Both the position numbers and the translations under genes were made by a program. The notes under the pieces are model-generated. The model was not told where the DNA came from. It saw only the letters and a program-made list of their open reading frames with translations, and searched no databases. A stretch of DNA of 64,000 bases from Candidatus Latescibacterota bacterium. GTDB taxonomy: Bacteria; Latescibacterota; UBA2968; UBA8231. The stretch's first letter is position 1. Every line of letters begins with the position of its first letter. Positions 1 through 64,000 of this stretch are shown one piece after another. The stretch is from the NCBI GenBank assembly GCA_965200315.1, contig OZ241362.1, positions 3,552,001 to 3,616,000 of the forward strand, in the 5' to 3' direction.

Positions 1-2
1 AT

Positions 3-524
3 ATCGTCCGCTGCTTGGTTGCCGCAGGATGTAAGGTGACGGTCGTACCGGCCAAAACCACGGCCGACGAGGTCTTGGCCTTGGCGCCGGACGGCGTCTT
101 TCTCTCCAACGGCCCGGGCGATCCCCGCCCCCTCGACTACGCAATTGCGACTTGTAAGGGCCTCATCGGCAAGAAGCCGATCTTCGGCATCTGCTTGGGC
201 CACGAGATTCTCGGCTTGGCCTTTGGCGCGGAAATTTACCGCCTCAAGTTCGGGCACCGAGGGGCCAACCAGCCGATCAAGGAACGCGCCAGCGACCGAA
301 TTCTGATCACCTCTGAAAACCACGGCTGGGGCATTGCTGCCGACTCGCTGCCCGATTGCCTCGAAATCACGCGCCTCAACCTCAATGACCATTGCGTCGA
401 GGGCCTGCACCACCGCGAATTGCCCATTTTTTCTATCCAGTGCCACCCGGAGGCCTCGCCAGGCCCGCACGACAGCTTCCACTTATTCAGCTACTTTGCC
501 GAGCTGATGGAAGCGCACTCTTAA
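3..524 (+). CDS. carA: carbamoyl-phosphate synthase small subunit, C-terminal GATase part (5' end outside window)
   Basis: Motifs SNGPGDP, GICLGHE, KFGHRGAN, QCHPEASPGPHD. Confidence 0.95.
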   Translation: MVRCLVAAGCKVTVVPAKTTADEVLALAPDGVFLSNGPGDPRPLDYAIATCKGLIGKKPIFGICLGHEILGLAFGAEIYRLKFGHRGANQPIKERASDRILITSENHGWGIAADSLPDCLEITRLNLNDHCVEGLHHRELPIFSIQCHPEASPGPHDSFHLFSYFAELMEAHS

Positions 525-555
525 ACCCTGATTCCTTGAACAAGGAGGAATAGAT

Positions 556-831
556 ATGGCCGTACCTATTACCAATTTAGTACAAGCACTTCCCTTCATA
601 AAAAGGGCAGTATGGCTGCCATTGCTGAACTTGGTGGGAGAAAAAAACGAGTTTCGGATTATAATAACATCCTCAGACTATGTTGAAATCAGAGTGTTAT
701 GGGGACTTTTCAGTTTTGAACGTGGGGAAAAGAGAGAATTCGTTGTGCAAGGGACAGAAGCTTATGTTACGTCGATAATTTCATCGCTGTCATCAAGAGG
801 ACTAGATGTCAGTGGATATATAGAACGATAG
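556..831 (+). CDS. hypothetical 91-aa protein, AT-rich
   Basis: AAGGAGG SD just upstream of ATG; fills the gap between carA and the next gene; no motif recognised. Confidence 0.6.
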   Translation: MAVPITNLVQALPFIKRAVWLPLLNLVGEKNEFRIIITSSDYVEIRVLWGLFSFERGEKREFVVQGTEAYVTSIISSLSSRGLDVSGYIER

Positions 832-844
832 AAGGAGCCCCTTC

Positions 845-1891
845 ATGCCCGTAGTCCAACACAACGTCCTCAAAGACCTCTGCTACCGCATTTTTGCCGC
901 TACGGGTATTCCCGCAGAGGACGCCCGCATCGTCGCCGACCACGTCGTCGAAAGCCACCTGCACGGTCACGACTCGCACGGCACTTGGCTAGTCTCCGGC
1001 TATGCCCGCGGTATGCGAGATAACTACATCCGCTGGGAAGAGACCGAAGTCGTGCGCGACACCCCGGTGCTCAGGGTCATCAACGGCAAAGGGGCCAACG
1101 GCATTGTCGCCGTCAATCGCGCCCTCGACATTGCCGTCAAAAAAGCCCAAAACTCCACCTTCGGCTTTGTCGGCCTCAACCACCTCACCCATATCTGTCG
1201 CCTCGGCGACTATCCGCCGCGGATCGCCGAAAGGGGCATGATCGGCATGGTTTGGCTCAACGGCGGCGGCCTCTTCCTCGCGCCCTTCGGCTCGGCCGAC
1301 CGCCGCCTGCGTCCTGAGCCTATCGCCTTTTCCGCCCCGCGCCAGAATGGTCCGCCGTTCATGCTCGATATGACCATGACCGTCGTGGCCGGTGGTAAAA
1401 TCGTCCAGAAGAACATCCGCCAAGAGCCGATGCCCGAGGGTTGGGTTATAGATCGGGAAGGCCAGCCCGTCACCGACGCCCAGCGCTATTTAGACGACGC
1501 CGAAGGCACCGGCGTCTTACCGTTGGGTGGCCTACAGTTTGGACACAAGGGCAGCGGACTGGCGATGATGGTGGAAATGTTGGTGGGACCGCTCTCTCAT
1601 GCGGGTTGCACCAAAGAAGGCGGCAACGGTGGTAACGGAATCATGGTTCTGGCGATCAATATCGAGGACTTTATCGATTTGGATTCGTACGAGCGCGAAG
1701 TCGAAGAGATGGCCAAGTGGGTGTGCTCGGCTCGTCCGTTGCCCGGGTTTGAGCAAGTCTATGCGCCCGGCGAAATCGAACAGAAGACGAGGGCGCGGCT
1801 GCTAGCCGAAGGCATTGATTTGCCCCAACCCACTTGGGATGAAATCGGCAAGGTGGCGGCGGAGTTGGGCGTGGAGATGCCCGCTCTGTGA
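845..1891 (+). CDS. Ldh_2 family (type 2 malate/L-lactate dehydrogenase-like) oxidoreductase
   Basis: GHDSHG, LDMTMT..AGGK, GHKGSGLAMMVE motifs; GAAGGAG SD. Confidence 0.9.
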   Translation: MPVVQHNVLKDLCYRIFAATGIPAEDARIVADHVVESHLHGHDSHGTWLVSGYARGMRDNYIRWEETEVVRDTPVLRVINGKGANGIVAVNRALDIAVKKAQNSTFGFVGLNHLTHICRLGDYPPRIAERGMIGMVWLNGGGLFLAPFGSADRRLRPEPIAFSAPRQNGPPFMLDMTMTVVAGGKIVQKNIRQEPMPEGWVIDREGQPVTDAQRYLDDAEGTGVLPLGGLQFGHKGSGLAMMVEMLVGPLSHAGCTKEGGNGGNGIMVLAINIEDFIDLDSYEREVEEMAKWVCSARPLPGFEQVYAPGEIEQKTRARLLAEGIDLPQPTWDEIGKVAAELGVEMPAL

Positions 1892-1894
1892 GCG

Positions 1895-3142
1895 TTAGAA
1901 CAGTTTAAAATTTTCCGCATCCATGCAGTGCGCTTGGTGCATGAGCACGGCGTTCAGCAGTTCTATGGCCAGCCGCGACTCTAAGGTTGCGCCGGCGCGT
2001 ACTCCCACGCAGGGATCGTGGCGTCCCTTGGCGAGTTGGAACTCGATTTCTTCGAGGTCTTTGCGCACGGAATTTTGGGGCCGGGCAATGGTGGCCGTGG
2101 GCTTGAAGCTCAAGCGGCAGACGAGCGGCATACCCGTGGTCACGCCGCCGAGCAGGCCGCCGTGGCTGTTGCTCTGGTAGCCGTCTTTGCGGATGGGATC
2201 GTTGTGCTCGCTGCCACGGCGCAGAGACGAAGCGCGGCCCGTGCCTATTTCGCAGGCTTGCACCGCGTGTAGGCCGCCGAGGCTACCCATCAGGCGCAAC
2301 TTCAGGCTCTGGTATAGCGGCTCGCCGATGAGGGGAGGCACGTTGACGGCCACTACTTCGAGTGCCGCGCCGATCGAGTCCTGCTCCTTGCGAGTCTTGG
2401 CAATCAGCTCGGCGGCTTGGCGAGCGAAATCCCCATCCACCGCACGGAGTGGTCCGCATTCCAATTCGCTTTCGAGGGCGGTACACGTCGCAGGAGACAG
2501 GAGCTGCCCGTCGGCTTCGGCTAGTTCGGCGACTCGGGTCGCTAGGGAGATGCCCGTCTCCAGCGGCCCGACTTGGCAGATCGAAGAGAAAATGGCCGTG
2601 CCAAAGTGCTCGGCCAGATAGAGGCGGGCAATGGTGCCGCCGATGACGTCGGAGATGGTTGAGCGATAGCTGGAACGCCCGCCGCCGCGCACATCGACAA
2701 AGCCCCGCGATTTGTAGTGCTTGACTAAATCGGTATGCCCGGGTCGGACGTGTCCCGACGGCCCGGTGAACTGCTTGTAGTCGTCCGAGCGCTTGGCGGC
2801 CGAGAGCACAGCCGCGGCGATTGGCTCGCCCGTAGTGAAGCCAGCTTCATAGGTGCGCACCGGCGTATCGTCCTCGCTTAGGTGTAAATGCAGAGCCGGG
2901 CCGGATAGGAGCTGGTCGTGATCTTCCGAGTAGAGGCCGGACAGCAGGGCGACTTGGTCGTCCTCTCGCCGGGGGGTGCCTAGCTTGTTGCTGCCGGGGC
3001 GGCGGCGGTCGAGATAGTGCTGGATCTGGGTGCGCTCCACCCACAGGCCGGAGGGACAGCCGAAGACCGTGGTGACAATCGCCGGCCCGTGTGATTCGCC
3101 TGCTCCGGCAACGCCAAAAAGCGGCCCGCCGAGTACTTCCAT
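1895..3142 (-). CDS. aroC: chorismate synthase (divergent, with insertions)
   Basis: GESHG, RPGHTD, RGGGRSSYR, GGLLGG.TTG, FKPT, GRHDPCV motifs. Confidence 0.9.
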   Translation of the reverse strand: MEVLGGPLFGVAGAGESHGPAIVTTVFGCPSGLWVERTQIQHYLDRRRPGSNKLGTPRREDDQVALLSGLYSEDHDQLLSGPALHLHLSEDDTPVRTYEAGFTTGEPIAAAVLSAAKRSDDYKQFTGPSGHVRPGHTDLVKHYKSRGFVDVRGGGRSSYRSTISDVIGGTIARLYLAEHFGTAIFSSICQVGPLETGISLATRVAELAEADGQLLSPATCTALESELECGPLRAVDGDFARQAAELIAKTRKEQDSIGAALEVVAVNVPPLIGEPLYQSLKLRLMGSLGGLHAVQACEIGTGRASSLRRGSEHNDPIRKDGYQSNSHGGLLGGVTTGMPLVCRLSFKPTATIARPQNSVRKDLEEIEFQLAKGRHDPCVGVRAGATLESRLAIELLNAVLMHQAHCMDAENFKLF

Positions 3143-3288
3143 GCCAAAGGCTCCTTTGCCAAGGGATGCAAAAATTTACGGTTTTGCTTGGTGGGCGGCA
3201 ATCGGTGCGTTGCCAGTTGTGGACTAGGGATACAGAAGCGTGGAAGCGGTTTTTTTGTTATTTTTTGAGCAACGCAAAGAGGTGATCA

Positions 3289-4755
3289 ATGGCAACCCAC
3301 GAGAAGAAGCGCGGCGTTCCGAACGGCCGATACAAGAAGATCGAATCCGAGCTGCGCACGGAACTGATCGCGGCTCAAGAACGGTTGCAGCAAGCACGAT
3401 TTCCAACGCTCATCCTCTTGGGTGGTTTCGCTGGCGCAGGTACGAGCGCGGCGAGCAACGCGCTCAGGCAGTGGATGGACTCGCACGGCATTGCGGTGTG
3501 CGCCTTTGAGCCACCGTCCTCAGAAGAGCGCGAGCGCCCGGAGTACTGGCGCTATTGGCTTTCCCTGCCGCCGAAGGGAACCATCGGCATCTACTTGAAC
3601 GGCTGGTACGACCGTCCGCTGTGCGACCTAGCTCATGGGCGCAGCGATGAGGAGGCTTTTGACCGCGCCGCCGATCGTATCGCGGCCTTTGAAAACGCGC
3701 TCGTCGTCGATGGTGCGCTGCTGATCAAGTTGTGGATCCACTTGGACAAAGACGCGCGGCAGCAACGCATTGCGGATTTGGATCAAAACCCGCTGACCCG
3801 CTGGCGGGTGAACGCGAGCGCAAGGGAGGGCTTGCAGTACTACGAAGAGTTCAAACGAGCCGCCGACCGCTTACTGCACAAGACCAACATCAGCGGCACT
3901 CGTTGGCAGGTCGTCGAAGGCAGCGACTCTCGCTACACATTGGCGGTGGGCCGCGCCGTGCGCGACGCCATTCGCCAGCACCTAGGGGAAAAAAAGAGCC
4001 GTCCTAAACTCGTTAGCTCAGACTGGCCGCCCGCGTCCAGCGTACTAGCTCAGTTGGACCTAGAAAAGCGGGTGCCCAAGAAGGAGTACCAAGCCCTGCT
4101 TGAGCGATACCAAGGCCGGCTCTATCGCTTGACTCAGCAGGCGCGCCGCAAAGGCGTTTCGACCGTCTTGGTTTTTGAAGGAGCCGATGCAGCGGGCAAG
4201 GGTGGGGTCATCCAGCGCCTGACCGACGCCCTCGACGCCAGTGTCTATAAGATCATCCAAGTCGCCGCCCCCACGGATGAGGAACACGCCCAACACTACC
4301 TCTGGCGCTTTTGGTGCCACCTGCCGCCCGCAGGCCGAATGGTGATTTTCGACCGCAGTTGGTATGGCCGGGTGCTAGTCGAGCGCGTCGAGGGCTTTGC
4401 CGACGGAGCAGCTTGGCAGCGAGCATACGGCGAAATCAACGATTTTGAGGAGCAGCTAACAGATCACGGTATGGTGGTGGCCAAGTACTGGATTCACATA
4501 GACAAAGACGAGCAACTCCGACGCTTCAAGGCACGTCAGGTGACTCCGCACAAGCGCTGGAAGATCACCGAGGAAGACTGGCGCAACCGAGAGAAATGGG
4601 ACGAGTACGAGGCCGCTGTTGACGACATGGTAGCCCGCACCCACACGACTACTGCTCCTTGGACCTTGGTGGAGGGCAACGACAAACGCTTCGCCCGCCT
4701 CAAGGTCATCGAGACGTTTTGCCAGCAGCTAGAGCAGGCGCTGGCTAGAGGATGA
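3289..4755 (+). CDS. pap: polyphosphate:AMP phosphotransferase (two PPK2 domains)
   Basis: Tandem PPK2 domains; FEGADAAGKGG, DRSWYGRVLVERVEG, KITEEDWRNR. Confidence 0.9.
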   Translation: MATHEKKRGVPNGRYKKIESELRTELIAAQERLQQARFPTLILLGGFAGAGTSAASNALRQWMDSHGIAVCAFEPPSSEERERPEYWRYWLSLPPKGTIGIYLNGWYDRPLCDLAHGRSDEEAFDRAADRIAAFENALVVDGALLIKLWIHLDKDARQQRIADLDQNPLTRWRVNASAREGLQYYEEFKRAADRLLHKTNISGTRWQVVEGSDSRYTLAVGRAVRDAIRQHLGEKKSRPKLVSSDWPPASSVLAQLDLEKRVPKKEYQALLERYQGRLYRLTQQARRKGVSTVLVFEGADAAGKGGVIQRLTDALDASVYKIIQVAAPTDEEHAQHYLWRFWCHLPPAGRMVIFDRSWYGRVLVERVEGFADGAAWQRAYGEINDFEEQLTDHGMVVAKYWIHIDKDEQLRRFKARQVTPHKRWKITEEDWRNREKWDEYEAAVDDMVARTHTTTAPWTLVEGNDKRFARLKVIETFCQQLEQALARG

Positions 4756-4782
4756 GCAGTACGGACATTTCCGCTCCGGTGC

Positions 4783-6042
4783 GTGGGAGTTAAAAATTTG
4801 CGCGTTCAATCGAACTATTGCCAGAGCGCGTCCGCAACGATCGCTGCGGCGTTCCATGCGAGGTCTGGGAAGTACCGCTATCTAGGGCAAATTCTCGAAG
4901 TTCCCAAGGATCAGTACGAAGCCTGTGTGCAGCAGATGCGCGACCGCATCGCCCGCGGCCAAATTCCGGGCGTTGCGGATCCCGAGGCCGCGGCGGCCCT
5001 GATCAAGCAGGGCGCGGTGACCTATGTGCAGGCGCGGAACATAGCTCGGGCAGGGAATGTTGATTCCTTGGTCTTTGACGCAAAAACGCAACAAGTGACC
5101 GCAATGGATGCATCGGCGGTCTCGTCTGTTATCACGTATGCCCAAGATCGCCACGGCGGCACGAGTAGTCCAGATGCGCTCAGAGCAGCGTTCCGGGCCG
5201 CCCTCGACTCTGGCAGCAATACACTTATAGCAAGCCTCGTCAGTGCCCAGTGGCTGCGGCCTCTCGTTGGCATCCAGTTGTTGCGTCCCAAGACGGCTGC
5301 CATTGGAGCAGCAGCGATGCGCAATGGAGTAAGAGCCTTATGGCGCACCTTAAACGCTGAGGGTGGGCGCGAGGTCGTCCAGCGCATCGCTGTCGTCTTC
5401 AAGGCCAACAGCATCGCCACCTCTGGTGCGGGCGCATTCAGGCACGTCTCCAGACTCCTCCGTTCCAATGCTATAACTGCGGTAGTAACAACCGTAGTGA
5501 CAAGTATTCCAGACTTCTACCGCGCCGCTTTCGTTGGTTGCATTTCTTGGCAGCAGTTCGCCAAGAACACCACAGTGAATGCCGCCGCCGTTGTCGGGGG
5601 CATTGGCGGCTGGATGGGTGGCACGGCCTTAGGAGTCGCCGCTGGCAACGCAGTGCCTTTTATCAGCACGTCCGTAGGCAGCATTATCGGCGGCATCGCA
5701 GGTGGGTTGGCCGGGGGCACCGGGGCGCAATTTGCGACCAAGGCTCTTGCCGATAAGGTGGTTAAAGACGACTCAAAGGACCTGATTGCAGCGATGGAAG
5801 ACGAGGTACAATTGCTTGCAATTGAGTATATGCTTACGGAAAGCGAAGTGGAACAAATCGCGGCGGAAGTTGGCAAGACCGTAAATCCGAAGTGGCTTCA
5901 AAGCATGTACAAGGAGACGAACAAATCCGCTGACGACCATGCCCGTCGCAGATTTGTCCGCACCGAGTTTGAACCAAAATTTGCCGCAATCATTCAAAAG
6001 CGGCCCAAAATTATGTCTCCTTCGGTTGAAGAATCAGCTTAG
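4783..6042 (+). CDS. YeeR-like membrane protein with Gly-zipper segments, probably 5'-truncated
   Basis: LEVPKDQY...TY.QARNIARAGNVDSL recalled from the YeeR-like family; GxxxG-rich C-terminal hydrophobic stretch; weak GTG start. Confidence 0.55.
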   Translation: MGVKNLRVQSNYCQSASATIAAAFHARSGKYRYLGQILEVPKDQYEACVQQMRDRIARGQIPGVADPEAAAALIKQGAVTYVQARNIARAGNVDSLVFDAKTQQVTAMDASAVSSVITYAQDRHGGTSSPDALRAAFRAALDSGSNTLIASLVSAQWLRPLVGIQLLRPKTAAIGAAAMRNGVRALWRTLNAEGGREVVQRIAVVFKANSIATSGAGAFRHVSRLLRSNAITAVVTTVVTSIPDFYRAAFVGCISWQQFAKNTTVNAAAVVGGIGGWMGGTALGVAAGNAVPFISTSVGSIIGGIAGGLAGGTGAQFATKALADKVVKDDSKDLIAAMEDEVQLLAIEYMLTESEVEQIAAEVGKTVNPKWLQSMYKETNKSADDHARRRFVRTEFEPKFAAIIQKRPKIMSPSVEESA

Positions 6043-6077
6043 AGCGTCTCTATATTCACCGGCTCCAAGCAACGTCC

Positions 6078-8432
6078 CTACTTCTCCTGTATCCGCACTG
6101 GCGATGCGGCTAGTCCGTCGGTTTTTATCACCTCTCCGCTTTTGTCGACCTGACCAAATTCCAGCACGCCCGTTGGGCAAGACTGCACACACGCGCTACA
6201 GCGTACGCACTCCGGGTCGGCCATGGGCAGCCCCTTGTTGGCAAAGTTCATAATGTCGATGCCTTGGTGGCACACCGAGGTGCAGACATTGCAGGAGATG
6301 CACTTTTTTTTGTCGGCGAGGATGCGGAAGCGGCTAAAGCGTGCGTAGATGTGCATCAAGGCCGCCAGCGGACAGGCGAAGCGACACCACATCCGGCCGC
6401 TGAAATGCCAGTATAGTCCAACGCCTAAGATGCCGGCCAGCAGCAGATCGACCGACCACACGTAGTTGAGAAAAGTCAGCGGGAAGGGCAGGTTGCCCCA
6501 GTTGGTGCCCTTGCCCATAAATAGCCCCATGTAGGCCCCGTTGATCCAGTGATCGTGCGGCAAAGCCCAGCCGACTAGGCGCAAGATGAGCAGTACGCTG
6601 GCTAGCACCAGTACGACCTGTCCCACTATGTTTACCTTGTTCCACACCATGCCGTGCGGCATCTTGTGCCGGTGCGCGTCGCCCATGGTTTCGGCTAAGG
6701 CACCGCACGAGCAGATCCAGCCGCAGTAAGCCCCTTTGCCCCAGAAGTAGATGATCAACGGGATGATGACGAAGGTCTGCACGAGGCTAATCGCCAGCCA
6801 CCACCACAGCGGCTCACTGGTGAAGACGTTCCAAAAGAACAGCGGCCAAGCGAGGATCAGCCCCAGCGAGCGCCAGTACTCGCGCCCGTGTTCGGCCCAT
6901 TGCGACTCGGGGAACAAGGCATCGGCCATCGGCTTGAGCCAAGCACCCTCGTCGAACCAGCCATTGTACCCGGCCCAAGGCAAAACCAAGTACGGCAGCA
7001 GAAAGAGCGGAATGCACTGAACCGCCATCAGCGTCAGCGTCTGCACCTTGATGTACGGCGTACGCCGTCGCTTTATGCGCTGCAAGCCGAATAGAACGAC
7101 GCACAGGCAATAGGCCAGCGAGTAGTAGAAACTCGGCTGGGTCATCGACACTTGCACCGTGTCCCACAGGGTATGGGCAGCCGTCGGTGCCGCCAAGTTG
7201 AAGGGGAAGAGATCGGCTTGGTCGAACCACTTCTTGACCGGAATGCCCGCATCGGTTTTCCAGTGGTAGATGAAAACCGCCGCCAGCAGGATGAGCCCCA
7301 AAGACAGCCAACGCCGCGGTCGCCATTCGCCGTTGATTTCCACGCCGCTGCGTCTGAAAAAGTCGAGCGGGGCCTCGCGGCCAATCATGGAAAACACCGC
7401 GTCGTTGGGCTGGCTCAGTTCCTCGCCCTCGGCGTCTTTGAGCGCGACTGCGTCTTCTTCGATGCTCAGCACTTGGCTGGCCATCAGCAGGCGGATCGAA
7501 CCCGCTTGACGGCCCTTTTCCATAAAGGCGCCGCTGCTGGTCGTCACCCGCTCGGAAGAAGGAGTATCGACGGCCACGTCGGCCATGGGATCAGCCGCGA
7601 GCATGTTCAGCTTTTCGACGTTTTCGGGCTTGGGGCGAGAAAATTCGGGCTTGCGGTAGGAGACGGTCACGCGCCCGCCGCATTGGGCGATGGCAATGGC
7701 CGCCTCTAAGGCACTGTCGCCGCCGCCAACGACCAGCACGTCTTTGTCGCAGAAGTCAACGGGATCGTGCAAGCGGTTGAAGACCTTGTCCAATTGTTCG
7801 CCCGGCACCCCTAGCTTGCGAAAATTGCCCGAGCGCCCGATCCCTACGATCACGCGGCGAGCTTTGATATTCTCTTGGCGCGGGATCTCCAATTCAAAGA
7901 GGTCTCCCCGCCTTTTTACCTGCTCGACCCGCGCTATCGTCGGCTCGATGCCTTGGGCGAGCGTCTGCTCGTGCAGTTCCTCGATCAGCGGCTCCTTGAC
8001 CTCGGATTTAAAGCGGATCTGCCCGGCTGGCTCCATTTCGGTGGGGTAGGTGTAAATGGGTTTGCCCTTGGGGAAATTGACCAGCGTAGAAAACGGCTCG
8101 GTCGCCTCCAAAAGCACAAATGACAGCCCGGCCTCCCGCGCCTCCAAGGCCGCGGACATGCCGGAAACGCCCGCGCCGACGATCGCCAAATCCAAGACAC
8201 CCTCCTGCCCCTTGCTGCGCTGGAATGCCTCGTCGGCTATGATGTGCTGCACGGCTCGTGCGCCCGTATCGGCTGAAAACTTCAACAGTGGGATTCCGGT
8301 CAAGTCGCCGACGATGTACAGCCCGGGGACATTGCTCTGCCCGTGCTCATCCACCCGCGGCAACTTCTCCACCACGCCGGCTGGCCACCGCAGGTGCAAC
8401 CAGTGTAGATAGCGACTGAGAAAATTGCTCAT
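6078..8432 (-). CDS. TrxB/YpdA-like FAD/NAD(P) oxidoreductase fused to a polytopic NapH/CcoG-type 4Fe-4S membrane domain
   Basis: GAGVSG and GGGDSA Rossmann motifs, several TM helices, CGWICSCG, CRFACP, two CxxCxxCxxxC ferredoxin motifs. Confidence 0.85.
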   Translation of the reverse strand: MSNFLSRYLHWLHLRWPAGVVEKLPRVDEHGQSNVPGLYIVGDLTGIPLLKFSADTGARAVQHIIADEAFQRSKGQEGVLDLAIVGAGVSGMSAALEAREAGLSFVLLEATEPFSTLVNFPKGKPIYTYPTEMEPAGQIRFKSEVKEPLIEELHEQTLAQGIEPTIARVEQVKRRGDLFELEIPRQENIKARRVIVGIGRSGNFRKLGVPGEQLDKVFNRLHDPVDFCDKDVLVVGGGDSALEAAIAIAQCGGRVTVSYRKPEFSRPKPENVEKLNMLAADPMADVAVDTPSSERVTTSSGAFMEKGRQAGSIRLLMASQVLSIEEDAVALKDAEGEELSQPNDAVFSMIGREAPLDFFRRSGVEINGEWRPRRWLSLGLILLAAVFIYHWKTDAGIPVKKWFDQADLFPFNLAAPTAAHTLWDTVQVSMTQPSFYYSLAYCLCVVLFGLQRIKRRRTPYIKVQTLTLMAVQCIPLFLLPYLVLPWAGYNGWFDEGAWLKPMADALFPESQWAEHGREYWRSLGLILAWPLFFWNVFTSEPLWWWLAISLVQTFVIIPLIIYFWGKGAYCGWICSCGALAETMGDAHRHKMPHGMVWNKVNIVGQVVLVLASVLLILRLVGWALPHDHWINGAYMGLFMGKGTNWGNLPFPLTFLNYVWSVDLLLAGILGVGLYWHFSGRMWCRFACPLAALMHIYARFSRFRILADKKKCISCNVCTSVCHQGIDIMNFANKGLPMADPECVRCSACVQSCPTGVLEFGQVDKSGEVIKTDGLAASPVRIQEK

Positions 8433-8463
8433 GTAATCTCTCCTAGGTTTCGCTGTGTATTGA

Positions 8464-9909
8464 TCAGCGCACTAAAGCCATGCCCCGCGCTTGGACAAAT
8501 CCGGCCGCTGGTGCTTCGAGTCGGTATAGGTACGCGCCGCTGGCTACTGGCTGACCGGCGTCGTCGCGCCCGTCCCAAGGCTGCAAGTATAGCCCGGCTA
8601 CTTGGTGTCCGTCCACCAGCAAGCGCACTCGCTGCCCGGCCGCGTTGAACACGCTGAGCCGCACCGGCCCGGTTGCTGGCAGCTCGTACTGGATCAGCGT
8701 CTGCGCGTTGAACGGGTTGGGAAAATTTTGCCGCAGGGCAAAGCTCGTAGGCACGGCGTCAAAGGTTTTGACGACGGTCGCGGCTTGCTCGATGTCCTCC
8801 GCGCTGAGAATTCCCTCGCCCGGCTGCCAGACCTCAGTATCGGGCCAGTAGGCAGTCCAGGCGAACCACATGGCATTGTACGCCGGGACTTGCGCCAATC
8901 GCTGCCCGGCGAGCGGCCCGGCGACGGCTTCTCCGAGCATGTTCCAGCGCGAGCCCGTCTCTGCATCCATAAATTCCACCGGCAGCGACCCCTCGGAATC
9001 TACTCCGTAAAAGCTCAACGGCCTGTCGTCGAGCTGGCTGAAATAGGCCAAGGCCGTATGCGACGCAGCGTCGAATAGGACGACTACGGGATCGCTGCCG
9101 ACGAGATCGTTGATCACCACTCCGTCGGGCATTAGCGCAAAGGGGTACGCTTTGGTCTGGTCATTGCGGCACAACCCCAGCACTAGGTCCTTGGTCTCAA
9201 AGCGATGGTCGAATGCGCCACCGTTGGTCGTGGGTGGGAAGATCAGGTACTCGTGGCTGGTGCGGTAATCGCCGTAAGGGTAGAAGGTGTATTGTCCTTC
9301 ATTGTAGGCTGGTCGCGAGTTATAGTACTCCCAGCCCGTAGTGGCTTGTACCACGGTGGTGCTTGGGTACATCCGCTGCCACAGCGCCCACGTCGTCTCG
9401 ACCACCGGCATCAGTTCCAAGCGGTCGCCGACTTGGGGGCCGTTGATGGCCGTGTAAATCATCTGCGGGTAGAGCGTTTCGTCGTCGCGCCGGTCGTACA
9501 TGACCAAGTTGCTGTTGATCAGCAGCCCCGAGACCCCGAATTCGATTTGCGAGCCATCGCTGTCGGTGGCATTGAAGACTTGGCCGGTGCCCGTAAGCGG
9601 ACACAGGGACACTACGACCGACTGATCGCCAACGCGGTCGTTGATGACCTCGTTCCACCAGCCGATGTTGTGTGGATAGGCCCGTGGTTCGCCGTTGATG
9701 ACGATCCCCATGACCACGTTGTCTTCCTGTACGTAGTTTACTTCGTTCGGTGCCACGAAGGTGGGGTTGGTTAGAGCGGGGATGCCGTCTTTGGGCACTC
9801 CACCAGAGACGAGGTGGCTGGTGAGAAAGCTCGGATCGTTGTAGCGGCCAGCTTCAGCCGGATAGATCGCCACTAGCAATAGCAAAGCAGACAGATAAAC
9901 ATGTCGCAT
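8464..9909 (-). CDS. secreted DUF3179-domain protein with C-terminal FlgD-Ig/sorting domain
   Basis: Signal peptide; GGVPKDGIPAL, CPLTGT, FGVSGLLINSNLVMYDR, WFAW; C-terminal QNFPNPFN...WDGRDDAG...SGAYLYRL. Confidence 0.85.
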   Translation of the reverse strand: MRHVYLSALLLLVAIYPAEAGRYNDPSFLTSHLVSGGVPKDGIPALTNPTFVAPNEVNYVQEDNVVMGIVINGEPRAYPHNIGWWNEVINDRVGDQSVVVSLCPLTGTGQVFNATDSDGSQIEFGVSGLLINSNLVMYDRRDDETLYPQMIYTAINGPQVGDRLELMPVVETTWALWQRMYPSTTVVQATTGWEYYNSRPAYNEGQYTFYPYGDYRTSHEYLIFPPTTNGGAFDHRFETKDLVLGLCRNDQTKAYPFALMPDGVVINDLVGSDPVVVLFDAASHTALAYFSQLDDRPLSFYGVDSEGSLPVEFMDAETGSRWNMLGEAVAGPLAGQRLAQVPAYNAMWFAWTAYWPDTEVWQPGEGILSAEDIEQAATVVKTFDAVPTSFALRQNFPNPFNAQTLIQYELPATGPVRLSVFNAAGQRVRLLVDGHQVAGLYLQPWDGRDDAGQPVASGAYLYRLEAPAAGFVQARGMALVR

Positions 9910-10186
9910 CGGATGCTCCTTTCGCTCCGGTTCTAAGCTCGACTTTATCCAAATTAACCATTTTGTCGTCGTTTCTCCTATTTTACTCCGCGTTTGGTCG
10001 CAGGCTCAGACTCTGTAGGTTAGTCCTGTCTCGTGCCGGATACAGTTTAGCCCCGCGCTGCCCCGTCCTTCCCTCTGCTTTTCAGCCTTGGCACGGATAT
10101 TGCGATTGCTAACGGCGAATGGCCCAACCGTCCCTTTAGTTCGGGCGGCTTGGGAAACTCTACTTCCTAATCTCCGATAGAGCGCC

Positions 10187-10631
10187 ATGGCCGAGTTGGA
10201 TGCCGTTTCCAAACATCTGATCCAAACCTATCCCGCCGACTTCGTCCACTTCGCCCTCCAGCGCGCTGACGTCGAAATCCTCGGAGTACTCGACACCGAA
10301 CAACCCACTGTCGAAGCCCGCCGCACCGACAGTCTCATCCGCGTGCGCATTGACGGCGAGGGTGCCCTAGTCCACTACGAATTTCAAACAGTGCCCGTGA
10401 GGAAGGCATGAAGAAAGGGATCGAACAAGGGATCAAGCAGGGCATTGAGCAAGGGCTCCGACAAAGTATCCAAGAAGTGTTGGCGCTGCGCTTTGATCTC
10501 GGCGCTGTTCAATCTTTCGCCGCGGGCTTGGGGGCATCAACGATGTGCAGCGCCTCAAGCAGTTGCATCGGGCAGCCATACAGGTGCCTAGCCTTGAAGT
10601 CTTTCGCAGCCTGTTAGACGACTTCGCGTGA
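10187..10631 (+). pseudogene. Rpn/PD-(D/E)XK transposase-like remnant (N- and C-termini only)
   Basis: N-terminal RRTDSL...HYEFQT joined directly to GIEQG repeats and a frameshifted C-terminus (RLKQLHRAAI); central part absent. Confidence 0.7.
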
Positions 10632-10677
10632 TATCAATTGGGAAAGTGGATAAGGTCGAGCTAGGGCCAGTGCGTCG

Positions 10678-12711
10678 CTATTTGCGCGGTTTCCTTCCAT
10701 ACCGCTCCCGCAAGACTCGCCGCATCACCTTGTTCGACGCAGTCCGCGGCAGCGATTCCACTACTAACACCTCGTGAATTTTGAACAGCGGATTGAGTTC
10801 CCGGCGGATCGTCTGCTGCATTGCGGCCCTTCGATCTTGCTCAGGACAGGCTTGCAAGCGATCGCCGGCGTTTTCCAGCACCGCGAAGATCACCAGCAGG
10901 CTCGGCCCACCCCCCGGCGGCGGTGCTGCAATCGCTGCGGTCTCGACCACGCCCGGCATCGCATTTAAGACTCGCTCAATCTCGGCTGAACTCACCTTAA
11001 TTCCGCCTAGATTCATGGCGTCGTCGGTTCGGCCGTGGACTCGATAGATGCCCGGGGCCAGCCGCTCGACTTGGTCGCCGTGGCGGCGCAGTGGCACTCC
11101 GTCTCGTTTGGGTACGCCCTCGTAGTACACTTCGCGGTGGTCGCGGTTGAGTACCCGAGTTGACATGCCAATGGCGGGCGGCACTAAAAAGACCTCGCCG
11201 CTTGCACACTCCCGTCCGTTTTCGTCCAAAATAGCCAAATCCGTCCCCAGCGTCGCCGAATTGAAGGTCGCGGGTGCGACCGGTTCGACTAGCGTGCTGA
11301 GCAAGTAGCCGCCCGCTAGCTCGGTGCCGCCGCAGTATTCGAGTATCGGCCGATACCCCGCCAGCGCCATCAGATAGTGCATGTCCTCGGCATTGGAGCA
11401 CTCTCCGGTGGTACTAAAAGCCCGAATCGCCGAAAAGTCGATCCCCTCCATGCAGCCCGTGCTGCGCCAGGTGCGCACCATGCTCGGGATAATGCCGAGC
11501 ATGGTAATGCCAGCCGCCTGCACAAACTCCCCAAAGCCCCGCTCGGTCGGCGTACCATAGTAAAGCGCCATGGTCGCCCGGTTCAAAAAGGCGGCGTAGA
11601 TCAGCCACGGCCCCATCATCCAGCCTAGATTGGTCGGCCAAGCGACCACATCGCCCGGATGGACATCGTGGTGATAATGCGCGTCGGCACCGCACTTGAT
11701 CGGGTTGACATGGGTCCAAGGCAGGGCCTTGGGGTCGCCGGTCGTGCCCGACGAAAACAGGACATTGGTCGTCGCGTCGGGGTTGTTGGCCACGGCCGCC
11801 GGTGCCTCGTCGGCTTGTAGGAATTCGTCCCAGCGCAGATCCCCAAGACGCAGCGTTTCCGTCAATCCCTTTCCGCGCCCCGACAGTACAATCGCCAACG
11901 GGGCCTCCGCAGCGACCAAGCGCGGATACAGCGGCAACTCGCGCCCCCCGCGCAAAATCACGTCTTGGGTAAAAACGGCCTTGGCCTCCCCAATCCGCAG
12001 TCGGGCGGCGATCTGGGGGGCGGCGAAGCTGTCGGCAATGGCCACTACCGAGCAACCGGCCTTGATGATTCCTAGATAGATTGCCACCGACTCGACCGTC
12101 ATCGGCATGGCCACGGCAATCCGGTCGCCGGGTCCAAATCCCAAGGCGCACAACCCGCCGGAGATCCGGTCGCACAGGGCTTCTAAGTCCCCGAAACTCA
12201 TTCGCTCAAGCTGACCACCCTCGCGCTGGAAGACGATGGCCGTCTGATCGGCGGGTGCTTGGAAGCAACTCTCGGCGATATTCATCTCGGCCCCGACAAA
12301 CCACTGGGGTGCTTCGACGCCTTGGGATAGATCGAGAAGCCGCGTGTACGGCTTGCGGAAGCGGATTCCCAAGCGAGCGATTGTCCGCTCCCAAAATGCC
12401 TCTCGCTCTGCAACCGACCACGCAAAGAGCGCGGCGTGCGAATTTAGGCCAAGCTCGCGGCGCAGTGCCGTCATATGCGCGTGCTCAATGTCTGCTGGTT
12501 CGGGGAAAAACACCGGGCCGCCCGCGCTGCCGTAGATTGCCCGATAGAGCAACTGGTGCAGCGCAAAGGGATGATCCGGTCTCAGAATGGATCGGGCCGC
12601 CCGCTGCCAGCGCGTTTCCGGCGAGCCGGAGAGGGCTTCGATTTGAGCTAAGAGCTGGGCGGCCTCTGGTTCGCCGACCCCGCAGCCGATGATGTCTGCG
12701 CGTTGGATCAT
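10678..12711 (-). CDS. AMP-binding acyl-CoA synthetase (acetyl/acetoacetyl-CoA synthetase-like)
   Basis: [27 protein letters not shown]; ATG overlaps stop of upstream gene (ATGA). Confidence 0.9.
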
Positions 12712-15047
12712 GGTGCCACGACCACCCGTATGCTCTGGCTCAATTCCGTCGGTGGGAGGCAACGGACCTCGTCACAGGCCTGATACTGGACCAAGAAGCG
12801 CAAATAGCCCGAGGTCCCAGCCGCTGCTGGGGGCAGCGACAAATCCGCCCACAGGGCGACCTGATCCTCGTACACCGCGAGCGTCTCGGCTAGGGCCGGA
12901 AAGGCCTGCGAGCGGCCGGTGGGATAGCGCACGTGGGCAAAAGCCAGCGGCCAGTCTGCATTGAGCGTCAGCGAGGTGGGAATGAGTAAGTCGCCCGAGG
13001 GCGGGTTGGCGTTGATGTGCCAGCCCGGGCGGATGTCTAGATGCACGGCCACGGCAAAAGCCTCGCCTGCCACGGGCTGTTGCGCGGGTAGTTCGACCCG
13101 CATGGAGACCAACGAATCCGCTTGCGCGTTCGCTAATGCGGCTGCGGACAGCGACGCTTGCAGATGGCGCTCGACTGCGGCGGTCAAATGCACCGAGGCC
13201 GCAGGCTGCGCCCACATGGCTCCGCCAAAAGCGGATAGGATTTGCGCTACCCGGCTGCGATAGGCTTCGGCAAGCTCAGCCGAGCCGTGCGCTTGGCCCG
13301 TCAGTTCGGCCAAGTCTAACAGCACGTGGGTGGCCACTGCATTGCCCGAAGGCAGGGCCGAGTCTTGGGCGAATTTGCTGCGCACGATAAGGGCGTTACT
13401 AGCTTCCGTAAAGAAAAACCCCCCGACCTCTTCGTCCCAAAACCGCGCCACCATCTCGTCGCTCAGCTCGTGCGCAGCCTGTAACCAGCGCGCCTCGCCA
13501 GTGGCCCGGTACAATGCCGTCAGCCCGCGCGTCAAAAACGCATAGTCGTCTAGATACGCTTCCTGCCGCGAGATCCCCAGCCGATGGACCCGCCACAGCC
13601 CCCCATCCTCGCGCCGCAGGTGCTCCAGAGCGAAATCAGCCGCCCGCTCGGCTGCTTGGCGATATTCAGGATCGCCCAAAACCGCGAAACCCCGCGCGTA
13701 CGCTTCGATCATCATCCCGTTCCAAGCGGCTAGCACCTTGTCGTCGAGGAGGGGATAGGGCCGCTCGGCCCGCGCCGCAAGGACGCGCTGCCGCAAGGGT
13801 GCCATCCGATCCCGCAACTCGGCAGGCGGCGTTTTCACGTAGAGGACGCCCCCCTCGCCTTCGGGCATGGGGGCCAACCCATAGGCGCCCCAGAACAATT
13901 CCGCCTCGTGCCCCAACACGTTCTCTATATCCTCCGCAGTCCACAGGTAGTACTTGCCCTCTTCGGCCTCGGTCTCGGCGTCCAATGCCGAGTAAAAAGC
14001 TCCTTCCGGGCCGGTCATCTCCCGTGCGACAAAGCGAAAAATATCCTCTGCCACCCACCGCCAGCGGTCGTCTCCCGTCAGTTCGTACGCGCACAAGTAT
14101 AGCCGCGACAAATGAGCTTGGTTGTAGAGCATCTTCTCGAAGTGCGGCACTCGCCACTCGGCGTCCGTGGCGTAGCGGTGAAAGCCGCCGCCGATTTGGT
14201 CGTAGATGCCGCCGGCCGCCATCCGCTCCAGCGAGTGCAAAACGATGCGCTGTACTTGGGGATCGGCAAAGCGCTCGGCCGTGGCCGTCAGCATCTCCAA
14301 GCGCAAGCTCGGGGGGAATTTGGGTGCGCCCCCGAAGCCGCCGTTAATCGCGTCGTAGCGCGCCTGAATAGCGGCTAGCACTCGCGCTACTAGCAAAGAA
14401 TCTGCTGGCACGGCTGTCATCTGCTGCCCGGATTCCAAGTCGCGGATGGCCGCGGTCAAGCGGCCCGCGATTTGGAGCACTTGCTCGCGCTTATTCTGCC
14501 AGCGCTGGTGCGTGAAGTCCAAGACTTGGGGAAAGGAAGGCCGCCCGGGCAAGGGCTTGGGCGGAAAGTACGTGCCGGCGAAAAACGGCTCTTGGTCTGG
14601 CGTCAAAAACACCGAATTGGGCCAGCCACCGTGCTGAGTAGTTAGCTGGGTCGCCAGCATGTAAATGCGGTCGATGTCGGGCCGCTCCTCGCGATCGACC
14701 TTGATGTTGATAAAGCTAACGTTCATCTGCGCCGCGATTTCGGGATCGGAAAAGACCAGCCGCTCCATGACGTGGCACCAATAACAGGTTGAGTAGCCGA
14801 CCGACAAAAAGATCGGCTTGTCCTCGGCCTTGGCCCTCGCTAGTGCCTCCTCCCCCCAGGGGTACCACTCGACCGGATTGTGCGCGTGTAGCAATAAATA
14901 GGGGCTCGTCTCCCCCACTAGATGATTGCTGTACTTCCAAGATCCATCCGCGTTCTTCAGCTCATTCCCTACGGCAACTCCCGCACCCAAAGCCGCGGCG
15001 AAGAGGCCGAGCCAAAAGCACCGGGATATGGACCAAAGACGCGCCAA
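12708..15047 (-). CDS. YyaL/DUF255 thioredoxin-domain protein with C-terminal DsbD-N-like domain, signal peptide
   Basis: [38 protein letters not shown]; C-terminal GWHIN...[11 protein letters not shown]. Confidence 0.9.
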
Positions 15048-15056
15048 GTAGGCCCC

Positions 15057-16094
15057 CTACCCGATCATTTCTCGGGTCGCCTCCACTACGTACTGGACGT
15101 CCTCTGGCCCCACGTGCCGATTCGCCACCAGCCGCGCCCCGTGCGGCGGACGCGGATTGCACAACACCCCCCGCGCCTTCCACTTGGCCACCAGATCGGC
15201 CGCCGACCACCCCAAGGCCGCAAAATCCACCTTGAGTATGTTGGTCGGTCGCGGCGGAAAAGTCACCTCGACGCCCTCGATTGCGCCCAACCCCACGGCC
15301 AGTTCCCGCGCCACTACGTGGTCTTCAGCCAGCCGATCTACCATCTCCTCTAAGGCTACGATCCCGGCCGCGGCCACTACACCGGCTTGGCGCATGGCAC
15401 CGCCGAGCCGCTTGCGCATCCGATAGGCCCGGTCGACAAAGTCCCTGCTGCCGCACAGTAGCGAGCCGACCGGTGCGCTCAGCCCCTTGGAGATGCAGAA
15501 CATCACGGAGTCAACGTGCTGAGTGTATTCTGGGACCGTCGTCCCGGTGGCTATGGCGGCGTTAAAAATGCGCGCCCCGTCCACGTGCAGTTTCAGCCCG
15601 TGTTCGCGGCATGCGGCACTCACCGCAGCCACCTCGGCGACGGACCAAGCGTGGCCAGCGTGGTTGTTGTGGGTGTTCTCGATGCAGACGACCTTGAGCG
15701 GGGCGAAGTGCGGGTTGTCGGCGCGGACCGTGTCGCGTACCTGGTCGGCGGTGATGACGCCGTGCTCGCCCGCAGCGATGCGCGCGGACAGCCCGGCGAG
15801 CGAGGCGTAGGTTCCGGCCTCCCAGTAGTACATGTGAGCCTGTTCCTCAAAGAGCACCTCGTCTCCCCAATTGGTGTGGGTCATCAAGGCGCAGGCATTG
15901 CCCATCGTACCCGAAGCCACGTAGAGCGCGGCTTCGAGGCCCACCTTTTCGGCCGCCAATTCTTGCAGATGGTTGACCGTTGGGTCTTCGCCGTACACAT
16001 CGTCGCCCAATGGCGCACAGGCCATGGCTTCCCGCATGGCCTCGGTCGGCAGGGTAATCGTGTCGCTGCGCAGGTCTATTGTTTTGTCGCTCAT
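15057..16094 (-). CDS. ltaE: low-specificity L-threonine aldolase
   Basis: [40 protein letters not shown]; GAGGAG SD. Confidence 0.92.
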
Positions 16095-16182
16095 AATGGG
16101 TAGGCTCCTCAATTGACGCTGTAATTTGCTCGCCCTATTTTAGGCGGTCGCAAAATTTACAAATCACAAGGAGTTGCGTCCA

Positions 16183-17817
16183 ATGGCCTTTTCTGCCAAA
16201 GGCACCACCCACCGCAGCACCGCCACGGGCCGCCGCGGCATGATCGCCGCGGCGCATCCTCTCGCCGCGCTCGCCGGTATGCGCGTCCTGATGGAGGGCG
16301 GCAATGCCATTGACGCGGCCATTGCCACGGCCGCCGCGCTCAACGTGGTTGAGCCGTATATGTCGGGCATTGGCGGCGTTGGCTATCTGCACATCTACAG
16401 CACCCGCGAAAAAGAGCACAAGATCGTCGATTACGTCGGCCTCACCCCGCGGGCGGCCACGCTGAATCTGTACGACAGCAACGACAAACAGGGGCTCGGC
16501 CCCCTTTCGCCGGTGGTCCCTGGTGCTTGCGGCGGCTGGCTGGCCGCGCTGGAGCGCTACGGCTCGATGGACGCCGCCCGCGTCTTCGCTCCGGCCATTG
16601 AGTACGCCGAGCAGGGCTACGCCCTCACGGTCAAGAATGCCTATTTCTATGCGGGCGCGGCCTCAAGCCTGCGCCGCTTCAAGACCGGTGCCGACACCTA
16701 TCTGCTCAATGGCGCGGCCCCTGAGCCTGGGGAAGTGGTGGTGCAAAAGGCCCTTGCCGAGACCTTCCGCCAAGTCGCAGCCGAGGGCGCGGATGTCTTT
16801 TACAAGGGCGCGATTGCCGACCGCATCGCCCGCTATATGGAGGAGACCGGCGGCCTGATTACAAAAGAAGACCTCGCCGATTTCGCTCCGGCATTCATTG
16901 ACCCGATCTCTATCAACTATCGCGGCTATGAGGTCTTTGCGCCGCCGCCGCCCTGCCAAGCTGTCCAGTACTTGGAGACGCTGGCCATCATGGAGGGCTT
17001 TGACGTGGCCGGCCTCGGCCACAACACCGCCCCGACCTTGCACCGCTTTATCGAGACTACCAAGCTGGCCATGGCCGACCGCATTGCCTACGCGGCCATC
17101 GACAACCCACCGACCGCAGGCCTGCTGTCGAAGGAATACGCAGCCGAGCGGCGTACGCTCATCGGCGACAAGGCCCAGTTTACCGCGGGCGAGCACCTCG
17201 TACCCGGCGGCCCGGTCGGGGAGGTCAAAGCGGGTGACCCGCGCGTGTGGATGAGCGAATGCACGACCCATTTCGACACCATCGACGCCGATGGCAACGC
17301 CGTCGCTTGTACCCAGAGCTTGGGCGGTGCTTTTGGTTCGTCCATGGTGGTGCCGGAGACCGGCATTGCGCTCAACGACTTCATGCGCTGGTTCGACCGC
17401 GAGCCTACTAGCCCCAACGTCATTGGTCCGGCCAAGAAAAACGAGATGTGCGTCTCACCGGCCCAAGTTTGGGACGCCGATGGCCTGCGCCTGCTCATCG
17501 GCACCCCAGGGAGCTATGGCATCCTCCAGACTACCCCGCAGATGATCATGAACATCCTCGATCACCAGATGAACGTCCAAGCCGCCATTGAGGCCCCGCG
17601 CGTCAAGACCGGAAGCTCCGGCTTTGTCGTCGATGCTGAAAATCGCATTGACCGCGAGGTCTTCGCCGAGCTGGAGCGCCGCGGCCACCAGTTCAATTTC
17701 CTCGGCGACTGGTCGCCCGGAGTCGGCGGTGGCCAAGGCATCATGGTCGATGCCGACACGGGTTCCTTTATGGGCGGGGCCGACCCGCGCCGCGACGGCT
17801 ATGCCCTCGGTTGGTGA
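16183..17817 (+). CDS. ggt: gamma-glutamyltransferase family protein
   Basis: GGNAIDAA, VVEPYMSGIGG, catalytic Thr in CTTHF, GADPRRDG; AAGGAG SD. Confidence 0.9.
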   Translation: MAFSAKGTTHRSTATGRRGMIAAAHPLAALAGMRVLMEGGNAIDAAIATAAALNVVEPYMSGIGGVGYLHIYSTREKEHKIVDYVGLTPRAATLNLYDSNDKQGLGPLSPVVPGACGGWLAALERYGSMDAARVFAPAIEYAEQGYALTVKNAYFYAGAASSLRRFKTGADTYLLNGAAPEPGEVVVQKALAETFRQVAAEGADVFYKGAIADRIARYMEETGGLITKEDLADFAPAFIDPISINYRGYEVFAPPPPCQAVQYLETLAIMEGFDVAGLGHNTAPTLHRFIETTKLAMADRIAYAAIDNPPTAGLLSKEYAAERRTLIGDKAQFTAGEHLVPGGPVGEVKAGDPRVWMSECTTHFDTIDADGNAVACTQSLGGAFGSSMVVPETGIALNDFMRWFDREPTSPNVIGPAKKNEMCVSPAQVWDADGLRLLIGTPGSYGILQTTPQMIMNILDHQMNVQAAIEAPRVKTGSSGFVVDAENRIDREVFAELERRGHQFNFLGDWSPGVGGGQGIMVDADTGSFMGGADPRRDGYALGW

Positions 17818-17820
17818 GTG

Positions 17821-18966
17821 GTGAGCACAGGCGATAATTACACCAGCCCCCCCCACGTCGAATTCTCCGGCGTCAGCAAAAGCTACGATGGCCGCAACTG
17901 GGTTGTGCGGGACCTCGACCTCGTCGTACACAAGGGCGAATTCCTCACCATGCTCGGGCCGTCTGGCTCCGGCAAGACGACTTGCTTGATGATGCTCGCC
18001 GGATTTGAGACGCCCGCTTCTGGGACCATCCACATCAATGGCGTACCGGTTGGCGATTTGCCTCCCCACAAGCGCGACATTGGCGTCGTATTTCAAAACT
18101 ACGCGCTCTTTCCGCACATGACAGTCGGCGGCAACTTGGCGTTTCCACTAAAAGTGCGCGGCATGGACCCAAGCGAGCAGCGAGAGCGAGTGGACCGCAC
18201 CTTGCGCCTCGTGCGCCTTGAAGGCTTGGCGGAGCGCCGCCCAGGGCAGCTATCCGGTGGCCAGCAACAGCGCGTTGCCATCGCCCGCGCCTTGGTCTTC
18301 GACCCGGAGCTTGTGTTGATGGACGAGCCACTCGGTGCGCTCGACCGACGCCTGCGCGAGGAGATGCAATACGAAATCCGCCGCATTCAGCGCACCTTGG
18401 GCATAACCGTCGTCTATGTCACGCACGATCAGCAGGAGGCCATGGTCATGTCGGATCGAGTCGCCGTCTTTCGCGGCGGCGCGATCGAACAGATCGCATC
18501 CCCAGAGGTGCTCTACGAAGAGCCGGAGCGCGCTTTTGTAGCCCATTTCATCGGCGAGAACAACCGCCTAAACGGCGTGGTGCGCACGGTTGGCGATGGC
18601 GTGTGCGAAGTAGAGGTCGGCGATGCGCTCGTCGAGGCTGTGAGCTTGGGGCAATGCCCGCCGGGCGCTGCTGCGACGGTCGTCGTGCGTCCGGAGCGGG
18701 TGACTATCTCGCTGGGTGAGGGCGGGTACTCGTACGCCAACGAGTTTGATGCTGATGTCGAGGATATAGCATTTCTCGGCGATCACATACGTCTGCGCCT
18801 AAAGCTGTGTGAGCACTCGGGTTTCATCGTCAAGATTCCCAACATCGTGGGCCACGGAGCGGTGTTGGAAGGAGATCGGATCCGAGTCGGCTGGCCCGCG
18901 CTGGACTGCCGTGCGCTGAAACCCGATGCTGCGGACGGCGCAGAGGATCCATCTACAAGTGGTTGA
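17821..18966 (+). CDS. PotA-type ABC transporter ATPase
   Basis: GPSGSGKT, FQNYALFPH, LSGGQQQR, DEPLGALD; C-terminal TOBE region. Confidence 0.92.
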   Translation: MSTGDNYTSPPHVEFSGVSKSYDGRNWVVRDLDLVVHKGEFLTMLGPSGSGKTTCLMMLAGFETPASGTIHINGVPVGDLPPHKRDIGVVFQNYALFPHMTVGGNLAFPLKVRGMDPSEQRERVDRTLRLVRLEGLAERRPGQLSGGQQQRVAIARALVFDPELVLMDEPLGALDRRLREEMQYEIRRIQRTLGITVVYVTHDQQEAMVMSDRVAVFRGGAIEQIASPEVLYEEPERAFVAHFIGENNRLNGVVRTVGDGVCEVEVGDALVEAVSLGQCPPGAAATVVVRPERVTISLGEGGYSYANEFDADVEDIAFLGDHIRLRLKLCEHSGFIVKIPNIVGHGAVLEGDRIRVGWPALDCRALKPDAADGAEDPSTSG

Positions 18967-20191
18967 CCAAGTAACAGCGGAGACGGGTTTAGACACATCC
19001 AAGCAGCAGGCGCGGCAGCGGAGGCGAGCGGCCGGGCTAGCTCTGCCGCTGATCGCCTTTGTCTTGGCGACCTTTGTCGCGCCACTTGGCACATTGCTGG
19101 TGCGCAGCGCGTACGATCCCCTAGTCGCGGATGCGTTGCCGGAAACGCTTGCCCTATTGCGGACATGGGACGGGGCTAGTGCCTTGGAGGAGCCTGTGTA
19201 CGCAACGGCCGCACGCGAGTTGCTGCAGGCGCGTGAGGAGCGCACCCTCGGGCAAATTGCCACTCGCGTCAACCGCATCAAGAGCGGCTTGCGCAGCGTC
19301 GTCACGCGCAGTGCGCGCCAGTTGCGCAACGCCAGCGGCGACTCTTGGCGCGAGACCATGATCGGCATCGACGATGCTTGGGGTAGGCCGGATGTGTGGC
19401 TGGCGATTCGCAGTGCTGGGGAGCGGTTCACGTTCCGCCACTATATCAATGCGCTCGATCTCATGCGCCAACCCGATGGTAGCATCGCCCGGCAGCCCGA
19501 GGAACGGCGCATCTACCGGCCGCTTTTGTGGCGCACACTAGCGATTAGCTTGGGCATTTCCGCGCTGTGCTTGGCCATTGGCTACCCGATTGCCCACCTG
19601 ATCGCCGCCGCGCCGCCGCGCCGCGCCAACCTGCTGTTGTTGCTGGTGTTGGTGCCGTTTTGGACATCCCTGCTGGTGAGGACGACGGCTTGGATCGTGT
19701 TGCTCCAAACCCAAGGCGTAATCAACAATTTGCTGGTGGCGAGCGGACTGGTCGCGGACGACGGCCGCATCGCCATGATATACAACATGACCGGTACATT
19801 CGTGGCGATGACCCATGTGCTGCTGCCCTTCATGGTCCTGCCGCTGTATTCGGTGATGCGTTCGATTCCGCCTTCACACGTACAGGCCGCGGCCTCCCTC
19901 GGTGCGACTCCCTTTCAGGCGTTCTGGCGCGTCTATTGGCCGCAGACCTTGCCCGGCGTTGGTGCTGGACTGCTAATGGTGTTCATCCTCGCCATTGGCT
20001 ACTACATCACGCCGGCGCTGGTCGGCGGAAGCAAGGGTCAGCTCATCTCCAACATGATCGCCTACCACATGCAGACCTCGCTCAACTGGGGACTCGCGGC
20101 CGCGCTCGCCGTCATCCTGCTCGTGGGTATCATCGCGCTGTACGTGTTCTACGACCGCGTGGTGGGTATCGACCGCATGAGGCTGGGCTGA
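18959..20191 (+). CDS. PotB-type ABC permease (start uncertain)
   Basis: PFWTSLLVRT, LLPFMVLPLY, AAASLGA EAA loop. Confidence 0.88.
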   Translation: MVDQVTAETGLDTSKQQARQRRRAAGLALPLIAFVLATFVAPLGTLLVRSAYDPLVADALPETLALLRTWDGASALEEPVYATAARELLQAREERTLGQIATRVNRIKSGLRSVVTRSARQLRNASGDSWRETMIGIDDAWGRPDVWLAIRSAGERFTFRHYINALDLMRQPDGSIARQPEERRIYRPLLWRTLAISLGISALCLAIGYPIAHLIAAAPPRRANLLLLLVLVPFWTSLLVRTTAWIVLLQTQGVINNLLVASGLVADDGRIAMIYNMTGTFVAMTHVLLPFMVLPLYSVMRSIPPSHVQAAASLGATPFQAFWRVYWPQTLPGVGAGLLMVFILAIGYYITPALVGGSKGQLISNMIAYHMQTSLNWGLAAALAVILLVGIIALYVFYDRVVGIDRMRLG

Positions 20192-21006
20192 TGTTGGGGC
20201 GGTGGGTCTATCTCGCGTTCTGCACGGCGGCGTTTGTCTTCTTGGTCGCGCCGATCTTGGTGATCGTGCCGCTCAGCTTTAATGCGGAGCCGTATTTTAC
20301 GTTTACCGAGGGCATGTTGCGCCTCGACCCGGAGGCGTATTCGCTGCGTTGGTACCGCAGCATCTTTGAAGACGGCGTATGGCTCCGCGCCTTGGTCAAC
20401 AGCGTGGTCATCGGCGTCTCGGCGACGCTACTGGCGACCTCGTTTGGCACACTTGCGGCCCTTGGGCTGGCGAATTCGGCCATGCCCGCTCGGCGGGCTG
20501 TGATGGGGCTGTTGATCTCGCCGATGATCACGCCGGTCATTATCGCTGCGGTGGGGATGTTCTTTTTTTACTCCAGCCTTGGCTTGGCTCAGACTCACCT
20601 TGGCATAATCCTCGCCCATGCCGTGCTCGGGGTGCCGTTTGTAGTGATTACCGTAACCGCCACGTTGTCGGGCTTCGACCAGAACTTGATGCGGGCCGCC
20701 GCCAGCCTCGGCGCGGGTCCGCTGTACAGCTTCTGGCGAGTACAGTTGCCGCTCATCGCACCCGGAGTTGCGTCTGGCGGGTTGTTCGCCTTTGCCGCTT
20801 CCTTCGACGAGGTCGTGGTGGTGCTGTTCATGGGTGGCTTGGAGCAGCGAACCATCCCGCGGCAGATGTGGGCGGGCATTCGCGAGCAAATCAGCCCCAC
20901 CATCCTAGCGGTGGCGACCTTTCTCATCGCTTTTGCGGTCTTGGTTTTGTTTACAGTAGAATGGCTGCGCCGTCGCGGGAGTGGAACCGGCTCCCGCGCA
21001 GGATGA
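20191..21006 (+). CDS. PotC-type ABC permease
   Basis: SLRWY, AAASLGA, SFDEVVV; ATG overlaps upstream TGA. Confidence 0.9.
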   Translation: MLGRWVYLAFCTAAFVFLVAPILVIVPLSFNAEPYFTFTEGMLRLDPEAYSLRWYRSIFEDGVWLRALVNSVVIGVSATLLATSFGTLAALGLANSAMPARRAVMGLLISPMITPVIIAAVGMFFFYSSLGLAQTHLGIILAHAVLGVPFVVITVTATLSGFDQNLMRAAASLGAGPLYSFWRVQLPLIAPGVASGGLFAFAASFDEVVVVLFMGGLEQRTIPRQMWAGIREQISPTILAVATFLIAFAVLVLFTVEWLRRRGSGTGSRAG

Positions 21007-21125
21007 ATGCGCTAGCCTAGCGACTAAGCCCGAACCAAAAAGACCTTGAGATACCCCTGAATTATCCGTATTACTTTGGGGCGATCAATGAAGCATCCGT
21101 AAACACTGGGCCTGAAAGGAAAGGT

Positions 21126-21779
21126 ATGCTGAGATTCACCGAAGAAATTATGCTTCTTTTGCTCGACGACGAAGATGGGAGCTTCGCCCGAGTGCCTGAC
21201 CGATTGGTGCGGTATGCCTTGAGCGGTGGAGTCCTGATGGAACTGGCGCTGGAAGACCGGATCGACACCGACTTGGACAAGCTGACCTTGGTCGATAGCA
21301 CCCCCTTGCAAGATAGCCTGATCGACCCGATACTGAGCGACATTGCGGCGGCGACCGAAACGCACGATACCCGTTACTGGCTGGAGCGCACTGCCATCGG
21401 TGCCGATGACATCCGCGAGGGTGCGCTTCGCGGGCTGGTGCAGAGGGGCATTCTCGCACGCGAGGAGGGGCGCTTCCTGTGGGTGTTTCGCTCGCGGCGC
21501 TATCCGGCCATCGATGGCAAGGCCGAGCAAGAGGTCAAGCTGCGCATCATGGAGGTGCTGTTCAGCGATAAGATCCCCGACCCCCGCGACGTGGTTATTA
21601 TCTGCTTGGCGGATGCCTGCGGAATTTTTGAAAGGCTCTTGTCCAGCCGCGAGCTAGCCCGAGCGAGCGGGCGCATCGAACAGGTGCGCAAGCTGGACTT
21701 AATTGGCCAAGAAGTGACCAAGGCCATCTGGGACATTGAAGCGTCGCTCGCCCTCGCCGTGCAGCCGCACATGTATTAA
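21126..21779 (+). CDS. GPP34/GOLPH3 family protein
   Basis: EEIMLLLLDD..G, GGVLMELALEDRI, FLWVFRSRRYP pattern. Confidence 0.8.
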   Translation: MLRFTEEIMLLLLDDEDGSFARVPDRLVRYALSGGVLMELALEDRIDTDLDKLTLVDSTPLQDSLIDPILSDIAAATETHDTRYWLERTAIGADDIREGALRGLVQRGILAREEGRFLWVFRSRRYPAIDGKAEQEVKLRIMEVLFSDKIPDPRDVVIICLADACGIFERLLSSRELARASGRIEQVRKLDLIGQEVTKAIWDIEASLALAVQPHMY

Positions 21780-21799
21780 ACGCTGGGTTGTTGTAGCCG

Positions 21800-21847
21800 A
21801 AAAAAAGGCGCGAAGAGCACACTATCTGTGCTTCTCGCGCCTTTTTT
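21800..21847. terminator. bidirectional intrinsic terminator
   Basis: A7-GGCGCGAAGAGCAC...GTGCTTCTCGCGCC-T6 between convergent genes. Confidence 0.85.
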
Positions 21848-21862
21848 GTGCCGCAAGATAAG

Positions 21863-23263
21863 TTAATCCTCGTAGGAAATCCCAAAGAGAATCATCATCT
21901 CGTCTGTTGACAACAAACCAAAGTTGACCTCTTGGTCGGTCCAGTTGTCATAGGTTGTCTCTAACCTGAAGCCCTCGCCTTGCTCTAGGACGAGAGGGGG
22001 GTCAAGCCTCAGGATCGGCGGATGATCCCAGTCGTAAGCGGCGTAAATAAGCTCGCCATCGTGCGCTCCCCCGATCATTTCGACCCGGAATTCTACCATG
22101 AGTTGATGAGCGTGCGAGAGCAGCTGCACAATGTGGGTTCGCTCGGAGAAGATAAAATCCTTCTCTAAGGTGGTCACCTCCCCAGCCGGCAGGGAGATCG
22201 AAAAGTTATTCAAAGAAAAAAAACGCGCCTCGTGCTCGACTTCAGATGGGTCGGCAAAGTGCAAGTTGGAATAGACCTCACCGGTAATGGGCTGACTGGT
22301 GCTATTGACATAGTGCGAGTTGAGGTCGAGCAGTACGTTTTTGGGCAGTCGTATCGCCACGCCCGGCGGCAGGGAGAAATCGAAGAACGGCCATTGACTG
22401 CCGGCGATCGGCAGGTGGTAAAATTGCGTTAGTACGGTTGAGAGGACGTACTGGCCGGTGCCATCGTGCAACTCGCGATACTCATAGGGTTCTGGCATGC
22501 GTGCGGGGGGTATGTCGTCTTGGAACGTATAGAGCAGGAAGTGGTGCGAGCCGGACTTCATGGAGATCTGGACGCGCTCTAGGAATACATCGTCTTCGTT
22601 GTTCAGCGGATGCACGACAAATATCTCGCGCTCGGTGTTAGGCTGTATCTCGAAAGGCGGCAAGTGTAGTTGGACGCCGTTTTCCGGCTCGGCTAGCGGC
22701 TTGAACTCCGGCACCTCGTAGCGCGACTTGTCCTGCAAGAGATCGGGGTCGGCCACGTGGCCTGTCTCCGGTGCACCAGCCTCGATCCAAGCGCGGATAA
22801 AAGCCAACTCGCCGTTGGTCAGCGGCTTGTCCCCAAGGGGCATTATCGCCCCGTAGTAGGGGTGGTCGCCGTAGAAATGCTGCTGGTCGGGAGCATTGAT
22901 CTTCTCCCACAGATAGCTCTTGAGAAGGCCGGGCATGCCCTGCCCGAGGTCGCTGACCCGCAGCAGCCCGTCGGCCCGCGCCACCTCATTCGTCGGAGCG
23001 GCACCCACGAGCTGTTCGTAAGCCACGTCCGGGGTGAGCACGAGGCCCGCTTGACGTCCAAGCGAGGCCCCGGCCGCATGGCAGCTAACGCATTGGCCGG
23101 CGAAAATTTCCGTTTGGATAATATCCCAAGTCGAATCTGCCCCGTGCTCGGTCATTTGGACTGGCCCCGGGCCGTCGGAACTACAGCCGACGAAAAGCAA
23201 GCTTATGAGCAAGCAGCGGCGGATTGTGGGGCCTGTGAGTTCGATATATTCGGGTATTAGCAT
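21863..23263 (-). CDS. lipoprotein with c-type heme motif and type II copper (PHM/DBH-like) monooxygenase domain
   Basis: Lipobox FVGC; CVSCH; HHFLLY, HYVN, HAHQL and DEMM copper-ligand pattern. Confidence 0.75.
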   Translation of the reverse strand: MLIPEYIELTGPTIRRCLLISLLFVGCSSDGPGPVQMTEHGADSTWDIIQTEIFAGQCVSCHAAGASLGRQAGLVLTPDVAYEQLVGAAPTNEVARADGLLRVSDLGQGMPGLLKSYLWEKINAPDQQHFYGDHPYYGAIMPLGDKPLTNGELAFIRAWIEAGAPETGHVADPDLLQDKSRYEVPEFKPLAEPENGVQLHLPPFEIQPNTEREIFVVHPLNNEDDVFLERVQISMKSGSHHFLLYTFQDDIPPARMPEPYEYRELHDGTGQYVLSTVLTQFYHLPIAGSQWPFFDFSLPPGVAIRLPKNVLLDLNSHYVNSTSQPITGEVYSNLHFADPSEVEHEARFFSLNNFSISLPAGEVTTLEKDFIFSERTHIVQLLSHAHQLMVEFRVEMIGGAHDGELIYAAYDWDHPPILRLDPPLVLEQGEGFRLETTYDNWTDQEVNFGLLSTDEMMILFGISYED

Positions 23264-23294
23264 AAGAGCCTATGAGGTGGGTGGCGGGCCGAGT

Positions 23295-24137
23295 TCAAGT
23301 GCCGGCTTGGTCGAGCAGGCCGGCCAAGTTTTGGCCCAATATCAGGTGCTTGTGCTCGTCTGGTATGAACGTGCAGTGGGTGCGGAATGCTTCGAGCGCG
23401 TGCTGGTAGGTCATGTTGAAGCGCACCACCGGATAGTCCGAGCCCCAGCACAGCCGCTGGGGGCCGAAGTGTTCGTAGAGCTGGCGTACGATATGGTGCG
23501 TATCTGAGTAGGGATAATCCCACGAGACGTGCGAAGCGTAGTGAAAGCCCGAGAGCTTGATGTAGATGTTGGGCACCTCGGCCGAGCGCAGAACCTCCTG
23601 TAGGTTGGGGTGCGGTGCTTCCTCGCGTGCGTTGGCTCCGGCCAGGTGGTGGCAGAGAAAGGTCACCGACGGAAAGCGTTGCGCCAACTCGCGCAGCGCC
23701 GGCTGCCACGGCGGACCCAAGGCTAGGCTGGCGATCAGGTTTAGATCGGCTGTGGCGCTGAAAAACGCGAGCCCTTCCTCGGACGCGAACCACTCGGTGT
23801 CGCCTTTTACGTAGTGAGTATAGCCCTTGAGCTGGTACTTTGCCGCGGCCGCTTTGAGCCGCTCGGCCGCGCCCGGGGTGTGGTATTCTTCCGACCACGA
23901 GCAATCCACGTCGGCGAATTGCACCAACCGGTTTGGATAGGTGCGGACTTGTTCGGCGACGTAGTCGTTGTTGTGGGGATTGTGCTCGATGCGAGCGCAG
24001 ACCAGCACGGCCTTATCGACGCCGTTGCGGTCCATTTCCCACAGCAGTTGCTCGACCCGGCCGCGGCTGTTGTGATCGGGCACGGGCGGCTCGTAGGGCC
24101 AGTATGCCCAAGCGTGGGTATGTGAGTCGATTATCAT
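23295..24137 (-). CDS. amidohydrolase_2 family protein
   Basis: IIDSHTH, HLAG, KLSG, WGSDYP. Confidence 0.88.
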   Translation of the reverse strand: MIIDSHTHAWAYWPYEPPVPDHNSRGRVEQLLWEMDRNGVDKAVLVCARIEHNPHNNDYVAEQVRTYPNRLVQFADVDCSWSEEYHTPGAAERLKAAAAKYQLKGYTHYVKGDTEWFASEEGLAFFSATADLNLIASLALGPPWQPALRELAQRFPSVTFLCHHLAGANAREEAPHPNLQEVLRSAEVPNIYIKLSGFHYASHVSWDYPYSDTHHIVRQLYEHFGPQRLCWGSDYPVVRFNMTYQHALEAFRTHCTFIPDEHKHLILGQNLAGLLDQAGT

Positions 24138-24309
24138 AGAAAAACTCCTTTGGTGCCTGCTGCAATCAGGACAAACGCAATCCTCGGTTTTGTTCTGCGG
24201 ATGAGAGCCGGCTAAGACAGCCTCTTAGTTGCGTTGCGCGAGCTAAACAATGCGACGATTTTGGAAAGATACCCAGCGAGCACACCTTTAACAAGCGCAC
24301 GTCTGCACC

Positions 24310-25161
24310 ATGCTCGAACACACCTTTTGTCACATTCCCGGCATCGGCTCCCGCACCGAATGCTTCCTTTGGTCCGCTGGCTGGCACACTTGGACAGATG
24401 TTACTCGCCGGCCAGACCTGCCGATCTCCCGTGAGAAACGAGCCGCGCTCCAATTCCACATCCGCGAATCCACGGCTCAGCTCCGGGCCGGCAATGCCGA
24501 GTACTTCTACGGGCTTCTGCCCACCGACCAGTACTGGCGGCTGTTTCCCGCCTTCCGCGATCAAGTGGCGTATTTCGACATTGAAACTACGGGCTTGGGC
24601 GGCCCGGACGACTACATCACCACCATTGCCCTCTACGACGGCCGCGAACTACGGACTTACGTGCAGGGTCGTAACTTGGGTGATTTTGTACGCGACATTG
24701 CTGCATATCGCTTACTGGTCACCTACAACGGCAAGGCCTTTGACGCGCCCTTTGTGCGCCGCTATTTGGGCATTCCTCTCGACCAACCCCACATCGACCT
24801 GCGCTACGTCTTGGAGAAGCTGGGCTATCGCGGAGGGCTTAAAAGTTGCGAGCGGCAGTTAGGGCTATCGCGGCAAGGTCTCGAAGAAGTCGATGGTTTT
24901 TTTGCCGTGCTGCTCTGGCGCGATTACCTGCGCGGCAATGCCAACGCGCTCAGCACCTTGCTGGCGTACAATGCTCTCGACGCGATCAACCTCGAAACCT
25001 TGATGGTCGTGGCGTACAATTTGCAGATAGCCAAGCTACCCCTCGAGCGGATCAGCGGCCTGCCCCTACCCACCCCGCAGGCCCTGCCCTTTGCCGTCGA
25101 TCAGCTCACCGTGCGCCGGCTCAAGGCCGCGCTCGGCAAGGGCTGGCTTGGCCGGGGTTGA
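24310..25161 (+). CDS. YprB-like RNase H-like exonuclease domain protein
   Basis: FCHIPGIG, FDIETTGL, TYNGKAFD, GGLKSCE, YN..D. Confidence 0.85.
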   Translation: MLEHTFCHIPGIGSRTECFLWSAGWHTWTDVTRRPDLPISREKRAALQFHIRESTAQLRAGNAEYFYGLLPTDQYWRLFPAFRDQVAYFDIETTGLGGPDDYITTIALYDGRELRTYVQGRNLGDFVRDIAAYRLLVTYNGKAFDAPFVRRYLGIPLDQPHIDLRYVLEKLGYRGGLKSCERQLGLSRQGLEEVDGFFAVLLWRDYLRGNANALSTLLAYNALDAINLETLMVVAYNLQIAKLPLERISGLPLPTPQALPFAVDQLTVRRLKAALGKGWLGRG

Positions 25162-25665
25162 CCACTTTTGCAGCCCTTTGCCAGCCGGTATGTTTTGCGT
25201 ACAGCGGTGCGGATTTGCGCTGGTGAATGGGGCGGGTGAGGTTGATGCCAAAGGTGCGTGATTGCATCTAAAATTTGAAGAACAGCGTCCCCATCATCGA
25301 CAGCCAAGTGGTGATCGCGGGTGGTCAGCTCGGCAGCGGGTTGGGGGGTGGATATAGTGAGCGTCCTTTGGTTAGTAGGGAGCAAAGATAAGCGGCGGGA
25401 TGGCTCATGCAAAATGCGGGCCAATCGCTTCAAGCCGCTTGCACTCTGAACGATGGCGCGTTGCAAGGCGACGCAGTGTAGCTTAGGAGAAACAGTCGTG
25501 TTGCAATGGCGCGACGGCTTGTGAGCTATCGCAAGCGGACGCCATCGGCGTCGAAATGCCCCAGCATGAGTGGGTTGTATTTCCCCGTGCTTGACTACGG
25601 CCATGGTGCCAGCGCACTGCCGGCGTTTTGTTTTTCACCGTTGAGGTTAGCTCTGACGAGCGCAT

Positions 25666-25698
25666 AAAAAAACGCGGAGCAGACAGGCTGCTCCGCGT
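25666..25698 (-). terminator. intrinsic terminator after Spy-like gene
   Basis: 11-bp stem ACGCGGAGCAG/CTGCTCCGCGT followed by a T-run on the minus strand. Confidence 0.8.
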
Positions 25699-25723
25699 CG
25701 TAAAGGAAAATGGGAATTGGTGA

Positions 25724-26302
25724 TTACCGCTTGCCACGCCCGCGTTTGCCGCCGTAAAACGCCTCGTCCTTCATTTCTTTGAGCTTTTCGCGCTGCTCAT
25801 CGGTCAAGACGTTTTCCAAGGCCGTGCGGTGCTTTTGACGCGTTTCGCGTATTTCTGTGCGGTGCTCCTTGCGCAATCCTTTGAGCTGTTCCTTTTGCTC
25901 GTCGGTCAGGTACAGCCTTGAGAACGCACCCTCGCCGCCGCGCCGCATGTCGGACCGATCCTTGTCCCCCCAGCCGCGCCGGCCAAAAAATTTGCCGCGC
26001 TTGGCGCGCATTTCTTTGAGGGTCTCCTGCTGATCGTCGGTCAAAATGTTCATTACGGCCTCGCGCTGCTCCTTGCCTAGGGCGGCCATGGCCTCGCGCT
26101 GCTCGCGCAGGGCTTCGCGCTGCTTTTCGCGCAACGCCTGCAAGTGCTCCTTTTGCTCGTCGGTCAGGTCGAGATGCTCCAGCATCCTCAGCATGGGCTG
26201 CCTGTGCTCCCGCATCTTTTCCCCGTGCTCGGCTATGGCCACGGTGGCAAGCGCGCCGAGGGACAGGGCGATACCGGCTGAGATGATCCATTTCTTTTTC
26301 AT
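25724..26302 (-). CDS. Spy/CpxP family periplasmic chaperone
   Basis: Signal peptide and four LTDEQ/LTDDQ (LTXXQ) motifs. Confidence 0.85.
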   Translation of the reverse strand: MKKKWIISAGIALSLGALATVAIAEHGEKMREHRQPMLRMLEHLDLTDEQKEHLQALREKQREALREQREAMAALGKEQREAVMNILTDDQQETLKEMRAKRGKFFGRRGWGDKDRSDMRRGGEGAFSRLYLTDEQKEQLKGLRKEHRTEIRETRQKHRTALENVLTDEQREKLKEMKDEAFYGGKRGRGKR

Positions 26303-26394
26303 AGTACTTTCTCCGCGTTAGGCGTTAGTAGTTGGGTTTGCCGCCCTTAGTCGACGGCTCGTGAGAAACGGCCATTTCTCTTCTCTACGCCCTA

Positions 26395-26423
26395 TTAGAC
26401 CACTGATTGCTGCTATTTATTCC
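26395..26423 (-). promoter_or_regulatory. ECF sigma promoter GGAATA-N17-GTCTAA upstream of Spy-like gene
   Basis: Same architecture as the motif at 27805-27833. Confidence 0.7.
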
Positions 26424-26823
26424 TAGGCGTTTTCGTTTTTTTGTGCCGCGGCCGCTCGCGCCAAGGTCCCATTAGCTCCCCGAAGCGCCGCTGCCGCCGA
26501 TCCAGCCGCCGCAGTTGCGCCTCAGACAACAGGGGGGCCAGCTCGGCCCGCGTCGCATCTAGCTGTTCCTTTAGTGCCTCTCGGTGCTTGGTATTGAGTT
26601 CGCGGAGCGCGGTGGCATAGTGCCGCAGCACGGCCCGCACGGCTTGGCGCTGCTCTTCGTTCTGCGGAGCAATCAACCGCTCGGTGCTGCGGACGAAGTG
26701 CCGGGGATGCGGAATGGGCCGCAGGCGGTCGCGGACGAACCACCCGGAGAGCAGGGCCCCGATCAGCACGCCGATGAGCAGGGTGCTAAAGAGAATGAGT
26801 GCGCCTTTGGTTTTCCCTCGCAT
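26413..26823 (-). CDS. membrane-anchored helical periplasmic protein (ECF cluster accessory)
   Basis: N-terminal TM, LSEAQ helix motif; adjacent to the anti-sigma gene. Confidence 0.7.
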   Translation of the reverse strand: MRGKTKGALILFSTLLIGVLIGALLSGWFVRDRLRPIPHPRHFVRSTERLIAPQNEEQRQAVRAVLRHYATALRELNTKHREALKEQLDATRAELAPLLSEAQLRRLDRRQRRFGELMGPWRERPRHKKTKTPRNK

Positions 26824-26824
26824 G

Positions 26825-27241
26825 TCACATGTCCAAGTCCAGTACGTACGCCGCTTCGGGCGTGGCGGGTACGGCGGCGAAAATCGCGGCGAGGAACGAG
26901 GCGTCGTCGCCGAGGAGCTCGCGCTCGTTCCAGTTGCTCAGTGCCAAGAAGGCGACCACTGCTATAGCGACCGGGGCGAGGGGGCGAAAGAGCCACACGA
27001 GGGCGTCGGTTAGGCTTTCTTCGCGTACGCTTTTGATGCGCTGCGCGACGCGTGCGGCAAAAAACGGGCGGAACGAGTGGGCGCGGCTTGCCTGCAAAAG
27101 GCCGCTGACTTTTTGCAGGTGCTCCCATTCGGTGCGCAGCGCGTCGTTAGTAGCTAGGGTGCGCTCGAATGCCGCACGCTCGCTCGCGCTCAATTCGCCG
27201 CTCAGTGCCCTTAGCATTGTGCTGCGATAGCTGTCAGTCAT
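26825..27241 (-). CDS. putative anti-sigma factor
   Basis: GELSASERAAFE N-terminus, single TM, directly after ECF sigma. Confidence 0.75.
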   Translation of the reverse strand: MTDSYRSTMLRALSGELSASERAAFERTLATNDALRTEWEHLQKVSGLLQASRAHSFRPFFAARVAQRIKSVREESLTDALVWLFRPLAPVAIAVVAFLALSNWNERELLGDDASFLAAIFAAVPATPEAAYVLDLDM

Positions 27242-27800
27242 ACAGGTCCTCGGCTTTGAGAATGGTCGCTAGTTGTTTCATGCCGCGCGCGAGCCGCGAG
27301 AGCACTGTGCCCTCGGCGATCTCCAACAGCGCCGCCGTCTCCTTCGTCGAATAGCCCTCAATCATTCGCAGTACCACCACCGCCCGGAAAGCTGGCTTGA
27401 GCTGGTTGAGGGCCGCTTGTACCGCTTGTTCGCGGACGTGTGCGGCCTGTTCGTCGCGGCCATCGACGCTCGGCTCGGGTGGGGCCTGTTCGTGGTCGCG
27501 GCTCCAGAAGCGCCAGCGCTGCTGCTTGCGGCGCTCTAGCGCGTTGAGCGAAAGGTTGATGGCAATGCGCGTCAAATAGGTGCCCAGCGCTGCGTCGCCG
27601 CGGAACTTGTCCAGCGATTGATAGAAGCGGACAAAGGTCTCCTGCCCCACATCGTCGGCTTCGTCGCCCGGCCCCAACATGCCCACGACTGTGGCCGCTA
27701 CTTGAGACTCATAGCGCTCGATTAGGGTGCGCAAGGCCGCTTCGTCGCCCGTACGCGCTTGGTCGATCAGGGCGCGGTCTGTGCCCACTTGCTCCGACAT
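27234..27800 (-). CDS. ECF RNA polymerase sigma-70 factor
   Basis: ADDVGQETF, FRGDAALGTYL.RIAIN, GTVLSRL; start placed at 27800 because the upstream ATG lies inside the promoter motif. Confidence 0.9.
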   Translation of the reverse strand: MSEQVGTDRALIDQARTGDEAALRTLIERYESQVAATVVGMLGPGDEADDVGQETFVRFYQSLDKFRGDAALGTYLTRIAINLSLNALERRKQQRWRFWSRDHEQAPPEPSVDGRDEQAAHVREQAVQAALNQLKPAFRAVVVLRMIEGYSTKETAALLEIAEGTVLSRLARGMKQLATILKAEDLYD

Positions 27801-27804
27801 ATTG

Positions 27805-27833
27805 TTAGACAATGTAGGGGCCAAAGTCATTCC
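27805..27833 (-). promoter_or_regulatory. ECF sigma autoregulatory promoter GGAATG-N17-GTCTAA
   Basis: Matches 26395-26423; -10 element lies 4 nt from the ATG. Confidence 0.7.
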
Positions 27834-27972
27834 CGGTCTAATAAAAGGGACCTATCCCCCCGGCCCCCCTTCCGACCGGGGAATAGGGAGTAGATTTTTT
27901 TGACCAGATATATCTTGCACCTTAAATCGCAGGGAGGGTTAAGATGAAACAGTATGGGAGCACCGCAACAAA

Positions 27973-28243
27973 TATAGCAATCCTATGTCATACGATAGAG
28001 CGGGCGGTCGTCTTGCCCGCTGGTGGGTCTAGAACGCACACACCAAGGAGGTGCCGGGGTGGATGCGTGTGCCATCCTTCACACCCGGCTAGTCCTGTAG
28101 GATGGCTATGGCGGATATGAGAAGGGGTCTTAACACGCCCGTCGGTCGGCTTGGCGGGTCGGTCGGGTAGCCTAAGTGTGCGGCGTATTTCGAGGGCAGG
28201 ATGCCTTTGGGCCCGGGGGTTTTGCGCCGGGCGAGCGACCGAA
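27973..28243. mobile_element. two abutting MITE-like elements (A: 27973-28110 with inverted ends; B: 28106-28243, inverted copy of the 28795/42016 element)
   Basis: TATAGCAATCCTA...TAGGATGGCTATG; the following sequence is the reverse complement of the 28826-28957 and 42062-42198 repeats. Confidence 0.65.
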
Positions 28244-28794
28244 ATAATTCACACCAAACGTTTAAGCCTGTGGCGCGTCAAACCTCGCTCCATGATTGGG
28301 GTGGGGGTCAGCCTAATCGCGTCGGGTTCTACATAGCCTTACGCAAGATGGCAAGAGCAACACAAAGATCGTTTCTCCATCGCTGACGGTCATTCAAATC
28401 TATCGACCGGCCGAATTGGCCCCGTTGTCTTACCAGAGGGCATCTGCAAGAATTCAGCGCGTAACAAAAGATGCCGCAACTAAAAGCAGAGAGTGGAATG
28501 CTGAGGGAGAAATAGGGATAGGCCTTATTTGGAGGCCGCCCAAAAAGAATATCAGCCTATCCCTGCAACGAGGGGCCTATTTCCGGTATAGGAAAATTCT
28601 TCAAGTCTGAGGTTCCCAGAACCACCACACGAAGAAAGGGAGAGCAGTTTTTGGGCATCACAAGTCGTCAAGCTAACCCGCCTACTGGTCTCCTTCAGCT
28701 TTTGAGGGCCCATCTCATAGCCTTCGGGCGTGGCCCAGGTGGGTAGCGTCGGTTGCGGTCCAACTCTATCCACTGCGTGGACAGCCAATAGAGA

Positions 28795-28998
28795 TATAGC
28801 AATCCGACACGAGGGGCGCATACGGTTCGGTCGAGCCCCCGGCGCAACCCGGCCGGGATCGAGGGCATCCTGCCCTCGAAATACGCCGCACGTTCAGGCT
28901 ACTCGACCGCCCAGCGGCCCGACGGGCGCGTTAAGAGTGCTTCTGATAGCCGCTATAGCACATCCGACACTACGGGCGCGGCGTACAGGAGCGCACAC
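28795..28998 (+). mobile_element. MITE-like element B plus start of a second tandem copy
   Basis: TATAGCAATCCGACAC...GAGGGCATCCTGCCCTCG...GCTATA, then TATAGCACATCCGACAC; homologous to 42016-42198. Confidence 0.7.
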
Positions 28999-29100
28999 GC
29001 ATCCACACGGTTCCGCCTGTGCATGGTCGTGCGACGGAAAGTGCGTAATCGTACAGCGAGCGGGCAACAAGGTGCGCTTCTCTGTTGGGAAGGAGGGCGC

Positions 29101-30456
29101 ATGATGCAATACTCAACAGGTGTTCAGTTCGATCAGCAGCGGCTCGTCGAGTCGTGCGACAAGTTGGAAGCCGACCGCGATGGCGACAAGGCGAGAGCCA
29201 ATTGTCCGATCTGTGGCGGCAAGAGCAAGACGAAGCTGGCCCTTGAGATACGAAACGGCAAGGGGCTGGTCCCATCACCGGCACTTCGGCGCATCGCAAC
29301 GGCAAACCGCCGCGGCAAAAGCGCAAGCCACACAAGATCAACGAGCTGGTCGTTGAGTATCGCCATCATTTGGACTCAGAAGTATTTCGCCGGACGCACA
29401 GGCTGGATTTTTCCGACGGTACTAAGCGCGTGTGGTCATCGCCCAAAGGCGTCAAGACCAAAGGATTGCTGCCTTTGTACTGGCGAGGGGGACAACCATC
29501 GCCGGAGCCGCCGGCGGACAGTGTGCTGCGAATCATGTGCGAGGGCGAGAAGGCCGCTCAAGCCATCAGCCGACATTATCCGAGGGCCGTAGGCGTGTCG
29601 TATGCCGGGGCAGCAAGGCCGCCAGCGCGTGGCATATCCAGAAGGAAGCGTGGTCGAGGGCCAAGGCCATCGTATGGGCAGACCGCGACCGCGAAGGCGC
29701 GAACGCAGCATGGGAGATTGTAGAGCGGCTGGAAGCGATAGGCTGCGAGGTCACCTACGTGCCGGCCGGCGCGGACAGGAACGATGCAGTGGACTTGTCC
29801 GAGCGTCAGGCGCAGCAGACGGTCAAGGCCATCCTTAAGCGCGATCCGCAGCCGTTTGGTAAGACCGCGCTCGAAGGCGAGTATAGCCAGAAGCTCAAGG
29901 ATGCGATCAAGGCGATGCACAGCGAGGAACTGAGGAAGAACGGCAGGACGCACGAGTACGAGGTATTGCGCGGCCAAAAGTGGCAAGAACCCGAGCCCGA
30001 GTGGATGGCCGTACGCATCGAGGAGATGGGAAGCCGGTTCGCATACTGGGGGAAGCGGTCGCACACGGACAAGAAAGAGCGGTGGTTGTCGTTCCGGCCG
30101 CACACAGAGCGATTTGAAATGGCCCTGCAGGCTGCCGTGATGACGTGTTGACATGGATGCAATCGCTTGTATGGGACGGAACAAAGCGCATAGAATCGGT
30201 CCTCTCTGATTTCTTCGGGTTCGAGGGCGCGGACGAGGAACTGTCCAACGCCGCGGCGATGCTGGCCGAGCGCAAGGCAACCGGGACGCTGATTGAGCTG
30301 GGCGCAATCGCCCAACAGGTCGAGTATGGAGAGAATCAGTTCCGCGGTGGCCAGTCCGAGCGCATACGGTTCGCCGCCGCGCTACAACGCGAGGGGTTCG
30401 CCAAGAAGAAAATCCAGACAGACGAAGGCCGTCGGTGGGTCTGGAAACGAAGGTAA
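29101..30456 (+). pseudogene. fragmented phage/satellite-type primase (Zn finger, TOPRIM, VapE-like)
   Basis: CPICGG; CEGEKAA and W.D.D..G TOPRIM motifs; W..SL.WDG VapE-like motif; pieces in different frames, ATPase core absent. Confidence 0.7.
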
Positions 30457-30575
30457 GTGCCCAATGTTTTATTAGCAGAAAGAGAGAGGAGAACACGAGT
30501 TGAATTCTTCTCTCTTTCTACTGCCCTAGAAGATTGGACGAGATTGGACACATTGGACAGGAGAGGCGGTTTTGA

Positions 30576-30818
30576 GTGCTCGAAATGCATTATAGAGAGG
30601 ATTTTCGCTCAATCTCGCCTCTATACGCATTTCATGGCATATTAGCAGAGATCAGTGACCGCGTGTCCAAGCTAGAAGGCGCATACAAGCACTTAGCTAC
30701 AAAAGCCGATATTGCCAACCTCAAAGGCGAGATTGCAAGCCAAGCCAACAAGACCATTATCTTTATTGTCACTGCGATAGGTGCGGCTGCGGCAGCCTTA
30801 AAGCACCTACCCGGATAG
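30576..30818 (+). CDS. small DUF1640/XhlA-like coiled-coil plus TM protein (start uncertain)
   Basis: LEGAYKHLATKADIANLK followed by a hydrophobic C-terminus. Confidence 0.55.
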   Translation: MLEMHYREDFRSISPLYAFHGILAEISDRVSKLEGAYKHLATKADIANLKGEIASQANKTIIFIVTAIGAAAAALKHLPG

Positions 30819-30839
30819 ACCGGATCGGGCGTCCTTGGT

Positions 30840-31557
30840 GTGCGCAGGGGTGAGTTTTCGCATCTTGGGAAGGTGTGCCGGTTGGCTGCTCGGATACCAA
30901 CGATAATGTTCGTTACGACTCATTCGGATGTGCTTGTTGACGCACTGACCGACAAGCCGGAGAGCATTGTGGTCTGCGAAAAGCACACTGGACAGACCTC
31001 GATGCGACGGCTCGACAAGGACGAGTTGGCAAAATGGCTGGAAGAATACAGTCTCGGCGATCTTTGGACTTCGGGCCGATTGGGCGGCAATCGATGGTAA
31101 CTGCCGAGCTTTATATCGAGGGCGGTGGCGACACTCGAAGGCTCTTCGCGTGCGTTTCCGTCAGGGCTGGTACGCATTTTTCAAGTCCGCTGGACTCGGT
31201 GGATTGTACCAAGTGGTGGACGCCAACAGACCTTCAAGTGCTTTGCTATCGCTGTCTCAGAGGCCAGTCCCGGCATCATACCGCCCCTCCTCGTGGACAG
31301 CGAGGCTCCCGTTGCAGCGGGGCAATCGATCTGGCAGCAGACGACCAAGCTTTTCTGATGGTGCAGATCAGGAAGACATCCCCAAGGAGACGGTCCTCAA
31401 CGCGCTCGAACGAGCCACTGCCAATTGCGCTAAACGCCGCTATGCCAAGGGCAAGGTTTCGTTTGAGTTGGTGGCGCAGGTTGACCCCACCCTCATCGAA
31501 GCCGCCTGTCCGCACGCCAAGGCGCTTCTACAGCGATTGAGGACGCTAATGAGTTGA
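30840..31557 (+). pseudogene. remnant of AAA_21 ATPase C-terminus plus frameshifted DUF4276-like gene
   Basis: TTHSDVLVDAL...LGDLWTSGRLGGNRW overlapping MVTAELYIEGGGD; later YAKGKVSFEL...CPHAK in another frame. Confidence 0.7.
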
Positions 31558-31578
31558 TTGTGGTCGCGCACCCGCCCG

Positions 31579-32355
31579 TCAGAAAGCCGTCGGCCGGCCC
31601 TGCGCCCCATCCACCGGGATCATCGCTCCATTGATCCAGTTGGCGCGCTCAGACACCAAAAACGCCACCACATCCGCCACCTCTTCTGGGGTCCCCAAGC
31701 GGCCGGCGGGAAACTCCCGTTCCACAAACTGGGTAAAGTGCTCGGGCTGCTCCTCCTGAAAACGCGCCCACCCACCGCCGGGGAAAAATATCGACCCCGG
31801 CGCGACCGCATTGACCCGCACCCCGCATTCTGCTAACTCCAACGCCAGCGCACCGGCGAGAAAAATCTCCGCGGCCTTCGCGCTTCCGTATTGAGACTTA
31901 GGCCCAGGCTTCCACCCTGAGATCGACGCGACGATCACCACCGCGCCGCCACCGCGTTGCCGCATGTAGGGCAGCGCCGCCCGCGTCGTGCGCACGGCAT
32001 GAAACACGTTTAGGTCAAAGGTTTCCTCCCAGTCCTCGTCATCGGTTTCAAGCAGGCTCTGTTCGCCAGCCGCTCCGCCCACGTTGTTGACCAAGATGTC
32101 GACGCCGCCCCACTCGGCTGCACAGCGTGCGACAACCGCTTCCACCGCCGACCGCGAGCGCACATCGGCGACTTCGGCAATGGCTTCGGCCCCAGTGGCC
32201 CGCACCTGCTGTAATGCGCGTTCGAGCGGCTCTGGGTCGCGGGCGCAAATCGCCACCTTGCACCCTTCGTTGGCCAGCGCCAACGCAATCGCCCGGCCAA
32301 TCCCCCGGCTTCCTCCAGTTATCAGCGCAATTTTGTCTTTCAGTCCTAGATCCAT
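31579..32355 (-). CDS. SDR family oxidoreductase
   Basis: TGGSRGIG, NNVG, YxxxK, PG; AAGGAGG SD. Confidence 0.92.
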   Translation of the reverse strand: MDLGLKDKIALITGGSRGIGRAIALALANEGCKVAICARDPEPLERALQQVRATGAEAIAEVADVRSRSAVEAVVARCAAEWGGVDILVNNVGGAAGEQSLLETDDEDWEETFDLNVFHAVRTTRAALPYMRQRGGGAVVIVASISGWKPGPKSQYGSAKAAEIFLAGALALELAECGVRVNAVAPGSIFFPGGGWARFQEEQPEHFTQFVEREFPAGRLGTPEEVADVVAFLVSERANWINGAMIPVDGAQGRPTAF

Positions 32356-32356
32356 A

Positions 32357-33505
32357 TTACGGACCTCCTTTGTCAAAACGGGAAAGGCGCAGGAATTCGA
32401 TGGGATGTTTGGTATCGCCTTCCAGTGCCAATTCAGCCAAAATTTCGCCCACTACCGGAGCAAATTTGAAGCCGTGGCCGGAAAAACCCGCCCCGAGCAC
32501 CACGGCCGGGCATTCGGGATGGATGTCCAAGACAAAGTGCTTATCCGGCGTCAGCGAATACATACAGGCAGCGTGTTTGCTCAGCTCGGGTTGCAGTGCG
32601 GGAAAAAATCGCGCTAGAAAATCGAGGACGAGGGGCTGATCGCCGGCGGTCAATGCGCGGTCGAGTTGGAGCGGGTCGGCTACCGGGGCGTGCGACACAT
32701 TGTGCTCGGCTAACTTGAGACCCCACGGCTCTTCCGCGGGAAAACCATAGAAATACTGTTCGCCGTCAGCGATGAAGAAGCAGGGAAACGCGCCGCGTGT
32801 GTACTGCTCCACGCCGCGCCCTTGGTACCACAACTGCACCTTGCGCACTACGCGGGCTGCCACGCCCAGCCGGCATAGCTCCGGCACCGCCCAAGCTCCA
32901 GTCGCCAGCACCAGCCGCGTGGCGAGCAAGCACCGTCGCTCGGTCTCCACTACCACACCTCCACCCTCGCGCCGCCACGACCGCATGGCCTCCCCAGCGT
33001 AGAGCTTTGCGCCGTGCTTCTGAGCCAATGCAACGTGCTGACGGACGCAGTCCTCGACTCGGAGAAAACCGCCTAGGGGATCGTAAAAGCCACTCCATTC
33101 CGCCGGCAAGGCCAAGCTAGGGTAGCGGGCGGCAATGGCTGCCGCAGCGAGCTGTTCGTGCGGCAGGTCGTGCGCCTGATAACAAGCTGCTTGTCCCTGC
33201 ATCGCCTCCGCGTTGGGATCGCCCGCCACCAGCAGCCCAACGCGGGCAAAAAGTTCCCCGGCCTCTTCGGCCTCTAGCTCCTCCCATAGCGCGTAGGCCC
33301 GGTGCAACAGGGGCACGTAGTCGGGATGTTCCATATAGGCTTTGCGAATGATGCGGGTATCTCCGTGCGAAGAGCCCCGGTCGTGGGCTATGCCAAAGCG
33401 CTCTACGGCGCAGGTACGCACGCCACGGCGCGCTAAGTGGTACAGCGCGGCACTGCCCATGCCGCCGGCCCCGGCGACGACGACATCGTATTGTTCTGTG
33501 ATCAT
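32357..33505 (-). CDS. solA: N-methyl-L-tryptophan/monomeric sarcosine oxidase
   Basis: GAGGMG, GSSHGDTRIIR, CMY, GFSGHGFKF. Confidence 0.88.
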   Translation of the reverse strand: MITEQYDVVVAGAGGMGSAALYHLARRGVRTCAVERFGIAHDRGSSHGDTRIIRKAYMEHPDYVPLLHRAYALWEELEAEEAGELFARVGLLVAGDPNAEAMQGQAACYQAHDLPHEQLAAAAIAARYPSLALPAEWSGFYDPLGGFLRVEDCVRQHVALAQKHGAKLYAGEAMRSWRREGGGVVVETERRCLLATRLVLATGAWAVPELCRLGVAARVVRKVQLWYQGRGVEQYTRGAFPCFFIADGEQYFYGFPAEEPWGLKLAEHNVSHAPVADPLQLDRALTAGDQPLVLDFLARFFPALQPELSKHAACMYSLTPDKHFVLDIHPECPAVVLGAGFSGHGFKFAPVVGEILAELALEGDTKHPIEFLRLSRFDKGGP

Positions 33506-33653
33506 TAGCGATTTATACCTCCTATCGAATCCGGGCCTTGATGTAAACTTCAAACTTCAAACTTCCCCCATCGCCCGCAACCCACAACTTGACGCTGCTA
33601 GTTCCAACCGCGATACTTTTTGGCTAAAATCAACTCCAACTCAAGGCCTAGCC

Positions 33654-34217
33654 GTGCGCATTGTCACTGGCACCTATCGCGGTCGGCAGATTCCCTCCGG
33701 GCGACGCCTGCGCCAGACCCGCCTCACTTCCACGCGCCTCAAAGAAGCCGTATTCTCCATGCTCGGCCCCAACCTGAAGGGCCGCACCTTCCTCGACTTG
33801 TGTGCTGGTTCGGGCCAGATGGGGCTTGAAGCGCTGAGCCGCGGCGCGAGCGTCGAGCTCAACGAGCCAGATCACCGGCGGCGGCGGCAGATCCGCTCGC
33901 TGCTCTACCAATGGAGGGCTGGCGTCGCCGGCCTGCACTCGGTCAAAGCCCAACACCTCATCCCCCAATTGGCGGCGGCCGGCCGCCGCTTCGACATCGT
34001 GTACGCCGATCCCCCGTACCACGCCTGCTACTGCGGCGCCCCGCTCCTGCTCGGCCTCATCGAAGCCTTCGGGGAATCTCCGCTCCTTAACGACGAGGGC
34101 CTGCTGTTCGTGCAGCACCAAATCGACCTAGATGTGCCCGAGCAGAGCGGCCACCTCGTACGCACTCAGCAGCGAGCCTACGGCAACACCACCCTCAGCA
34201 TCTATCGCCTCAGCTAA
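33654..34217 (+). CDS. rsmD: 16S rRNA m2G966 methyltransferase RsmD family
   Basis: RIVTG..RGR, LDLCAGSG.MGLEALSRGA, DPPY, YG.T. Confidence 0.85.
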   Translation: MRIVTGTYRGRQIPSGRRLRQTRLTSTRLKEAVFSMLGPNLKGRTFLDLCAGSGQMGLEALSRGASVELNEPDHRRRRQIRSLLYQWRAGVAGLHSVKAQHLIPQLAAAGRRFDIVYADPPYHACYCGAPLLLGLIEAFGESPLLNDEGLLFVQHQIDLDVPEQSGHLVRTQQRAYGNTTLSIYRLS

Positions 34218-34221
34218 TCCC

Positions 34222-35319
34222 ATGAAAATCACCCACGTTGAAGCCATACCCGTGCGCGTACCCCGACCGCAGCCGTTCCAAAGCAGCCTCGGCACGCACC
34301 AAGCCTCTGAAAACGCCGTCGTCTTGATCCACACCGACGTCGGCCTCACCGGCCTCGGCGAAGCCTCCAGTATCTGGGACCGCCGCGGACGCGGGGAAAG
34401 CGAAGCCATCAACGGGTTGCTCGCCGATATGCTCTGCGGCCTAGATCCGCGCCGCATCCGCGAGATCGCCGACCGCATGAGTCAAGCCTTGCACCGCTCC
34501 TTCCCGGCCAAGGCCGGCATTGAAATGGCCCTCTACGACTTGGTCGGCAAAGCCTGCGACGTGCCCGTTTACCAACTGCTGGGTGGCCTAGTCCGCGACC
34601 GCGTGCTGCTGAGTCATTCGCTGTCCATGGGCGACCCCGCAGCCATCGCCGCCCAAGCCCAGAGCCTAGTGGCGCAAGGATACAAGACCCTCAAGGCCAA
34701 GATCGGGCGGGATCTTCGCGCCGACCTAGCCGTGCTTGCAGCCGTGCGCAGCGCGGTCGGTAGCGAGATTGTACTGCGCGTAGATGCCAACATGGGCTGG
34801 TCCTCCGCCAAGGAAGCCGTGCGCTGTATCGAGGCCATCGCGGATTTTGACTTGGAACTGGTCGAGCAACCCTTAGCAGCCGACGACTTAGAGGGATTGC
34901 GCTTTGTCCGCGAGCGCGTCTCGCTGCCCATCATGGCCGACGAGAGCGTTTGGACGCCGGCCGACGCCCTCAATTGCGTCCGCCACCAAGCCGTCGATGT
35001 CTTCAACGTGTACGTGTCGGAAGCCGGCGGCTTGGGGGCGGCCGCACGTATCTTCGCCATTGCCGAAGCGGCGCGCCTGCCCTGTATCATCGGCAGTATG
35101 CCCGAGTTGGGGATCGGCACGGCGGCCCAAGCCCACCTCGCGTTTGCCATGCCCAACTTGGGCTATGCCAGCGACGTGAACGGCTGCGTCTATCACAGCG
35201 GCGACGTCATCCGCGAAAAGCTGCCTATCGCCGACGGGTACATTCTCCCGCCAGCCGGCCCGGGCCTCGGCGTCAGCCTCGACGAGGCCGCACTCGCAGA
35301 GTACCGCTGCGATCGCTGA
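34222..35319 (+). CDS. muconate cycloisomerase/mandelate racemase family enzyme
   Basis: KAKIG, VDAN, EQP, DES, GPGLGV. Confidence 0.88.
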   Translation: MKITHVEAIPVRVPRPQPFQSSLGTHQASENAVVLIHTDVGLTGLGEASSIWDRRGRGESEAINGLLADMLCGLDPRRIREIADRMSQALHRSFPAKAGIEMALYDLVGKACDVPVYQLLGGLVRDRVLLSHSLSMGDPAAIAAQAQSLVAQGYKTLKAKIGRDLRADLAVLAAVRSAVGSEIVLRVDANMGWSSAKEAVRCIEAIADFDLELVEQPLAADDLEGLRFVRERVSLPIMADESVWTPADALNCVRHQAVDVFNVYVSEAGGLGAAARIFAIAEAARLPCIIGSMPELGIGTAAQAHLAFAMPNLGYASDVNGCVYHSGDVIREKLPIADGYILPPAGPGLGVSLDEAALAEYRCDR

Positions 35320-36071
35320 TGCGCTTCCGGCCCTGTATCGACCTGCACGAGGGGCACGTCAAGCAGATCGTCGGCACCAGCCTACGCGACGGCAGCACCC
35401 CCCAAACCCACTTTATCGCCCCCCATCCACCTGATTACTTTGCGGTGCGCTATGGCCGCGACCAGCTCTTCGGCGGCCACGTCATCATGCTCGGCCCGGG
35501 CAACGAGGACGCGGCCGCACAGGCGTTGGCCGCTTTTCCCGGGGGCTTGCAAATAGGCGGCGGCATCCGCCCAAACAACGCGGCGGCTTGGCTCAATCGC
35601 GGTGCCGCGCAGGTTATTGTCACTTCCTATGTCTTTAGCGACGGCCAACTCCACCACAACCGACTGGCACAAATGGTTGCTACGGTGGGACGCGAGCGGC
35701 TGGTCTTGGACCTTAGTTGCAGCAACCGCGATGGGCGCTACGTGGTGATGACCGACCGCTGGCAAAAGGCCACGGACTTTGCAATCAGCGCGGACAACTT
35801 GGCACTCCTCGCCGAGTCTTGCCGCGAATTCCTCATTCACGCCACCGGGGTCGAGGGCAAACAACAGGGAGTCGATGCCGAACTCGTCGCGCTCTTGGGC
35901 GAGATCGCGCCCATCCCGACGACGTATGCCGGTGGCGTGTGCAGCACCGAGGACATCGAGATTCTCCGCAAGCTCGGCCAAGGGAAATTGGATTTTACGG
36001 TGGGAGCAGCGCTGGATATTTTCGGCGGTACGGGATTGCGCTACGAAGATATGGTACTGATTAGCGGTTAG
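35319..36071 (+). CDS. hisA: ProFAR isomerase, His6 (eukaryote-like) type
   Basis: FRPCIDLH.G.VKQIVG, GGHVIMLG, LQIGGGI, TSYVF, VEGK. Confidence 0.88.
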   Translation: MRFRPCIDLHEGHVKQIVGTSLRDGSTPQTHFIAPHPPDYFAVRYGRDQLFGGHVIMLGPGNEDAAAQALAAFPGGLQIGGGIRPNNAAAWLNRGAAQVIVTSYVFSDGQLHHNRLAQMVATVGRERLVLDLSCSNRDGRYVVMTDRWQKATDFAISADNLALLAESCREFLIHATGVEGKQQGVDAELVALLGEIAPIPTTYAGGVCSTEDIEILRKLGQGKLDFTVGAALDIFGGTGLRYEDMVLISG

Positions 36072-37405
36072 TGCCCCGACAGCTTAAACAGATTGACCGC
36101 CGTAAAGTTGATGATGGCCCAGATCGTAAATAGCAGGGATATCTCGGTCTTCAGCGCCATCCGCTCGTCTTTGGGCACCCGCATGGCCAAGTGCAGCACG
36201 GCATAGGCCATGGGGATGAGCAACAGATTGTTGGCATTGGCCCCTTTGAGCACAAAGTCGAGGGTGCGCGGGTCGAACAATATGAACAGCAGCCACCCAA
36301 ACGGGAAAGCGATTTGGAAAATGCGGATCCAGCGGCGGTATCCCTCTTCTTCGGCCAGCGCGCTCACCCTTAGTTGCCGCAAAAAGTCAGCGCCGATCCG
36401 CCCCGAAGAAGCGGCAAATACCAGCAGCGTGGAAAAGAGCGTACAAAATCCCCCGAACATGAAGATGTAGTAAGCCCAGCCGCCGATGCTCTCGGTGAAA
36501 ATCAACGAGACCTGTTCGACGACCTTCATGCCTTCGGGCAAGACTTGTAGCTGATTGAGCACCGACGCACCCAGCAGGTAATACGCACACGTGACCACCA
36601 GCGCGATGCCCGTACACACGCCCGCATCGGTGATCAAGACCCGCATCCAGCCCCGGTATCGCGCCTGCCATTCCGGGCTATCGTCTTTTGGCCCGACGAA
36701 ATCCGGGTAGCCTTTTTCCACGATCCAATAGGGATACATGAAAAGCTCGACTGCGGTCGCGCCGACCGATCCCATCACCGCCAAAGCTACAAACGCGCCT
36801 TCGCTTGGCATGGCAAAGCGGAAGCCCGAGGCGATTTGCGCGCTGCTGATTGCGTAGCTCGTGCCTTGCAATGCGAGCACCGAGCCGATTACTACTAGGC
36901 TGAAGGTCGCCACCAGCGCGGCGACCATTTTCTCCAAGTCGCCGTATAGCCCCCGCCACAGCAAAACCGACATGGCGAGGAACAGGACTACCGCCCACAC
37001 CTGTTCGGACGCAAAGGGAAAAACCGTGCCCATCAGCCCAGCCACCGATCCCAAGATGCCGATGACGGCCACCGTCACCGAGAAGTAGCCCACCACGCAG
37101 AGCCACGCGATCCACGAGGTGCCGCGCCAGCGCACGCCCGGCACTTGGTCGAGGATTTGCACGGTACTGCTCTTGCGCAACAGGCACTGCCGACCCAATT
37201 CGAGCTGAATCACAAACTTGACCAAACAGGCCAAGATCACGCCCCAGAGAAAGACAAAGCCGACCTCGGCTCCCATCCGCGTCGTCACCAACAACTCGCC
37301 TGAGCCGACCACCGACCCCGAGACAACGACGCCGGGGCCGATATTGCGTAAGAGGCCGCCGAGATGGGTGGGGGCCTCGCGGATGTTGCTTTGTGCGCTG
37401 TTCAT
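36068..37405 (-). CDS. Nramp-like transporter family protein
   Basis: GPG......VGSGEL N-terminus, about 11 TM segments, LFST. Confidence 0.8.
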   Translation of the reverse strand: MNSAQSNIREAPTHLGGLLRNIGPGVVVSGSVVGSGELLVTTRMGAEVGFVFLWGVILACLVKFVIQLELGRQCLLRKSSTVQILDQVPGVRWRGTSWIAWLCVVGYFSVTVAVIGILGSVAGLMGTVFPFASEQVWAVVLFLAMSVLLWRGLYGDLEKMVAALVATFSLVVIGSVLALQGTSYAISSAQIASGFRFAMPSEGAFVALAVMGSVGATAVELFMYPYWIVEKGYPDFVGPKDDSPEWQARYRGWMRVLITDAGVCTGIALVVTCAYYLLGASVLNQLQVLPEGMKVVEQVSLIFTESIGGWAYYIFMFGGFCTLFSTLLVFAASSGRIGADFLRQLRVSALAEEEGYRRWIRIFQIAFPFGWLLFILFDPRTLDFVLKGANANNLLLIPMAYAVLHLAMRVPKDERMALKTEISLLFTIWAIINFTAVNLFKLSGH

Positions 37406-37638
37406 ACATGCACTCCATTTTGTCGTCTGGGGACGCAGTCAAGCGGCTTTAAGATAGGAACTCAGGCCGAAGATGCGAAAGGTCCCGCGGCTCCGATTGA
37501 TGTAGGGTAGATGCGCAACATCTATTAATGATCTTCGCATGGCCTCGCGCTATGGCTATCTATTGAGGCGCATTTACCAAAAGCAACTGCGAATTATCCC
37601 CTTTCATTCATTAAAAGAGAGGAGAGGTCGCCATCTCC

Positions 37639-38120
37639 TTGGAGAAAAAGTTTCAGTATTACCTTGACCGTCAAGCGGAGCTAGCCGAACAACACGAGGG
37701 CAAGAGCCTCGTAATCAAGGGCGAGCAAGTGATTGGGGCGTATGACGATGAGGATGTGGCTGTCAAGACGACGAGCGAAGAGTATGAACTGGGCACTTTT
37801 TTGGTTCGGGAATGAGCCGTTTGAGGAGCCGAACTTGGCGTTTTCAGACGGCTTCTTAAGCCCATCTGTGTAGTGCAAGTGCAAGGTCCTTATGAGACCA
37901 AACTTGCAAGGGTATATCCTCTACATGTTACATTGCCCAATGATATAGGACTTAAATTGAGAGTAATAGAAGCCAACAACTTAGGCCCCGATGGCGATGT
38001 TCTGATCGGCATGGATGTAATCACGTTAGGCGATTTTGCAGTCAGTACTTATGAATAGAAAACAGCTTTCACATTTCGGATGCCTTCACAGAGAAAAATA
38101 GACTTCTTGCCTCCAGAGCA
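37639..38120 (+). pseudogene. DUF5678-like small ORF (37639-37815) plus truncated aspartyl-protease-like gene
   Basis: LEKKFQYYLDRQAEL..HEGKSLVIKGEQVIGAYDD; DVLIGMDVITLGDFAVS interrupted by TAG before KTAFTFRMPS; catalytic N-terminus missing. Confidence 0.6.
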
Positions 38121-38224
38121 ACGCCATCTTGCCCAAGCACCCATTGGCGACTCACTCACGCATACAGCAGCATCCATGCGATAAAACCCGTTTTCAGCAA
38201 CAAAAAGCACAGAATACATAAATC

Positions 38225-38428
38225 TCAAAGCTCCGATTCTTCAATATCGGCATCTCTCATTATCGCTCGTTGAAGCCCAAAGTTCATCGTCTTGTTTCCG
38301 TGAACGGGAACAGAAATGTTATTATATCCTGTTTTTGCAAAGATATAATGACTTCCTGAGACTCTTTTCAAACTCCAACCTGTACGTCTGAGCACCTCGC
38401 ACATTTTCTTACCGGATATCGACTTCAC
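38225..38428 (-). CDS. hicA: HicA family toxin
   Basis: GW...RVSGSHYIF, SVPVHG. Confidence 0.85.
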   Translation of the reverse strand: MKSISGKKMCEVLRRTGWSLKRVSGSHYIFAKTGYNNISVPVHGNKTMNFGLQRAIMRDADIEESEL

Positions 38429-38648
38429 GCACGGGGCTTCCTTCGATTTTGTCGGGAAGGCACTCGTCTTCTTCGAGAACTTCTAGGTAGAGTTCTGCAA
38501 CCTCGTACATATTTTTTATCAACTCATCAATCGTATCACCCTCCGTGCGACAGCCAGGCATTTCGAGAATTTGCGCCCAGTAACTTCCATACTCAGCGTG
38601 AATCTGAACAGTGAACTCTCGATCTTTGATACGAATCGTTTTTTTCAT
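38409..38648 (-). CDS. hicB: HicB family antitoxin (short form)
   Basis: YWAQI.EMPGC.TEGDTIDEL..N..EV.ELYLE. Confidence 0.85.
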   Translation of the reverse strand: MKKTIRIKDREFTVQIHAEYGSYWAQILEMPGCRTEGDTIDELIKNMYEVAELYLEVLEEDECLPDKIEGSPVREVDIR

Positions 38649-38796
38649 CGCGACCTCCCTACCTTATGAAGCGAATGAGTACGGCCTTTCGAGAATATGC
38701 AACGGTTTTAACCGATATACAATGACAGCCGCTCTATCGCCTGCTGCCGGGTCGCCTCTACCGGGCCAAAACGGGCTGTTCGCGGCAAGACGCCCT

Positions 38797-39615
38797 TCAA
38801 AAACCAGCCACAATCCCCCGCAGCCCCTCGGCATATTGCCCCAGCACCGCATCGGCCCGATCCCCGCTGCCGCGCTTATGGATCACTTCCACCGAGCAAT
38901 ACCCAGCAAATCCAGCCTTCGCGAGTAGGCGCAGCGGCTCGGCGTGATCGAAGACGCCCGCGCCCAGCACATCGCTGACCTGCACCCTGCCATCGACGAT
39001 TGTCCCGTCGTGGGCGTGGATGTGGCGCGTATGCGCACCCAGCATCTCGAAGCTCTCGGCCGGCCCTTCCAGCACCCGCTGCGTGTGCATAAAATCCCAC
39101 AGCACTTGCAAATTCGGATGCCCGGCCCGCTCGACAACCGCGCGCACCGGAGCCGAGCAGCACCAATCGTCGTGCGTTTCCAGCAGCACCGTCACGCCGC
39201 GTCCAGCCGCCGTAGGCAACACCTGCGCAAAGCCCTCCACCACGTAATCGACGACCGCAGTCCACTCGCGGCTCCGGTCGCGCTGGCCGCCGAAAACCCG
39301 CACCAAGCCACAGCCCAAATCAGCCGCTAGGTCAATGTACTTTTTCACATCCTCCACGTGCCCAGCCCGCTCCGCCGCGTCGGGCGCGGCCATCCGCGCA
39401 CCCGTAGCAATGCAGCAGATAGCTAGCCCCTCGTCCTCCATCCGTCGGCGAATGTCTCGCCGCTCTTTGGCCGCCAGCGCAGCCTCAATGCCGCAGGCGT
39501 GATCCCACTCGACTCGCGGCTCAAACCCCTGATAGCCGTGCCGCTTCATGCCGGCTACTACTTCGTCCAAGGTCCAGTCTGGACACGCGCTGCTCATAGT
39601 CGCCAATTTGATCAT
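38797..39615 (-). CDS. sugar phosphate isomerase/epimerase (AP endonuclease 2 TIM barrel)
   Basis: RVFGG, LETHD, WD..H, H.HD, S.E. Confidence 0.85.
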
Positions 39616-39626
39616 AATTCCTCTAC

Positions 39627-39670
39627 TGTGATTAGTGTGATTGGTGTGATTGGTGTGATTGGTGTGATGG
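39627..39670. repeat. 9-bp tandem repeat (TGTGATTGG) about 5 copies
   Basis: TGTGATTAG TGTGATTGG TGTGATTGG TGTGATTGG TGTGATGG in the divergent intergenic region. Confidence 0.9.
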
Positions 39671-39735
39671 ACAGGATAGATGGGATTGTATTGTTTTACA
39701 ACATCCCACGTCAAACGCCCTCAATTGAGGCTCTC

Positions 39736-40725
39736 ATGCAAATCGGCACCACCCTCACTCGCTTCATCATTGAAGAAGAGCGGCAGCACCCCGAGGCTAC
39801 CGGCGAATTCACCGGCCTGCTCACCGATCTGACCAGCGCGGCCAAAATCATCTCCCGCGACGTGAATAAGGCCGGCCTCGCCGAAGTAATGGGCATCACC
39901 GGCCGCACCAACGTCCACGGCGAAGAGGTGCAAAAGCTCGATGAGTTCGCCAACTTAGTCGTCATCCGCACCACCGACCACACCGGGCGGTTGGCCGGTA
40001 TGGCTTCCGAAGAGATGGACGACATTTACCCCATCCCGGAAAGACGCCCGCGCGGCAACTACATCCTCGTCTTCGATCCGGTTGATGGCTCGTCCAATAT
40101 AGACGTGAACGTCTCCATCGGCACCATCTTCTCCATCTATCGCAAGAAAAGCACTGACAGCGTAACCCTCACAGATTTCCTCCGCTGCGGCCATGAGCAA
40201 GTCTGCGCCGGTTACATCATCTACGGCTCCAGCACCATGCTGGTCTATACCACCGGCAGCGGTAGCCACGGCTTTACCCTCGACCCAAGCCTCGGCGAAT
40301 TCCTGCTCTCCCACGAGCACATCCAGATCCCAGCGCGCGGCCAGTACTACAGCGCCAATGAGGGCAACTACCTCAAATGGGACGCACCGGTGCGCCGCTT
40401 TGTCGATCAGCTCAAGAAAGGTCCACAATCCTACTCGGCGCGCTACATCGGCTCGCTCGTGGCCGACTTTCACCGCAACCTGCTCAAGGGCGGCATCTTC
40501 TTCTACCCCGGCGACAGCAAGGTGCCTAGCGGCAAGCTGCGGCTCTTGTATGAAGCTGCTCCCCTCGCCTTTGTCGTCGATCAAGCCGGCGGCAGAGCCT
40601 CCAACGGAACCCAGCCGATCATGGACTTGCAAGCGACCGAGCTACACCAACGGACGCCGCTGTTCATCGGCAGCCGAGACGATGTAGCTACGCTGGAGGA
40701 ATTCGTGCGCGGCGAGCGGGCGTGA
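39736..40725 (+). CDS. fbp: class 1 fructose-1,6-bisphosphatase
   Basis: [35 protein letters not shown]. Confidence 0.95.
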
Positions 40726-40795
40726 GCAGGCGATGCTGGGCGAAAAGCGAAAGCCGAGGGCGTAAGGCGACCAACGGATCAGCCGCTCTCCAATA

Positions 40796-41364
40796 CTAGC
40801 AAGGCGTACAGCCGCTCTCGTTTTGCAGCTTGGTGCTGCGCGGTTCGCAGTCGATCACCTCACCGCGGCAATCGAGCGCAACGGCACAGCAACTCAGTAT
40901 CGCCTGCTTCAGCTTGGAACGACCGCGTTGTACGCGGGATTTCATACCGGAAGTGGAAAGACCGAGGCGAGCCGCCGCTTCTGTTTGCTTGAGACCTGCG
41001 ATGTCTGTGAGCAGCAACGCTTCCGCATAAGGTTGCGGCAGGTTGCGGATAACAGGCGTCATACACGCGGCGATTTCCCTCGCATTGCCGGACGCACCAC
41101 CGTTCTGCTCAATTTCCGCAGCATATTGTGCCAACGCCCGTGCCTCCGCAGCGCGGCGACGATGGTGATCAGCGATCGCGTTGGCAGCAACGCGGAACAC
41201 CCAAGCGACCGGCTCATCAGCAACGGCGAGCTGGTCCCGACGGCGGGTGAGCAGCAGCAGGTCGCCTACAACGTCGTCCACTGCGCTCGCTTCGACGCGA
41301 CGCCCCACATAAGCGCACAAACTCGTCTGGAAATCCCGCCAATTGTCTTGGCCGAGGTACTCAT
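40796..41364 (-). CDS. SigZ-type ECF sigma factor, possible 5' frameshift
   Basis: W.F...L..YV.RRV, KSRVQRGR.KL, CC..LD.RG..IDC; the coupled ATG at 41364 is out of frame. Confidence 0.7.
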
Positions 41365-41780
41365 GCACAGCAGCTATCTTTTTCATCAGAATCGCACGGG
41401 GAGCAGGCACTTTGTGCTGGCTTGTCATCAAGGATGCGATACCACTCCCAACACAAGCCTTGGGGATCGCTCGACCAGACCTTGTTCTGAGTCGCGTGGC
41501 AACAAGTTTCGTTCCGTTGCACTTGGGTCAAAATGCCCGCATGCCGCAGTCGTTGCTCGGCATCGCTCACCTCGGCTTCTGTAAACGCTTCGACGCCTAG
41601 ATGGTTGAGGCGTTCTGCCGCCTCTGGATTCTCAAATAGCACCAACTTCAACGGCGGTTGATCGAGGGCAAAGTTGGCATAACCGGGATGCCGTTTGTGA
41701 GGCTTGGCGTTGAAAAGTTCACCGTAATAAGCGACAGCTTCATCCAAATCGCGGACGTTCAGGGCCAATTGCAAACGCAT
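41361..41780 (-). CDS. ArsI/CadI family VOC metalloenzyme
   Basis: QLALNV.DL, GYANF, LNHLG, TCCHA.Q.KVW..DP.G..WE.Y. Confidence 0.88.
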   Translation of the reverse strand: MRLQLALNVRDLDEAVAYYGELFNAKPHKRHPGYANFALDQPPLKLVLFENPEAAERLNHLGVEAFTEAEVSDAEQRLRHAGILTQVQRNETCCHATQNKVWSSDPQGLCWEWYRILDDKPAQSACSPCDSDEKDSCCA

Positions 41781-42015
41781 GACTTGCTCCTTTCATATAG
41801 CTAATCCTACATCATTACATAAGACAATCCGCATAAGGACGCAGCATAGTAGAAACAAGACACGAACTACCAACCACTGACCACGCTTCAGACCAAGTGC
41901 GGAACGTCAGCTAGCAAGACGCAAGCGGCCAGAAAAGGACGCAAAAAATTGCGGTAGCTCACTCCCACGACAGGAACTTGCCACATAGAACCATATCCGT
42001 TACCTATTGCGGGAA

Positions 42016-42444
42016 TATAGCAATCCGACACGCCGGACGCGGCGCGCAGGAGCGCACCCGGTTCGGTCGAGCCCCCGGCGCAACCCCCCCGGGATCGAGG
42101 GCATCCTGCCCTCGAAATACGCCACACGCTTAGGCGACGCGACCGACCCGAAAAGCCGACCGACGGGCGCGGTAGAAGTGCTTCTGATGGCGGCTATAGC
42201 AAGCCTACCTGACTTGCGGTGCTTGCCGGGTTGTGCGCTCGTCGCCTTGGCCCCGCCGTGCTTGGTGGTCCATGCGTACGTCCTTGGGGGCCGGCCGCTG
42301 GCCGGCCAGCGGGCGAGACGCCCGCGCACCCCGCGATGCGACGTGTGGGGTGGGGCGATAAGGGGCGCAGGCTTGAGCCAGCGGGCGAGACGCCCGCGCA
42401 CCCCGCGATGCGACGTATCGTGCGAATGAGGTAGGATTGCTATA
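42016..42444 (+). mobile_element. tandem MITE-like elements B (42016-42198) and C (42195-42444)
   Basis: Shared TATA junction; C has inverted ends TATAGCAAGCCTACCT/AGGTAGGATTGCTATA and a perfect 40-bp direct repeat (42305-42344, 42377-42416) containing the GCGGGCGAGACGCCCGC palindrome. Confidence 0.75.
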
Positions 42445-42515
42445 TAAGGGCGGGCGGTTCAAAAGTGCATGTTCAGTCCCAACGACAACTTTCCACCTCA
42501 ACGTACTCAAAACTC

Positions 42516-43655
42516 GTGAAAATCACAGCCATCAAACTCTCGGTTTTTGAGCTTCCAGCCACTACCCCGCTCTTCGATCTAGAGCAAGTTCCCTACGGCC
42601 ATCGCACCCGCTGGCAGGCCGGCGGTCACCGCCGCGCCGAAGCCCCCATCCACGTGCTACACGTGCTGACTGACGAAGGCTTGGAGGGCATCTGCACGGT
42701 CGGCGACGCCCGCTACCAGACCATGCGCCGCGAGGAATTGGAGGCCCTGCGCATCATGGCCGTCGGCCAAGACCCACTCGACCGCGAGCGGCTCGACGAC
42801 AAGCTGCGTTGGGCTACCCGCTCGCTGTTTTCGCGCCCGGGCTGGCACGGGGCTTTCGACAATTGCCTGTGGGACATCGCCGGGCAAGCGGCCGACCTCC
42901 CAGTCTGCGTTCTAATTGGCCGGACTCGCCCGCGCTGCCGGGCCTATTACAACTTCCCTTCCGGCAGTCTCGACGCCGCTATAGAAGGAGCAGACCAAGC
43001 ACTCGCAGCAGGCTTTGTGGCGCTCAAGGACCATTGGTCTGGCCCCCCCGACACCAACATCGCGTGGTCGCGTGCCATCCGCGATCACGTCGGCTCGGAC
43101 ATCGATTTGTTGCACGACGCGGCCGGCAGCCCCTACACCCTGCGCGAAGCCCTGCGCGTTGGCCGTGCGCTGGAGGAACTCAACTACGGCTGGTTTGAAG
43201 AGGCCATATCCGACCGCGATCTCCAGGGATTGCAAATGCTGTGCGCCGAACTCGACATCCCCGTCATGGCCCTTGAGACCCTGATGCACGACTGCGAACT
43301 CTGCACCGCTTGGGTTCGCGCCGCGGCCACGGACCTCGTCCGCGCCAACGCCCGCCACGGCACCACAGCCACCCTCAAACTCGCGGCAATGGCCGCCGCC
43401 CATCGCACCACCATCGAACTCAACGGCCCGGGCGGCCTTTTTGGCCTAGTCCACGCCCACCTAGTCTGCGCCCTGCAAAACACCACGTACTACGAGTATT
43501 TCCCCGGCGGCAGCCGCGACGAAATTGGCCGCGAGATCGGCCTGCTCAATCCTCCACTGCCCGTCGATGGGTACATCGCGCCGCCGACCAGCCCAGGCTG
43601 GGGAGCCGAGTGGGATCGGGCCTATTTCGCCAAAAAGCGCGTGGCTGAATGGTAG
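42516..43655 (+). CDS. mandelate racemase/enolase superfamily enzyme
   Basis: D..LWD..G, KDH, LLHD, WFEE, PGWG.EWD. Confidence 0.85.
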   Translation: MKITAIKLSVFELPATTPLFDLEQVPYGHRTRWQAGGHRRAEAPIHVLHVLTDEGLEGICTVGDARYQTMRREELEALRIMAVGQDPLDRERLDDKLRWATRSLFSRPGWHGAFDNCLWDIAGQAADLPVCVLIGRTRPRCRAYYNFPSGSLDAAIEGADQALAAGFVALKDHWSGPPDTNIAWSRAIRDHVGSDIDLLHDAAGSPYTLREALRVGRALEELNYGWFEEAISDRDLQGLQMLCAELDIPVMALETLMHDCELCTAWVRAAATDLVRANARHGTTATLKLAAMAAAHRTTIELNGPGGLFGLVHAHLVCALQNTTYYEYFPGGSRDEIGREIGLLNPPLPVDGYIAPPTSPGWGAEWDRAYFAKKRVAEW

Positions 43656-43664
43656 GACCGCGCT

Positions 43665-44072
43665 TTACCCAACTTCGGCGATGGTTTCGTCCTGCACCCC
43701 GTGCCGACGCAAACTCTCGATGAAGGACGCTAACCAAGCGCACCAAATCTCGCCGCAGCCGTTTCTTCAAGTCCCTGGTCTTCATAGGATCGTCTCTCTA
43801 CTCAAGCGGTGGAAGGGCCGAAATGATGCGAAAAATATCGCCTTGGCGTTCGGTATAAACGACATAGAGAACATTCCATTCAAGAGTCATGCCGATAAGG
43901 GTTTCTCGATGCTCACCAGCACTTTGCTCTTCACCTACGCGATAGACAAACGGATCAAAGAACACTTCGCAGGCCGTTTCAAAAGAGACCTGATGCTTTT
44001 TTAGGTTAGCCGCGGCTTTGGCTGCGTCCCACTCTCAAACAGGACGCCATGCAGAGCATAGCGAATATCCAT
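43665..44072 (-). pseudogene. BrnT toxin (frameshifted) plus internally deleted antitoxin
   Basis: MDIRYALHGVLFE, frameshift, then WDAAKAAANLKKHQVSFETACEVFFDP...LYVVYTER...RIISA; then MKTRDLKKRL joined to FIESLRRHGV; the toxin is not in the ORF track. Confidence 0.75.
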
Positions 44073-44224
44073 AGAACTAAGATTGTATATACAACGTCAA
44101 TACACGTGCGATAGGATAATTCCATCGCCAGCAGTGGGTCGAGCGAGCCTCATCCCGCTTGAAGCACATGACCGCATTCGCTAAGTTACGGGATAAAGTA
44201 GCATCACTCAGGAAGTAACCCACC

Positions 44225-44935
44225 GTGAACCTCAACGCCGCCCAAGTCCAATCCTACCGCGCCCAAGGCTACCTCGTCGTGCCGGAGGTATTCGCGCCCG
44301 CACAAGCCGAGGCCATGATCGGCCACTACATGAAACTCCGCGCCCAAGGCCCTCATCCGGGCGACAGCGGCGGAACCGACGACCAGCCCGACGACCCCAA
44401 CCACGCCTATCCGCGCATGATCAACATGCACGACTGGGATCCCGCCAGCGCCACTTGGGCAACCCGTTCCGATCTGCTCGCCGCGGTTGAACAGCTCATC
44501 GGCGACGAGCCGGTCCTGCGCCAGACCATGCTCTACTTCAAGCCGCCCGGCGGCCGCGGCCAAGGCCTGCACCAAGACGAACAGTACATCACCACCGACC
44601 CCCTAATCGGCCTGTGGATCGCCCTCGACCCGTCCGACGCTGCCGTGGGCCAGATGGTCGTCGTTCCCGGCTCACACGATCAGCTCCAGCCCGTTGAAAA
44701 GGCCGACACCCGCGTCTCTTTCACCCGTGCTCAGAGCCAGCTACCGCCCGGAGCCGCAATCGTCGCCCTCGACATGGCTCCGGGCGACGGCCTCTTCTTC
44801 GACGGCAAAACCATCCACGGCTCCTATCCCAACCAGACCACCGACCGCTGGCGGCGCAGTTTTATCTGCCACTATATCGGCAAACGCGCCGAACACTTCG
44901 AGCCGCCCCAAGGCTTTCACGTGGGGCACGTGTGA
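44225..44935 (+). CDS. phytanoyl-CoA dioxygenase (PhyH) family protein
   Basis: KPPG, HQD, W.ALD, VVPGSH, HGS..N. Confidence 0.9.
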   Translation: MNLNAAQVQSYRAQGYLVVPEVFAPAQAEAMIGHYMKLRAQGPHPGDSGGTDDQPDDPNHAYPRMINMHDWDPASATWATRSDLLAAVEQLIGDEPVLRQTMLYFKPPGGRGQGLHQDEQYITTDPLIGLWIALDPSDAAVGQMVVVPGSHDQLQPVEKADTRVSFTRAQSQLPPGAAIVALDMAPGDGLFFDGKTIHGSYPNQTTDRWRRSFICHYIGKRAEHFEPPQGFHVGHV

Positions 44936-44944
44936 GACAACGCC

Positions 44945-45757
44945 GTGGCCTTTGCTTTTTCCGACCACCACATCGATGAGTACCGCACTCAGGGCTATAC
45001 AGTCTTTCGCCAAATCCTGCCTCCTTCCCTCGTCGCCGATCTACGCCGCGTATGCGACGAGGCGCGAGGCTTGGCCCGCCAACAGCGTGGCCCCCAAGCC
45101 CAGCGCTTGCAGCCGATGGCCGACTTCCCGCTCGATCAACAGCCTTTTATCGACTACGCCGAACTCCCCGCGCTCAACGACGCACTCCACTGCTTGCTCT
45201 CGCCGGATTTTCGCGTCGGCCGGCCGCAGGTCATGGGCGTGCTCTTTGAACCAGCCGAGTCGCCGTGGTGTACCCACTGGCACCGCGACTGGCGCGACAA
45301 TATGCCCGGCTTGGAGCTGGCGCGCTGGGACCAACACTTTGCCGACGACCGCTACTTCAACCAAGTCAACTGCGCCCTGTACGCCGATTCATGCACGTGG
45401 GTCGTCCCCGGCAGTCATCTGCGCCGCGACCTGCCGGGCGAAGCAGCACGCTTCCCCGAGCGGCCCATTGCCACGCCCGATCTCGTAGGACAATCCGCTA
45501 CCGAGCGCGAGTCTAGCTGCCGCGAATACGCCCAGAGTATGCCCGGTGCCCGGCAGCTCTTCCTCGACGCCGGCGACTTCTGCCTCTATCGCAACACCCT
45601 ATGGCACATCGGCAACTACGTGCCCTACGCCAAGAGGGCGACCCTGCACGACTCCGTAGATACCGATGAGTTTGCAGCGTGGCGCGACGAAACCTTGGGC
45701 ATAGTCCAAGAGCGGCGGGCGGCGGGACACGGCATGGAGAATCCCAATCATGGCTAA
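44945..45757 (+). CDS. phytanoyl-CoA dioxygenase (PhyH) family protein
   Basis: WHRD, VVPGSH, WH.G.Y. Confidence 0.85.
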   Translation: MAFAFSDHHIDEYRTQGYTVFRQILPPSLVADLRRVCDEARGLARQQRGPQAQRLQPMADFPLDQQPFIDYAELPALNDALHCLLSPDFRVGRPQVMGVLFEPAESPWCTHWHRDWRDNMPGLELARWDQHFADDRYFNQVNCALYADSCTWVVPGSHLRRDLPGEAARFPERPIATPDLVGQSATERESSCREYAQSMPGARQLFLDAGDFCLYRNTLWHIGNYVPYAKRATLHDSVDTDEFAAWRDETLGIVQERRAAGHGMENPNHG

Positions 45758-46073
45758 AAACAGCCGCCTCGTGTATTCTTCTGATCTTGGCCGCGTACAG
45801 CAGCCGAAAAAGCAAGCTGCCGTCCCCACTGGCGACGGCATTGCCCGCGTGCGCCGCGAAAAGAAGGGCCGTGGCGGCAAAACCGTCACCACGGTGTCGG
45901 GCTTGCGGCTATCCGCAGCCGAACTGAAAACCCTCGCCTCTGAACTCAAGCGCAAATGCGGCAGCGGCGGATCGGTCGTCGATCGGGTAATAGAAATTCA
46001 AGGGGACAAAGTGGATGTCGTGCTCGCCGAACTGGCCAAGCGCGGCTATCAGGCCAAGCGGGCTGGCGGCTGA
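45750..46073 (+). CDS. yciH: SUI1/YciH translation initiation factor
   Basis: RLVYSSD, KGRGGK.VT, LK..CG.GG, IEIQGD. Confidence 0.92.
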   Translation: MAKNSRLVYSSDLGRVQQPKKQAAVPTGDGIARVRREKKGRGGKTVTTVSGLRLSAAELKTLASELKRKCGSGGSVVDRVIEIQGDKVDVVLAELAKRGYQAKRAGG

Positions 46074-46673
46074 TCACTCCAGCTCAAATACAAATGGCAG
46101 GTTGACCCACACCGGAACAGCACGATCGTTCTGCACGGCCGGCGAAAACTCCCAAGTCTTGGCGGCCTGCGCCACCGTGCGCTGGAAGGCCTGCGGCCCC
46201 TCGATGCGGTCGATGTGCTCGACCCGCCCCGTGCGACCCACCAACACCCGCGCAAAGACCTTGCCCTCCACCAGTGCCTTCCGCGCACTGTCGGGATAGG
46301 CCGGCAGAATCCTCTTAAGCACTTTCGGCGGCTGTTCCACCATCCACAATTCCGCGGCCTCTATTTCCGCTTCTAAAGGGAACTCGGTCACCACTACGGG
46401 CAGCGGCAATTTCTGCTCGCGCACGGGCGGCGCGTACGCCACCGGCTCGATGCGCCGGACCGGTGGCGGCAAGGGCAGCCGCATCTCGGTCTCAGGAACC
46501 AGTTCCAGTTCGATAGTCACAGGCTGCTGCACGAGCCTTCTCGCATCGAACGCAATCTGCGGGTCAATCGCCACCACCGCGGCGAGCAACAAGACCACAA
46601 ACCCCACCGAAGCCCACAGGTCCCGCTCATAGGTTCGCTTGAGATCTGCATCTTTGCTCTTCAGCCGGATCAC
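46074..46673 (-). CDS. TonB family energy transducer
   Basis: TM, Pro-rich linker, YP..AR...VEGKV, W.F.PA. Confidence 0.85.
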   Translation of the reverse strand: MIRLKSKDADLKRTYERDLWASVGFVVLLLAAVVAIDPQIAFDARRLVQQPVTIELELVPETEMRLPLPPPVRRIEPVAYAPPVREQKLPLPVVVTEFPLEAEIEAAELWMVEQPPKVLKRILPAYPDSARKALVEGKVFARVLVGRTGRVEHIDRIEGPQAFQRTVAQAAKTWEFSPAVQNDRAVPVWVNLPFVFELE

Positions 46674-46686
46674 GCTGGCCTCGGTA

Positions 46687-47964
46687 TCAATTAGAGGGCG
46701 GAATTTGCTTGCCTTGCGGGTCCTGCTCGTCGCTGATTTGCGCCCCTAACTCGGCTGCCAACTCGCCGCCGATAAAGTGCTCAATCGCGTCGGCAGGGTC
46801 GTGTACGTGATCTGCGGGCAGGCCCAGATGGCTCATATAGGTCTCCCAAAGCCGGTGATAGCGCAACAGGCGTAGCGCGGCTTGTTGGCCCTTGGCAGAC
46901 AAGCCGACCACGCCATTGGCCTGCACCAGCAGTTGCCGCCGCCGCAGACGGCCAAACGCCAGCTGCGCCAGCGGACTCCAAACGGCCGCGGTCGCTACCA
47001 AATCGGCGGGCCGCAGCCCAGCCCGCTCGACCTCCTGCTCTTTGCGCCGCACCAATGCCAGCAGCATGTGATCCTGCGCCACTTGCAGCGACAGCCGCAC
47101 GCGCTGAAAAATTCGCGCCAGTACGCCTTGATTAGGCGAAAAAAGCAGGGAAAAAAGAAATATCCCACCAATGACCACCACCATAGCACCGGCGATGGAG
47201 CTATTCCAGAAGCTGGCCAAAAAGTAACCCGCCACGGCCGAGACGATCCCAAAGAACACGGCTAATCCCAGCACCGCGATGAGCCGATCGCTCCACAAGT
47301 ACGCGGCTGCCCCGGGCACAATCAGCATGGCTACGACCAAGATCGCGCCCACGGACTCAAACGACGCCACTGTCGTCAATGCGACCAAACCCATCAAGAG
47401 ATAGTGCATCAGCGTGGCGTTGATCCCCACCGATATGGCGAGGGCCGGATCAAACGCGGAAATTTTGAATTCCTTGTACAAGAGCGCGATCACCGTCAGA
47501 TTAATCACCAGCATCGCGCCCAATATCCACACCGGCCGCGGCCCCAGCGATTGGTCGCCCCACAGCAGCAGATCCCAAGGGGTATAGGCGATTTCGCCAT
47601 AGAGCACGCACTCCTGATCGAGATCTACTTGACCGGCGTACGCAGTAATGATCACCACACCCAGCGCGAAAAGGGCGGTAAACACAATGCCGATGGCCGC
47701 GTCTTCTTGTACGCGCCACCGCCGGTGAAATGCCTCTACCAACAGCGCGGTCACCAAGCCGAAGACGGCCGCGCCCAAAAACATCGGCAGCACCGCACGG
47801 CTGCTCGACAGCAGAAAGGCCACGGCGATCCCCGGCAGCACGGCGTGGCTCAAAGCGTCGCCCAACAGCGACATCTTGCGCAGCACCAAGAAGGTGCCCA
47901 ACAGGGCGCAGGACGCGGTGACCAACACGCCGGTGAGTACGATCCAAAAAGCACCTTCGATCAT
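46687..47964 (-). CDS. TroD-type Mn/Zn/Fe ABC permease with C-terminal DtxR-like domain
   Basis: DALSHAVLPG, FESVGAILV; C-terminal HRLWETY...HVHDPADAIEHF. Confidence 0.88.
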   Translation of the reverse strand: MIEGAFWIVLTGVLVTASCALLGTFLVLRKMSLLGDALSHAVLPGIAVAFLLSSSRAVLPMFLGAAVFGLVTALLVEAFHRRWRVQEDAAIGIVFTALFALGVVIITAYAGQVDLDQECVLYGEIAYTPWDLLLWGDQSLGPRPVWILGAMLVINLTVIALLYKEFKISAFDPALAISVGINATLMHYLLMGLVALTTVASFESVGAILVVAMLIVPGAAAYLWSDRLIAVLGLAVFFGIVSAVAGYFLASFWNSSIAGAMVVVIGGIFLFSLLFSPNQGVLARIFQRVRLSLQVAQDHMLLALVRRKEQEVERAGLRPADLVATAAVWSPLAQLAFGRLRRRQLLVQANGVVGLSAKGQQAALRLLRYHRLWETYMSHLGLPADHVHDPADAIEHFIGGELAAELGAQISDEQDPQGKQIPPSN

Positions 47965-49289
47965 TCGCGGCCTCCCCGGCGGTAGTGGCTGCCGGTGCCG
48001 TGGATATTGACGATCCGGGCCGGGTCCAGCCCTTGCTCGCGCTGGAGGATGTCCTCTAGCTCGGCGATGATTTCCGGCGTCAGCAAGTGCTCTACTTCGT
48101 CGGCGGGCCGATCCACGTGATCGGCGTCGAGAATGGCTCGATAGTACAAATAGTGCTCCCACAAGCGGTGCGATTTAACCACGAAAAGCCCTTCCTCTGC
48201 GCCTAGGGACGTCAGGGCGAAACGCCCGTCCTGACTGGAGACGAGTCCCTTTTCGGCCAGCCGCCGCCCGAGGCGTTTGACCCGATCCGGCGACAAGCCC
48301 ATCTCAATGGCCAGCTCCTCCACGGTCAAGGGGCGCTCCGCCTCCAGCTTCTCTTGTAGCTCGACGCAGGCGCGCAAAAAGTGCTGCTGGCTCTCGCGGT
48401 GGATGTTGTGCCGCTGCCTGCGCCACCGCGCCAACACCCCTCGCTGGGGTGCAAAAAGCGCCGACACCACAAAGCACAAGGTGGCGATGAGCACCATCAC
48501 CGGGCCAGTGGGAATCCGCGGCACCAAGGAACTGATGAAGGTGCCGACGACCCCAGACAAGCCCCCGAAAAAAGCGGCGAGTAGCACCATCTTGTGCAGG
48601 TGCTCGGTCCAAAAGCGCGCCGCCACAGCCGGCGTGATGAGCATGGCCGCAATCAGCACCACGCCTACGGCCTGCAAGCCCACGATCACGGTCAGCGCGA
48701 TCAGCCCCATCAACAAGGCGTCGATCCAGCGGGCCGAGTAGCCGAGCGTCTGCAAAAAGTCCGCATCGAAAATCAGGGCCTTGAATTCCTTAAAAAACAG
48801 GGCCACCGCGAGGATGATAAGGCCCGCCAGCACGCTCATGACGCGCAGGTCGTCATCCACCAGCGAGGCCGCCTGGCCAAAGAGGAACTTGTCCAAACCG
48901 CTCTGATTGCCCGTGCCGACCCGCTGGACGTGGGTCAACAGCACGATCCCCACGCCAAAAAATACCGACAGGACAATGCCGATGGCCGAATCCGCTTTGA
49001 CGCGGGTAAAGCTGATGATGAACTGCATCACCAATACGCCGAGCACCCCGGAAATCGCCGCGCCTGTCAGCAGCACCGGCAGGGCCTTGCTCCCAGTCCA
49101 CAAATAAGCCAACGCCACCCCGGGCAGGGCCGCGTGCGCCAGCGCGTCGCCGACGAGGCTCCGCCGCCGCAACACCGCAAACGACCCCAGCAACCCGCCG
49201 GTCGCGCCGATCAGCAGGGAGCCTAAGAGCACAAAGCGCACGTTGGCGTCGGCCAAGCTCAAGAAGCGCAGGGCGTTTTCGGCTAGCAT
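47961..49289 (-). CDS. TroC-type Mn/Zn/Fe ABC permease with C-terminal DtxR-like domain
   Basis: DALAHAALPG, GLQAVGV; wHTH then SHRLWEHYL...HVDRPADEVEH. Confidence 0.88.
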   Translation of the reverse strand: MLAENALRFLSLADANVRFVLLGSLLIGATGGLLGSFAVLRRRSLVGDALAHAALPGVALAYLWTGSKALPVLLTGAAISGVLGVLVMQFIISFTRVKADSAIGIVLSVFFGVGIVLLTHVQRVGTGNQSGLDKFLFGQAASLVDDDLRVMSVLAGLIILAVALFFKEFKALIFDADFLQTLGYSARWIDALLMGLIALTVIVGLQAVGVVLIAAMLITPAVAARFWTEHLHKMVLLAAFFGGLSGVVGTFISSLVPRIPTGPVMVLIATLCFVVSALFAPQRGVLARWRRQRHNIHRESQQHFLRACVELQEKLEAERPLTVEELAIEMGLSPDRVKRLGRRLAEKGLVSSQDGRFALTSLGAEEGLFVVKSHRLWEHYLYYRAILDADHVDRPADEVEHLLTPEIIAELEDILQREQGLDPARIVNIHGTGSHYRRGGRE

Positions 49290-49291
49290 CG

Positions 49292-50062
49292 TCAGCCCTC
49301 GCGCCGCTGCTCGGCCATGGCTTGGGCGGCCTGCGAGAGCACGGTCAGCCGGCCCCCGTAGGTCTTTTGTAGGTTGCCGTCGGTAAAGACCTCGCGGGTT
49401 GGGCCAGACGCCACGACCCGCATGTTGAGCATGATGACCCAATCGAAATATTCGGTTACGGTCTGCAAATCGTGATGCACGACCAAGATGGTTTTGCCCT
49501 GCTGGCGCAGGGCTACCAAGCTGTCGATAATTGCGCGCTCGGTCGCCGCATCCACGCCGGCAAACGGCTCGTCCATGATGTAGATGCGGGCCTCTTGGGC
49601 CAAGGCGCGAGCGAGAAAGACCCGCTGCTGCTGGCCGCCCGATAGCTGGCTGATCTGCCGCTCAGCAAAGGGGGTCATGCCCACTTCGTCGAGGGCCGCC
49701 CAAGCCAAGCGGCGATCTTCCTTGCTCGGCCGCCGCATCCATCCCACATGGCCGTAGCGGCCCATCAGCACCACGTCGAGCGCACTGACTGGGAAGTCCC
49801 AATCCACGGATTCGCGTTGCGGCACATAGCCGATGATCTTGCGCATCTGGCGGTAGTCCTCTCCGTAGATCTTGACCCATCCCGACGCCTTGGGCACGAG
49901 GTCCATAATGGCCTTAATCATGGTGCTTTTGCCCGAGCCGTTGGGACCGATGATGCCCACGAGCTGTCCTTCGGGCACATCTAGGTCCACGTCCCACAGC
50001 ACCGGCTTCTTGTGGTAGGCAATGGTCATATCGTGGATCTGGATGGGATGGGGGGCACTCAC
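49292..50062 (-). CDS. metal ABC transporter ATPase (TroB/MntB type)
   Basis: GPNGSGKS, YVPQR..VDWDFP, LSGGQQQR, VHHDL. Confidence 0.92.
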   Translation of the reverse strand: MSAPHPIQIHDMTIAYHKKPVLWDVDLDVPEGQLVGIIGPNGSGKSTMIKAIMDLVPKASGWVKIYGEDYRQMRKIIGYVPQRESVDWDFPVSALDVVLMGRYGHVGWMRRPSKEDRRLAWAALDEVGMTPFAERQISQLSGGQQQRVFLARALAQEARIYIMDEPFAGVDAATERAIIDSLVALRQQGKTILVVHHDLQTVTEYFDWVIMLNMRVVASGPTREVFTDGNLQKTYGGRLTVLSQAAQAMAEQRREG

Positions 50063-50973
50063 CGCAAGGCTCCCACAATGGTGTTGACATTGCTTTCGAC
50101 CATGCCCACATAGGTGTCGGCCCCGCTACCAGCGGCCCCCATCGCATCCGAGTATAGAGTGCCGCCTATTTCCACTTGGAAGCCGCGGTCTAAGCACCCT
50201 TCGCGCACGGCCTCAATTGAGCGCACGGGTACGCTGCTCTCGACGAAGATGGCCTTGACCTGGCGCTCCACGATCAGATCGACTAGCTGGGTGACGTCGT
50301 TGACCCCGTAGTCGGCCACCGTGGAAATGCCTTGCAGGCCGACGACCTCCACTCCGTAGGCCCGGCCAAAATAGCCAAAGGCGTCGTGGGCCGTAATCAG
50401 CACGCGGCTGGCCTCCGGCAGCAGCTCGACCTGCTCGACGACCCATTGGTTCAGCGCGTCGAGGCGCTCCCGGTAGCGCGTACCGTTCTGGCGATAGACC
50501 GACGCCCCGTCCGGGTCTAGCGCGCTCAGACGAGCCACGACCGGCTCAATCGCCTGCGCCCACAGCGATACATCGAACCATATATGGGGATCGAAGTTGC
50601 CCTCGAATTCCGGGGGGCGCAGCAAGCGCTCTTCTGGTATTTGCGCGGCCACGGCCAACACCTGCTTGCTGCGGGCCATTTTGGCGAAGATGTCTTCCAT
50701 CTTGCCTTCGAGAAAAAGGCCGTTGAAGAGAATCAGATCCGCAGCCGTCAGCTTGGCCAAATCGCCTTGCGATGCCTTGTAGTAATGAGGATCAACGCCC
50801 GGCCCCATCATCCCGACCACCGCGATGCGATCGCCGCCGATATTCCGGGCGAGGTCGGCCACCATCCCGGTGGTACACACCACCTCGATCCGCCCGTCTT
50901 TGCGTTCGGGAGCATCGCAACCGAGCGCATACAACAAAATGAAAATCCAGAGCATGTTCCTTGGCTTATCCAA
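50059..50973 (-). CDS. metal ABC transporter substrate-binding lipoprotein (TroA type)
   Basis: Lipobox ALGC, DPHYY, DPHIWFD, HDAFGYF, LYSD. Confidence 0.92.
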   Translation of the reverse strand: MDKPRNMLWIFILLYALGCDAPERKDGRIEVVCTTGMVADLARNIGGDRIAVVGMMGPGVDPHYYKASQGDLAKLTAADLILFNGLFLEGKMEDIFAKMARSKQVLAVAAQIPEERLLRPPEFEGNFDPHIWFDVSLWAQAIEPVVARLSALDPDGASVYRQNGTRYRERLDALNQWVVEQVELLPEASRVLITAHDAFGYFGRAYGVEVVGLQGISTVADYGVNDVTQLVDLIVERQVKAIFVESSVPVRSIEAVREGCLDRGFQVEIGGTLYSDAMGAAGSGADTYVGMVESNVNTIVGALR

Positions 50974-51016
50974 TTTTAGTTAAAATTCAAACTAAAAATT
51001 TAGTTATGGCTAAAAA
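50974..51016. promoter_or_regulatory. probable DtxR/MntR operator(s)
   Basis: AT-rich palindromes TTTTAGTT...AACTAAAA and TTTAGTTATGGCTAAA between divergent troA and mntR. Confidence 0.6.
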
Positions 51017-51095
51017 TATGTCAAGGTCATTGCTAAATCTGCTTTTGGCCCTATCTTAAAGAGCGAGGCAAGGCCCATAATTTTGGAGGTAAGGG

Positions 51096-51767
51096 GTGCT
51101 AACGCAGGCTATTGAGGATTATCTCAAGGCGATTTACAAATTGCAGCACAGCGACGAGCACGGCGGGCGCGTCACCACCTCGGTGATTGCCAGCCGCATG
51201 GAAGTGGCCGCAGCCTCGGCGACGAACATGATCAAGAAGCTCGCCGAGCTGAATCTGCTCATGTACGCGCCATACCACGGAGTCGAGCTAACGGCCAGCG
51301 GTGAGAAGATCGCCTTGGAGACCATCCGCCATCACCGCTTGATCGAGCTGTATCTCAGCCAAGCGTTGGGCTATTCTTGGGATCAGATAGATGCCGAGGC
51401 CGACCGCCTAGAGCACGCTATTTCCGAAGAGTTTGAAGACCGCATCGACGAGGCCCTAGGCTATCCGACCGTCGGTGCCCACGGCGAGCCGATCCCCACC
51501 AAGCAAGGTCAGATCGACCACCCGAATTACCGCCGTCTCTCCGAGCTAAAAGACGGCCAATCCGCCATCATCCGCCGCGTCAGCGACCGCAATCCCCAGA
51601 TGCTGCGCTATATGGAAAATTTGCAATTGCTCTTGGGCACCTGGGTCGAAGTTACCGCCAAGGCGCCCTTTAACGGCCCGCTGCAATTGAAGATCGGTGC
51701 TGCCAAAGAGAAAGAAGTGTCGCTGGGGTTGGAAGTGGCCGGTAGTATCTTCGTCGAAGCCGATTAG
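51096..51767 (+). CDS. mntR: DtxR/MntR metal-dependent repressor with FeoA domain
   Basis: EDYLKAIY, RHHRLIE, EADRLEH, HGEPIP; GGAGG SD. Confidence 0.9.
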   Translation: MLTQAIEDYLKAIYKLQHSDEHGGRVTTSVIASRMEVAAASATNMIKKLAELNLLMYAPYHGVELTASGEKIALETIRHHRLIELYLSQALGYSWDQIDAEADRLEHAISEEFEDRIDEALGYPTVGAHGEPIPTKQGQIDHPNYRRLSELKDGQSAIIRRVSDRNPQMLRYMENLQLLLGTWVEVTAKAPFNGPLQLKIGAAKEKEVSLGLEVAGSIFVEAD

Positions 51768-52417
51768 GAGCCTTCTCTATGGCTTCCGGTGTGCCCATTG
51801 GCGGACGCCAAGCGATGGAGCTTGCCCTCCGCCTCCAGCAGGGGGATTATTTGCTCAAAGTACTCGCAGAGCGCGTGTAGGCGGCCATTTTCGGTCGTCA
51901 TTTCCAGCAGTTGTTGCCTAATTTTTAAGTCGAGGCCCGTCATTTGGGCGATCTGAAAGGCGTTTTGCAGAGACCCTACTTCAGCACCCATACCAGTCAC
52001 TTCCTCAAGCTGCTCCACCAGCTTCTCTAGTGCCGCCACGGCCTTAGCCAAAAGCACTGGGTCCGTCGGTTCCTCAGCGTCATCTACGTACTCTACCCAC
52101 GCCTCTAAATAGGGCTTGTCCTCGGCGATATGCGCGATGCGAAAGCGCCGCCCGCCGCGGACGATGACGTTGAGTCGGCCATCGTCAAACTCGTTGAGCA
52201 CTTTGGCCAACAACATCGCGCAACCCACCTCGCCCTGCACCTCGCGGTCTTCCCCCAGAATCATGCCAATGGGCAAGATCTCACCGCGCTCGTCGGCCGT
52301 CCGCACATCGGCGAGCATCTGCTTGTAGCGCGGCTCAAATATGTGCAGGGGCACGATTTGGTCGGGGAAAACGACTATCGGCAGAGGAAAGAGTGGGATC
52401 GGATTGCAATCTAGCAT
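51764..52417 (-). CDS. LON substrate-binding domain protein
   Basis: IPLFPL..VVFP...PLHIFEPRY, DGR..V...G..RF. Confidence 0.88.
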   Translation of the reverse strand: MLDCNPIPLFPLPIVVFPDQIVPLHIFEPRYKQMLADVRTADERGEILPIGMILGEDREVQGEVGCAMLLAKVLNEFDDGRLNVIVRGGRRFRIAHIAEDKPYLEAWVEYVDDAEEPTDPVLLAKAVAALEKLVEQLEEVTGMGAEVGSLQNAFQIAQMTGLDLKIRQQLLEMTTENGRLHALCEYFEQIIPLLEAEGKLHRLASANGHTGSHREGS

Positions 52418-52593
52418 GGGCGCGTCGTGTTGGGTTGGTTGATAAGAGCAAATTAAACCGCCGATACCAGCGAGGGCAAGCGGCGCGGTGGCCCCTGCTA
52501 GGCGTCTTCGATCTGCTGAGACGCAGTGGCGCGGTTGACATTGCCCTAGCGGCGCGACTCATTAAGGAATATCCTCAAGACCGGGACTTGGCT

Positions 52594-54180
52594 ATGGCGC
52601 GCCGCAAGAAAAACGTCCGCAGCGAGATAGAGCGAGCCGCAAACCGCAAAAACCTCCGCAGCCACATCCGCGCCCTCGGTCTCCAATCCGAGGACGAGTA
52701 CCGAGCTTGGTGTCGCAAGCGCGGTTTGGGCGACGGCCTCCACAAGAGCAATCGCCATATCCAAAAGGAGCGCCAGCTCGCACTGCGCCAGCAAGGCGAG
52801 GCCGTGCTCGCCCGCACCCGCCAGCGCACGCGCAGCCCGGCCAACACCATCCGCCAGCTCTACGATCGCACGCTCCCCAAGGGGCGGCTCGGTGCCGACT
52901 ACCTCTACAAGGTTCGCGGTCTCTTCAACGCCTTTCCCAGCGGCCCGGTGCGCCGCGCCTTGCTCGATCTTCTGCTCCAAGCCGTGCGCCGCGCCGACCT
53001 GTTGCGCCTCGACCCCGTCATCCCCGATTTTGGTGCCCATCCGCACAACAACTTCATCGACGGCCTAGCCGCCTTGGCCCGCCATTCAGAAGACTGGGTG
53101 CGCCCCGTGGCCGAGTGGGTGCCGCCGAGCCACAACCCTCGCAAGCAGTTTCACCACCTCGCCTGCCACCTGCTAGCCCGCTATGACGTGCCCGCTTTTA
53201 TGGACGCGGCCTTTTTCACCACGCAGATGCCAGAGGCCGATTTGCACCAGGCGTGGTTCAAACACATCGGCTCGGGGCAAAACATCCGCACCGCCGACCT
53301 GCCCGTCGCCTTGAGCAAGAAGTCGGCCCACTGCTTCCTCGCCGCCCCCAACGACCTCTCCATCGCCCACGCCCTGCGCTGGGGCCAAGTCTTAGGGCAA
53401 GGCGGCAGTCCGACGTTGGCGCGAGCGGTGATTGGCACCCGGCTGGGCCAGTCGTTTGAAAACGAGGACTTTTGGTCCACCGCGATCCTGTTTTTTGCCA
53501 ACAATCCCATGCTCGACCCAGCCCACATCGGCCCCATCGTCGATTTTATTTACAATCAGAAATACGTGCCGCAGCAAATCGTCCTGCCCGGCGGTCGCGT
53601 CGAGCAAGGGCCGCAGCCACAGCCAAACTTCTCGCTGAAGAGCCGCAGCGTTCCCAAGCTGTTGCGCCAAGTTGACGAGTGGCACGAAGCGCTGGCCCGC
53701 GAGGTGCTGCTACCCGATGCAGAGGCCGAGTTGGGCAGAGCTGGTGGCAAAAAGGGGCGCGTCCGGCACATGTCTTGGGGCGCTTCGAGTATCGGCGAGT
53801 TCGAGCAAAAGCAGGAGGACAAGCAACTCGGCGAGACCCTCACTTGGAGCGTAAAGGAGCTGCTCTCCAATCACGAACTGGGAGCCGAGGGCCGCGAAAT
53901 GGGCCACTGCGTCTATACCTACGCCAGGAGTTGCCGCAACGGCAGTACCTCGATCTGGTCCCTCGGCTTAGAGGACGGCAAAGGCCACCGCCACCGCGTC
54001 CTCACCATCGCCGTCGATCCGCGCAGCCGCACCATCACCCAAATCCGCGGCCGCTACAACGTGCTGCCCAACGCCAAAAACAAAAAGAACTTAGAGCGAG
54101 CCTATCAGAAACTGCTGCTCCGTTCTCAGAAGGTGCTCGGGCAGTGGATGAGCCGCGAATTTATCAGCAAGCGCTGCTGA
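52594..54180 (+). CDS. PcfJ-like domain protein
   Basis: C-terminal EL..EG..M.HCV.TY...C..G...IWSL, Q.RG..N. Confidence 0.75.
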   Translation: MARRKKNVRSEIERAANRKNLRSHIRALGLQSEDEYRAWCRKRGLGDGLHKSNRHIQKERQLALRQQGEAVLARTRQRTRSPANTIRQLYDRTLPKGRLGADYLYKVRGLFNAFPSGPVRRALLDLLLQAVRRADLLRLDPVIPDFGAHPHNNFIDGLAALARHSEDWVRPVAEWVPPSHNPRKQFHHLACHLLARYDVPAFMDAAFFTTQMPEADLHQAWFKHIGSGQNIRTADLPVALSKKSAHCFLAAPNDLSIAHALRWGQVLGQGGSPTLARAVIGTRLGQSFENEDFWSTAILFFANNPMLDPAHIGPIVDFIYNQKYVPQQIVLPGGRVEQGPQPQPNFSLKSRSVPKLLRQVDEWHEALAREVLLPDAEAELGRAGGKKGRVRHMSWGASSIGEFEQKQEDKQLGETLTWSVKELLSNHELGAEGREMGHCVYTYARSCRNGSTSIWSLGLEDGKGHRHRVLTIAVDPRSRTITQIRGRYNVLPNAKNKKNLERAYQKLLLRSQKVLGQWMSREFISKRC

Positions 54181-54181
54181 T

Positions 54182-55140
54182 TCAATCCCGCAAGACGGCC
54201 AACGCCTCGGCGACCTCCTGCCCTTTGGCTTCGATAATGTCCATTAGCTCTTCGGGTGTGCGCGTATCCACGACCGGCTTTTTATGAGGATTGACGGCCT
54301 TGAGGTCGTACACCGCATCTTCGATCCGCTTGGCGTCGTTGGCCAGTGCCCTTGCTTCAGCTTTCAACGTCTTGACCTTCGCTTCCGCCTCCTCAATAGC
54401 CTGCTCGTCGCGCGGCTTGGCTTTCTTGAGTTCCCTAAACTGCGCCTTCCACTGAGCCTCCACTTACTCTCCTTGCCGCCAAACGGGGGATTGGTCAGGA
54501 TCACGTCAAAAGCCGGTGGCGCATTGTCGAACAAGCCTCCGTAAATTTCCTGCCCGGTCAAGGTATTGCCGTGCCACAGGCTGGGATCGTCGATGCCATG
54601 CAATACCAGATTGGCCAAAGCGATGGGATAGATGAGGTTTTCCTTTTCCCGGCCATAGAATGTCCGCTGCTTGAGGATGGTCAATTGCTCAGCGGTAGCG
54701 TCGTCCCCCATCCGCTCCCCAATGTGCTCAAAACTCTGGGGCAGAAAGCCGCCGGTGCCGCAGCCGGGGTCGTACACGGTCTCGCCAACGCACGGGTCTA
54801 TCACCTGTACCATCGCTTTGATTACTTGGCGCGGCGTGAAGAACTGCCCGCCGTCGTTGCCCTTCTCGCCCATCTTGAGCAGCAATCCTTCGTAGACCTG
54901 CGAGAGCGCGAAGACATGCGTCGGATCGACTGCCTCGTTAGAGAACTGATGCACTTTATCGAGTACGTCGAGGAAGTTGCGCTCGGTGTCGATTCGGACC
55001 CGCTCGACACCGGTCATAATCTCACTGATGACCTTTTGCCGCGGGGTGGCGTCGGGCACTTCCTTGAGCGCCTTCAGATGCGGCAGTAAGATTCCGTTGA
55101 TGAGTGCCAGAGGAGATCTTTCGGCGTAAGGAGAAATTTG
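54182..55140 (-). pseudogene. hsdM: type I R-M methyltransferase (HsdM) remnants
   Basis: GQFFTPR, DPGCGTGGF, TNPPFGG joined out of frame to C-terminal YDLKAVNP..DTRTPEEL; N-terminus missing. Confidence 0.85.
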
Positions 55141-55144
55141 CAAA

Positions 55145-55336
55145 ATGAACGGTATTACCGCACACTTAGGACAGTTGGACGGATTCATCACCGATGCTCC
55201 TCGTGGCTGGCGCGTCCATCGGCTTTCAGGTGATCGGCAGGGCGAATGGAGCGTTTCGGTATCCGGCAATTGGCGGATCACGTTTGCAGAAGAGAACGGC
55301 TATATCGATCACGTAAACCTGGAGGACTATCACTAA
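55145..55336 (+). CDS. HigB/plasmid-killer type toxin, probably 5'-truncated
   Basis: HRLSGDRQGEWSVSVSGNWRITF...VNLEDYH. Confidence 0.75.
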   Translation: MNGITAHLGQLDGFITDAPRGWRVHRLSGDRQGEWSVSVSGNWRITFAEENGYIDHVNLEDYH

Positions 55337-55641
55337 TGGCTACCGACCCCATCAAGATAAACATGACCCCTTCGCATCCGGGCGACTTCATTCGCACGGA
55401 GGTCATCGAGGAGTTGAGTCTGAGTGTGACAAGGGCAGCCGAGATTTTGGGAGTTCGGCGGGCAACGCTTTCGGACCTGCTGAACGGCAACGCCGCGCTA
55501 TCGCCGGAGATGGCACTGCGCATTGAGAAAGCATTCGGCGTGGGAATGGACATGCTGCTGAGGATGCAGGCTTGGTATGATGCCTCGCAGATGCGCACCC
55601 GTGCAAGCGAGATCAGCATCCGGCGCTATGAACCTGTCTGA
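55336..55641 (+). CDS. higA: HigA family antitoxin
   Basis: HPGDFI, AAEILGV.R.TLS, LSPEMALRIEKAFG, LRMQ..YD. Confidence 0.88.
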   Translation: MATDPIKINMTPSHPGDFIRTEVIEELSLSVTRAAEILGVRRATLSDLLNGNAALSPEMALRIEKAFGVGMDMLLRMQAWYDASQMRTRASEISIRRYEPV

Positions 55642-55675
55642 CCAATGTGGGCAACAAATTAAAAAAGGGGCAGAT

Positions 55676-56092
55676 ATGCCAAGACTCAAGACGTATGATC
55701 TATTTCTGAGCCATGTATGGCGTAGTGCCGAAAATTCCGAATACTACCGCCTTGAGAATCTTCTCTACGAAGCACCGTACTTCTATTGGCGCAATTACTC
55801 AGTTCCAGAGCACGATCCACTGGGAACAAAGACAGATAATGAACTACGTCAAGCACTTGACCGACAAATTGCCCCAGTAAACTGCTTTCTTGTGGTTTCT
55901 GGCATGTACGTGAATCATAGAAAGTGGATTCAGGAAGAGATCAACATCGCCATAGACTACGATAAACCGATTGTTGGCGTTAAGCCTTGGGGTCAAGAAC
56001 GTGTACCGATTGAGGTGCAAAATGCTGTAAAGGAAATGGTTGGTTGGCAAACGAGTAGCATCGTAGATGCTATTCGGAGATGGTCTTTGTAG
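55676..56092 (+). CDS. TIR-like domain protein (ThsB/MTH538/DUF1863 type)
   Basis: YDLFLSH.W, NYSVP, SGMY...KWIQEEI, KPIVGVKPWG. Confidence 0.85.
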   Translation: MPRLKTYDLFLSHVWRSAENSEYYRLENLLYEAPYFYWRNYSVPEHDPLGTKTDNELRQALDRQIAPVNCFLVVSGMYVNHRKWIQEEINIAIDYDKPIVGVKPWGQERVPIEVQNAVKEMVGWQTSSIVDAIRRWSL

Positions 56093-56155
56093 CTAAAAAC
56101 TTGAAAAACCTACGACAGCCCTTGCTACATCATAAGTCGAAAAGGCGGGAAAGAG

Positions 56156-56650
56156 ATGAGCAAAGACAACCTGAATTTGCTGCGCCAGAGTAAAGATGAC
56201 TACGGCACTGAATTTGAGAATCACCTTTTTGACCAGTATAAGCTATATGTCGAAATGGCTGATCGAATCAGTGCACGGCGAATGCTCGCAAACTCGTTTT
56301 TCGTCGGTGTGCATACGACCCTGACTATCGCCTTTACTGTGCTGCTCAAAGAGAAGGTGCTACAGCCTCCCTCGCTTATCTTTGTGCCTTTTGTCTCCTC
56401 GATACTTCTCTGTTATGTGTGGTGGCGCGTCGTGTGTTCGTATCGGCAGCTAAACACGGGTAAGTACAAGGTAGTCCTAGCACTTGAGCAAATGCTACCT
56501 GTTGCTCCGTATGATGCCGAATGGATAGCCTTTGGCGAAGGGAAGGATAGAAAGCTATACCGGCCGCTTACAGATGTAGAAAAGTGGGTGCCGGCATGCT
56601 TTGGTTTGTTGTATGTCTTGTTGGCCGGTATGTTTTACTTCAAGGGATAG
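56156..56650 (+). CDS. small 3-TM membrane protein (resembles RipA/octameric membrane family)
   Basis: QYKLYVEMADRIS.RR..AN.FF, W...SYRQLN.GK..V...E..LP..PY..EW, VEKWVP; three hydrophobic segments. Confidence 0.75.
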   Translation: MSKDNLNLLRQSKDDYGTEFENHLFDQYKLYVEMADRISARRMLANSFFVGVHTTLTIAFTVLLKEKVLQPPSLIFVPFVSSILLCYVWWRVVCSYRQLNTGKYKVVLALEQMLPVAPYDAEWIAFGEGKDRKLYRPLTDVEKWVPACFGLLYVLLAGMFYFKG

Positions 56651-56718
56651 CAAGATGTCGCCAACGGACGGCTGTGAACCTACACTGCTCGCAGCAGACA
56701 CGAAAGGATAGCTGGATT

Positions 56719-57165
56719 ATGAAAGTTTTTATCAGCCATGCCTATACAGATGAGCCGCTTGTCAAGAAAATTGTGGCTAGCCTAGAGGAAGTTGGTCTCG
56801 AAGTATGGGATGCCACCCGCGACGTCCTCCATGAGGCCAATTGGGCCGACGAAGTGGCGCGGGCGTTGGAAGAGTCAAAAGCCATGGTGGTCCTCCTGAC
56901 CGCCGACGCTCTACGTTCAAGTTGGGTACGTCGGGAGATCGAGTATGCTCTTGGCGAACAAAACTATCGCGAACGTCTGATTCCCGTCCTTGCAAGCGAC
57001 CTAGGGGAGCTGAAGAAAGAAGATATTCCATGGATTCTTCGGCGCTTACATATAATTGATATGGGTGAATACGCCAAGGAAGAAGAAGGAATTAGTCAGA
57101 TTGCACAGACACTTCTAGAAAATGATGTCACAAGCTCTCCGCCTCCATCTGCATCAATTGCTTGA
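56719..57165 (+). CDS. TIR_2 domain protein
   Basis: KVFISHA..D, S.WVRREI..AL, LIPVL; AAGGA SD. Confidence 0.88.
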   Translation: MKVFISHAYTDEPLVKKIVASLEEVGLEVWDATRDVLHEANWADEVARALEESKAMVVLLTADALRSSWVRREIEYALGEQNYRERLIPVLASDLGELKKEDIPWILRRLHIIDMGEYAKEEEGISQIAQTLLENDVTSSPPPSASIA

Positions 57166-57168
57166 ATT

Positions 57169-57582
57169 ATGTTGCCAAAGGAAATTTTTCTTTCACATTC
57201 TGACCAAGATCGGCAATTTGTGGAAAGGTTGGTCTCCGTAATGAGGCGGCATGGACTTCCCATCTGGTACAGTCGAACTGATGTACTTGGAGGACAACAA
57301 TGGCATGACGAAATTGGGGAGGCACTTCGGCGCTGCGATTGGTTTGTGCTTGTCTTATCGCCGAGTTCCTTGGAATCCATGTGGGTAAAAAGAGAGATAT
57401 ACTTTGCTCTTAACCAGAACCGCTTTGAAAACAAGATTGTTCCTCTTTTGTACCAACACTGTGCCTACGAGCGACTTTCTTGGACGCTGCACTCCTTTCA
57501 GATGATTGATTTTACACAATCTTTTGAACAGGGGTGTCGCGCCCTCCTACGTGTGTGGGGTTTGGGATACCAAGCAGCGTAA
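57169..57582 (+). CDS. TIR_2 domain protein
   Basis: IFLSHS..D, LVLSP.S..S.WVKREI..AL, IVPLL. Confidence 0.88.
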   Translation: MLPKEIFLSHSDQDRQFVERLVSVMRRHGLPIWYSRTDVLGGQQWHDEIGEALRRCDWFVLVLSPSSLESMWVKREIYFALNQNRFENKIVPLLYQHCAYERLSWTLHSFQMIDFTQSFEQGCRALLRVWGLGYQAA

Positions 57583-57609
57583 TCTCCCAGTTTGATGAGA
57601 ACTTATTCA

Positions 57610-58075
57610 TCACACCTTCCCCGCAAAAGCCTCCCGCAACAGAGCCGACGGCATAGCGTCAATAGCGTCCAACTTTTCTTCCGCTGCCGCTCGCGCCTTC
57701 TCCACTGCTGCCATCTGCTTTTTGAGAATTGCCGCAATTCGCCGCTGCTCTGCAAGCGGCGGGAGAGGAATTTTGCGTTTGAAGAGGTATTCTTGAGGTA
57801 ACCTTTGTTGTCCTACTGAACCAGTGAAATGTTCTGTTGCTTCTAGAAGAACGCTGGGTTGCCGAACGAAGAAGTGTATCCATTCGGCGATTATGTGCTC
57901 GCTTGGGCGGAGAACATGAAACTCCGTCGTGCCAAATCCAATACCATCTAATAAGTCTCGCGCTATCGCGTGTTTTCCGTTCTGCATACAAGGGGTAATT
58001 TTTGCGAAAAGAACATCCCCTTCAACGAAATACGTGTATCCTCTTTTGATCTCACCAAACGGGCGTATGTGTAAC
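57610..58075 (-). pseudogene. hsdS: type I R-M specificity subunit (HsdS) C-terminal half
   Basis: GDVLFAKITPCMQNGK, IPLPPLAEQRRI, LLREAFAG; one TRD only. Confidence 0.8.
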
Positions 58076-58714
58076 TTCGCAGCTCCCAACGGTGATATAC
58101 ACGTCGAAGCCCTCGACGCGAATGATGGTAGGCCCATCGCCGCCTTCGCCGCTGCTGGTGCGCGTTGGACGGCTGGTAAAGTCCTCGCTGAACAGGCGGG
58201 TGGCGTCGGTGTAGTCATAAACGCGGAACATCAGCTTATTGGTCGGTTCATCTATGCGTGTCCCTCGACCTGCTCGCGAGGTATGGGCAAGCCTGTGATA
58301 GCATCTATCGGGTTGCGCTTCATAATGTCGTCTATGGTAAGGCCGGTGTCGTCGAGGTTGACGCGCCCCTTTTGGATTTCGCAGGCGGCCAGATAGCCGT
58401 CCTCAATGCCTTGAACGCTCCATGACGGCGCGAATGGCGGCGTCCTGATAGTAGCGGCGGGTGCCTTCGCCGCCTGAGTAGGGCTGCAATAGAGGGCGAG
58501 CGGCGGGTGATTCGAGGGCAAAACCGATGCCTTGTTCGTACCGGGTACGTAACTCAATCTGGCCGCGCTTGCGACGACCACTGACAGGCTCAACGGCCCC
58601 AGCAGTCTCCTCGCGTCGGATGTGGTCTTCTGTCCAGCCGCGCTTGTGAATGGCCGGATCGATGAGCTTGGCTCTGGTATCGGCTTCGCTGAAGTTCATT
58701 TGTGCCGCGTCCAT
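58076..58714 (-). pseudogene. hsdR: type I R-M restriction subunit (HsdR) stumps
   Basis: SEADTRAKLIDP, RYYQDAAIRAV, QGIEDGYL, KLMFRVYDYTDATRLF pieces spliced together in about 0.64 kb. Confidence 0.8.
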
Positions 58715-58735
58715 TCTGCGCTATCTTGCTCTCGC

Positions 58736-59038
58736 ATGGAAAACACATACTTCGTCCCGACCGACGCCGAGCACATCGCTCGCGAGAAGAACAAGGCCAA
58801 AATGCTGCGCCGCTCCGAGTGGTGGAAGCGCAGACGGGCCGCTGGCCAGTGCCACTACTGCCAGCAGTCGTTTGCCTCCGAGGAACTGACCATGGATCAC
58901 GTGGTGCCCCTCATCCGCGGCGGCCGCACCACCAAATCCAACGTGGTCCCTTGCTGCAAGCACTGCAACAGCCAAAAGCAGCACCGGCTCCCCATCGAAT
59001 GGGCGGCCTATCTAGCGCGGCTGCGCGACGAAAGCTAA
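58736..59038 (+). CDS. HNH endonuclease
   Basis: CHYC, TMDHVVP..RGG, N.V.CCKHCN. Confidence 0.88.
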   Translation: MENTYFVPTDAEHIAREKNKAKMLRRSEWWKRRRAAGQCHYCQQSFASEELTMDHVVPLIRGGRTTKSNVVPCCKHCNSQKQHRLPIEWAAYLARLRDES

Positions 59039-59041
59039 AAG

Positions 59042-59983
59042 CTAGTGATAGTCCACAATGTCAGCTATAGCCGCGGCCACTTCCGCGGCCACTTCCGCCG
59101 GCACTCGCGGATTGAACGGGCCACCCTCGCCGCCATCCACATCGCTGAACCCCCCCAAGTGCATGGTCTCGACCACGGCTGAATAGTTGTACATGCGGCC
59201 ATCGCGGAAGCGAATTCCCTCTAGAGCCGCAAGCTTGTCTTCAATCTGCTGCGACGTCGCAAAATCGCCCCGGCGCTGGGCGTTGTTGAGCTCGTCTGAG
59301 GCGCGAGCAAAGGCCACGTTAATTCCCGACGTATGCCCTTTGGTGCCGCGCTCGGCCGGCCCAGTCGAACGATCTCCCACACCCCAAATCACCAGCGCAG
59401 CCCCTTCTTCCACACCCGCGACAATCGGCTCAACATCCTCGACCGTGGTGCCGATCTTAAGCCCGACGAAGTGCTCGGACTCGTTCATCAGCCGCACGGC
59501 TATGTCGCGCTCGGCTTGGTTGCGCAGGTAGTAGAGCAACTTGGCTCCGCATGAACGCCCCAGCCGCTCGGCGAGGTCGAGGTGATAGGCAAAAATGCCC
59601 TCTGGACTGGCCACGCCGGTAAGCGGCATGACGAGATAGACATCCGGGGGATATTCGAGCGCGGCCTCTCGCTCGATCAACCGCTCGGCATCCCCCACCG
59701 GATTGGGGGCAATCCCGGCCATCAGCACCCCGCGCCGCCCCATCTGCTCGCCGGTAAAGCCCAACAGCCGCACTTGCTCGTCCGCGCTAATGTGGTGGAT
59801 CAAGCTGGTCCCGGCGATGCCAATCACCCGGGGCCGGCCGCCCTCTAGGTGATTTTTTTCCATCAAGTAGTTGATGTTCTTGGCGTGGGCGTCGTAGTCG
59901 ATTTGTCCGCCGCGAAAAGGGACCACCGGGATGGAGGTAACCGAGTTTAGTGCGGCGAGTAGGTCTTCTTTTTGCAATGGCAT
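59042..59983 (-). CDS. DapA/NAL family aldolase/dehydratase
   Basis: IPVVPF..GQID, Schiff-base Lys in VGLKIG, G.TSG. Confidence 0.75.
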   Translation of the reverse strand: MPLQKEDLLAALNSVTSIPVVPFRGGQIDYDAHAKNINYLMEKNHLEGGRPRVIGIAGTSLIHHISADEQVRLLGFTGEQMGRRGVLMAGIAPNPVGDAERLIEREAALEYPPDVYLVMPLTGVASPEGIFAYHLDLAERLGRSCGAKLLYYLRNQAERDIAVRLMNESEHFVGLKIGTTVEDVEPIVAGVEEGAALVIWGVGDRSTGPAERGTKGHTSGINVAFARASDELNNAQRRGDFATSQQIEDKLAALEGIRFRDGRMYNYSAVVETMHLGGFSDVDGGEGGPFNPRVPAEVAAEVAAAIADIVDYH

Positions 59984-60016
59984 ATTTAACCTCAACTGTG
60001 TTAGGTGGTGATGAAT

Positions 60017-61090
60017 TCAACGCTCGGGCGCGAAGCGGCGCATGTCGCGCCCCGGAGTTCCCGCGGCGATCCAGCGGGCGATGATTTGGCCGGTGATCGG
60101 GCCTAGCAAGACGCCGTTTTTGTAGTGCCCAGAGGCCACGAAAACCCGCGGCGCATCCGTCAGCGGGCCGATGAGCGGACGCCCACCTCGGGGCTTGGGC
60201 CGCAGACCGGCCTGCTGGCGCGACAGCGGCAAAGATATTCCCAGCGCGGAGCGCACCTCCGTGGCGAACTCCGCCGCGGCCGCACGGGTTGTTTCCAGCC
60301 GAAAGCCGACCTCCTCCACCGTCGATCCCACGATCATTTCACCGCCGTCTGGAATGAAGTGGCGTCCGTTTATCCTCACTAGGTGGCGCAGCGGAGCACC
60401 GACAAAACGGGCTTGTTGGCCCCGCACCGGGCGCAGCGCAATTGGGGCACCGAGCTGCGCTGCCAAGCCGCCAGTCCACGCGCCAGACGCCAAGACCGCA
60501 AAGTCGGCGCGGTGGGTCCCGCGAGTAGTCGCGATCTCCACGGCCTCGCCCTCTTGGGCAATGCGCCAGACGCGCTCGCCCCAAGCGGCGGATGCGCCCT
60601 GCCGTACGGCCGCCGCCCAAAGTGCCGCGCCCAACTTGAAGGGGTCCACCCGGTGATCGTCGGCAAAATACAGCCCCTCGCCGCCGTCCAACCCCGGCTC
60701 CGCATTGCGCAAGGCCCGCTCGTCGAGCCGCTCGACCCGACAGCCGCGCTCGCGGTTGAAGCACCATACCTCCTCTAGCTGGGATGCGTCGGCAAAAAGT
60801 TCGATGCCGCCAAGGGGACGCCAGCCCACGTCTGCTCCTAGGTCTTCGGCTAGGTCGCGGGCCAGCCGAGTGTGCAAAGCGTGGCCGTCGCGGAAAAGCT
60901 GGGCGTAGGGATTGTCGCCGCCGTTGCAGTGAGTGAGGACGCCCAAAGAGGCCCGGCTCGTAGGCGAGCCTGCGGGGATGCCCTCGTCGAGCAGGACGAC
61001 CTTTGCGCCTTGCCGGGCGAGGAAATAGGCGGTCGAGCGGCCAATGATACCGGCCCCGACCACCAACACGCACGCGCCCGTCAGGGCCAT
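60017..61090 (-). CDS. FAD-dependent oxidase (glycine oxidase/DAO family)
   Basis: GAGIIG, PVRGQ, GLRP, GHYKNG.LL.P.TG. Confidence 0.88.
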   Translation of the reverse strand: MALTGACVLVVGAGIIGRSTAYFLARQGAKVVLLDEGIPAGSPTSRASLGVLTHCNGGDNPYAQLFRDGHALHTRLARDLAEDLGADVGWRPLGGIELFADASQLEEVWCFNRERGCRVERLDERALRNAEPGLDGGEGLYFADDHRVDPFKLGAALWAAAVRQGASAAWGERVWRIAQEGEAVEIATTRGTHRADFAVLASGAWTGGLAAQLGAPIALRPVRGQQARFVGAPLRHLVRINGRHFIPDGGEMIVGSTVEEVGFRLETTRAAAAEFATEVRSALGISLPLSRQQAGLRPKPRGGRPLIGPLTDAPRVFVASGHYKNGVLLGPITGQIIARWIAAGTPGRDMRRFAPER

Positions 61091-62260
61091 CTAGCGACCG
61101 ACGATCGGCGGCAGGTTGGTCGCCGGGCAGGCGCGGGGGCCTTGGACTGGATAGCCCATATCCGCGAGGACGCAGTTGATTTGGGCCTCTAGCTTGATCA
61201 GGTACTCCTGTTCGTACGCGCTGCTCGACGCACGCGCTGGGCCTACGTCAAAGCCGCGAGCCGCCACGCCGGTCTTAAAGCCCTCTGGGAAGTTGACCCC
61301 GAGGAGCATCAAGTTGATGAGATCGAGGATGCGGTATTGCAGTTCGCGGGCCCGCTCGATGTCGCCGCTTTTGGCCTTTTCATACAGCTCGACGATCACC
61401 TCCGGGACGATGCCCGAGGTGGCGATGGTCCCCCCACTGGCACCCATGAGCACCGCGGGAAATACGATCTCCTCGCAACCGGTCAGCACCACGTAGTCGG
61501 GGCGCTGTTGGCGCAGGCGGTTCATGGTGTTGAGCAGTCGCGGCAGGTCGCGGCTGGAGTCCTTGGTCCCGCAGAGCCGCTCGTAGGGCAAGAGCCGCTC
61601 CAGCAAATCTATCGACAGCTCTTGGGTAAATCGCGGAATATTACACAGCAGGATGTCCAGCGGCGATTCTTCGGCGATTTCAGCGAAGTACTCGAAGAGG
61701 CTCTCGGTGGAAATCTCGTAGTAATAGGGGGGCATCAGCGCAATGGCATCCACGCCGAGTGAGGCATAGTATTCGGCCATCTTGAGCACGTCGCGCAAGT
61801 TGGCCTCGCCGGCTCCGGCCAGTACGGGTACACGGCCCTTGTTAACCTCGCAGACCAGTCGCACCACGTCTTGGCGCTCCTCCGGCGACAGGCGTGCGAA
61901 CTCGCCCGTGCTGCCGTTGGGGTACAGCCCATGGATCCCGACCTCGATCAGCCAGTTGATGTAGCGCTCCATCTCGGCGTGGTTGATCTCGTTCTGGCGG
62001 TCGAAAAGGACGACATTGGGGCAGAAGATGCCAGCAAATGCCTGGCGGCCGGCGGCGCGAGGCACTGCTGGTGCCGGTGCTGGCGTTGGGGTGGCTTGGC
62101 GGTCAGCCTCCCGGCGGACGATCTCAACGCCTTGGACGCGCAAAAAATCCTGCGCCGAGGGCGTCAGCTTGGACCCCGGGCCGATTTCGACCTCCCGTGC
62201 GCCAGACAGGCGACCCTCCAAGGTCTGAGCGGTAATTACAGCGTCGTCAATCCGAACCAT
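61091..62260 (-). CDS. DapA family aldolase with N-terminal BMC-associated extension
   Basis: NGSTGEF, PYYY, KDSS; N-terminal LTPSAQDFLRVQGVEI segment plus Pro/Ala linker. Confidence 0.85.
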   Translation of the reverse strand: MVRIDDAVITAQTLEGRLSGAREVEIGPGSKLTPSAQDFLRVQGVEIVRREADRQATPTPAPAPAVPRAAGRQAFAGIFCPNVVLFDRQNEINHAEMERYINWLIEVGIHGLYPNGSTGEFARLSPEERQDVVRLVCEVNKGRVPVLAGAGEANLRDVLKMAEYYASLGVDAIALMPPYYYEISTESLFEYFAEIAEESPLDILLCNIPRFTQELSIDLLERLLPYERLCGTKDSSRDLPRLLNTMNRLRQQRPDYVVLTGCEEIVFPAVLMGASGGTIATSGIVPEVIVELYEKAKSGDIERARELQYRILDLINLMLLGVNFPEGFKTGVAARGFDVGPARASSSAYEQEYLIKLEAQINCVLADMGYPVQGPRACPATNLPPIVGR

Positions 62261-62274
62261 TTTTCGAGTCCTCG

Positions 62275-63423
62275 CTAAACGTGCGGCAGGCGGCCTTCGA
62301 GGCCGCTGTAGGGCTGCGGAATGGCGTAGGCCGAGGCCAGCTCTCCGTGGGCGATGGCCTCCTGCCGGCCCGCCTCTATGGCGACCTGCACGGCACCGAC
62401 ATCGCCGCGCACGACGGCGGCCGTCAAGTAGTACCCCACCTTGTAGGCCCCTTCGTATTCGACGGCCGCGGCCTTGAGCATTCGATCCACGGCCCGCACC
62501 AAGGCCACGGTGCTGCGCGTCTCAATCAGCCCCATCGCCTGCCGCGCACCCGAGCCCAAGCCCTCGGCCGCGGTGGCAAAGCGGGCGACTAACGAGGAAT
62601 CGGGCCTAGAGACTACGGCCGAGGCGTCGAGCTCGCCCAAGGCCGTGGCGGCCGCAACACCAGCGCGTACCGCAGCCTGCACATCGTCGAGCTGACCGGT
62701 AGCCAGCGCGGCAATTCGCCCGCCGCTGCCAATGCTCAAGCGCTCGATTTGGACATCCGCAGCCTTGAGCATGGCGTCCGCACTGCCTACGACCGCCGCG
62801 TAACCAATGGTCTCTATGAGGCCCAAGGCACCGGTAGAGCGCGGCGCAGCCGCTGGCGCGGGCGGCAACAGAGGGCCTAGCCCCTCGCTGGGCTGAGGCA
62901 AAACGAGGGTCGCGTACACGGTGCCGATCCGCTCGGCTGCTTGTCGGCCGACTTCTAGCGCCGTCTGCACGGCCGCCACATCGCCAAAAACGGGCGCGTG
63001 ACACAGGGCACCGCCGATGAAGGCCCAACCCCCTAGCTCCACTTGCGCGGCCTTGAGCATGGCGTCGGCACCGGCCACCAGAGGCGTCAGGCCCTGCGTC
63101 TCCAACAGACCAATCGCCCGCGGCTGGACCTGCTCGGCACCGAGGCCGGTCGCATGGGGCATGGCATCCACGGCGCGCGCATCCGGCCGCGGCACCACTT
63201 GTGCGCCAATCAGTTCACCGGTGCGGTTCGCCTCTACCTCGCCAACGCGAATGGCCGCCTCTACATCAGCCACTTGGCCGGCGATTACTGCGGTGAGCCA
63301 ACCCGAGCCAATCCCGTGCCGGCCGCAAAGTCGCACCTCAGCGGCCTTGAGCATGGCATCGGTAGAAGCCATCAGCGACGCCATGCCGCGCGTCTCCAGT
63401 ACACCGATTGCCCCGCTAGACAC
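62275..63423 (-). CDS. BMC shell protein with four tandem BMC domains
   Basis: Four repeats of A(I/L/M)G..ET......D.MLKAA.V...G.V..V..A...P.P. Confidence 0.9.
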   Translation of the reverse strand: MSSGAIGVLETRGMASLMASTDAMLKAAEVRLCGRHGIGSGWLTAVIAGQVADVEAAIRVGEVEANRTGELIGAQVVPRPDARAVDAMPHATGLGAEQVQPRAIGLLETQGLTPLVAGADAMLKAAQVELGGWAFIGGALCHAPVFGDVAAVQTALEVGRQAAERIGTVYATLVLPQPSEGLGPLLPPAPAAAPRSTGALGLIETIGYAAVVGSADAMLKAADVQIERLSIGSGGRIAALATGQLDDVQAAVRAGVAAATALGELDASAVVSRPDSSLVARFATAAEGLGSGARQAMGLIETRSTVALVRAVDRMLKAAAVEYEGAYKVGYYLTAAVVRGDVGAVQVAIEAGRQEAIAHGELASAYAIPQPYSGLEGRLPHV

Positions 63424-64000
63424 CGCCCCCTCCCATCGGCATGGCGTATGCGGCCAAGACCTCGGGCCGCGGCTGTGGGATCAGGGCCGTGCCCAGCAAG
63501 CGCTCGCAGCCCGCGAGCAACTTTTGCGCGACAGCTATGGCTTCGGTGACGGCCCCTATGTCTCCCAAGACCAGCGAACACACCACGCGGTCGTGGACCG
63601 TCAGCACATTGATTACCTCGACGGCAGCCGTCTTGACCATCTGATCGTTCGTGTAAATGTGGGCCCCGTAGCCGCGCGTCTCGACCAACCCTAGGGCACC
63701 AGCGGGAAAGTCGCTGTCGGAGCGGAGCGGAAAATCGACGAAATGACTGCAGGCGGCGGCAGGTTGATGGAGAGGCACGGCCACTACGTGTTCTACCACG
63801 CTGCGGGCCGCTTCTTCACCGCTTTGCAGCGCGGCCGCCACATCGCTGATTGACCCGGTGAAAAAAGCCGTGGTATAGCCGCCGATTGACGCCCAACCCG
63901 CGAGCTTTATGTCCGCGGCCTTGCAGGCCGCATCCGCACCCACAATGGCCGCGGCCACGCCCGCCACCTCGATCATGCCGACTGCCGGGTCGCCCGCCAT
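63416..64000 (-). CDS. BMC shell protein with two BMC domains (may extend beyond window)
   Basis: AVGMIE..DAACKAADI and ALGLVETRG..DQMVKTAAV repeats. Confidence 0.85.
   Translation of the reverse strand: MAGDPAVGMIEVAGVAAAIVGADAACKAADIKLAGWASIGGYTTAFFTGSISDVAAALQSGEEAARSVVEHVVAVPLHQPAAACSHFVDFPLRSDSDFPAGALGLVETRGYGAHIYTNDQMVKTAAVEVINVLTVHDRVVCSLVLGDIGAVTEAIAVAQKLLAGCERLLGTALIPQPRPEVLAAYAMPMGGGGV

Follow-up and report, generated by a model that had tools for sequence, protein, structure and literature searches.

A low-GC cassette of a ThsB-type TIR, an 8xMP membrane protein and a TIR_2 tandem, read as a probable composite of two TIR modules

Introduction

A preprint by Yirmiya et al. (bioRxiv 10.64898/2025.12.03.692087) describes type V Thoeris as a stand-alone TIR protein encoded next to ThsF (DUF2270/PF10028). 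ThsF is small, spans the membrane with three helices and responds to a cADPR isomer that the TIR produces; its predicted assembly is a ring that bears nucleotide pockets. The same text assigns the SLATT effector (ThsH) to type VII and the caspase-like effector (ThsE) to type IV, describes islands with multiple ThsB proteins, and presents a set of unverified 'putative Thoeris types' (Fig. 1C and Table S1); neither '3TM' nor 'PF24838' was found in the portion of the text available for search. In the type I Thoeris of Staphylococcus aureus, according to the accessible part of another report (PMC11312562), ThsB1 senses the phage capsid and recruits the catalytic cyclase ThsB2, and the active site of ThsB1 is dispensable.

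We analysed a window, the whole 64,000-nt stretch of DNA from a Candidatus Latescibacterota genome, which carries three TIR genes and one gene for a small membrane protein. The locus resembles type V Thoeris, as far as the available text describes it, in that a stand-alone TIR lies beside a small three-helix membrane protein. It differs in that the membrane protein, ORF2, belongs to PF24838 (8xMP) and gave no PF10028 match even at E-values up to 10.

Results

ORF calling in the window revealed four intact genes in the same orientation (+) at 55676-57582, in the order ThsB-type TIR, 8xMP/RipA-family three-helix membrane protein, TIR_2, TIR_2.

55676-56092, + strand: ORF1, 138 aa, a stand-alone ThsB-type TIR, proposed as sensor and signal synthase of module 1
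56156-56650, + strand: ORF2, 164 aa, an 8xMP/RipA-family membrane protein, proposed as effector of module 1
56719-57165, + strand: ORF3, 148 aa, TIR_2, first gene of the pair (module 2), proposed as sensor or regulator subunit
57169-57582, + strand: ORF4, 137 aa, TIR_2, second gene of the pair, proposed as catalytic subunit

The intergenic distances are 63 nt (ORF1-ORF2), 68 nt (ORF2-ORF3) and 3 nt (ORF3-ORF4). The cassette is low in GC and foreign-looking, with a GC content of 0.45-0.52 over 55500-57999 versus 0.55-0.68 in the flanks. Comparison with four orthologous cassettes gave dN/dS values of 0.08-0.30 for all four genes, which indicates purifying selection. A promoter and terminator scan of the cassette gave nothing beyond the shuffled expectation, and its interior showed no terminator-like site. 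The Glu of the W-x-x-x-E motif is kept in all three TIRs, and ORF3 and ORF4 are the sole TIR_2 matches in the 5.36-Mb genome. The SIR2_2 profile had no match in the whole genome, and the SIR2-SLOG protein ThsA that defines type I Thoeris was thus not found. In PADLOC (2023 database, 5027 models) the TIRs matched generic ThsB and other TIR models, and no single named system covered all components. The original prediction of four closely spaced, AT-rich ORFs was therefore exact in its coordinates, and its statements that all three TIRs keep the catalytic-position Glu and that a SIR2 partner is missing were borne out. The resemblance it noted between the membrane protein and the RipA/octameric pore family agrees, as to family membership, with the Pfam match described below.

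A type I restriction-modification locus, decayed in this genome, surrounds the cassette, which is preceded by remnants of a HigBA-type locus.

54182-55281, - strand: decayed type I hsdM, comprising a fragment (54364-55281) and a C-terminal tail ORF (54182-54463)
55145-55336, + strand: HigB-like toxin remnant (Pfam HigB-like_toxin, 5.6e-06, profile 46-91 of 91)
55246-55641, + strand: HigA-like HTH antitoxin gene, a context gene 34 nt upstream of ORF1 (Pfam HTH_3, 4.2e-10)
57610-58218, - strand: decayed type I hsdS (PADLOC Specificity_I, 2.9e-50)
58252-58714, - strand: putative hsdR N-terminal remnants, assigned from the translation

The hsdM fragment matched the PADLOC model MTase_I at 4.3e-87 over profile positions 123-343 of 635, and the HigB-like match is confined to the C-terminal half. 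One related locus (L030) has an intact 622-aa ORF at the hsdM position and ORFs of 211 and 801 aa at the hsdS/hsdR position. The HigA-like gene is syntenic there and in L003.

ORF1 matched Pfam ThsB_TIR at 6.9e-17 and its best PADLOC ThsB model at 9.7e-11. At least 90% of the 29 family members compared keep the Glu of W-I-x-x-E-I, and ORF1-like TIRs adjoin 8xMP in 6 genomes of a 151-genome sample of its own phylum. Two relatives have other partners: a TIR 56% identical to ORF1 lies directly before a SLATT_1/DUF4231 gene (L169), and one 42% identical lies directly before a caspase-domain gene (L172). Two generic features of Thoeris are thus present, namely a catalytic-Glu TIR beside a non-TIR gene, the candidate effector ORF2, and the occurrence of the same TIR clade beside established effectors (SLATT_1 in L169 and caspase in L172).

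We then examined the membrane protein. ORF2 matched Pfam PF24838 (8xMP) at 3.9e-38, with 130.8 bits against a cut-off of 30 bits, over profile positions 1-134 of 136. Hydropathy analysis gave hydrophobic segments at 47-64, 68-95 (overlapping 68-90 and 79-95) and 143-164. The conserved residues of the family group into two regions, the N-terminal helix and segment 95-146, and the two putative cytoplasmic regions hold 7 and 8 basic residues. ORF2 is the single 8xMP copy in its genome. Among its best 120 matches the relatives are 64-91% identical, with source names that span several phyla. In total 338 relatives were found, and 80 genome loci were examined; 35 plasmid records also carry relatives, none of them from B. 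thuringiensis. Only two longer 8xMP proteins were found, carrying RyR or DUF7701 domains and giving weak evidence either way, and a search for fused forms of 8xMP returned no TIR fusion. No match to ORF2 was obtained among the 5027 PADLOC models or in NCBIfam, and sequence and profile searches of the PDB gave nothing below E ~1 and no solved structure of the family.

One source names the family 'RipA family octameric membrane protein'. Among the papers listed in literature searches, none dealt with 8xMP, Csx28 was the sole octameric membrane protein that came up, and an octameric structure of RipA was described in none. Francisella RipA is reported to be linked to intracellular growth and LpxA suppressors, a role other than defence. 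RipA and 8xMP share a family name and are both small cytoplasmic-membrane proteins.

Two known effector families were considered as relatives of 8xMP and rejected. Against DUF2270, hhalign gave a probability of 0.06% with shallow alignments and 0.12% with 64 8xMP and 16 DUF2270 sequences, a comparison that covers database members of DUF2270. Against the SLATT protein of L169 the probability was 0.13%. SLATT has two membrane helices versus three in 8xMP. Only in a protein-language-model search did the two lie close together, a SLATT cluster scoring 0.94 beside 8xMP clusters at 0.96-0.97. PF10028 was absent from all 151 genomes of the phylum and from the 105 genomes of the family that holds a Bacillus locus with 8xMP (L046). 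The 401 Bacteroidota genomes contained two such genes (230-237 aa), for which no TIR-sized partner was listed within 1.5 kb, as judged by ORF size. A literature search for DUF2270 found only the Yirmiya et al. preprint.

Whether 8xMP is linked to TIR genes elsewhere was determined from the 80 genome loci. A TIR-like ORF lies within about 6 kb of 8xMP in 51 of them, across many phyla, and less than 300 nt away in 32; in 23 loci a ThsB-like TIR is directly upstream on the same strand. On viral contigs of IMG/VR a TIR adjoins 8xMP in 10 of 11 loci. Pairwise distances of TIR and 8xMP are correlated over 22 pairs (r = 0.60; none of 2000 permutations reached this), a correlation that partly reflects shared ancestry. 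These results show that an ORF1-type TIR and 8xMP form a conserved, co-inherited pair across phyla and viral contigs. Further 8xMP loci carry TIR_2, DUF1883-TIR, TIR-STAND-TPR or DUF4062 proteins. By local profiles 29 of the 80 loci have no TIR, and some of these end at contig edges. A scan of their neighbours, which covered 28 of the 29 loci (L029 has a gene map identical to that of L028), found STAND, TPR or caspase genes at some. At least three co-oriented TIRs occur in just 5 of the 80 loci, and TIRs of the ORF3/ORF4 type are missing from all 11 viral loci. Because relatives of ORF1 adjoin SLATT or caspase genes instead, both known classes of Thoeris effector, 8xMP, which fills the slot held there by the type VII or type IV effector, is a candidate Thoeris-type effector, and the TIR-8xMP pair is a widespread candidate for anti-phage defence.

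ORF3 and ORF4 matched Pfam TIR_2 at 2e-24 (86.9 bits, profile 1-121 of 122) and 1.9e-27 (96.6 bits, profile 1-122 of 122), respectively, against a cut-off of 28 bits. Because the profile is covered nearly in full, both are whole TIR_2 domains rather than truncated pieces of longer genes; each also has 53 relatives of similar length. The longest frame of ORF3 opens at 56584 and overlaps ORF2; the Met at 56719 (MKVFISH) is the start common to its orthologues. The ORF3 protein has an acidic, Ser/Pro-rich C-terminal tail. ORF4 aligns with AbTir and PdTIR, including the Glu of W..E, and in its family E76 and W72 are invariant (54/54 sequences). In the ORF3 family 31 of 54 sequences have E at the catalytic position, 21 have D and 2 have S, and the Trp is kept in 36/54; the Asp may itself still be catalytic. 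The mean p-distance is 0.53 for the ORF3 family versus 0.42 for the ORF4 family, so ORF3 is the faster-evolving partner.

In 71 of 80 metagenome loci the ORF4-like gene is immediately preceded by an ORF3-like one; among the other nine, seven have the ORF4-like gene about 150 nt or less from the locus start and two were typed as ORF4+ORF4. Distances between ORF3-like proteins track those between their ORF4-like partners (r = 0.81, a value reached by 0 of 2000 permutations), again in part through shared ancestry. None of the 80 loci contains 8xMP, and none contains an ORF1-like or ThsB-type TIR. The TIR_2 tandem is therefore an autonomous, obligate pair that occurs elsewhere without 8xMP. Housekeeping genes make up most of its 112 nearest neighbours, among them CdsA (8), UppS (6), SecA (4) and NusB (4), and since this is unlike a defence island, a role outside defence is possible. 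Tandem arrays of pairs were seen at some loci (L090, L095), and one weak record of ORF4 was found on plasmids.

Five genomes, from two phyla, share the four-gene order: that of the window, three of the same lineage (L002, L003, L030) and one annotated as Gemmatimonadota (L006). Nucleotide identity over the block is 73-89% among the four-gene cassettes. A genome of the same genus (G127) is missing precisely the 8xMP gene (window positions 56108-56702), with its three TIR genes intact. Of 22 genomes sampled from the genus, just 2 have ORF1, its own genome counted, which makes the cassette accessory.

Discussion

On the basis of sequence comparison, the 1.9-kb low-GC cassette is probably a composite of two TIR modules, a Thoeris-like one (ORF1 and ORF2) and an autonomous one (ORF3 and ORF4). 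In module 1, the ThsB-type TIR would sense phage infection and convert NAD+ to an ADP-ribose-derived nucleotide. This nucleotide may bind the conserved cytoplasmic face of a putative oligomeric 8xMP ring, a face presumably built from the N-terminal helix and the helix 2-helix 3 loop, and the ring would then breach or depolarise the inner membrane and abort the infection. In module 2, catalysis and NAD+ consumption would fall to ORF4. ORF3, which evolves faster, would sense or regulate, either recruiting ORF4 or holding it back, much as ThsB1 does for ThsB2. By itself the pair would probably act through NAD+ depletion or a signal of its own, and in the window's cassette it may additionally feed 8xMP. 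Some cooperation of the modules is conceivable because the four-gene block is conserved in five genomes and has no internal terminator-like site.

The asymmetric conservation of ORF3 and ORF4 matches the division of labour between ThsB1 and ThsB2 as described in the accessible part of the S. aureus report (PMC11312562). According to the same text, however, those proteins serve the SIR2-SLOG ThsA of their own operon, whereas the TIR_2 pair usually has no adjoining effector gene, and ThsB1, at 41.8 kDa, is much larger than the ORF3 and ORF4 proteins.

The four genes could instead form one Thoeris-like system, as the original prediction had it, with the three TIRs as alternative sensors or synthases that all feed a single 8xMP, so that the extra thsB genes would broaden the phage range. 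The block shared by the window, L002, L003, L030 and L006, the purifying selection on every gene, the uninterrupted interior and the occurrence of 8xMP with TIR_2-type TIRs elsewhere (L013, L014, L010, L030) fit this view, as do the multiple-ThsB islands in the available text of Yirmiya et al. We nevertheless consider it unlikely: 8xMP was found at none of the 80 TIR_2-pair loci, most TIR-8xMP loci lack the pair, both among the genomes (three or more co-oriented TIRs in 5/80) and on viral contigs (0/11 with ORF3/ORF4-type TIRs), and G127 retains three intact TIR genes with 8xMP gone. The prediction of a membrane effector in a Thoeris-like system is thus half right if the cassette consists of two modules. 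The part concerning ORF1 and ORF2 is well founded, given the recurrent tight linkage to TIR genes and the relatives of ORF1 beside Thoeris effector classes, and the part that joined all four genes into one system did not hold up. Conservation of the four-gene order, proposed as a check, was seen in the five genomes but at none of the pair loci. The 80 pair loci and G127 favour the alternative offered alongside, in which the TIR_2 genes stand as a module of their own. The concern that these genes might be truncated was answered by full-domain matches and relatives of similar length, and the search for an already named system by the PADLOC models of 2023, none of which matched as a whole.

The separate TIR_2 pair could also be an addiction module resembling a toxin-antitoxin system, in which ORF4 is an NADase toxin and ORF3 its TIR-fold neutraliser, carried as a hitch-hiker beside TIR-8xMP and the HigBA remnant. 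Its tight coupling, with a 3-nt gap in the window, its scattering among housekeeping genes (uppS-cdsA, nusB-secA) with no third partner, its tandem arrays and the faster evolution and degenerate active site of the upstream ORF3 family would all suit such a module, and the window's cassette begins with a toxin-antitoxin remnant (HigB'/HigA). But ORF3 keeps the Glu here and in 31/54 relatives, we know of no TIR-TIR toxin-antitoxin pair, and a toxin-antitoxin module may at the same time provide abortive-infection defence; we judge this explanation quite improbable. It is very improbable that 8xMP is a housekeeping envelope protein, as Francisella RipA may be, adjacent to TIR genes with no part in signalling. 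Its RipA name, the reported ties of Francisella RipA to intracellular growth and LpxA, and the 29/80 loci without a TIR would agree with that role. The gene is, however, accessory and low in GC, lies inside a restriction-modification locus, travels with a TIR on viral contigs, is cleanly deleted in a congener, and takes the same slot as SLATT and caspase effectors beside related TIRs.

Returning to the two-module reading, we tentatively put forward, as a joint proposal that we would not call probable, that 8xMP is a receptor for a TIR-made nucleotide and the ring effector of a further Thoeris type, and that ORF3 and ORF4 make up a hitherto undescribed two-TIR module that serves immunity or addiction by itself. 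The further type may have an effector unrelated to DUF2270 or SLATT and may span bacteria, archaea and viral contigs. In the two-TIR module, one TIR may have given up strict catalysis and become a sensor or brake for the other, and the unit, placed among core housekeeping genes in many soil lineages that are uncultured, would lack an effector of its own.

If ORF1 and ORF2 work as proposed, 8xMP would add a compact, highly conserved membrane effector to TIR signalling, and the pair would be a clean system for identifying the cADPR-type signal that opens a three-helix ring. The same TIR clade with 8xMP, SLATT or caspase partners, together with a congener that has precisely lost the effector gene, offers a natural experiment. 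An effector-less obligate TIR-TIR unit with asymmetric active sites would extend the sensor-catalyst idea of ThsB1/ThsB2 beyond Thoeris, and would show that small TIR modules exist outside defence islands, where island-based discovery pipelines miss them.

Gene content and chromosomal setting

The four-gene cassette lies within a type I restriction-modification locus, with hsdM on one side and hsdS/hsdR on the other.

54182-55281, - strand: hsdM fragments, type I restriction-modification, flanking the cassette on the opposite strand
55145-55641: HigB-like toxin remnant and HigA-like HTH gene (Pfam), upstream of the cassette
55676-56092, + strand: ORF1, 138 aa, ThsB_TIR (Pfam, 6.9e-17)
56156-56650, + strand: ORF2, 164 aa, 8xMP, PF24838 (Pfam, 3.9e-38)
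56719-57165, + strand: ORF3, 148 aa, TIR_2 (Pfam, 2e-24)
57169-57582, + strand: ORF4, 137 aa, TIR_2 (Pfam, 1.9e-27)
57610-58714, - strand: hsdS/hsdR fragments, type I restriction-modification, flanking the cassette on the opposite strand

Reading frames and Pfam matches confirmed the four intact, co-oriented genes of the original prediction. The TIR_2 matches of ORF3 and ORF4 span the entire Pfam domain, so neither gene is the truncated end of a longer one, and the claim of a cassette survives this check. ORF3 begins at the Met common to its orthologues. The predicted 3-TM membrane protein was recovered as three hydrophobic segments in the hydropathy profile of ORF2 (47-64, 68-95 and 143-164), and the predicted AT-richness as a GC content of 0.45-0.52 inside the cassette versus 0.55-0.68 in its surroundings. 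A likeness of ORF2 to the RipA/octameric family agrees with the PF24838 match and with the name 'RipA family octameric membrane protein', given to one of its relatives by one source. When the cassette was compared with named systems in PADLOC (2023), its three TIRs matched only generic ThsB and other TIR models, and ORF2 had no match among PADLOC (2023) models, NCBIfam models or PDB sequences. The 5.36-Mb genome carries one 8xMP gene and two TIR_2 genes, ORF3 and ORF4; the SIR2_2 profile matched nowhere in it, which extends the noted absence of a SIR2 partner to the whole genome. All four genes are under purifying selection, with dN/dS of 0.08-0.30 against the orthologous cassettes of L002, L003, L030 and L006.

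In related genomes the cassette occupies the same chromosomal slot, and the remaining share of the restriction system varies. L030 (2263-4131, 7485-10522) has long ORFs at the hsdM (622 aa), hsdS (211 aa) and hsdR (801 aa) places; its cassette separates hsdM from hsdS, and it has an additional DUF1883-TIR gene. Less of the system is left in L003 and L002. The islet is flanked by genes for a protein of 595 aa whose C-terminal domain is PcfJ-like (52393-54180, +) and a 138-aa HNH endonuclease (58622-59038, +), both in regions syntenic in relatives. The HigB-like toxin gene is cut down to its C-terminal half. The intact HigA-like HTH gene stops 34 nt short of ORF1 and could encode a leftover regulator of the cassette. 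We regard the cassette as accessory because ORF1 is so sparse: it was found in 2 of the 22 genomes sampled from the genus (its own included) and in 14 of 151 from the phylum.

ORF1 and ORF2 form a conserved pair

Among the best 120 of 802 matches, ORF2 relatives were 64-91% identical, and the source names covered several phyla. A scan with one genome per species gave 338 relatives. From these 80 loci were retained, and TIRs were sought in all their ORFs with local jackhmmer profiles seeded with the window's three TIRs. A TIR-like ORF was found anywhere in the locus in 51 of the 80, within 300 nt of 8xMP in 32, and as a ThsB-like TIR immediately upstream on the same strand in 23. Pfam confirmed TIR_2 in eight of nine partner proteins submitted as TIR-bearing; the ninth, from L038, had an FGE-sulfatase domain only. 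Neighbours at the loci where no TIR was detected (28 of 29 scanned) include NB-ARC/AAA_16/TPR proteins, caspases and DUF4062, which we take to be a TIR-like domain. In an independent collection, IMG/VR viral contigs, a ThsB-like TIR adjoins 8xMP in 10 of 11 loci. The combination of a TIR with 8xMP recurs in more than one domain of life. TIR and 8xMP divergences correlate (r = 0.60, a figure to which kinship adds; 0 of 2000 permutations as high).

Other arrangements were also seen. In Rhodoferax/Albidiferax (L013, 3917-6492) a tight operon encodes, in this order, a 292-aa TIR_2 protein, a protein of 403 aa that carries OmpA at its C-terminus, and 8xMP; L017, L018, L020, L021, L026 and L039 share its TIR-to-8xMP spacing, the middle-gene domains being known for L013 only. 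In actinomycete, cyanobacterial and archaeal loci (L062, L066, L074, L080, L081, L045, L034-L042) 8xMP adjoins large TIR proteins (ParA-like-TIR-STAND-TPR, TIR-phosphofructokinase) and FGE-sulfatase-domain proteins. A search for longer 8xMP forms found only P0241 (313 aa) and P0242 (288 aa), with an N-terminal RyR domain or DUF7701, and no TIR-8xMP fusion.

The strongest argument for 8xMP as a TIR-signal-dependent effector is that the same TIR group stands beside SLATT, caspase or 8xMP. Within the phylum, ORF1-like TIRs adjoin 8xMP in six genomes, and L179 holds a further pair that has decayed. The neighbour is a SLATT_1/DUF4231 protein in L169 (TIR 56% identical) and a caspase-domain protein in L172 (TIR 42% identical). 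More distant TIRs adjoin Nmad2 proteins (L175, 1489-2587; L180, 11-2523), and that of L173 has no recognisable partner within 1.5 kb; L168, which ends at a contig edge, was left out of this judgement. L180 additionally encodes a 438-aa SLOG-cluster2-ThsB_TIR fusion protein. According to Yirmiya et al. (bioRxiv 10.64898/2025.12.03.692087), SLATT is the type VII and a caspase-like protein the type IV Thoeris effector, and new effectors were likewise nominated from one TIR cluster beside known and unknown partners.

The same preprint describes ThsF, the type V effector annotated DUF2270/PF10028, as having three membrane helices, forming a heptamer ring in AlphaFold3 and being triggered by 3'cADPR. 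ORF2 is closely similar to it in kind. Membership in type V fails: PF10028 matched neither ORF2 nor nine relatives, and 64 8xMP sequences against 16 members of the DUF2270 family gave a profile-profile probability of 0.12%. ORF2 may be a divergent ThsF branch. Judged by sequence, module 1 (ORF1 + ORF2) is a Thoeris-like variant, and the tests applied place its candidate effector family in neither DUF2270 nor SLATT. The name '8xMP' for the PF24838 family was not met in the literature searched; the 2025 preprint, with 18 unverified candidates, probably foresaw the TIR + 8xMP type.

As to mechanism, 8xMP would adopt an N-in topology with conserved residues (Q27-R42, S95-P146) facing the cytoplasm, and would assemble into a ring. 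We infer its gating by a ligand and likewise the identity of that signal; the predicted outcome would be abortive infection.

ORF3 and ORF4 as an autonomous pair

Of the two modules, module 2, a TIR-TIR pair with no effector, is less expected. Aligned ORF3 and ORF4 orthologues, used as the query of a metagenome scan, recovered 195 relatives, and 80 loci were retained. An ORF3-like gene immediately precedes an ORF4-like gene in 71. In seven of the remaining nine the ORF4-like gene lies about 150 nt or less from the start of the locus; the last two were typed ORF4-like + ORF4-like. The 112 nearest neighbours are mainly housekeeping genes (CdsA 8, UppS 6, SecA 4, NusB 4, NrdR 3), with a few HNH, PemK or transposase genes and no recurrent third partner; these are core housekeeping neighbourhoods, not defence islands. 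In metagenome contigs the pair sits between uppS and cdsA (1-5 nt from cdsA) or between nusB and secA (L101, L112, L113, L124, L134, L145, L151 and others; L092, L095, L096, L104, L109), and arrays of three to five such TIR genes occur in L090 (481-2830), L095 (2631-4929), L104 and L117.

The two genes are asymmetrically constrained. ORF4-family sequences all keep the catalytic Glu and the Trp before it (54/54). Among ORF3-family sequences the Glu position holds E in 31, D in 21 and S in 2 of 54, and Trp is kept in 36/54. Mean p-distance is 0.53 among ORF3 relatives versus 0.42 among ORF4 relatives, and the pair distances correlate (r = 0.81). This asymmetry mirrors staphylococcal ThsB1 (sensor) and ThsB2 (catalytic), for which PMC11312562 describes a dispensable sensor active site and recruitment of the catalytic TIR by the sensor. 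As a rival reading, a toxin-antitoxin-like module also fits these ORF3/ORF4 data.

One system or two modules

We consider it rather probable that the cassette is a composite of two modules. That all four genes form a single system is unlikely, although the block is intact in five genomes, one (L006) from another phylum, no terminator-like site was found inside it, and 8xMP elsewhere takes TIR_2-type partners. The modules are distributed independently, as neither 8xMP nor an ORF1-like TIR occurs in any of the 80 TIR_2-pair loci, and viral loci show only ThsB-type TIRs beside 8xMP. The original prediction holds at the gene level; its Thoeris-like TIR with a membrane effector is supported, by linkage and effector swapping, for ORF1 and ORF2 and not for all four genes, and its alternative of a separate TIR_2 module is favoured. 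G127, a genome of the same genus, also speaks against a single system, as it lacks the 8xMP gene, yet its three TIR orthologues are intact. Its locus (L165) aligns to window positions 55652-56107 and 56703-57587, joined directly; the missing stretch, 56108-56702, is a clean 595 bp that holds the whole 8xMP gene, and L165 is a natural loss variant of the candidate effector.

Follow-up and report, generated by a model that had tools for sequence, protein, structure and literature searches.

Genes and domain composition

The window analysed here is a stretch of 64,000 nucleotides, and all coordinates are positions within it (Table 1). At its end lie two overlapping genes for bacterial microcompartment (BMC) shell proteins, one encoding a four-domain protein, designated Q4, and the other a two-domain protein, designated T194. 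A sequence-only reading of this DNA had described four complete, mutually divergent BMC domains in one 382-residue chain, encoded by a gene whose start overlaps the stop of a two-domain BMC gene. The four complete domains were recovered both by Pfam and by a BMC-domain HMM. Q4 matched PF00936 in four stretches (251.5 bits, E 3.8e-76) and T194 in two (105.8 bits, E 1.1e-30), with a cut-off of 24.5. The best Pfam stretch of Q4 spans positions 1-75 of the 75-position profile in register; in the AF2 model every Q4 domain has the canonical order of secondary structure elements and not that of the permuted classes (BMC-Hp, BMC-Tsp, BMC-Tdp). Among the proteins of the stretch, domains D1-D4 are 36-46% identical to each other and T1 and T2 share 19-36% identity with all other domains, so the term mutually divergent is appropriate. 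The overlap between the T194 stop and the Q4 start, as read from the sequence, is 8 nt.

The domain count of the upstream gene had been left to depend on sequence past position 64000. The T194 start codon lies exactly at base 64000, the open frame comprises 195 codons and the upstream neighbour gene ends 3 nt before it, so the T194 gene is complete and encodes exactly two domains. The same Q4/T194 architecture was found again in other genomes down to 46% identity, and this four-plus-two gene architecture is far beyond chance.

Table 1. Features of the Q4/T194 locus, in window coordinates
Feature	Position	Strand	Basis
Q4, four-domain BMC shell protein, 382 aa	62275..63423	-	ORF with GTG start; four PF00936 stretches (Pfam)
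Q4 domain D1	63160-63414	-	aa 4-88, custom BMC-domain HMM
Q4 domain D2	62872-63120	-	aa 102-184, custom BMC-domain HMM
Q4 domain D3	62581-62832	-	aa 198-281, custom BMC-domain HMM
Q4 domain D4	62290-62541	-	aa 295-378, custom BMC-domain HMM
T194, two-domain BMC shell protein, proposed Q4 partner, 194 aa	63416..64000	-	ORF with ATG start; two PF00936 stretches
T194 domain T1	63746-63985	-	aa 6-85, custom BMC-domain HMM
T194 domain T2	63446-63700	-	aa 101-185, custom BMC-domain HMM
T194/Q4 gene junction	63416..63434	-	T194 stop TAG 63418-63416; Q4 start GTG 63423-63421
GGGAGG-type purine-rich Shine-Dalgarno stretch of Q4	63426-63434	-	ends 3 nt upstream of GTG
DHDPS/N-acetylneuraminate-lyase-family class I aldolase, 389 aa	61091..62260	-	PF00701 over aa 75-361
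FAD-dependent oxidoreductase, DAO family, 357 aa	60017..61090	-	PF01266, E 3e-56
Divergent second DHDPS-family protein, 317 aa; final gene of the operon	59042..59995	-	PF00701, E 1.5e-7

Operon and neighbouring enzymes

The Q4/T194 pair is part of a metabolosome operon that extends beyond the 64-kb stretch. The gene order is AldDH, BMC-P, PduL-type PTAC, a 186-aa tandem BMC protein, an 87-aa BMC-H, a 142-aa protein, T194, Q4, the aldolase, the DAO oxidoreductase and the second DHDPS-like protein. The vertex protein EutN/CcmL (PF03319), the acylating AldDH, which is of the PRK15398 type (647 bits, cut-off 403), and the PduL-type PTAC are all encoded in the operon of the pair; three further vertex genes occur elsewhere in the same genome.

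The aldolase is the candidate signature enzyme of the operon, and its NCBIfam matches were all under the respective cut-offs. A gap of 14 nt separates its start from the Q4 gene upstream, and it is the gene directly after Q4 in 72 of the 75 assessable loci. The Q4/T194 pair is almost always accompanied by a DHDPS-family aldolase. The protein is extended by about 75 aa at its N-terminus, where residues 2-52 are similar to the N-terminus of the 142-aa protein encoded upstream of T194. Neither the extension nor the 142-aa protein gave a Pfam match at E values up to 10, the 142-aa protein had no NCBIfam match, and an atlas comparison returned scores of at most 0.85, among them, at rank 17, a weak hint of EutQ (0.78). 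The DAO oxidoreductase gene follows the aldolase gene in the same operon with a 0-nt gap; its product is ThiO-like yet below the cut-off for that assignment. The second DHDPS-family protein is kept at its position in most main loci.

Co-occurrence of the two shell genes

In this bacterial group the four- and two-domain shell genes are always side by side. Q4 was found in 83 and T194 in 84 of the 168 genomes of the phylum, and the two genome lists are identical except for G096, in which a contig end truncates the T194 match to query residues 6-160. The Q4 and T194 places are adjacent in each of the listed phylum genomes. T194 lies directly upstream of Q4 in 20/20 loci of a first set and in 76 of the 77 loci of a collection of species-representative genomes; some of the genomes are represented in both sets. 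The 77th collection locus starts inside Q4, leaving 76 assessable loci, all with T194 upstream. Co-occurrence, which the sequence-only reading had named as a point to check, therefore holds in 76/76 loci and 83/83 Q4-bearing phylum genomes, and no four-domain gene lacking the two-domain partner was found in either set. The T194 stop is located -2 to 27 nt from the codon for the first residue of the first Q4 domain in 75 of the 76 loci; at locus L117 this distance is 190 nt. At another locus (L132) the four-domain gene is split 3+1.

At 15 loci the pair occurs in satellite cassettes that contain only T194, Q4 and the aldolase within about 7 kb. Four genomes of this satellite type have 8 BMC domains each, i.e. 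the six of the pair and two in single-domain genes elsewhere, so they offer no other tandem BMC protein to complete a ring. The 186-aa tandem protein was absent from these four genomes whereas T194 and Q4 were kept.

Covariation of evolutionary distances was calculated for 32 non-redundant loci out of 51 that have all ten proteins, after regression on the AldDH and PTAC distances. Of 28 operon protein pairs, Q4 and T194 were the most strongly correlated (0.61); the statistics of this ranking are weak, and adjacent genes can share history. The next pairs were Q4 and the 186-aa tandem, the 142-aa protein and DAO, and BMC-H and BMC-P, all at 0.39.

Structure prediction and modelled ring closure

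The relative placement of the domains in Q4 can be regarded as confident because the AF2 model of the protein alone had a pLDDT of 91.3 and a pTM of 0.90. Pairs of Q4 domains superpose on 6NER with TM scores of 0.88-0.91 (Foldseek, chain-wise, normalised to the target).

A multimer model of the pair had been proposed earlier as a check. The 1:1 complex of Q4 and T194 passed it, with ipSAE values of 0.81, 0.78 and 0.81 and a value of 0.00 for the best of three controls. In calibration 58 of 80 solved complexes attained the mark for this score, as did 2 of 110 mismatched pairs. The score is the model's own confidence, and close cousins of the true partner pass with it too. At least 94% of the contacts were common to the runs and the pLDDT of the partner was at least 88. 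In the model residues 6-93 of Q4 (D1) contact T194 residues 110-143 and 188-193 (T2), and Q4 residues 303-360 (D4) contact T194 residues 7-87 (T1); the D2 pore residue 137 also contacts T194. As modelled, the two-domain chain bridges D4 and D1 and closes a single head-to-tail ring. Since the solved structures include many BMC hexamers and trimers, the pass may reflect likeness to known rings instead of specificity of the pair.

Domain classes, pore loops and edges

Across 20 loci the domains group by position, with a separate clade for each of the six (SH-aLRT 96-100). The loops predicted to line the pore differ between positions and are near-invariant within each (73 Q4 and 85 T194 sequences), and their conserved residues include Trp, Tyr/Phe, two Arg, Lys and His. 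The expectation of six different pore positions was thereby borne out, in the form of six distinct loops that are each conserved on their own. In T194 the interface surfaces are near-invariant as well as the pore loops. An Asp-x-x-x-Lys motif is present at the edge of all six domains, in 72-73 of the 73 Q4 sequences and in 85/85 T194 sequences. The edge lysine is equivalent to Lys-26 of PduA, which serves tile-to-tile contact according to PMC4139245.

Descent of the six domains from an (ab)x3 tandem trimer was also considered. The identities within the stretch hinted at such an origin; class-averaged identities, profile-profile scores and the tree neither supported nor decided it, and neither the domain tree nor the profile comparisons displayed a clean (ab)x3 pattern.

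Search for fusions and published precedents

The best 120 homologues of Q4 are 285-404 aa long. No real six-domain Q4/T194 fusion of the Rosetta stone type was found among them or among the longer T194 homologues. Open frames of 480-791 codons were rejected as fusions, because in them the two genes overlap out of frame. Of the two longer T194 matches, P0241 turned out to be a frameshifted read-through and P0242 a 389-aa four-domain protein that is by eye clearly homologous to Q4. Adjacent pairs of three-plus-three-domain BMC genes do exist in other phyla.

The text retrieved in full-text literature searches, including parts of PMC8217296, PMC4207490 and PMC4454575, did not mention BMC proteins with three or four domains. 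Within this body of text we found no published description of the 4+2 architecture as a building plan for bacterial microcompartments, and loci of this kind may be listed in the supplement to the 2021 catalogue.

Proposed tile and alternative explanations

Q4 and T194 most likely form one 1:1 pseudohexameric tile with a fully asymmetric pore. This assembly, which the sequence-only reading had put forward, is supported by the obligate partner, the 1:1 model and the six distinct pore loops. The two proteins would be translated from the overlapping genes and then assemble into a closed head-to-tail ring D1-D2-D3-D4-T1-T2 that has no internal symmetry. The tile should sit in shell facets because the canonical aspartate/lysine motif is kept at every one of its six outer edges, and its neighbours there would be tiles of the 87-aa BMC-H and the 186-aa tandem BMC of the same operon. 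With six different and individually conserved loops lining it, the pore would be one chiral opening, probably with a positive charge, in contrast to the three- or six-fold pores of known tiles. The tile probably serves the DHDPS-family aldolase, either as a conduit for an anionic substrate or product or as a docking site present once per tile. We infer the stoichiometry in the cell, the insertion of the tile into the shell and its role as pore or docking site, and consider the complete reading, a 1:1 asymmetric tile in the facets that provides a pore or docking site for the aldolase, to be likely.

It seems unlikely that other shell paralogues, whether two BMC-H chains, the 186-aa tandem or promiscuously any of these, fill the two open positions of Q4 while T194 forms an ordinary BMC-T homotrimer. 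The 87-aa BMC-H and the 186-aa tandem are encoded in the same operon, hetero-hexamers of BMC-H paralogues are known from CcmK3/CcmK4 (PMC6788708), related members of a family often pass complex modelling too, and the distance correlation between Q4 and the 186-aa tandem is tied for second highest. Against such an exchange of partners, T194 was never apart from Q4 at any of the assessable loci or in any of the Q4-bearing phylum genomes, and the satellite-type genomes keep both proteins without the 186-aa tandem. The near-invariant pore loops and interfaces of T194 and the top rank of the Q4-T194 pair in the distance correlations also argue for T194 as the partner. A distribution of D1-D2 and D3-D4 over different pseudohexamers appears quite improbable. 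Q4 would then be a covalent tie between linked or stacked rings or within a cross-linked sheet, in agreement with simple counting, as three four-domain chains supply twelve domains or two rings, and with the stacked double trimers described for permuted BMC-T(dp) proteins in Sutter et al. 2021 (PMC8217296). The Q4 domains are canonical, however, and not of the permuted type that stacks, and the three linkers are alike in length with 13-14 residues between domain bounds. The D2-D3 linker is proline-rich and conserved and is predicted with more confidence than the other linkers; its two ten-residue blocks have mean pLDDT values of 86 and 90, and those of the others 79 and 65, and 74 and 81. The pTM of Q4 indicates one rigid four-domain body, and two linked rings would leave the obligate two-domain partner unexplained.

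We regard it as very improbable that the pair is no facet tile at all and re-uses BMC domains otherwise, for example as a scaffold in the interior or as an assembly cap that serves the aldolase cargo. The tight linkage to the aldolase gene and the N-terminal domain that the aldolase shares with the 142-aa protein, the genes of which flank the pair, would suit such a role, but the Asp/Lys motifs for tile-to-tile contacts are invariant or nearly so at all six edges.

Beyond the asymmetric Q4-T194 tile itself, heteromeric, fully asymmetric six-domain tiles may represent a general and overlooked class that includes the 4+2 pair and the adjacent 3+3 pairs of other phyla, a broader proposal that, together with the functions given next, we make only tentatively and hold to be somewhat doubtful. 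Six hard-wired different domains would give a single chiral pore and a unique docking face once per tile. In the operon described here the pore would be cationic and adapted to the sugar acids or pyruvate that the linked DHDPS-family aldolase handles, and the docking face would bind the N-terminal domain of about 50 residues that is common to the aldolase and the 142-aa protein.

Significance

To our knowledge, the hexagonal BMC tiles described so far are homo-oligomers of six single-domain or three two-domain chains, the CcmK3/CcmK4 hetero-hexamers being a separate case. Since these tiles are homo-oligomeric, their pores are six- or three-fold symmetric. If the proposed assembly is correct, the Q4-T194 complex, with six different domains in fixed order, would be the first natural tile whose pore lacks all symmetry and no two of whose edges are equivalent. 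This would bear on the selective transport of larger or charged metabolites across the shell, on the anchoring of cargo at a defined stoichiometry and on the evolution of new tiles by duplication and fusion. Shell engineers would also gain a naturally occurring template that allows one pore residue or one edge to be altered on its own, with no symmetry mates changing along with it, whereas such single-position changes currently need synthetic fusions, e.g. 6NER. The 4+2 family is common in one phylum, with about half of the sampled genomes, and together with the 3+3 pairs elsewhere this suggests that the family is no isolated oddity.

Comparison with known shell systems

The pair resembles BMC-T(s) proteins such as PduT and CcmO in having canonical, non-permuted PF00936 domains fused head to tail and, as proposed, six domains per tile. 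PduT chains were matched in sequence (E about 1e-13 to 1e-15) as well as in fold, and both Q4 and T194 scored below the NCBIfam cut-offs for PduT and CcmO. T194 on its own has the two-domain layout of BMC-T(s), which the four domains of Q4 do not fit. According to PMC8217296, the BMC-T proteins known so far are homotrimers of two-domain chains, and their pores are three-fold. Unlike in BMC-T(s), the four-domain chain described here would need a different two-domain chain, for which reason the tile would be a heterodimer without symmetry.

The best match both in sequence (E 5.3e-34) and in fold was 6NER, a synthetic tandem BMC-H fusion from the Haliangium ochraceum shell, in which neighbouring domains are likewise placed as adjacent members of one ring. 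6NER is engineered and forms homotrimers of chains with two identical domains, whereas the four domains of Q4, a natural protein, all differ.

The 15 T194-Q4-aldolase trios away from the main shell locus are reminiscent of satellite modules that combine an enzyme with a shell tile of its own, such as the EUT-module satellite loci in the catalogue of Sutter et al. 2021 (PMC8217296), although the tile described for those modules is an ordinary two-domain BMC-T and not a 4+2 pair. CcmK3-CcmK4 of the beta-carboxysome, as presented in PMC6788708, also builds a hexagon with a mixed pore from two gene products that are often encoded by adjacent genes. Its subunits are single-domain proteins whose stoichiometry and arrangement are not fixed covalently, whereas Q4 and T194 are both multi-domain and in the proposed 4+2 tile domain order and stoichiometry would be hard-wired.

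Genes for Q4 and T194

The window corresponds to bases 3552001-3616000 of one 5.36-Mb contig. The sequence-only reading had described Q4 as a chain of four mutually divergent BMC domains, and Pfam recognized these as four PF00936 stretches sharing 36-46% identity (D1 to D4 from the N-terminus). The two domains of the proposed partner T194 (T1 and T2) are 19-36% identical to every other BMC domain of the operon, and the PF00936 stretches of both proteins score far over the gathering score. The overlap between the Q4 start and the stop of the two-domain gene, noticed in the same reading, amounts to 8 nt. The Q4 GTG is preceded by a GGGAGG-type ribosome-binding stretch whose end lies 3 nt upstream. 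Extension of the sequence past base 64000 settled the domain count of the upstream gene at two: T194 is complete, with its ATG exactly at window base 64000, an open frame of 195 codons, and the preceding gene ending 3 nt upstream of the ATG.

The operon is a complete metabolosome locus with gaps of -8 to 37 nt between genes. A class I aldolase that depends on pyruvate is its likely signature enzyme. Elsewhere the genome carries three additional vertex genes and two additional genes with BMC domains.

Coordinates of the genes and loci discussed (L012, the operon extended beyond the window; G000, the genome of the window)
Feature	Position	Strand	Remarks
Acylating aldehyde dehydrogenase, PRK15398 type	beyond window, first in operon order	-	647 bits vs cut-off 403
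EutN/CcmL vertex protein	beyond window, second	-	family match
PduL-type phosphotransacylase	beyond window, third	-	family match
186-aa tandem BMC protein	beyond window, fourth	-	family match
87-aa BMC-H	beyond window, fifth	-	family match
142-aa protein	L012:6004-6432, just beyond window, between BMC-H and T194	-	without family match
T194	63416-64000	-	194-aa ORF, ATG start; two PF00936 (BMC) stretches (Pfam)
Q4	62275-63423	-	382-aa ORF, GTG start; four PF00936 stretches (Pfam)
DHDPS/N-acetylneuraminate-lyase-family aldolase	in window, downstream of Q4	-	N-terminal extension of ~75 residues
Shared N-terminal domain, aldolase copy	62105-62257	-	aldolase residues 2-52
DAO-family flavoprotein	in window, after aldolase	-	family match
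Second, divergent DHDPS-like protein	in window, after DAO flavoprotein	-	family match
FAA-hydrolase-family gene	L012:9839-10642, beyond window	+	divergent, adjoins operon
Rhamnose-mutarotase-like gene	L012:10646-10966, beyond window	-	adjoins operon
Triplet of vertex-protein (PF03319) genes	G000:C1:1128376-1129171		away from main locus
Two further BMC-domain genes	G000:C1:2267743-2267970; G000:C1:403636-403812		away from main locus
Satellite cassettes	L090, L093-L098, L100-L106, L112; genomes G045, G053, G054, G056		one genus-level group
Three-domain genes of contig L135	13-885; 889-1830	+, +	PF00936
Three-domain BMC proteins	P0255, P0257-P0264, P0274, P0283, P0303, P0318, P0322

Conservation of the gene pair

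Homologues of Q4 form at least 120 clusters at 90% identity among the matches listed, 285-404 aa long, mostly full length and with identities down to 55%; the named ones are labeled as Gemmatimonadota or Latescibacterota metagenome-assembled genomes. Within the phylum of the window Q4 was found in 83 of 168 genomes (E <= 1e-40) and T194 in 84 (E <= 1e-30). The two genome lists are identical except for G096, an 85%-complete assembly of ~980 contigs with a truncated T194 match that spans query residues 6-160, and the coordinates are adjacent in every listed genome. A set of 20 loci (14 distant fetched loci, five from the phylum search and the window's own) was scanned with a local BMC-domain HMM and by blastp against the operon proteins, and T194 lies directly upstream of Q4 in all 20. 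The co-occurrence of four- and two-domain genes was borne out again in an independent scan of a collection of species-representative genomes, partly shared with these sets: T194 directly precedes Q4 in 76 of 77 loci, and the contig of the 77th begins inside Q4. The distance from the T194 stop to the first residue of the first Q4 domain is -2 to 27 nt in 75 of these 76 loci and 190 nt in one. In one locus (L132) two ORFs, one of 302 aa with three domains and one of 86 aa with a single domain, take the place of the four-domain gene; a frameshift, a faulty assembly or a genuine split might account for this.

Of the 75 loci that could be assessed, 72 have the aldolase gene directly after Q4, and in 15 loci the T194-Q4-aldolase trio stands alone within ~7 kb. 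Four genomes of this satellite type carry just eight BMC domains each, six from the pair and two from single-domain genes ~6.5 kb apart; the trio is far from these only other BMC-domain genes. These genomes have no other tandem BMC protein to complete a ring with Q4.

Pairwise protein distances were also correlated after AldDH and PTAC distances had been regressed out, using 32 non-redundant loci of the 51 that hold all ten proteins. The Q4-T194 correlation of 0.61 is the top of 28 pairs, followed by three pairs at 0.39 (Q4 with the 186-aa tandem, the 142-aa protein with DAO, and BMC-H with BMC-P) and by other adjacent pairs at ~0.3. These descriptive figures provide an independent but softer suggestion of pairing.

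Domain classes, pore loops and edges

When the 155 BMC domains of the 20 loci were placed in one tree, each of the six domain positions formed its own clade (SH-aLRT 96-100). The tree resolves these clades but not the deeper branching, with one join flagged as possible long-branch attraction, and a clean alternating ancestry was not seen in class-averaged identities or profile-profile scores. Alignments of 73 Q4 and 85 T194 sequences gave pore loops that are near-invariant within each position and different between positions, in line with the six different pore residues foreseen for the tile: a Ser-Gly-Trp tip in D1, Gly-Gly-Ala-Leu in D2, Ser-Gly-Gly-Arg in D3, Lys-Val-Gly-Tyr-Phe/Tyr in D4, Gly-Gly-Phe/Tyr in T1 and His-Asn/Asp-Arg in T2. 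Along with aromatic residues, the loops have conserved Arg in D3 and T2, Lys in D4, and His in D1, D2 and T2. Each of the six domains keeps the edge motif Asp-x-x-x-Lys with little or no variation. At the position that we align with PduA Arg-79, a residue whose role is described in PMC4139245, Arg predominates only in D1 and D3 and the other four have mostly Gln. Such a pattern would be expected if every domain always took its own fixed place among the six of a single tile, with all six edges touching neighbors.

Predicted structure and alternative assemblies

AlphaFold2 with an alignment modeled Q4 with a mean pLDDT of 91.3 and a pTM of 0.90, so the relative placement of its four domains is confident. 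The best Foldseek matches were chains of 6NER, a synthetic tandem BMC-H fusion (TM 0.88-0.91 normalized to the target, ~180 columns), and from this superposition neighboring Q4 domains are arranged like ring neighbors. The sequence and Foldseek structure matches included no solved chain with more than two BMC domains.

Modeling of Q4 with T194 1:1 from both alignments gave ipSAE values of 0.81, 0.78 and 0.81 against 0.00 for the best of three controls, a pass that may stem from likeness to BMC rings common among solved structures and that does not single out T194 as preferred over the operon's other BMC proteins. When the method was calibrated, 58 of 80 solved complexes attained this mark, as did 2 of 110 mismatched pairs. 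At least 94% of contacts were common to the runs, with a partner pLDDT of at least 88. D1 (residues 6-93) contacts the second domain (110-143) and tail (188-193) of T194, D4 (303-360) contacts the first domain (7-87), and pore residue 137 of D2 also reaches T194. In our reading of the contacts by domain-relative numbering, D4 and T2 present the first-helix side and T1 and D1 the beta-sheet side. The model so read predicts one closed head-to-tail ring, D1-D2-D3-D4-T1-T2.

We consider that Q4 and T194 probably form such a six-domain tile. The proposed 1:1 heterodimer was supported by every computational test run, with physical assembly and partner specificity standing as predictions. Completion of the Q4 ring by BMC-H or the 186-aa tandem, with T194 an ordinary homotrimer, would be compatible with the modeling, but seems unlikely given that the Q4-T194 linkage is never broken and that some genomes with both proteins are without any other tandem protein. 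It is quite unlikely that Q4 bridges two tiles or that three Q4 chains build two rings: this would leave the obligate T194 partner without explanation and agrees poorly with the model of four rigidly placed domains, in which the D2-D3 linker is conserved, proline-rich, confidently modeled and no longer than the other two. The conserved edge motifs speak against a non-shell scaffold role for the pair, which we regard as highly improbable.

Possible function

The only functional clue for the pair is its association with the aldolase. Because of the conserved Arg, Lys and His and the aromatic residues in the pore loops, the tile pore could be a narrow, positively charged, asymmetric opening that would suit anionic metabolites, for example pyruvate, acyl phosphates or keto-deoxy sugar acids. 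The FAA-hydrolase-family and rhamnose-mutarotase-like genes beside the operon hint at an organelle handling non-phosphorylated deoxy-sugar-acid catabolism; the best NCBIfam match of the former, 2,4-didehydro-3-deoxy-L-rhamnonate hydrolase, scores 226 bits, below the cut-off of 500. Just downstream of the operon the G+C content falls to 0.48-0.55 (window 54001-59038), and an HNH endonuclease ORF lies in this stretch (58622-59038, + strand), which may be a mobile or defense island at the operon border.

Alternatively or additionally, the asymmetric concave face of the tile might offer a one-per-tile docking site. An N-terminal domain of ~50 residues is common to the aldolase and the 142-aa protein (31% identity over 51 residues, pairwise E 4e-6), whose genes flank the pair just downstream of Q4 and just upstream of T194. 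The domain had no Pfam match and gave a weak EutQ lead (rank 17, score 0.78); judged from sequence, it may serve in shell docking or encapsulation. The 142-aa protein is kept in all main loci (30-89% identity), and its Cys- and His-rich middle part may be a metal or iron-sulfur site.

Comparison with known shell tiles

Searches of article main texts turned up no BMC protein described with three or four domains, though supplementary tables may list this kind of locus. Many proteins of ~283-330 aa came up when 1.84 billion representative proteins were scanned, and Pfam gave three PF00936 stretches for 14 of 26 representatives examined from outside the Q4 family; those with a name are labeled Elusimicrobiota and Ca. 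Calescamantes. One metagenome contig (L135) has two such genes, 37% identical and 3 nt apart, possibly encoding a 3+3 heterodimeric tile. Adjacent genes with BMC domains summing to six (3+3, 4+2) may thus be a wider phenomenon.

The 2021 catalogue (PMC8217296) defines two makeups of hexagonal tile, six BMC-H chains or three two-domain BMC-T chains, the latter in standard and permuted forms. T194 alone has the same layout as BMC-T(s), whereas Q4 cannot be filed as BMC-T because it does not have two domains. Hetero-hexamers of single-domain BMC paralogues are known (PMC6788708), but neither the order nor the stoichiometry of their subunits is hard-wired, unlike in the proposed 4+2 tile. The latter would be a shell tile of a known kind but with a new subunit architecture, and of interest to specialists.
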